In this document: positions 1 to 352 of the stretch, in pieces
Layout of the letters: every line of letters starts with the position of its first letter
How positions within the stretch are numbered: the stretch's first letter is position 1
Assembly (NCBI RefSeq): GCF_003334335.1
Contig: NZ_QOWQ01000210.1
Length of the DNA: 352 nucleotides
Direction: 5' to 3' (one strand)
Origin: Escherichia coli
GTDB taxonomy: Bacteria > Pseudomonadota > Gammaproteobacteria > Enterobacterales > Enterobacteriaceae
Program-made: the position numbers and the translations under genes
The notes under the pieces: generated by a model
The model's database searches: none
Told to the model about the DNA's origin: nothing
What the model saw: the letters and a program-made list of their open reading frames with translations, nothing else

Positions 1-1
1 G

Positions 2-130
2 CGTCACCCTGAACTGATGTTCCGTCACCCGGAAAACGAGTACGACTGGCTGAGCTCAGACGCCGCTGTGGATGAGGCCCTGCTCATAAACGAATACACC
101 TTTACCGAAGGCGGTCTGCGCGCCGGCTGA
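2..130 (+). CDS. 3' end of an upstream ORF, 5'-partial (42 codons plus TGA stop); product unknown
   Basis: Seen in sequence: + frame 2 is open from position 2 to the TGA at 128-130 and translates to RHPELMFRHPENEYDWLSSDAAVDEALLINEYTFTEGGLRAG*. The other two + frames hit stops at 10-12 (TGA) and 15-17 (TGA). It is co-oriented with and 49 nt upstream of the antitoxin gene, consistent with an operon. I do not recognise the peptide, and it does not match my recollection of the DUF987 (YeeT) protein that precedes yeeU in E. coli K-12. Product left unassigned. Confidence 0.5.
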   Translation, partial: RHPELMFRHPENEYDWLSSDAAVDEALLINEYTFTEGGLRAG

Positions 131-167
131 CCTGTCATCGTTAAACCATTCTTAACCGATTTTCTGT

Positions 168-172
168 GAGGA
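168..172 (+). promoter_or_regulatory. Shine-Dalgarno sequence (GAGGA) for the antitoxin gene
   Basis: Seen in sequence: GAGGA at 168-172 with a 7-nt A/T-rich spacer (173-179, TTTTATC) before the GTG at 180. This is canonical spacing for an enterobacterial ribosome-binding site. Confidence 0.6.
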
Positions 173-179
173 TTTTATC

Positions 180-352
180 GTGTCAGACGCACTCTCCGGG
201 ACAATGCTTCCCGACGACAATCACGACCGCCCCTGGTGGGGGCTGCCCTGCACCGTGACGCCCTGTTTCGGGGCACGTCTGGTGCAGGAGGGTAACCGCC
301 TGCATTACCTTGCCGACCGCGCCGGTATCAGAGGCCTGTTCAGCGATGCAGA
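180..352 (+). CDS. cbeA: CbeA/YeeU-family type IV antitoxin (YagB/YeeU/YfjZ family), N-terminal 57 codons; 3'-partial, continues beyond the window
   Basis: Seen in sequence: GTG start at 180, preceded by an in-frame TAA at 153-155 and the SD at 168-172; the frame is open to the window end. Translation: VSDALSGTMLPDDNHDRPWWGLPCTVTPCFGARLVQEGNRLHYLADRAGIRGLFSDA. Established knowledge, from memory: this closely matches the N-terminus of E. coli K-12 YeeU/CbeA (MSDTLPGTTLPDDNHDRPWWGLPCTVTPCFGARLVQEGNRLHYLADRAGIRG...), including the long N-terminal extension that separates YeeU-type proteins from the shorter YfjZ/YafW paralogs. Full-length proteins are about 120 aa, so roughly half the gene lies outside the window. 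Confidence 0.85.
   Translation, partial: MSDALSGTMLPDDNHDRPWWGLPCTVTPCFGARLVQEGNRLHYLADRAGIRGLFSDA

Follow-up and report, generated by a model that had tools for sequence, protein, structure and literature searches.

A 3' remnant of a mostly deleted DUF8835-family gene lies between yeeT and cbeA in CP4-44-type islands of Escherichia coli

The window, by which we mean the whole 352-nt stretch of Escherichia coli DNA analyzed here, matches many E. coli chromosomes at 100% identity, and 4804 of the 5426 complete E. coli genomes match at least part of it. As reference context we used the 100% identical locus of strain 504239 (L001), in which window position 1 corresponds to L001 6001, and for which RefSeq gives the gene order antirestriction protein, yeeS (JAB), yeeT (DUF987), cbeA, CbtA-family toxin, and DUF5983 (Table 1). 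RefSeq annotates no CDS in the gap between the end of yeeT at window position 17 and the start of cbeA at position 180. The share of yeeT in the window is five codons, four sense codons and the stop, and the encoded protein ends with ...MSVTLN; full-length YeeT matches the Pfam DUF987 model PF06174 with E=5.9e-38 over the whole model (positions 1-65 of 65). The earlier note on this DNA had raised the possibility that the expected DUF987 neighbor was missing, which is contradicted by this match, and it had seen a faint RadC-like resemblance in which the JAMM motif was not intact (FRHP in place of HNHP); the RadC-like gene of this island is the intact and separate yeeS, which precedes yeeT and carries HNHPSG. 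By its RefSeq annotation and the Pfam DUF987 match, the locus belongs to the CP4-44-type modules (RadC-like protein, DUF987, CbeA antitoxin, CbtA toxin), the gene order is normal, and the island is ordinary. Downstream of cbtA, the island is decayed, as L001 7012-12170 holds truncated DUF5983 and DUF957 pseudogenes, an IS110-family fragment, IS3 pseudogene pieces, and a group II intron reverse transcriptase (ltrA).

Table 1. Coordinates of the features at the window locus (window numbering unless L001 is given)
Feature	Position	Strand	Details
yeeT (DUF987), 3' end	1..17	+	frame 3, GTC ACC CTG AAC TGA = ...VTLN and stop; stop at 15-17
yeeT CDS, WP_000692318.1	L001 5796-6017		RefSeq annotation
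Imperfect direct repeat	2-13 (yeeT end) and 24-35 (junction zone)	+	CGTCACCCTGAA and CGTCACCCGGAA; read from sequence
Remnant of 214-aa DUF8835-family gene	17..130	+	37 codons and stop = residues 178-214; BLASTP, DNA alignment
Deletion junction	17..18	.	A of yeeT TGA joined to TG of codon 178, giving ATG
Pre-cbeA spacer	131..179	+	Shine-Dalgarno GAGGA at 168-172, 7 nt before GTG start
cbeA/yeeU type IV antitoxin gene, 5' part	180..352	+	57 codons, GTG start at 180
cbeA CDS, WP_001278232.1	L001 6180-6548		RefSeq annotation

In frame 2, window positions 2-130 translate to RHPELMFRHPENEYDWLSSDAAVDEALLINEYTFTEGGLRAG followed by a stop, exactly the peptide that the earlier note had quoted. Its assignment to the C-terminus of the upstream ORF was a matter of the wrong frame, as yeeT is read in frame 3. 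Frame 2 is closed upstream by a TAA at L001 5966-5968, 35 nt before the window start, and is open across the last 16 yeeT codons. The first start codon in this frame is the ATG at window position 17, which overlaps the yeeT stop as TGATG, and the sole start-bearing ORF of the frame extends from this ATG to the TGA at 130 and encodes 37 aa. No Shine-Dalgarno-like motif is found in the 15 nt before this ATG, and the 37-codon ORF has no RefSeq annotation in loci that are 100% identical to the window. The frame-2 reading, searched as the full 53-aa open frame, gave no match to Pfam, including the DUF987 and RadC/JAB models, even at E<=10, and the peptide gave no match to NCBIfam; it is thus indeed not YeeT/DUF987, as had been suspected. 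What was taken for the C-terminus of the upstream gene would be the remnant described below, extended into the frame-2 overlap of yeeT. A fusion of YeeT with this reading frame by a -1 frameshift was considered and rejected: there is no slippery heptamer (X XXY YYZ) in L001 5969-6017, and the arrangement is a by-product of a deletion. Six ORFs of at least 20 aa are present in the window, and one of them is a mirror ORF of 37 aa with an ATG start on the minus strand at 25-138 (MTGQPARRPPSVKVYSFMSRASSTAASELSQSYSFSG), which shows no sign of being a gene.

The origin of the reading frame became clear from sequence comparisons. The encoded 37 residues are identical at 31 positions (84%) to residues 178-214 of WP_000086755.1 (BLASTP, E=5e-21), a DUF8835-family protein, and the idea of a divergent DUF987 ortholog has to be abandoned in favor of this match. 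The 162-nt yeeT-cbeA spacer, used as a query, retrieved diverged copies annotated as 'hypothetical protein' or 'antitoxin of toxin-antitoxin stability system'. In three other E. coli islands (L003-L005), a 645-nt CDS encoding 214 aa lies between the DUF987 gene and the YeeU-family antitoxin gene, with gaps of 18 nt to the yeeT stop and of 49 nt to the antitoxin start. A DNA alignment with the three intact islands and K-12 showed that window positions 18-130 are colinear, base for base, with the last ~113 nt of this 645-nt gene, and that 550 nt directly after the yeeT stop, present in the intact islands (L003 651-1200), are missing from the window locus. The segment at window positions 17-130 is, therefore, the 3' remnant of a mostly deleted DUF8835-family gene. 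The F-T-E-G-G-L ending that had attracted attention as RadC-like belongs to the Y-T-F-T-E-A-G motif that DUF8835-family proteins conserve at the C-terminus. The suspicion of a different island architecture was partly justified, as the ancestral island has an extra gene between the DUF987 and the antitoxin genes and this segment is absent in K-12, but the order of yeeS, yeeT, and cbeA is normal. Homology to the DUF8835/PHROG 5162 family is evident, while the complete single domain of ~210 aa with its conserved core is lacking. This core comprises E14 L15, G52, G77, Q81-G-D-G-A85, F87, G89, and H141. Of the 23 family positions that are invariant or nearly so, 15 lie in the deleted 177 N-terminal residues, the QGDGA.F.G motif among them. 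As all the listed core positions are in the deleted part, the ORF in the window is a gene fragment and not a member gene of the family.

The intact arrangement is ancestral and the window allele derived, because the family is large and of constant length and because the intact protein is modeled with confidence as a single domain; the breadth of the family rules out that the intact 645-nt genes are secondary insertions. The ancestral island had the order antirestriction gene, yeeS (RadC-like JAB), yeeT (DUF987), 214-aa DUF8835-family gene, cbeA, and cbtA. A single 550-nt deletion took the 18-nt spacer, the ribosome-binding site, codons 1-177, and the first base of codon 178, and it left the last 37 codons abutting the yeeT stop codon. 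The A of the TGA together with the TG makes up an accidental ATG, so that the fragment can be read as an open 37-codon ORF. The junction turns the conserved Y179 into F and L182 into P, and W177 is lost as well. The second site of the imperfect direct repeat listed in Table 1 is CGTCAACTGGAA or CGCCAGCTGGAA in intact alleles. In the 15 nt past the junction, there are 3 differences from every intact allele, compared with 0-1 in the next 96 nt, and two of these three junction-zone differences bring the second repeat copy into match with the copy at the yeeT end. These repeat-matching changes may reflect a template switch or a patch that accompanied the deletion.

The remnant allele is common. 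A junction-spanning 66-mer was found at a coverage of at least 80% in 3053 of 5426 complete E. coli genomes (56%), and a 527-nt query from the deleted segment was found in 1942 of the 5426, with many genomes carrying remnant and intact copies together; ETEC H10407 is an example of a strain with the intact gene. The same junction and the same 162-nt spacer also occur in copies that are 88-95% identical to the window, including one in O157:H7, which has the L010-type remnant. Outside E. coli, a search for the junction in one genome per bacterial species returned chance 19-20-mers and one contaminant contig only, and the junction allele looks E. coli-specific. The contig in question (L020, NZ_JAFCGY010000134.1, assigned to Mesorhizobium caraganae LMG 24397) is 464 nt long, has a coverage of 0.74, and is 100% identical to window positions 1-290, and it is almost certainly an E. 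coli contamination. At one further locus (L006 1-1313, NZ_CP149850.1), an ISEc12 (IS21-family) transposase gene is the immediate upstream neighbor, and the annotation lists no DUF987 CDS; here the remnant frame extends to a 45-aa ORF with an ATG start, which PGAP lists as hypothetical protein WP_168787260.1. Among the loci examined, this is the sole one with the remnant itself called as a gene by PGAP.

The parent family is large, with 1563 matches in a 90%-clustered database and 3508 representatives at 50% clustering, and its length is constant at 214 aa from E. coli, Salmonella, and Citrobacter to Alphaproteobacteria (~60% identity). RefSeq names the intact protein 'hypothetical protein', 'antitoxin of toxin-antitoxin stability system', or 'DUF8835 domain-containing' (WP_000086755.1, WP_000086759.1, and WP_302364958.1); the family name used here rests on this annotation, and the Pfam copy that was searched held no DUF8835 model. 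In two records, H94 and H96 (NZ_OZ547164.1 and NZ_CP104848.1), the product of the intact gene is given as 'DUF8835 domain-containing pootine' (sic), apparently a propagated typo. The sole database profile match of the parent protein was to PHROG 5162 (E=9e-33), a PHROG of unknown function, and sequence searches of NCBIfam, Pfam, PADLOC, and PDB gave no match for the peptide or the 214-aa parent. AlphaFold models the intact protein as a single compact α/β domain (pLDDT 96.3, pTM 0.88), in which residues 178-214 make up the end of helix 163-189, helix 192-201, and the terminal strand. Fold searches did not reveal an MPN domain, and the fold of the parent is predicted with confidence and has no solved relative. 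A literature search on DUF987/YeeT, cbeA/cbtA/yeeT/yeeS, DUF8835, and 'toxin-antitoxin stability system' returned nothing on the 214-aa gene or its remnant.

The gene neighborhoods of the family differ between species. In E. coli, the context is DUF987, the DUF8835 gene, CbeA, and CbtA. In Salmonella enterica (L014, and L015 7048-9084), the order is RadC, a 96-aa gene, DUF987, CbeA, CbeA, the DUF8835-family gene, CbtA, DUF5983, and DUF4942, and the DUF8835-family gene of 215 aa thus sits between the antitoxin genes and the toxin gene. In Tistrella mobilis (L013 8001-8645), a 58%-identical member is found in a conjugative-element region with neither CbeA nor CbtA nearby, its neighbors being HTH/Peptidase_M78, DUF2958, ParB_N, DUF736, NikA-like, relaxase, T4 coupling protein, and ParA genes. 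The family resembles an accessory gene of mobile elements more than a dedicated toxin-antitoxin component. The name 'antitoxin' appears to be derived from the neighborhood alone, and no search result obtained here supports an antitoxin activity. There are in-frame DUF8835-CbeA/YeeU fusions of 342-343 aa with a C-terminal PF06154 domain (proteins P0003, P0006, P0011-P0013, and P0017-P0026), which hint at a functional link between the DUF8835 protein and CbeA. In one fusion locus (L012 666-1697, NZ_AP021896.1), the stop codon and most of the spacer are lost and six linker codons lead into cbeA, and PGAP represents this fusion as a pseudogene and a separate antitoxin.

As to the significance of the segment at window positions 17-130, it is very probably a non-functional pseudogene fragment of the deleted gene. 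We infer that the remnant is without a function of its own and owes its persistence to its shortness, to its recent origin on the species scale, and to its transfer between island copies by recombination. Against this reading, all 84 copies examined (7/7 from RefSeq and 77/77 metagenomic copies) keep the frame open, with no premature stop or frameshift and with one stop loss, the search pattern for the 77 metagenomic copies having fixed the first codons, so that a loss of the start codon would be invisible in them. Among these copies are 30 alleles and 19 peptide variants. Among the recent changes, which were defined as within-class minimum-spanning-network edges of 2 nt or less, 9 are nonsynonymous (including the stop loss) and 5 are synonymous, which corresponds to an ω of ~0.5 that, with 14 events, is not significantly different from 1 or 0.2. 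This value is compatible with neutrality and fits poorly to the ω of 0.2-0.37 in the body of intact DUF8835 genes, but it is not decisive. Pairwise pN/pS values were 0.44-1.5 (up to 4.5) for the remnant copies and 0.05-0.41 for the same codons of four intact genes. A conclusion of relaxed constraint from these pairwise values was withdrawn, since remnant tails are near-identical to different intact alleles and since the between-class ω of intact alleles in this tail is 1.06-1.40. The tails of L008 (remnant) and L003 (intact) show 0 differences in 96 nt, and those of L010 and L117 1 difference in 97 nt. As the remnant tails resemble different intact alleles so closely, the island copies must recombine, and the between-class ω therefore says little about the evolution after the deletion.

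It could be argued that the remnant is translated into a 37-aa micro-protein, with ribosomes that end at the yeeT TGA reinitiating at the overlapping ATG, and that this product is kept for some function, for example an interference with the CbeA/CbtA module or with intact DUF8835 paralogs that share the cell. The overlap of stop and start codons is conserved, with a TAATG variant in L009, and such an arrangement is typical of translational coupling; no Shine-Dalgarno sequence precedes the ATG, however, and the ATG itself arose accidentally when the junction formed. All 84 copies have an open frame, but a 37-codon frame is expected by chance to be open at such divergence, and most of the recent mutations are nonsynonymous, with a stop loss among them. 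The presence of the remnant allele in 56% of the genomes, the coexistence of remnant and intact copies in many of them, and the occasional in-frame DUF8835-CbeA fusions, which suggest a functional link, would all suit such a micro-protein. On the other hand, the peptide covers 17% of a single globular domain, with conserved residues altered by the junction, PGAP leaves the ORF uncalled except where an IS insertion lengthens the frame, and K-12 manages without the segment. Taken together, we consider a functional micro-protein unlikely, and the more specific proposal that the remnant peptide is translated by termination-reinitiation and maintained in more than half of E. coli as a modulator of DUF8835 paralogs or of CbeA/CbtA is quite unlikely.

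It is very unlikely that the retained segment has a role in cis, as an internal promoter or an mRNA element for cbeA-cbtA, with the open frame being irrelevant. The deletion spares the last 113 nt of the gene and the 49-nt spacer, and this would be in line with a cis-acting element. The spacer at 131-179 is conserved in intact and remnant alleles, and alignments show that its 3' part, roughly the last 35 nt including the Shine-Dalgarno sequence, is conserved in every allele, K-12 included. Yet a scan of L001 5700-6300 found no sigma-70-like promoter or terminator on the plus strand, the substitution density of the remnant (54 changes in 98 nt on long network edges) is not below that of its neighbors, and CP4-44 of K-12, which lacks window positions 18 to ~143, still has cbeA-cbtA.

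Two further readings have next to no probability. A frame that happens to be open in a GC-rich intergenic spacer, without coding ancestry, could be imagined in a window with six ORFs of at least 20 aa, including the opposite-strand 37-aa mirror at 25-138, but the frame is more than that, given its homology to the C-terminal end of a genuine protein family, with 84% identity over 37 residues to the conserved family C-terminus (E=5e-21) and a colinear DNA alignment with intact genes. Similarly, the options of the earlier note, a divergent DUF987 protein or a degenerate RadC-like C-terminus in a rearranged island without a DUF987 neighbor, can draw on the visual similarity of F-T-E-G-G-L to the F-A-E-H-G-L of the YeeS C-terminus and on a weak local alignment of the parent protein with YeeS over 45 residues away from the C-terminus (E=0.004 in this one pairwise comparison), but they are opposed by the annotated yeeT upstream with its clear DUF987 match (E=5.9e-38) and by the peptide itself, which has no Pfam match and is, with its 84% identity to the DUF8835-family tail, confidently assigned to an unrelated family.

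With the segment taken as a pseudogene fragment, it becomes an ordinary and common feature of E. coli, and its parent gene is catalogued but uncharacterized. The DUF8835 gene has been lost by deletion in most E. coli, and unannotated remnants can therefore masquerade as novel small ORFs. The DUF8835 family is found in conjugative elements well beyond the Enterobacteriaceae, and it is relevant to studies of CbeA/CbtA and of accessory genes of mobile elements. If the remnant were translated and maintained as a modulator of DUF8835 paralogs or of CbeA/CbtA, this would provide a first functional handle on the large, structurally unassigned DUF8835 family.

A comparison with known systems delimits what the remnant is. 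With the RadC-like JAB proteins (YeeS, YkfG, and YfjY; PF04002), the peptide shares a superficial C-terminal F-x-E-x-G-L, but neither the peptide nor the 214-aa parent has a JAB/RadC profile match, there is no JAMM motif (H-x-H-x7-S-x2-D), and the parent model has no MPN fold; the RadC likeness noticed earlier is coincidental. With the intact DUF8835-family genes, the remnant shares the stop codon and then the same 49-nt spacer and cbeA. It differs at its other end, as GGAAGGG precedes the native ATG of the intact gene by 8 nt whereas the remnant has no Shine-Dalgarno sequence, and it starts with MFRHP where the parent has LYRQL; MFRHP is found in 0 of the 120 best homologs and is junction-specific. 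With CP4-44 of K-12, the window island shares the order of RadC-like gene, DUF987 gene, antitoxin, and toxin as well as a near-identical yeeT and a near-identical start of cbeA. The DUF987-antitoxin spacers of K-12 measure 73 nt in CP4-44 (yeeT-cbeA) and 37 and 18 nt in the others (CP4-6 ykfH-yafW and CP4-57 ypjJ-yfjZ), and, unlike the window locus, they lack window positions 18 to ~143. An unannotated 16-codon ORF, MSRIIATTGPFLADFL, lies between yeeT and cbeA in CP4-44 of K-12 MG1655 (L002 552-602). CP4-44 of K-12 retains the Shine-Dalgarno sequence and the first 8 codons (MSRIIATT) of the DUF8835 gene, followed by the pre-cbeA spacer, and it has lost the gene by a different, independent deletion. 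The loss is thus recurrent and tolerated. K-12 is, in this respect, an incomplete reference for CP4-44-type islands: the ancestral module has one more gene, of 214 aa and placed between yeeT and cbeA, and at least two independent deletions have removed it from K-12 and most E. coli.

Follow-up and report, generated by a model that had tools for sequence, protein, structure and literature searches.

In type II toxin-antitoxin (TA) systems, the antitoxin binds to operator repeats, direct or inverted, in the promoter upstream of its gene. Type IV pairs of Escherichia coli behave differently: type IV operons are not autoregulated, be it by the toxin or by the antitoxin, the mRNA levels staying the same when either gene was deleted, for all three type IV pairs of K-12, and the upstream genes were judged to be in the same operon (Wen et al., 2017; PMC5371832). 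Mutants of strain 042 in hns and in hha show joint de-repression of this entire region (PMC6480617). Here we consider a 352-nt stretch of an E. coli genome (the window) that ends in the 5' part of a type IV antitoxin gene, cbeA, and in particular the 49 nt directly before this gene (positions 131-179). This segment has a short repeat just upstream of the antitoxin gene and in this respect resembles type II operators. Unlike them, it has no consensus promoter, its repeat is not conserved, and the adjacent antitoxin is of type IV, without autoregulation (PMC5371832). The segment is an ordinary cbeA leader with a ribosome-binding site, known in kind and lying in a well-known locus. Taken as a whole, the following reading is probable: transcription comes from upstream, the leader provides the Shine-Dalgarno (SD) sequence within an unstructured, A/U-rich stretch, the repeat is due to chance, and the ORF preceding the leader is a gene relic.

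The window matches, at 100% identity, the yeeT–cbeA junction in a CP4-44-like island that many E. coli chromosomes carry. Of 5,426 complete genomes of E. coli, 4,804 have one or more related copies of the locus. According to the RefSeq annotation of a 100% identical locus (L001) and to tblastn with YeeT, positions 1-17 on the plus strand are the 3' end of yeeT, a DUF987 gene, with the TGA stop codon at 15-17 (CDS 5796-6017 of L001 ends at window position 17). The 5' part of cbeA (yeeU), also on the plus strand, occupies positions 180-352 (CDS 6180-6548 of L001). It starts with GTG, its translation begins VSDALSGTMLPDDNHDRPWWGLPCTVTPCF..., and its pN/pS is 0.26-0.29. In the same record cbeA is followed by a gene of the CbtA toxin family (6638-7015), the two forming a type IV CbtA/CbeA module, and in related loci PF06154 and PF06755 are present on neighbouring genes. 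Both the annotation and the translation thus confirm the preliminary description, made from the sequence alone, in which the downstream gene was taken to encode an antitoxin; it is CbeA/YeeU of a type IV TA pair.

Between yeeT and cbeA, the identical RefSeq record has an annotated intergenic region of 162 nt (18-179). The preliminary description had given the spacer as 49 nt, which is indeed the length of 131-179 when counted from the TGA at 128-130 that closes a plus-strand ORF of 37 codons (17-130), unannotated in this record. This ORF, however, is a dead fragment of a deleted gene and not a functional gene. Since yeeT ends at position 17 and what lies between there and 130 is a relic, the non-coding gap is 162 nt and not 49 nt.

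The relic is the 3' end of a DUF8835-family gene, as seen from both homology and pN/pS. Positions 17-127 align to residues 178-214 of an intact DUF8835 protein of 214 aa with 84% amino acid identity, while the first 177 codons are absent. The intact gene is 645 nt long, lies between yeeT and the antitoxin gene, and ends at the very stop codon that is at 128-130 in the window; in the window allele ∼550 nt, that is, most of the gene, have been deleted. The ATG of the relic overlaps the yeeT stop codon (cTGATGt), where it was placed by the deletion. Carriers of the intact gene are fuller islands, including those of IHE3034, STEC309, and 23CRST030, in which the 49-nt spacer, the position of the stop, the SD, and the start are as in the window; the spacer of STEC309 has TTAAACCATTCTTAACC, identical to the window. 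Annotation of the intact gene varies from hypothetical to DUF8835 to “antitoxin of toxin-antitoxin stability system”. Positions 131-179 on the plus strand, now an A/T-rich, untranslated cbeA leader, are therefore ancestrally a DUF8835-to-antitoxin spacer.

In eight relic copies sharing the deletion junction, the relic codons had pN/pS of 0.96 and no third-position excess, compared with 0.22 for the same 37 codons in seven copies scored as intact, one of which lies on a short contig holding only residues 104-214. For the whole intact DUF8835 gene pN/pS was 0.25, indicating purifying selection. Hence, the 214-codon ORF of the intact islands is under purifying selection, whereas the last 37 codons retained in the window drift neutrally. 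The relic ORF is open in all eight copies, but few independent substitutions have been sampled and this may be due to chance. The relic allele is very common among E. coli genomes: a 41-mer spanning the junction was found at at least 4,160 places in at least 2,981 of the 5,426 complete genomes. More generally, a short ORF beside TA genes can be the remnant of a deletion, and a reading from the sequence alone may then misplace the start of the intergenic region.

Some minor features of the relic should be mentioned. Where its stop codon is mutated, PGAP sometimes calls the relic a “hypothetical protein” (L003). The deletion junction at 17/18 is flanked by a direct repeat, CGTCACCCTGAA (2-13) and CGTCACCCGGAA (23-34), with 11 of 12 positions matching, and a similar CCGTCACCCGGAA is found within an intact DUF8835 gene (L004 2410-2422). 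The repeat may bear on the origin of the deletion or on later conversions.

The yeeT–cbeA region of the K-12 cryptic prophage CP4-44 belongs to the same locus family, with 96% identity over window positions 145-352. It shares the SD region (GAGGA in the window, AAGGA in K-12), the GTG start codon, and the cbeA and cbtA genes downstream. By contrast, its deletion of the DUF8835 gene is larger and independent, fusing the gene's first ∼25 nt to spacer position 145, which leaves a gap of 73 nt with no relic ORF, no first repeat copy (TTAAACC), and TTAGCC in place of the second (TTAACC). In the MG1655 gap (L002 3040-3112), ATGAGCAGAATTATCGCCACTACCG is kept in fusion to spacer position 145, and a 16-codon ORF ends in the SD region. 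The paralogous K-12 regions ykfH–yafW and ypjJ–yfjZ are of this family as well.

Other alleles have lost part of the spacer itself. A 34-nt deletion (L042 2065-2088; L064-L066 2140-2165) leaves TGA CCTGAGGACTTTATC GTG, in frame; 424 genomes carry this allele with a 15-nt spacer, the genes on either side of it being annotated. In 29 genomes the TGA is moreover changed to TTA, yielding a DUF8835–CbeA fusion ORF of 343 aa (P0021 and relatives, carrying PF06154).

The translation signals of cbeA are clear. The preliminary description had noted a T-rich run and an SD following the repeat, and both are there: T-runs at 160-163 and 173-176 lie on either side of GAGGA (168-172, plus strand), which precedes the GTG at 180 by 7 nt. 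In 15 aligned E. coli copies, AGGA (169-172) and positions 160-163 and 174-179 were invariant, likewise TTTATC. In distant orthologs the aligned SD position reads GAGG or GAGA, and an ATG start codon is found at the same place. The GC content of the spacer is 0.325, versus 0.5-0.75 in the flanks. RNA folding revealed no structure beyond that of shuffled sequences (minimum free energy −26.2 kcal/mol versus the mean of −26.4, z = 0.05), and the centroid fold leaves the SD unpaired, with little structure around the SD and the start codon. An Rfam covariance search of the window returned no family, the best hit being SECIS_2 with 15 bits (gathering score 70, E = 4).

Constraint on the rest of the spacer is less evident. 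The same spacer, 49-51 nt long, comes after the intact DUF8835 gene in E. coli as well as in Kluyvera, Serratia, Pluralibacter, and Yokenella, and the E. coli spacer aligns significantly (z 3.5-5.6) with those of genera whose DUF8835 proteins are only ∼50% identical. In these alignments, the spacer identity is 0.52, versus 0.39 at saturated fourfold sites, and two TTAA-like cores ∼11 nt apart fall in aligned columns, Yokenella reading TTGAAAC…CTTCAT. On the other hand, within distant genera the spacer diverges faster than fourfold sites (identity 0.65 versus 0.77), and the overall diversity of the E. coli spacer, 0.113, is near the synonymous levels of the flanking genes. Therefore, the constraint on the spacer is weak and acts chiefly on the ribosome-binding region. 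Still, judging from the cross-genus alignment, the TTAA columns, and the TCATCGTTAA block (135-144), invariant in 15 of 15 E. coli copies, there may be some constraint beyond the SD.

The repeat noticed initially consists of TTAAACC at 141-147, as originally located, and TTAACC, which is at 152-157 of the same strand, one base off the position 151-156 first given for it. Among dinucleotide-preserving shuffles of the 49-mer, 61% hold some 7-mer together with a 6-mer copy of it bearing one deletion, and a repeat-finding search of the window did not report the TTAAACC/TTAACC pair. The gapped self-alignment score of the spacer is high (13 versus 7.7 ± 1.7 in shuffles, P about 0.0075), but its source is a T-rich pattern that repeats every ∼11 nt, overlaps itself, and is heavily gapped, and not the pair. 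This weak self-similarity extends over positions 136-176 (CATCGTTAAAC / CATTCTTAAC / CGATTTTCT...), and may reflect only the low complexity of the T-rich leader.

We counted the alleles by matching haplotype-specific 41-mers in complete E. coli genomes. The pair is present in allele A, that of the window (492 places), and in allele A2, which differs in the SD-proximal sequence (1,360 places). It is absent from haplotype B, the commonest allele, which reads TTAAACT…TTCACC (4,409 places). One copy remains in the K-12-type deletion allele (1,093 places in 945 genomes), where the first three to four bases of the first copy are removed and homology to the window starts at position 145. The 34-nt deletion has removed both copies and the first T-run (425 places), and both copies are also lost in the allele combining this deletion with the TGA to TTA change and the in-frame gene fusion (29 places). 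Hence, 1,852 places with the pair stand against 5,502 with none or half of it, and the 34-nt-deletion alleles account for another 454. One or both units are missing in ∼72% of the typed E. coli copies (5,502 of 7,354 places), or in ∼76% once the 34-nt-deletion alleles are included (5,956 of 7,808). Moreover, among the thirds of the spacer, the one holding the repeat varies most, with diversity of 0.137 versus 0.091 and 0.105 in the 15 aligned E. coli copies. The conservation of TTAA(A)CC in orthologous spacers, which the preliminary description had proposed to check, thus does not hold, and its tentative assignment of the half-sites to a regulator finds no support. Being at the chance level and not conserved, the pair fails as an operator; it is a chance coincidence of one allele group, superimposed on two loosely conserved TTAA-like spots. 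A plausible-looking “operator” may thus turn out to be an allele-specific product of chance.

Two other readings of the same positions were tried and rejected. Stop codons in three frames (TGA at 128, TAA at 142, TAA at 153) are not conserved, as haplotype B lacks the third and its cbeA frame is open upstream. A leader motif CTTAACC, suggested by the DUF932 leader in L001, did not recur in other leaders.

No convincing sigma70 promoter had been recognised in the spacer at first, and this is borne out: a consensus scan found no plus-strand promoter-like site in the window, and the best plus-strand pair of −35 and −10 hexamers with a spacing of 16-18 nt in positions 1-179 scores 7 of 12. CTGTCA at 132-137, initially named as the best −35-like hexamer, matches TTGACA at four of six positions. 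The accompanying statement that every −10 candidate matches TATAAT at only three of six positions was wrong, as TGTCAT (133), TTTTAT (173), and TATCGT (176) match at four; these either have no usable −35 partner or overlap the start codon. The supplements of E. coli transcriptome papers contained no transcription start sites for the locus.

The gene order around the window suggests where transcription may come from. The DUF932 gene, an antirestriction gene, radC/yeeS, yeeT, (the DUF8835 gene), cbeA, cbtA, and the DUF5983 and DUF957 genes all lie in the same orientation, the gaps between them measuring 0-93 nt. A scan revealed neither a consensus plus-strand promoter nor a strong terminator between the DUF932 gene and cbtA; strong plus-strand terminators are located upstream of the DUF932 gene. 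Hairpins resembling strong terminators come after the IrmA gene and the DUF905 gene (L001 3496-3524 and 3805-3834), and one more after the DUF957 gene (L004 4230-4265), bracketing a putative transcription unit from DUF932 to DUF957. A search of the ∼48 nt preceding the DUF932 gene revealed no promoter of this putative operon. In most other genera (20 or more), the gap between yeeT and the antitoxin gene is 20-31 nt. Such a gap, as well as the 15-nt spacer of the deletion allele, leaves no room for a promoter.

It is plausible, given the synteny, the short gaps, and the promoter scan, that cbeA is co-transcribed with the upstream island genes. The initial suggestion of co-transcription with the upstream ORF could therefore stand for the island genes, but not for the ORF itself, which is a relic and not a gene. 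In such a scheme, transcription would reach cbeA from upstream, along a long, tightly packed, same-strand island operon. The leader would provide an unstructured stretch, whose A/U-richness may also play a role, and the GAGGA SD 7 nt before GTG; ribosomes would terminate upstream and then load on cbeA within the polycistronic mRNA. The comparative data thus favour type IV TA pairs being expressed within a long island operon and having no autoregulated promoter of their own, in agreement with the published lack of autoregulation.

An own transcript of the TA pair, started from a weak or non-consensus internal promoter in the spacer or elsewhere in the 162-nt gap, is very unlikely. TA modules usually carry their own promoter, the region is an A/T-rich patch, and CTGACC (127-132) followed after 17-18 nt by TCTTAA or CTTAAC is among the best pairs, the downstream hexamer being CTTAAT in three distant orthologs. 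However, this is the poor score of 7 of 12 mentioned above, obtained with no A at the second −10 position in a region where the plus-strand scan was empty. Moreover, two common deletions take the candidate apart, the K-12-type one removing its −35, and the 34-nt one keeping CTGACC but removing the −10 and everything in between. In BW25113, a K-12 derivative with the K-12-type deletion, cbeA and cbtA are still transcribed (PMC5371832), and the short distance of 20-31 nt in most genera also speaks against a promoter here.

It is very unlikely that the pair of TTAA cores, which are separated by roughly one helical turn, binds a regulator or a nucleoid protein that helps silence or tune the TA genes. 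Alignment of the cores across genera and the invariance of TCATCGTTAA in the 15 E. coli copies agree with a binding site, as does repression of the region by H-NS and Hha in strain 042 (PMC6480617), and one version of this explanation is an H-NS nucleation site, as TCGTTAAAC(C/T) resembles the H-NS motif tCGATAAATT (Lang et al., 2007; PMC2094087). The match is 7 of 10 in the window and 8 of 10 in haplotype B, with the T-A step, but shuffles reach these values in 43% and 7-9% of cases, respectively, and it may be due to chance. The cores themselves are not maintained: the commonest allele has TTCA for the second, K-12-type copies have lost the first, both are deleted at 454 places, and the Yokenella sequence departs from TTAA at both. 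Furthermore, the antitoxin does not autoregulate (PMC5371832), and the structure model of the DUF8835 protein shows no known DNA-binding fold.

The DUF8835 family is large, and its fold is predicted with confidence but has no solved relative; some genomes have a natural DUF8835–CbeA fusion in frame. On a further reading, the conserved linker of 49-51 nt and its pair of TTAA-like cores would act as a coupling or regulatory signal by which the expression of a third, uncharacterised partner, the DUF8835 protein, is tied to the CbeA antitoxin, and which would persist in relic copies such as the window merely as a fossil; the probability of this is likewise very low.

Finally, it is highly improbable that an antisense RNA started from a minus-strand promoter runs through spacer and relic and so shapes the spacer sequence: CTGACA (186-181) and GAAAAT (164-159), 16 nt apart, form the sole promoter-like site in the window (9 of 12, 0.1 expected per shuffle) and recur in L001 and L004, but the match is weak, codons 1-2 of cbeA read in reverse complement account for the −35 and the T-run likewise for the −10, allele A2 (1,360 places) has GAAAAG as the −10, distant orthologs lack the site, and no Rfam family matches. 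The minus-strand site (186-159) is present in both alleles A and B.

Two observations on the distribution of these genes may be added. An E. coli-like cbeA (87-97% amino acid identity) is found on short contigs (L007, L008, L010, L011, and L040) of assemblies labelled Collinsella, Lachnospiraceae, Arthrobacter, and Mesorhizobium, with L010 and L040 at about 1x coverage; most likely, these are contamination or mis-binning and not true hosts. In Mixta tenebrionis (L029 3360-4007), a DUF8835 homolog follows the antitoxin gene instead of preceding it, and an IMG/VR viral contig (L043 1501-2148) has the same arrangement and match statistics, while the distant viral contigs L044-L053 carry a DUF8835 homolog with no YeeT or YeeU homolog within ∼1.5 kb on each side. 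Given this varied placement, the DUF8835 gene behaves as a movable accessory gene.

Follow-up and report, generated by a model that had tools for sequence, protein, structure and literature searches.

The beginning of a cbeA-type antitoxin gene and a gene relic upstream of it in a 352-nucleotide stretch of Escherichia coli DNA

Does the truncated reading frame at the end of a short piece of Escherichia coli DNA belong to a working toxin-antitoxin pair, and what is the DNA that precedes it? The locus is a stretch of 352 nucleotides (referred to below as the window), the 3' part of which had been read in a preliminary description as a fragment of a CbeA/YeeU-type antitoxin gene. Antitoxins of type IV are defined by offsetting the toxin without binding to it (PMC5371832). 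Three paralogous loci are known in CP4-6, CP4-44 and CP4-57 (PMC5371832), and blocks of the genes yeeS-yeeT-yeeU-yeeV have been described in islands at pheU, pheV and selC (PMC6174562). Our analysis indicates that positions 180-352 are very probably the first part of an antitoxin gene of the cbeA (yeeU) type, which is located in an island block together with cbtA and acts in the canonical type IV manner. The features of the window are collected in Table 1.

Table 1. Features assigned to the 352-nucleotide window, with positions counted from its first base.
Feature	Position	Strand	Remarks and basis
yeeT (DUF987-family), 3' end	1..17	+	Codons ...V-T-L-N, stop TGA 15-17; CDS end at 10017 of L001 corresponds to window position 17
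Relic of a deleted 214-aa gene	18..130	+	Last 37 codons and stop TGA 128-130; alignment to the 645-bp CDS
cbeA leader	131..179	+	Holds GAGG 168-171; conserved with or without the upstream gene
cbeA/yeeU (type IV antitoxin), 5' part	180..352	+	GTG start, codons 1-57 and 2 bases of codon 58; PDB, Pfam, RefSeq start

The frame that begins at position 180 on the plus strand (V/MSDALSGTMLPDDNHDRPWWGLPCTVTPCFGARLVQEGNRLHYLADRAGIRGLFSDA) contains no stop codon in its 57 codons and two additional bases and is open to the window edge. The GTG is taken as the start; it is preceded by a GAGG Shine-Dalgarno sequence 8 nt upstream and is the start annotated in RefSeq in every identical locus that we read (e.g., L001, 10180-10548). 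When the 57-residue peptide was compared with PDB chains by phmmer, 54 of the 57 residues were identical to the crystallised E. coli protein 2H28, named 'yeeU' (E=2.4e-35), and further matches were obtained to 2INW (E=3.8e-33) and to the YfjZ structures 2EA9 and 2JN7 (E about 1e-12). The Pfam family PF06154 (CbeA_antitoxin) was matched with E=2.8e-18, residues 18-56 aligning to positions 1-39 of the 101 in the model, where the window edge truncates the match. Residues 1-17 are a variable N-terminal tail, and residues 18-57 are the beginning of the PF06154 domain. All three amino-acid changes relative to K-12 cbeA fall in that tail (A4, S6 and M9 in the window, T, P and T in K-12), and the two differences found within the Pfam domain part are both synonymous. 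Judged by these comparisons, the homology of the fragment is real and far beyond chance. The family-model search with the 57-residue fragment, which had been suggested in the preliminary description, did return the family, and the reading as a CbeA/YeeU-type fragment is borne out by this match as well as by the identity to the solved YeeU structure. The NCBIfam HMMs gave zero matches for the fragment, full-length CbeA, CbtA, DUF987 and the 37-residue relic discussed below, a null result that is uninformative, as both CbeA and CbtA are clearly recognised in Pfam and PDB. PGAP assigns names to the CbeA, CbtA and DUF987 proteins, although the NCBIfam library returned no model for them.

The window ends at codon 57; the remaining codons and the toxin gene are known from identical copies elsewhere. 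We read ten loci, each of which carries the window at 100% identity (L001, L002, L008-L011 and L018-L021), and each of them has a cbeA frame of 122 aa. Among the full-length products, the commonest (WP_001278232.1) agrees with K-12 CbeA (YeeU of CP4-44) at 114 of 122 positions (93%), with the differences located in the two terminal tails, i.e., three in the N-terminal one and a few in the C-terminal one; its identity is 65% to YfjZ and 62% to YafW. It also has an N-terminal extension of 14 residues that YfjZ and YafW do not have. Because of these identities and the extension, the paralog is on sequence grounds of the CbeA/YeeU type and not YfjZ, YafW or YagB.

The likeness to the K-12 locus extends to the GTG start, the leader from about 35 nt upstream, the gene order yeeS-yeeT-cbeA-cbtA-yeeW and the gap of 88-89 nt before the toxin gene. 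The two loci differ in the spacer between yeeT and cbeA, which is 73 nt long in K-12 and 162 nt in the window and in which different parts of a deleted gene survive, as well as in residue 15 of the toxin, which is R in K-12 CbtA and C in the toxins found beside the window-type cbeA. Like the window gene, YfjZ (CP4-57) and YafW (CP4-6) have the PF06154 domain and are flanked by a DUF987 gene upstream and a CbtA-family toxin gene downstream, but they are shorter (105 aa compared to 122 aa), and the gap between the antitoxin stop and the toxin gene is 20 nt in their loci (PMC5371832), compared to 89 nt for the window gene. The YeeU-family antitoxin of O157:H7 (WP_001280954-type, 124 aa) resembles the window gene in its island block, in the deletion junction between yeeT and cbeA and in the 162-nt spacer; in contrast, it is 89% identical, has its own C-terminal tail (APATTS), and has the toxin 46 nt after the antitoxin stop.

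When all 352 bases were compared by megablast with 5426 complete E. coli genomes, 4811 records were matched, including 260 with at least 99% identity, and among the matches listed 25 of 25 were 100% identical over 352 of 352 bases. The matches occur at a median of 2 and up to 11 places per genome. In the identical records, the RefSeq layout consists of the end of the DUF987 gene (yeeT) at base 17, a gap of 162 nt, and cbeA, or 'YeeU family antitoxin', from base 180. The conserved order of the block is DUF932 - antirestriction - RadC/JAB (yeeS) - DUF987 (yeeT) - cbeA - cbtA - DUF5983 (yeeW), and the block is cargo of CP4-44-like integrative islands of E. coli. Phage genome records contain essentially none of the window sequence (one partial match, to a 3.2-kb record), and the plasmid collection gave few matches, several of the best of which are Mb-sized records. 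This scarcity in phage and plasmid records points to a chromosomal island module and not to a phage or plasmid gene. The description of the locus as known biology and not a new system is apt; both the cbeA allele of the window and the island block around it are standard ones.

The identical 352 bases are not confined to one island. They adjoin tmaR-yeeA-sbmC-dacD in L001 (read to 20 kb) at the CP4-44 site, which in K-12 lies between the yeeP/flu side and tmaR/yeeA, with the same island block present in L018; they adjoin mtnK/yjhU-yjhG in L002, cadC-cadB in L010 and yicL-nlpA-yicS in L011, and they lie beside an integrase and a vat island in L008 and L009. The flanks, the remainder of cbeA and the toxin alleles differ among these sites, which shows recombinational mosaicism among paralogous islands both within and between genomes. 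Because identical copies are found at no fewer than five chromosomal sites and their flanks are mosaic, 352 bases do not suffice to tell from which island the window comes. The preliminary description had left open both the paralog and the island; the former is now settled as the CbeA/YeeU type, whereas the latter stays undeterminable. In the copy at the CP4-44 site (L001, 11012-16170), the genes after cbtA, i.e., DUF5983/yeeW and DUF957, are truncated and are followed by IS110 and IS3 remnants, with a group II intron reverse transcriptase gene (ltrA) inserted within an IS3 transposase gene.

A toxin gene directly after the antitoxin and on the same strand had been predicted. A co-oriented open frame of the CbtA family (MKTL...) is indeed present in 10 of 10 identical-window loci, where the distance from the cbeA stop to its first base is exactly 89 nt, a spacing typical of the YeeU/YeeV-type pair; the orientation thus stands, but the toxin does not follow immediately. 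The published spacers are 88 nt for YeeU/YeeV of K-12 and 20 nt for yafW-ykfI and yfjZ-ypjF (PMC5371832). The predicted length of about 120-125 aa agrees with the frames found, which are intact and encode 124-125 aa in 9 of the 10 loci. The toxin of L001 (10638-11015) matches PF06755 (CbtA_toxin) with E=1.1e-61 and is identical to K-12 CbtA at 111 of 124 positions (90%). The exception is L002 (NZ_CP029164), where the toxin gene breaks off after 99 bases (10638-10736) and unrelated DNA follows on the mtnK side; RefSeq annotates this remnant as a C-terminally truncated pseudogene. In L002, cbeA is an orphan although the window there is 100% identical. In 4677 of the 5426 complete E. coli genomes, at least 80% of the sequence from the window to and including cbtA is covered. 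The partner toxins seen beside this type of cbeA (L001, L008, L010, L011 and L007) all have Cys15, where K-12 CbtA has Arg15, and residue F65, the contact to FtsZ, is conserved. C15 is found likewise in YpjF and YkfI.

Two ways in which the window could fall short of a working pair have to be weighed against these data. The frame at 180-352 could be a pseudogene fragment or a chance open reading frame that is not expressed; just 57 codons of it are visible, and the adjoining upstream DNA is a gene relic itself, a sign that the region suffers deletions. We regard this as extremely improbable, given that in all ten loci an intact 122-aa gene contains the fragment at 100% identity, that its Shine-Dalgarno sequence is correctly spaced, that its domain part differs from K-12 by synonymous changes only, and that its homology reaches an E-value of 2e-35. 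Open reading frames of 33-40 aa that overlap the same positions on the minus strand were rejected as unsupported chance frames in GC-rich coding DNA. The other possibility, an orphan antitoxin, is that in the true source of the window cbeA is intact while cbtA is truncated or lost, leaving no working pair. The preliminary description had named the orphan antitoxin as the case that would speak against it, and this case does occur, in one of ten loci (L002, with its identical window and its 99 toxin bases) and not in the remaining nine; moreover, YagB of K-12 has been cited as a possible orphan antitoxin of the CbeA family (PMC5371832). We nevertheless consider it unlikely for the window, as the nine intact toxins in the loci sampled and the wide coverage of the pair in complete genomes argue against it, with the ratio of 9:1 between intact and truncated toxins to be read as a rough one from ten sampled loci. 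The preferred reading thus remains the start of a cbeA gene that is paired with cbtA.

The DNA in front of cbeA has a history of its own. The end of yeeT in the window is identical to that of K-12 yeeT (AGCGTCACCCTGAACTGA), and the leader from about position 145 to 179 is near-identical in the window, K-12, O157 and the full-length loci in the alignment. Between them, positions 18-150 can be aligned, with 86-92% identity, to the 3'-terminal part of a CDS of 645 bp that is located between the DUF987 gene and cbeA in other loci (L004-L006, 669-1313). A search with positions 18-150 found 7168 places in 3705 genomes, some of which are at the 3' end of a 645-bp CDS. By alignment, the 162 bases that are annotated as intergenic between yeeT and cbeA (18-179) are thus not a plain spacer, and positions 18-130 are identified as the relic of a gene for a protein of 214 aa. 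A deletion joined the last 37 codons of this gene to the yeeT stop, and this created a 37-codon open reading frame on the plus strand at 17-130 (MFRHPENEYDWLSSDAAVDEALLINEYTFTEGGLRAG), the ATG of which overlaps the stop codon of yeeT (TGATG) so that it looks translationally coupled. The possibility that this frame is a new coupled micro-gene was considered and rejected in favor of a C-terminal relic. The same deletion junction is found in O157:H7 SS17 (L007), where the relic is 11% divergent from that of the window; 9 of the codon differences between the two are non-synonymous and 3 are synonymous, and O157 has lost the conserved YDWL motif. Because of this ratio and the loss of the motif, the relic is probably decaying. 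K-12 lost the gene for the 214-aa protein by a different deletion that kept about its first eight codons.

A direct repeat at 2-13 (CGTCACCCTGAA) and 23-34 (CGTCACCCGGAA), identical at 11 of 12 positions, brackets the deletion junction, although it provides no simple account of it; in full-length genes the second copy reads CGTCAACTGGAA. An Rfam search at E<=1 found nothing in the window, so that an RNA element in the spacer is unsupported. A scan for consensus promoters and terminators found no sigma-70-like promoter on the plus strand before cbeA and, in the same way, no promoter-like site on the plus strand between yeeS and cbtA. A weak promoter-like site on the minus strand (186 to 159) and a weak terminator-like hairpin on the same strand were treated as chance.

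The 214-aa protein belongs to a widespread family. PGAP names it variously 'hypothetical protein', 'antitoxin of toxin-antitoxin stability system' and 'DUF8835 domain-containing protein', the last of these names coming from one RefSeq record; the product name in NZ_CM192137.1 is 'DUF8835 domain-containing pootine', a typographical error. Relatives were found in 2876 protein clusters at E<=1e-5. They occur in Escherichia, Salmonella, Klebsiella and Citrobacter, and, at about 60% identity, in alphaproteobacteria such as Devosia, Tistrella and Stappia, the Tistrella and Devosia homologues of L022 and L023 being about 62% identical. The sole profile match of the protein is PHROG 5162 (function unknown), and it has no match in the Pfam-A library, PADLOC or the PDB sequences; CbeA and CbtA have likewise no match among the PADLOC defence models. 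A literature search found no paper mentioning DUF8835. In Salmonella enterica islands (L024 and L025, 4287-6084), the genes are arranged as DUF987-CbeA-CbeA-DUF8835-CbtA, with a slight overlap of the tandem CbeA genes, and this order of the DUF8835 and CbeA genes differs from that in E. coli.

Could the lost protein work together with CbeA and CbtA, as a partner or modulator of their module and not as a bystander, so that the lineage of the window would have a derived two-gene form? Its gene directly adjoins cbeA or cbtA in many enterobacterial islands. At least 4 independent E. coli assemblies (L014-L017, 3001-4032) carry a natural in-frame fusion of DUF8835 and CbeA of 343 aa, which originated by a TGA->TTA change together with a deletion of 34 bp in the spacer, and the CbtA-family gene is normally placed after this fusion. 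The databases also label the 214-aa protein an 'antitoxin', a label for which we found no underlying experiment. These points notwithstanding, the alphaproteobacterial homologues lie in conjugative-element contexts; in Tistrella and Devosia (L022 and L023, 5001-5645) the DUF8835 genes are found among genes for ParB, a relaxase, a coupling protein, ArdC and antirestriction proteins, with no CbeA or CbtA near them. Moreover, the gene was lost by at least two independent deletions that left the toxin-antitoxin pair intact. The idea of a three-gene module of DUF8835, CbeA and CbtA is weakened by the distant homologues, and we consider such a partnership doubtful. DUF8835 is apparently an accessory gene of mobile elements that owes its 'antitoxin' label to its neighbours, and a functional link to CbeA appears unlikely.

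As to the action of the pair, CbtA binds FtsZ, at the H6/H7 loop, and MreB directly and independently, and it blocks division and elongation (PMC5624674). CbeA of K-12 binds FtsZ and MreB and stabilises the bundling of their filaments, and does not bind the toxin (PMC5624674, PMC5371832). We infer a type IV mechanism for the window allele from its 93% identity to K-12 CbeA: the toxin of this locus would bind FtsZ and MreB and block both cell division and elongation, and its CbeA would bundle the FtsZ and MreB filaments and so offset CbtA without contact. Tentatively, cbeA would probably be expressed by read-through from the upstream genes yeeS-yeeT, since no recognisable plus-strand promoter was found in the consensus scan.

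This mechanism is not universal in the family, because yeast two-hybrid assays with the more distant CbtA and CbeA homologues of Erwinia amylovora detected no interaction with either FtsZ or MreB (PMC6521040). One may consequently ask whether the window gene is a CbeA-family member of non-canonical action, which would bind the toxin directly or have other targets instead of bundling the cytoskeleton. Apart from the E. amylovora proteins, this is suggested by the C15 of the partner toxins, as an engineered R15C change abolishes the binding of K-12 CbtA to MreB (PMC5624674). C15 alone is, however, no predictor of lost MreB binding, since an interaction with MreB has been reported for YpjF, which also has C15 (summarised in PMC6521040). 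The full-length CbeA is moreover close in sequence to the very K-12 protein from which the bundling mechanism is known, and it differs from that protein in the terminal tails only. We therefore judge a non-canonical action to be quite improbable and retain the canonical type IV action as the preferred reading.

The identification of cbeA is thus correct and already known; the locus belongs to a textbook type IV toxin-antitoxin pair, and hundreds of E. coli that have been sequenced carry its cbeA allele without change. The additions made here are modest, namely that the island is undeterminable, that there is a variant with a truncated toxin, and that the spacer in front of cbeA is a gene relic. 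The first of these matters for read mapping and island typing, where a 352-base stretch of this kind cannot be assigned to one island. The 'antitoxin' label of DUF8835 in the databases apparently derives from its neighbours alone and is not to be trusted as it stands. Finally, the annotated spacer between yeeT and cbeA, being a gene relic, documents the repeated loss of an uncharacterised but widespread family of 214-aa DUF8835 proteins.

Follow-up and report, generated by a model that had tools for sequence, protein, structure and literature searches.

An unusually stable, probably incidental stem-loop within the cbeA (yeeU) antitoxin coding sequence of an Escherichia coli sub-clade

Several kinds of described element may be compared with an inverted repeat in a toxin-antitoxin locus. 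The operators of type II toxin-antitoxin systems are palindromes located in the promoter and bound by the antitoxin. Intra-operon stem-loops acting as stabilisers or processing sites, which modulate RNase III or RNase E action and give differential stability within polycistronic mRNAs, are usually intercistronic or found in untranslated regions, and are conserved or experimentally mapped. Rho-independent terminators and attenuators contain GC-rich hairpins, and incidental mRNA hairpins, local and stable, are found within the translated region of GC-rich genes. For type IV systems, the three K-12 operons of the CbtA/CbeA type were found by qRT-PCR not to be autoregulated by either toxin or antitoxin (PMC5371832). 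A literature search for structure in cbeA or yeeU mRNA returned no paper, and neither gene name occurs in the main text of the paper mapping RNase III cleavage in E. coli (PMC6212723).

The stretch of DNA analyzed here, 352 nt long and referred to as the window, is identical to an E. coli chromosome stretch annotated in RefSeq, and contains the end of yeeT, a spacer and the start of cbeA/yeeU. In the identical locus cbeA is preceded by yeeS and yeeT, and a CbtA-family toxin gene is annotated downstream; this arrangement, together with protein homology, identifies the host gene as cbeA/yeeU, the type IV antitoxin gene of CP4-44-like islands. A protein search with CbeA returned 1,772 homologues, the top matches all carrying PF06154. 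K-12 cbeA features the same 56-mer as the window (240-295). The features are listed below by window position, with the basis of each assignment in brackets.

15-17: stop codon at the end of yeeT, DUF987 (RefSeq annotation of the identical locus)
yeeT-cbeA spacer: 162 nt (RefSeq annotation of the identical locus)
168-172, + strand: Shine-Dalgarno-like GAGGA, 7 nt upstream of the GTG start, not paired with the hairpin (sequence; 222-nt fold)
180-352, + strand: 5' part of cbeA/yeeU, type IV antitoxin gene (PF06154), 57 codons from a GTG start (RefSeq annotation of the identical locus; translation; PF06154 in homologues)
242-244 with 291-293: three optional outer pairs, which can stack outside the stem (MFE structure)
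247-255 with 280-288: outer helix, 9 bp including G255-U280 (MFE structure)
247-255, + strand: 5' arm of the outer helix, CCUGCACCG, from P23 positions 2-3, C24, T25 and V26 position 1 (inverted repeat I2; MFE structure)
257-259 with 277-279: 3-bp helix, G257-A258-C259 with G277-U278-C279 (MFE structure)
257-265, + strand: 5' side of the inner helices, GAC and GCCCUG, from V26 position 3, T27, P28 and C29 positions 1-2 (MFE structure)
260-265 with 269-274: inner helix, 6 bp (MFE structure)
266-268, + strand: hairpin loop UUU, 3 nt (MFE structure)
269-279, + strand: 3' side of the inner helices, CGGGGC, bulge AC (275-276) and GUC, from F30 position 3, G31, A32, R33 and L34 position 1 (MFE structure)
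275-276: 2-nt bulge AC (MFE structure)
280-288, + strand: 3' arm of the outer helix, UGGUGCAGG, from L34 positions 2-3, V35, Q36 and E37 position 1 (inverted repeat; MFE; family codon counts)

Upstream of cbeA, a 37-codon ORF (window 17-130, + strand; MFRHPENEYDWLSSDAAVDEALLINEYTFTEGGLRAG up to its stop) directly follows the yeeT stop. It is the 3' remnant of a 214-aa gene, found intact between yeeT and yeeU in other islands (L090:69-713), where the protein has the C-terminus ENEYDWLTSDAAVDEAIHINAYTFTEAGLHAG and the same stop. The intact protein, annotated as "hypothetical" or as "antirestriction protein", matched no family in an NCBIfam search. The whole stretch is missing from K-12 CP4-44, whose match begins at window position 145.

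The hairpin is built on CCTGCACC (247-254), the exact reverse complement of GGTGCAGG (281-288), with GACG (257-260) facing CGTC (276-279) and CCC (261-263) facing GGG (271-273) in the interior; the repeat spans codons P23-Q36 of the coding sequence starting at the GTG at 180, that is +67 to +109 within it. The preliminary description of the window had these coordinates, nested pairings and codons right. It also drew a stable stem-loop of about 15 bp with a 7-nt loop, some 65 nt into the gene: the stem-loop and its place are confirmed (about 67 nt into the cbeA coding sequence), while the structure predicted by ViennaRNA for 240-295 is stronger, at -32.8 kcal/mol, with a 3-nt UUU loop and 18 core base pairs, or 21 when the three outer pairs are counted. 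This stem of 18-21 bp is interrupted by a single unpaired nucleotide, U256, with nothing opposite, and by the 2-nt bulge. Within a 222-nt context the main hairpin is unchanged in both the MFE and the centroid structure, and no pairing with the ribosome binding site is predicted. The antisense RNA folds at -25.2 kcal/mol, against -32.8 for the sense strand, and single-stranded DNA at -14.5 kcal/mol (z = -2.5).

The hairpin was compared with known element types. Rfam cmscan at a permissive E-value gave no relevant match, the one hit being a chance match located outside the hairpin (SECIS_2, E = 4, 15 bits against a gathering score of 70). A terminator scan found no terminator-like site at the hairpin, and no U-tract follows the stem, the sequence after 288 being AGGGTAACCGCC. 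Elsewhere in the window, the promoter and terminator scans reported a weak promoter-like site (186-159) and a terminator-like site (113-97), both on the minus strand.

How far such a fold may be expected by chance depends on what is compared. A perfect 8-bp inverted repeat with a 3-40 nt loop is present at least once in 14% of dinucleotide shuffles of the window, so that an isolated repeat of this kind is, as originally supposed, not rare. The whole structure behaves differently: its z-score against dinucleotide shuffles is -3.5, and none of 200 shuffles is as stable. Synonymous resampling, in which the protein is kept and codons are drawn from the codon usage of the locus itself, gives a mean of -19 kcal/mol at the hairpin site, and only 0.1% of resampled sequences are as stable (P ~0.001); the hairpin lies about 15 kcal/mol below the synonymous-codon expectation. 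After gene-wide correction the fold remains clearly better than the codon-shuffled controls, 1.3% of resampled genes containing any 56-nt window this stable (P = 0.013). Of 21,387 background windows, taken over 305 kb of related loci, just two, both unrelated, exceed the hairpin in stability. This allele has a real, unusually stable hairpin, not a chance-level fold.

The two most stable 56-nt windows in the whole set of loci are L079:2213-2268 (-34.2 kcal/mol) and L078:2465-2520 (-33.8 kcal/mol). Both are AT-rich, with 36-43% GC, lie on the downstream side of the toxin gene region, and may be terminators or repeat elements.

Conservation was evaluated on a family set of 80 loci from one-per-species genomes, 18 from viral contigs and 12 E. 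coli loci. Since the peptide has no indels in the region, homologous 56-mers could be taken in register. The two arms have different histories. The peptide encoded by the 3' arm, A-R-L-V-Q-E-G-N, is almost invariant in the family, and its codons are those of the majority also outside the clade in which the 5' arm encodes L-P-C-T (CTG in 59 of 64 sequences, GTG in 37, CAG in all 64, GAG in 41). L-P-C-T itself is found in a single Escherichia sub-clade; elsewhere the corresponding residues are LKRN, LKPT, LQRD, LNRN and others, and the hairpin is absent, as it is from genes of the K-12-paralogue type and from other enterobacterial YeeU genes. The codons forming the inner helix are also infrequent outside the LPCT clade: CCC at P28 is used in 8 of 64 sequences, GGG at G31 in 4 of 64.

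Folding scores follow the same division. Against synonymous resampling, the mean z is -2.6 in the LPCT clade (18 distinct sequences, closely related to each other) and -0.05 in the 64 other family sequences, with a range from -2.2 to +2.8. RNAalifold, run on 24 family representatives, predicted no consensus pair, and when the structure of the window is imposed on the alignment of the same 24, 60.5% of cells are paired, the value for column shuffles being 59.8%. Over the whole gene, an excess of folding is not consistent from one family member to another (z from -2.7 to +1.5); in this allele the hairpin alone explains it.

A facing pair of CCTGCA, from G-L-Q codons, and TGCAGG is also present in the WGLQRDITPRLG clade, shifted out of register by 5 nt relative to the arm in E. 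coli. It was considered as a case of convergent maintenance and rejected, because CTGCAG is self-complementary and generated by the commonest Leu and Gln codons, and because the z-score is weakly negative (about -0.65 on average).

Five loci of the family set (L003, L004, L006, L007 and L039) contain copies of cbeA of E. coli type (87-90% amino acid identity) or of Citrobacter type, on contigs whose assemblies bear the names Collinsella, Lachnospiraceae, Arthrobacter and Chryseobacterium. These contigs are short in four of the five cases (0.7-2.8 kb), and L039 does not differ from L038, the locus of Citrobacter sp. 18056. They are probably mis-binned or contaminant contigs, not evidence of the real host range.

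Within the LPCT clade, a degenerate pattern for the peptide, with all synonymous options left open, was scanned over metagenome contigs and other loci were added, giving 147 instances, which reduce to 45 different 56-mers. The encoded peptide is exactly GLPCTVTPCFGARLVQEG in most of these alleles, and MFE across the 45 ranges from -36.2 to -19.0 kcal/mol. Among alleles whose peptide is exactly LPCTVTPCFGARLVQEG, pairs are lost through uncompensated synonymous changes at third positions: T25 ACC>ACA (pair C254:G281), G31 GGG>GGC or GGT (C262:G272), T27 ACG>ACA, V35 GTG>GTA, R33 CGT>CGA and L34 CTG>CTT. Q36 CAG>CAA is a further pair-breaking change of the same kind in the clade. No pair partner varies more than G272, the third position of G31, and 23 of the 45 alleles have lost the C262:G272 pair. 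Pairs changed on both sides, and thus compensated, number zero among the 45, and four pairs depart by unpaired cells only. The covariation score in the clade is not above that of shuffles, in a test whose power is limited by the 94% average identity of LPCT sequences. The two checks suggested at the outset thus gave divided answers: the free energy is clearly better than that of codon-shuffled controls, but homologues encoding the same peptide break the pairing and do not restore it. Nor is synonymous codon diversity reduced in the stem: it is 0.143 for codons 23-37 and 0.153 for the rest of the gene (Mann-Whitney P = 0.91).

E. coli copies number roughly 12,700, and strong and weak versions are both abundant. 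Exact matches to the strong 56-mer, K-12 cbeA included, number at least 3,120 among complete E. coli records, and it is the most frequent of the sampled alleles (26 of 147 instances, plus near-identical strong variants). A weak 56-mer encoding the same peptide (-20.4 kcal/mol) is exact in at least 1,973 complete E. coli records. The natural weak allele has ACA in place of ACC at T25, GGC in place of GGG at G31 and GCC in place of GCA at A32. Against synonymous resampling, weak alleles score z values from about -0.5 to 0; the -20.4 kcal/mol allele, at about -0.5, is no better than random codons.

These data may be read in more than one way. The strong fold could be a lineage-specific functional mRNA element of CP4-44-type cbeA, an RNase III-type duplex, a barrier to RNase E or exonucleases, or a pause for ribosome pacing, tuning antitoxin-to-toxin output in an operon without transcriptional autoregulation. 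Its exceptional stability against codon-resampled and genomic backgrounds, the prevalence of the strong allele and the greater stability of the sense strand are all in line with such a role, and the lack of autoregulation at the mRNA level leaves room for post-transcriptional control (PMC5371832). We nevertheless consider it unlikely: the 45 alleles include no compensatory change, natural alleles of the same protein with a hairpin no better than random are abundant, synonymous diversity in the stem is not reduced, and YeeU genes of the K-12-paralogue type and of other enterobacteria lack the structure. A typical RNase III duplex is about 20 bp or longer, roughly two helical turns mostly uninterrupted, with paired cleavages leaving 2-nt 3' overhangs; the stem, of 18 bp or 21 with the outer pairs and broken by bulges, may fall short of this, and the main text of the RNase III cleavage map makes no mention of cbeA or yeeU. 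As far as the sequence comparisons reach, a functional reading is unsupported by conservation, covariation or synonymous constraint, and the suggested influence on translation or mRNA stability finds no backing in conservation. The more specific idea of a recently evolved post-transcriptional control element of CP4-44-type cbeA-cbtA, setting the antitoxin:toxin ratio by processing, stability or ribosome pacing, appears quite improbable; if it held, weak alleles in other islands would correspond to a different expression set-point. Were the hairpin functional, it would provide a rare example of a type IV toxin-antitoxin operon controlled post-transcriptionally.

An element acting as DNA, either a dyad bound by a regulator or a palindrome extruding as a cruciform and affecting transcription or recombination, had also been put forward. 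The perfect 8-bp inverted repeat, its nested complementarity and the stability of the single-stranded DNA fold are what such an element would display. Yet the repeat is 67 nt inside a coding sequence and not at a promoter, is of a kind that occurs by chance in 14% of shuffled windows, and has a 5' arm conserved in one sub-clade only; its arms are 26 bp apart, with bulges, an arrangement unfavourable for cruciform extrusion. The operator version, moreover, conflicts with the qRT-PCR finding that neither toxin nor antitoxin autoregulates such operons (PMC5371832). With no support from conservation either, a DNA-level role is highly improbable. Finally, the run of five G (UGG GGG, 238-242), which ends 4 nt before the stem, might recall a site of programmed ribosomal frameshifting stimulated by the hairpin. 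No in-frame X XXY YYZ heptamer is present upstream, however, and the hairpin is not conserved. Stops are found at 256-258 in the +1 frame and at 293-295 in the -1 frame; both shifted frames therefore end within or just after the hairpin, and no meaningful alternative product would result. Frameshifting may be considered practically negligible as an explanation.

The reading we favour, and judge probable, is that of an incidental stem-loop in the cbeA (yeeU) coding sequence, not under selection, which arose in one sub-clade of E. coli from the codons chosen for a conserved peptide. The 3' arm, GGUGCAGG, made of the majority codons of the family for the invariant peptide L-V-Q-E, is ancestral and reflects ordinary codon use. 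In the sub-clade, residues 23-25 became P-C-T (CCC UGC ACC), creating a 5' arm complementary to it, largely because the core TGCA is self-complementary; the inner helix derives from CCC at P28 facing GGG at G31. As the 5' arm came with P-C-T, and CCC and GGG are minority codons outside the clade, the strong version is derived and lineage-specific. The mRNA would then form a stable local hairpin, presumably melted by translating ribosomes, and the structure would have neither selective maintenance nor a dedicated regulatory role, with at most a slight change in local elongation or decay for strong alleles. The hairpin is thus real, lineage-specific and probably neutral.

Some observations weigh against an incidental origin. 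The hairpin required several changes, all favouring pairing: a switch to P-C-T at residues 23-25, the codon CCC for P28 and the codon GGG for G31. Folding is stronger on the sense than on the antisense strand, as expected if RNA is the relevant molecule. Stability is exceptional in this allele and in K-12 cbeA, and at 94% identity the covariation test has limited power. The value of the case is mainly cautionary: one allele scores as highly significant against both dinucleotide and codon shuffles, yet fails every comparative test, and for this reason single-sequence folding z-scores should not be taken as evidence of function.

Other sequence features are found in the same part of cbeA. A small alternative hairpin, I3 (window 283-304, + strand), pairs UGCAGGAGG with CCGCCUGCA (283-291 with 296-304) around a GUAA tetraloop of the GNRA type, and competes for the main 3' arm; CCUGCA is present twice, at 247-252 and 298-303. 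I3 was considered as a switch partner and rejected, the main hairpin being dominant in the 222-nt fold. It is not conserved, as third-position variants of V35 break its pairing, a breakage that cannot be compensated because position 1 of H42 is fixed. A perfect Shine-Dalgarno-like AGGAGG (286-291, + strand; feature 286-302) overlaps the 3' arm, followed after 8 nt by in-frame codon 41, CTG in the window and TTG in 18 of 24 LPCT-clade genes. Together they would formally constitute an internal initiation site, for a CbeA without residues 1-40. The invariant residues Q-E-G partly impose this motif, and in many relatives the sequence is CAGGAAGG. The P-W-W codons contain CCTGGTGG (232-239, + strand), matching in 7 of 8 positions the Chi sequence, GCTGGTGG; the match is probably forced by the two Trp codons. 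A second intragenic hairpin, AGAGGCCUGUUCAG...CUGGACCAGGCCUUU, covers window positions 330-352 and beyond (L001:3330-3377), at -22.1 kcal/mol. It is stronger (-29.2) in L084:924-979, where the first hairpin is present as a weak allele; there, the non-synonymous changes S55R (AGC>AGA) and H61P (CAC>CCT) add an AGAG:CUCU pairing.

When set beside known systems, the cbeA repeat shares with type II operators its being an inverted repeat in a toxin-antitoxin locus: it is intragenic, CbeA belongs to a type IV system, and no autoregulation has been detected in such operons (PMC5371832). With Rho-independent terminators and attenuators it has in common a GC-rich hairpin; it differs from them in having neither U-tract nor terminator call, and in lying midway through an essential portion of the antitoxin ORF. 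The likeness to intra-operon stabiliser or processing stem-loops consists of a GC-rich stem of about 18 bp, located in a polycistronic toxin-antitoxin transcript upstream of the toxin gene; contrary to them, the cbeA hairpin is found inside a coding sequence, is not conserved and is predicted from sequence. Incidental intragenic hairpins of GC-rich coding sequences resemble it in being local, stable, contained in the translated region and not conserved, and in stemming from codon composition, here joined to a self-complementary TGCA core. Compared with them, the cbeA hairpin is stronger than usual, lying about 15 kcal/mol below the mean of the codon resamples and at the far end of the distribution of local windows.

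Follow-up and report, generated by a model that had tools for sequence, protein, structure and literature searches.

We asked whether an Escherichia coli reading frame that opens with GTG, and whose first residues depart from those of the K-12 protein CbeA (YeeU), is set apart from its relatives by either feature. The frame begins at position 180 of a stretch of 352 nucleotides, which was analysed as a whole and is called the window here. Answering the question required that the gene be identified, that its start codon be located and compared across related loci, and that the variation at its 5' end be weighed against that in the rest of the gene.

Identity of the gene and origin of its upstream spacer

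Sequence 100% identical to the window is present in E. coli chromosomes, NZ_CP025859.1 (890088-890439) among them, and 260 records among complete E. coli genomes matched the whole of it at at least 99% identity. Of 5,426 complete E. coli genomes, 4,804 contained a related locus; the median copy number was 2 and the highest 11. The parts of the window assigned below, from yeeT to cbeA, lie on its plus strand. Positions 1-17 hold the 3' end of yeeT, which encodes a DUF987 protein ending in ...VTLN before a TGA stop at 15-17; the yeeT CDS in NZ_CP025859.1 likewise ends at the base corresponding to window position 17. After a spacer of 162 nt, which carries no annotation in NZ_CP025859.1, the PGAP/RefSeq annotation of that record places cbeA from window position 180, as WP_001278232.1, a 122-aa protein named 'type IV toxin-antitoxin system cytoskeleton bundling-enhancing antitoxin CbeA'. 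The window's share of cbeA/yeeU is 180-352, that is, the first 57 codons only, and translation of 180-350 gave VSDALSGTMLPDDNHDRPWWGLPCTVTPCFGARLVQEGNRLHYLADRAGIRGLFSDA. Codons 2-18 (183-233) encode a tail outside the Pfam CbeA domain, and codons 19-57 plus 2 nt (234-352) cover the start of that domain, where the protein is identical to K-12 CbeA.

The full-length protein of the identical locus matched PF06154 (CbeA_antitoxin) with E=5.6e-53 over residues 18-117, corresponding to model positions 1-100 of 101, so that residues 1-17 fall outside the match. It also matched PDB 2H28, the E. coli YeeU structure, with E=1.1e-77 over residues 1-121 and at 93% identity, while NCBIfam and PHROGs returned no match for CbeA. 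In the window protein MSDALSGTMLPDDNHDRP precedes the WWGL motif, giving the extension of about 14-17 residues that marks the long-tail subtype; in the alignment, the first residue of YfjZ and of YafW falls in the column of residue 15. Outside the window, a CDS for a CbtA-family toxin (PF06755) starts 89 nt past the cbeA stop on the same strand of NZ_CP025859.1, and the order of antitoxin followed by CbtA-family toxin was also seen in comparison loci L003-L010 and L013-L016. Upstream of the locus in NZ_CP025859.1 lie agn43, an IrmA-family gene, DUF905, DUF932, an antirestriction gene and yeeS, an island type like K-12 CP4-44. By every membership feature that we compared in the sequence, the window gene is a CbeA/YeeU-family antitoxin gene of the long-tail subtype, and the Pfam, 2H28 and K-12 CbeA matches bear out the original prediction of a YeeU/CbeA-type gene. 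K-12 CbeA neutralises CbtA without binding the toxin, by a type IV mechanism that involves FtsZ/MreB bundling (PMC5371832, PMC5086665).

Other candidate features in the window were set aside. Minus-strand ORFs of 22-40 aa across 152-305 were rejected as genes, being antisense to a conserved coding region, and a promoter and terminator scan produced one weak match each, both on the minus strand, which we took as chance. Past the toxin gene, the island in NZ_CP025859.1 is decayed (locus L001 7012-12170), with DUF5983 and DUF957 genes that are truncated, pieces of IS110 and IS3, and ltrA, for a group II intron reverse transcriptase.

We then considered the spacer between yeeT and cbeA. In strains N779 and A37 an intact gene, annotated as encoding a 'hypothetical protein', sits between yeeT and the antitoxin gene; the products of such intact genes are WP_000086768.1, of 227 aa (L007 69-752), and WP_000086759.1, of 214 aa (L009 69-713). 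A gapless alignment paired window positions 18-179 with the 3' end of the L007 gene for WP_000086768.1 and the short spacer that follows that gene, and 147 of 162 positions were identical. On this alignment the yeeT-cbeA spacer is the deletion scar of a gene of 214-227 aa, with roughly the last 150 nt of that gene retained at 18-169. The intact gene matched PHROG 5162, a family of unknown function, with E=8e-36, and searches of Pfam, NCBIfam and PDB with the 227-aa protein found no match. Its ancestral stop is the TGA at 167-169, which overlaps a GAGGA motif at 168-172. A 37-codon ORF at 17-130, whose ATG overlaps the yeeT stop, was considered as a translationally coupled small gene and rejected as a 3' remnant of the longer one: its ATG was made by the junction of TGA with TG, its early end by a TGC-to-TGA change at 128-130, and NCBIfam had no match for it. 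A 50-aa version of this scar ORF is listed as a 'hypothetical protein' in one strain's annotation (L005).

The K-12 spacer (L002 3975-4025) reflects a different, larger deletion, in which the opening and closing codons of the same intervening gene are fused into a 16-codon mini-ORF, MSRIIATTGPFLADFL. Both in K-12 and in the intact arrangement, the upstream frame has its stop codon 10 nt before the GTG, where it overlaps the Shine-Dalgarno motif of cbeA, a position that would allow translational coupling of cbeA. The scar ORF of the window allele already stops 50 nt before cbeA, whose translation would then depend on the gene's own Shine-Dalgarno motif and GTG. It is therefore possible, judging from these arrangements, that coupling of cbeA to an upstream frame differs between alleles. 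Public databases hold many mis-called versions of cbeA (for example clusters P0005, P0009, P0016, P0021, P0023, P0032 and P0008), which include N-terminal extensions and fusions to yeeT or the scar ORF, of 126-212 aa; these extended and fused calls stem from alleles that have no in-frame stop upstream. One cluster of 122-aa CbeA proteins bears the source name 'toxin CbtA'.

GTG as the start codon of cbeA

The reading frame opens at GTG 180-182 and is closed upstream by a TAA at 153-155 (TAG in K-12, through a difference at position 155). Between this stop and codon 9, GTG 180 is the sole ATG, GTG or TTG in frame. The GAGGA motif at 168-172 (AAGGA in K-12), which was compared across ten loci and whose consensus and spacing suggest that it acts as the Shine-Dalgarno sequence, stands 7 nt 5' of it. 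The original prediction had contrasted the GTG of this frame with a Met start in K-12. However, the K-12 cbeA start region reads ...GGATTTTATC GTG TCA GAC ACA CTC CCC..., and its start codon is itself GTG. Moreover, GTG occupied the annotated cbeA start in all ten E. coli loci that we sampled, which were 86-100% identical to the window and came from K-12, one O157:H7 strain and isolates from poultry, cattle, swine, a rodent and humans. GTG initiation is thus the norm for E. coli cbeA, and the suggestion that it distinguishes the window allele falls away. Initiator GTG is decoded as fMet; residue 1 is therefore the same in the window allele and in K-12, and the 'V' written there is an artefact of literal translation, not a difference from the 'M' of the reference protein.

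Further comparisons concerned how firmly GTG is kept. Codons 1-3 (GTG TCA GAC) were invariant in nucleotides across the ten loci, synonymous sites included, which fits constraint on the initiation region. Database proteins extended upstream read ...FIVSD..., placing Val, and hence a GTN codon, at the start codon in several tail types. We also searched the 5,426 complete genomes with sequences spanning the start in two allele contexts. The true 60-mer around the start of the window allele was matched by 347 records at at least 99% identity, and its ATG-substituted version by none at that threshold. For a TLSGTTH-type allele, an ATG-substituted 78-mer found no exact match; its best full-coverage match, at 98.7%, differed by the one engineered mismatch. 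Taking annotation, ORF geometry, the Shine-Dalgarno motif and conservation together, we hold with high confidence that translation starts at GTG 180.

The T9M replacement creates an ATG at 204-206 that K-12 and eight other sampled loci lack, and as an initiator ATG is inherently stronger than GTG. Translation could then begin at, or also at, this allele-specific codon 9, yielding a protein of 114 residues without the first eight. However, the sole purine-rich run upstream of this ATG, GGGA, lies 2 nt away, too near to serve as a Shine-Dalgarno sequence, whereas the spacing of GAGGA is correct for GTG 180. The invariance of codons 1-3 and purifying selection on codons 11-18 (see below) indicate that translation of the tail begins at GTG 180 across the family, and Met9 was present in only 4 of 37 cluster representatives, the query counted, so that it cannot be the family start. 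Initiation at ATG 204 is thus extremely improbable, and GTG 180 stands as the preferred start.

RNA structure was considered as a cause of the tail variation and rejected. Folds of the start region in four alleles had z-scores of +0.15 to +1.3, no stabler than shuffled sequences, a small GGGAC...UCCCG hairpin at the start region was not kept in the HETNY allele, and no Rfam family was matched in the window at E values up to 1.

The original prediction had also proposed looking for clustering of GTG-start alleles by lineage. Among the E. coli loci sampled there was no such split, but the start codon did follow subtype and taxon. In long-tail relatives from other Enterobacterales the homologous codon is TTG (L013, L015 and L016, position 401); one of these is an Enterobacter soli-type protein and the other two come from Salmonella or other Enterobacterales. 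The Citrobacter koseri copy is called from an ATG three codons upstream of its TTG, which is present as well (L014 410); this TTG appears better spaced from an AAGG motif than the called ATG. The short K-12 paralogues yafW and yfjZ start with ATG (loci L011 2008, minus strand, and L012 4116). In this small sample, of 14 long-tail loci (10 from E. coli and 4 from other Enterobacterales) and 2 short ones, start-codon usage tracked subtype, with GTG (E. coli) or TTG (other Enterobacterales) in long-tail CbeA and ATG in YfjZ/YafW. The non-ATG start is an empirical correlate of the long-tail subtype rather than a published definition of it, and the window gene shares it.

One could speculate that long-tail CbeA keeps a weak initiator (GTG in E. 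coli, TTG in copies such as those of Enterobacter and Salmonella, and in neither tested context ATG) and invariant codons 2-3, holding antitoxin translation low or coupled to upstream translation, with residues 4-10 serving as an allele-specific stability determinant. We regard this as highly improbable. Were it true, the start region would serve to adjust the toxin:antitoxin ratio of a type IV system, and the setting of the A4/S6/M9 allele would differ from that of K-12. The split between GTG/TTG and ATG could interest students of expression balance in type IV toxin-antitoxin pairs.

Variation in the N-terminal tail

With the start codon shared, the difference between the window allele and K-12 at the 5' end reduces to the residues that follow. 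Pairwise alignment with K-12 CbeA showed that the two sequences are not identical and recovered the predicted differences. About three of the first nine residues had been expected to differ, and exactly three do: T4A (G189 for A; codon GCA), P6S (T195 for C; codon TCC) and T9M (TG205-206 for CA; codon ATG). The remainder of the visible protein, residues 10-57, is the same as in K-12, in line with the near identity that had been anticipated, with synonymous changes at 299 and 300 only. In all, the visible part differs from K-12 at eight bases, two of them in the leader (155 and 168), four nonsynonymous and two synonymous. Over the full gene, residues 10-104 are identical, five more replacements cluster in 105-122, and 114 of 122 residues (93%) are shared with K-12 CbeA.

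The MSDALSGTM tail recurs in database clusters P0001, P0014, P0019 and P0082, and the exact start region of the window allele occurs in about 6% of complete E. coli genomes. It is a distinct allele, as had been suggested. The three tail differences are real and reproducible and do not reflect sequencing noise, as the 260 whole-window and 347 60-mer records attest. The allele, its gene and its GTG start are already in public annotation (RefSeq WP_001278232.1), and hundreds of sequenced E. coli carry the allele.

To place these changes within the gene, we compared variability along its length. Column entropy, calculated from 37 representatives of E. coli-type clusters, averaged 0.72 bits over residues 1-18, 0.25 over 19-103 and 0.86 over 104-122. 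Most of the tail variation lies at positions 4, 6, 7, 9, 10, 15 and 17, and the window changes fall on three of these. By the Nei-Gojobori method, applied to only ten loci as phylogenetically non-independent pairwise sums, pN/pS was 0.84 for codons 4-10, 0.19 for codons 11-18, 0.09 for codons 19-104 and 0.53 for codons 105-118. The similar pS across segments (0.17-0.41) argues against a mutational hot spot, and the purifying selection on codons 11-18 indicates that the tail is translated. An AlphaFold2 model from a 38-sequence alignment gave the tail no secondary structure and pLDDT below 45; the model was poor overall (mean pLDDT 61) and carries little weight for disorder.

The role of the tail can be approached through the short paralogues. 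Wen et al. (2017, PMC5371832) found in over-expression experiments that the toxicity of both CbtA and YpjF is blocked by any one of YafW, YfjZ and CbeA. Since YafW and YfjZ block CbtA without a tail, tail-less proteins suffice, at least when over-expressed, and the tail would by extension be dispensable for toxin neutralisation in the window allele. The original prediction had taken the N-terminal extension as what separates YeeU-type from YfjZ/YafW-type antitoxins. The short type does lack residues 1-14, but it is also only 60-63% identical overall and differs at the C-terminus, so the extension is one distinction among several.

The high ratio in codons 4-10, about nine times the core value, could also be read as diversifying selection on the tail, which would tune protease sensitivity or the preference among CbtA-family toxins or cytoskeletal targets and would make A4, S6 and M9 functionally distinct. 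Tail variants are indeed many (TLPGTTL, TLSGTTH, KLSGITH, TLHETNY and ALSGTML, for example), and with several locus copies in a genome, discrimination between paralogues is conceivable. However, the ratio remains below 1, as relaxed constraint predicts; the tail lies outside the conserved domain; and the C-terminal end is equally variable, as expected of unconstrained termini. Cross-neutralisation of toxins by YafW, YfjZ and CbeA likewise revealed no specificity, although a subtler role, for example in stability or partner preference, could escape over-expression tests (PMC5371832). We consider diversifying selection quite improbable.

The tail variation is instead most likely neutral, as the original prediction proposed, the changes falling among the most variable columns. 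Taking the evidence together, positions 180-352 are very probably the 5' part of a GTG-started cbeA, in which T4A, P6S and T9M represent ordinary neutral polymorphism in one common allele. In this explanation, cbeA would encode the antitoxin of a type IV CbtA/CbeA pair on an Ag43-associated, CP4-44-like island of E. coli. Its GTG 180 would be read as fMet and served by GAGGA 168-172, as in K-12 and the other sampled E. coli copies. The three changes would fall in codons 4-10 of a 17-residue tail that is outside the domain, near-neutral and unneeded for neutralising toxin, and such properties point to standing polymorphism of an ordinary kind, which recombination between island copies may have shuffled and which has no demonstrated functional consequence. 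The significance of this known, common allele is accordingly small, one use being the correction regarding the literally translated 'V'.

The window allele shares its C-terminus, GSGGYVYLAVYPTPETKK (codons 105-122, L001 6492-6545, beyond the end of the window), with cluster P0003, of the KLSGITH type, and with L003, of the TLSGTTH type. Like C-termini with quite different tails suggest that the alleles may be mosaics produced by recombination between island copies.

Comparison with known systems

The closest known system is K-12 CbeA itself (YeeU, b2004; PDB 2H28; CP4-44), which is the same gene, with a protein of 122 aa in both cases. The K-12 gene has the GTG start and an equal Shine-Dalgarno spacing, and its neighbours are like those of the window gene: agn43 ... 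yeeS, yeeT, cbeA, and then a CbtA-family toxin gene and DUF5983. Besides the three tail replacements, the window protein differs from K-12 CbeA at the C-terminal positions S105G, C107G, D108G, M120T and N122K. The yeeT-cbeA spacer is 162 nt in the window and 73 nt in K-12, the two being different deletion remnants of one intervening gene. Shigella flexneri YeeU (PDB 2INW), aligned over residues 1-119 with E=8.6e-75, is of the long-tail type too, but has the tail MSDTLPGTTPPDD and several core and C-terminal substitutions.

K-12 YfjZ (CP4-57; PDB 2EA9 and 2JN7) and YafW (CP4-6) belong to the same Pfam family, have a yeeT-like (DUF987) gene upstream and were interchangeable with CbeA as antitoxins in over-expression tests (PMC5371832). 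They differ in being proteins of 105 aa without tail residues 1-14 and in starting with ATG, whereas the window cbeA starts with GTG. Their spacer to the toxin gene is 20 nt (PMC5371832), in contrast to 88-89 nt for long-tail cbeA.
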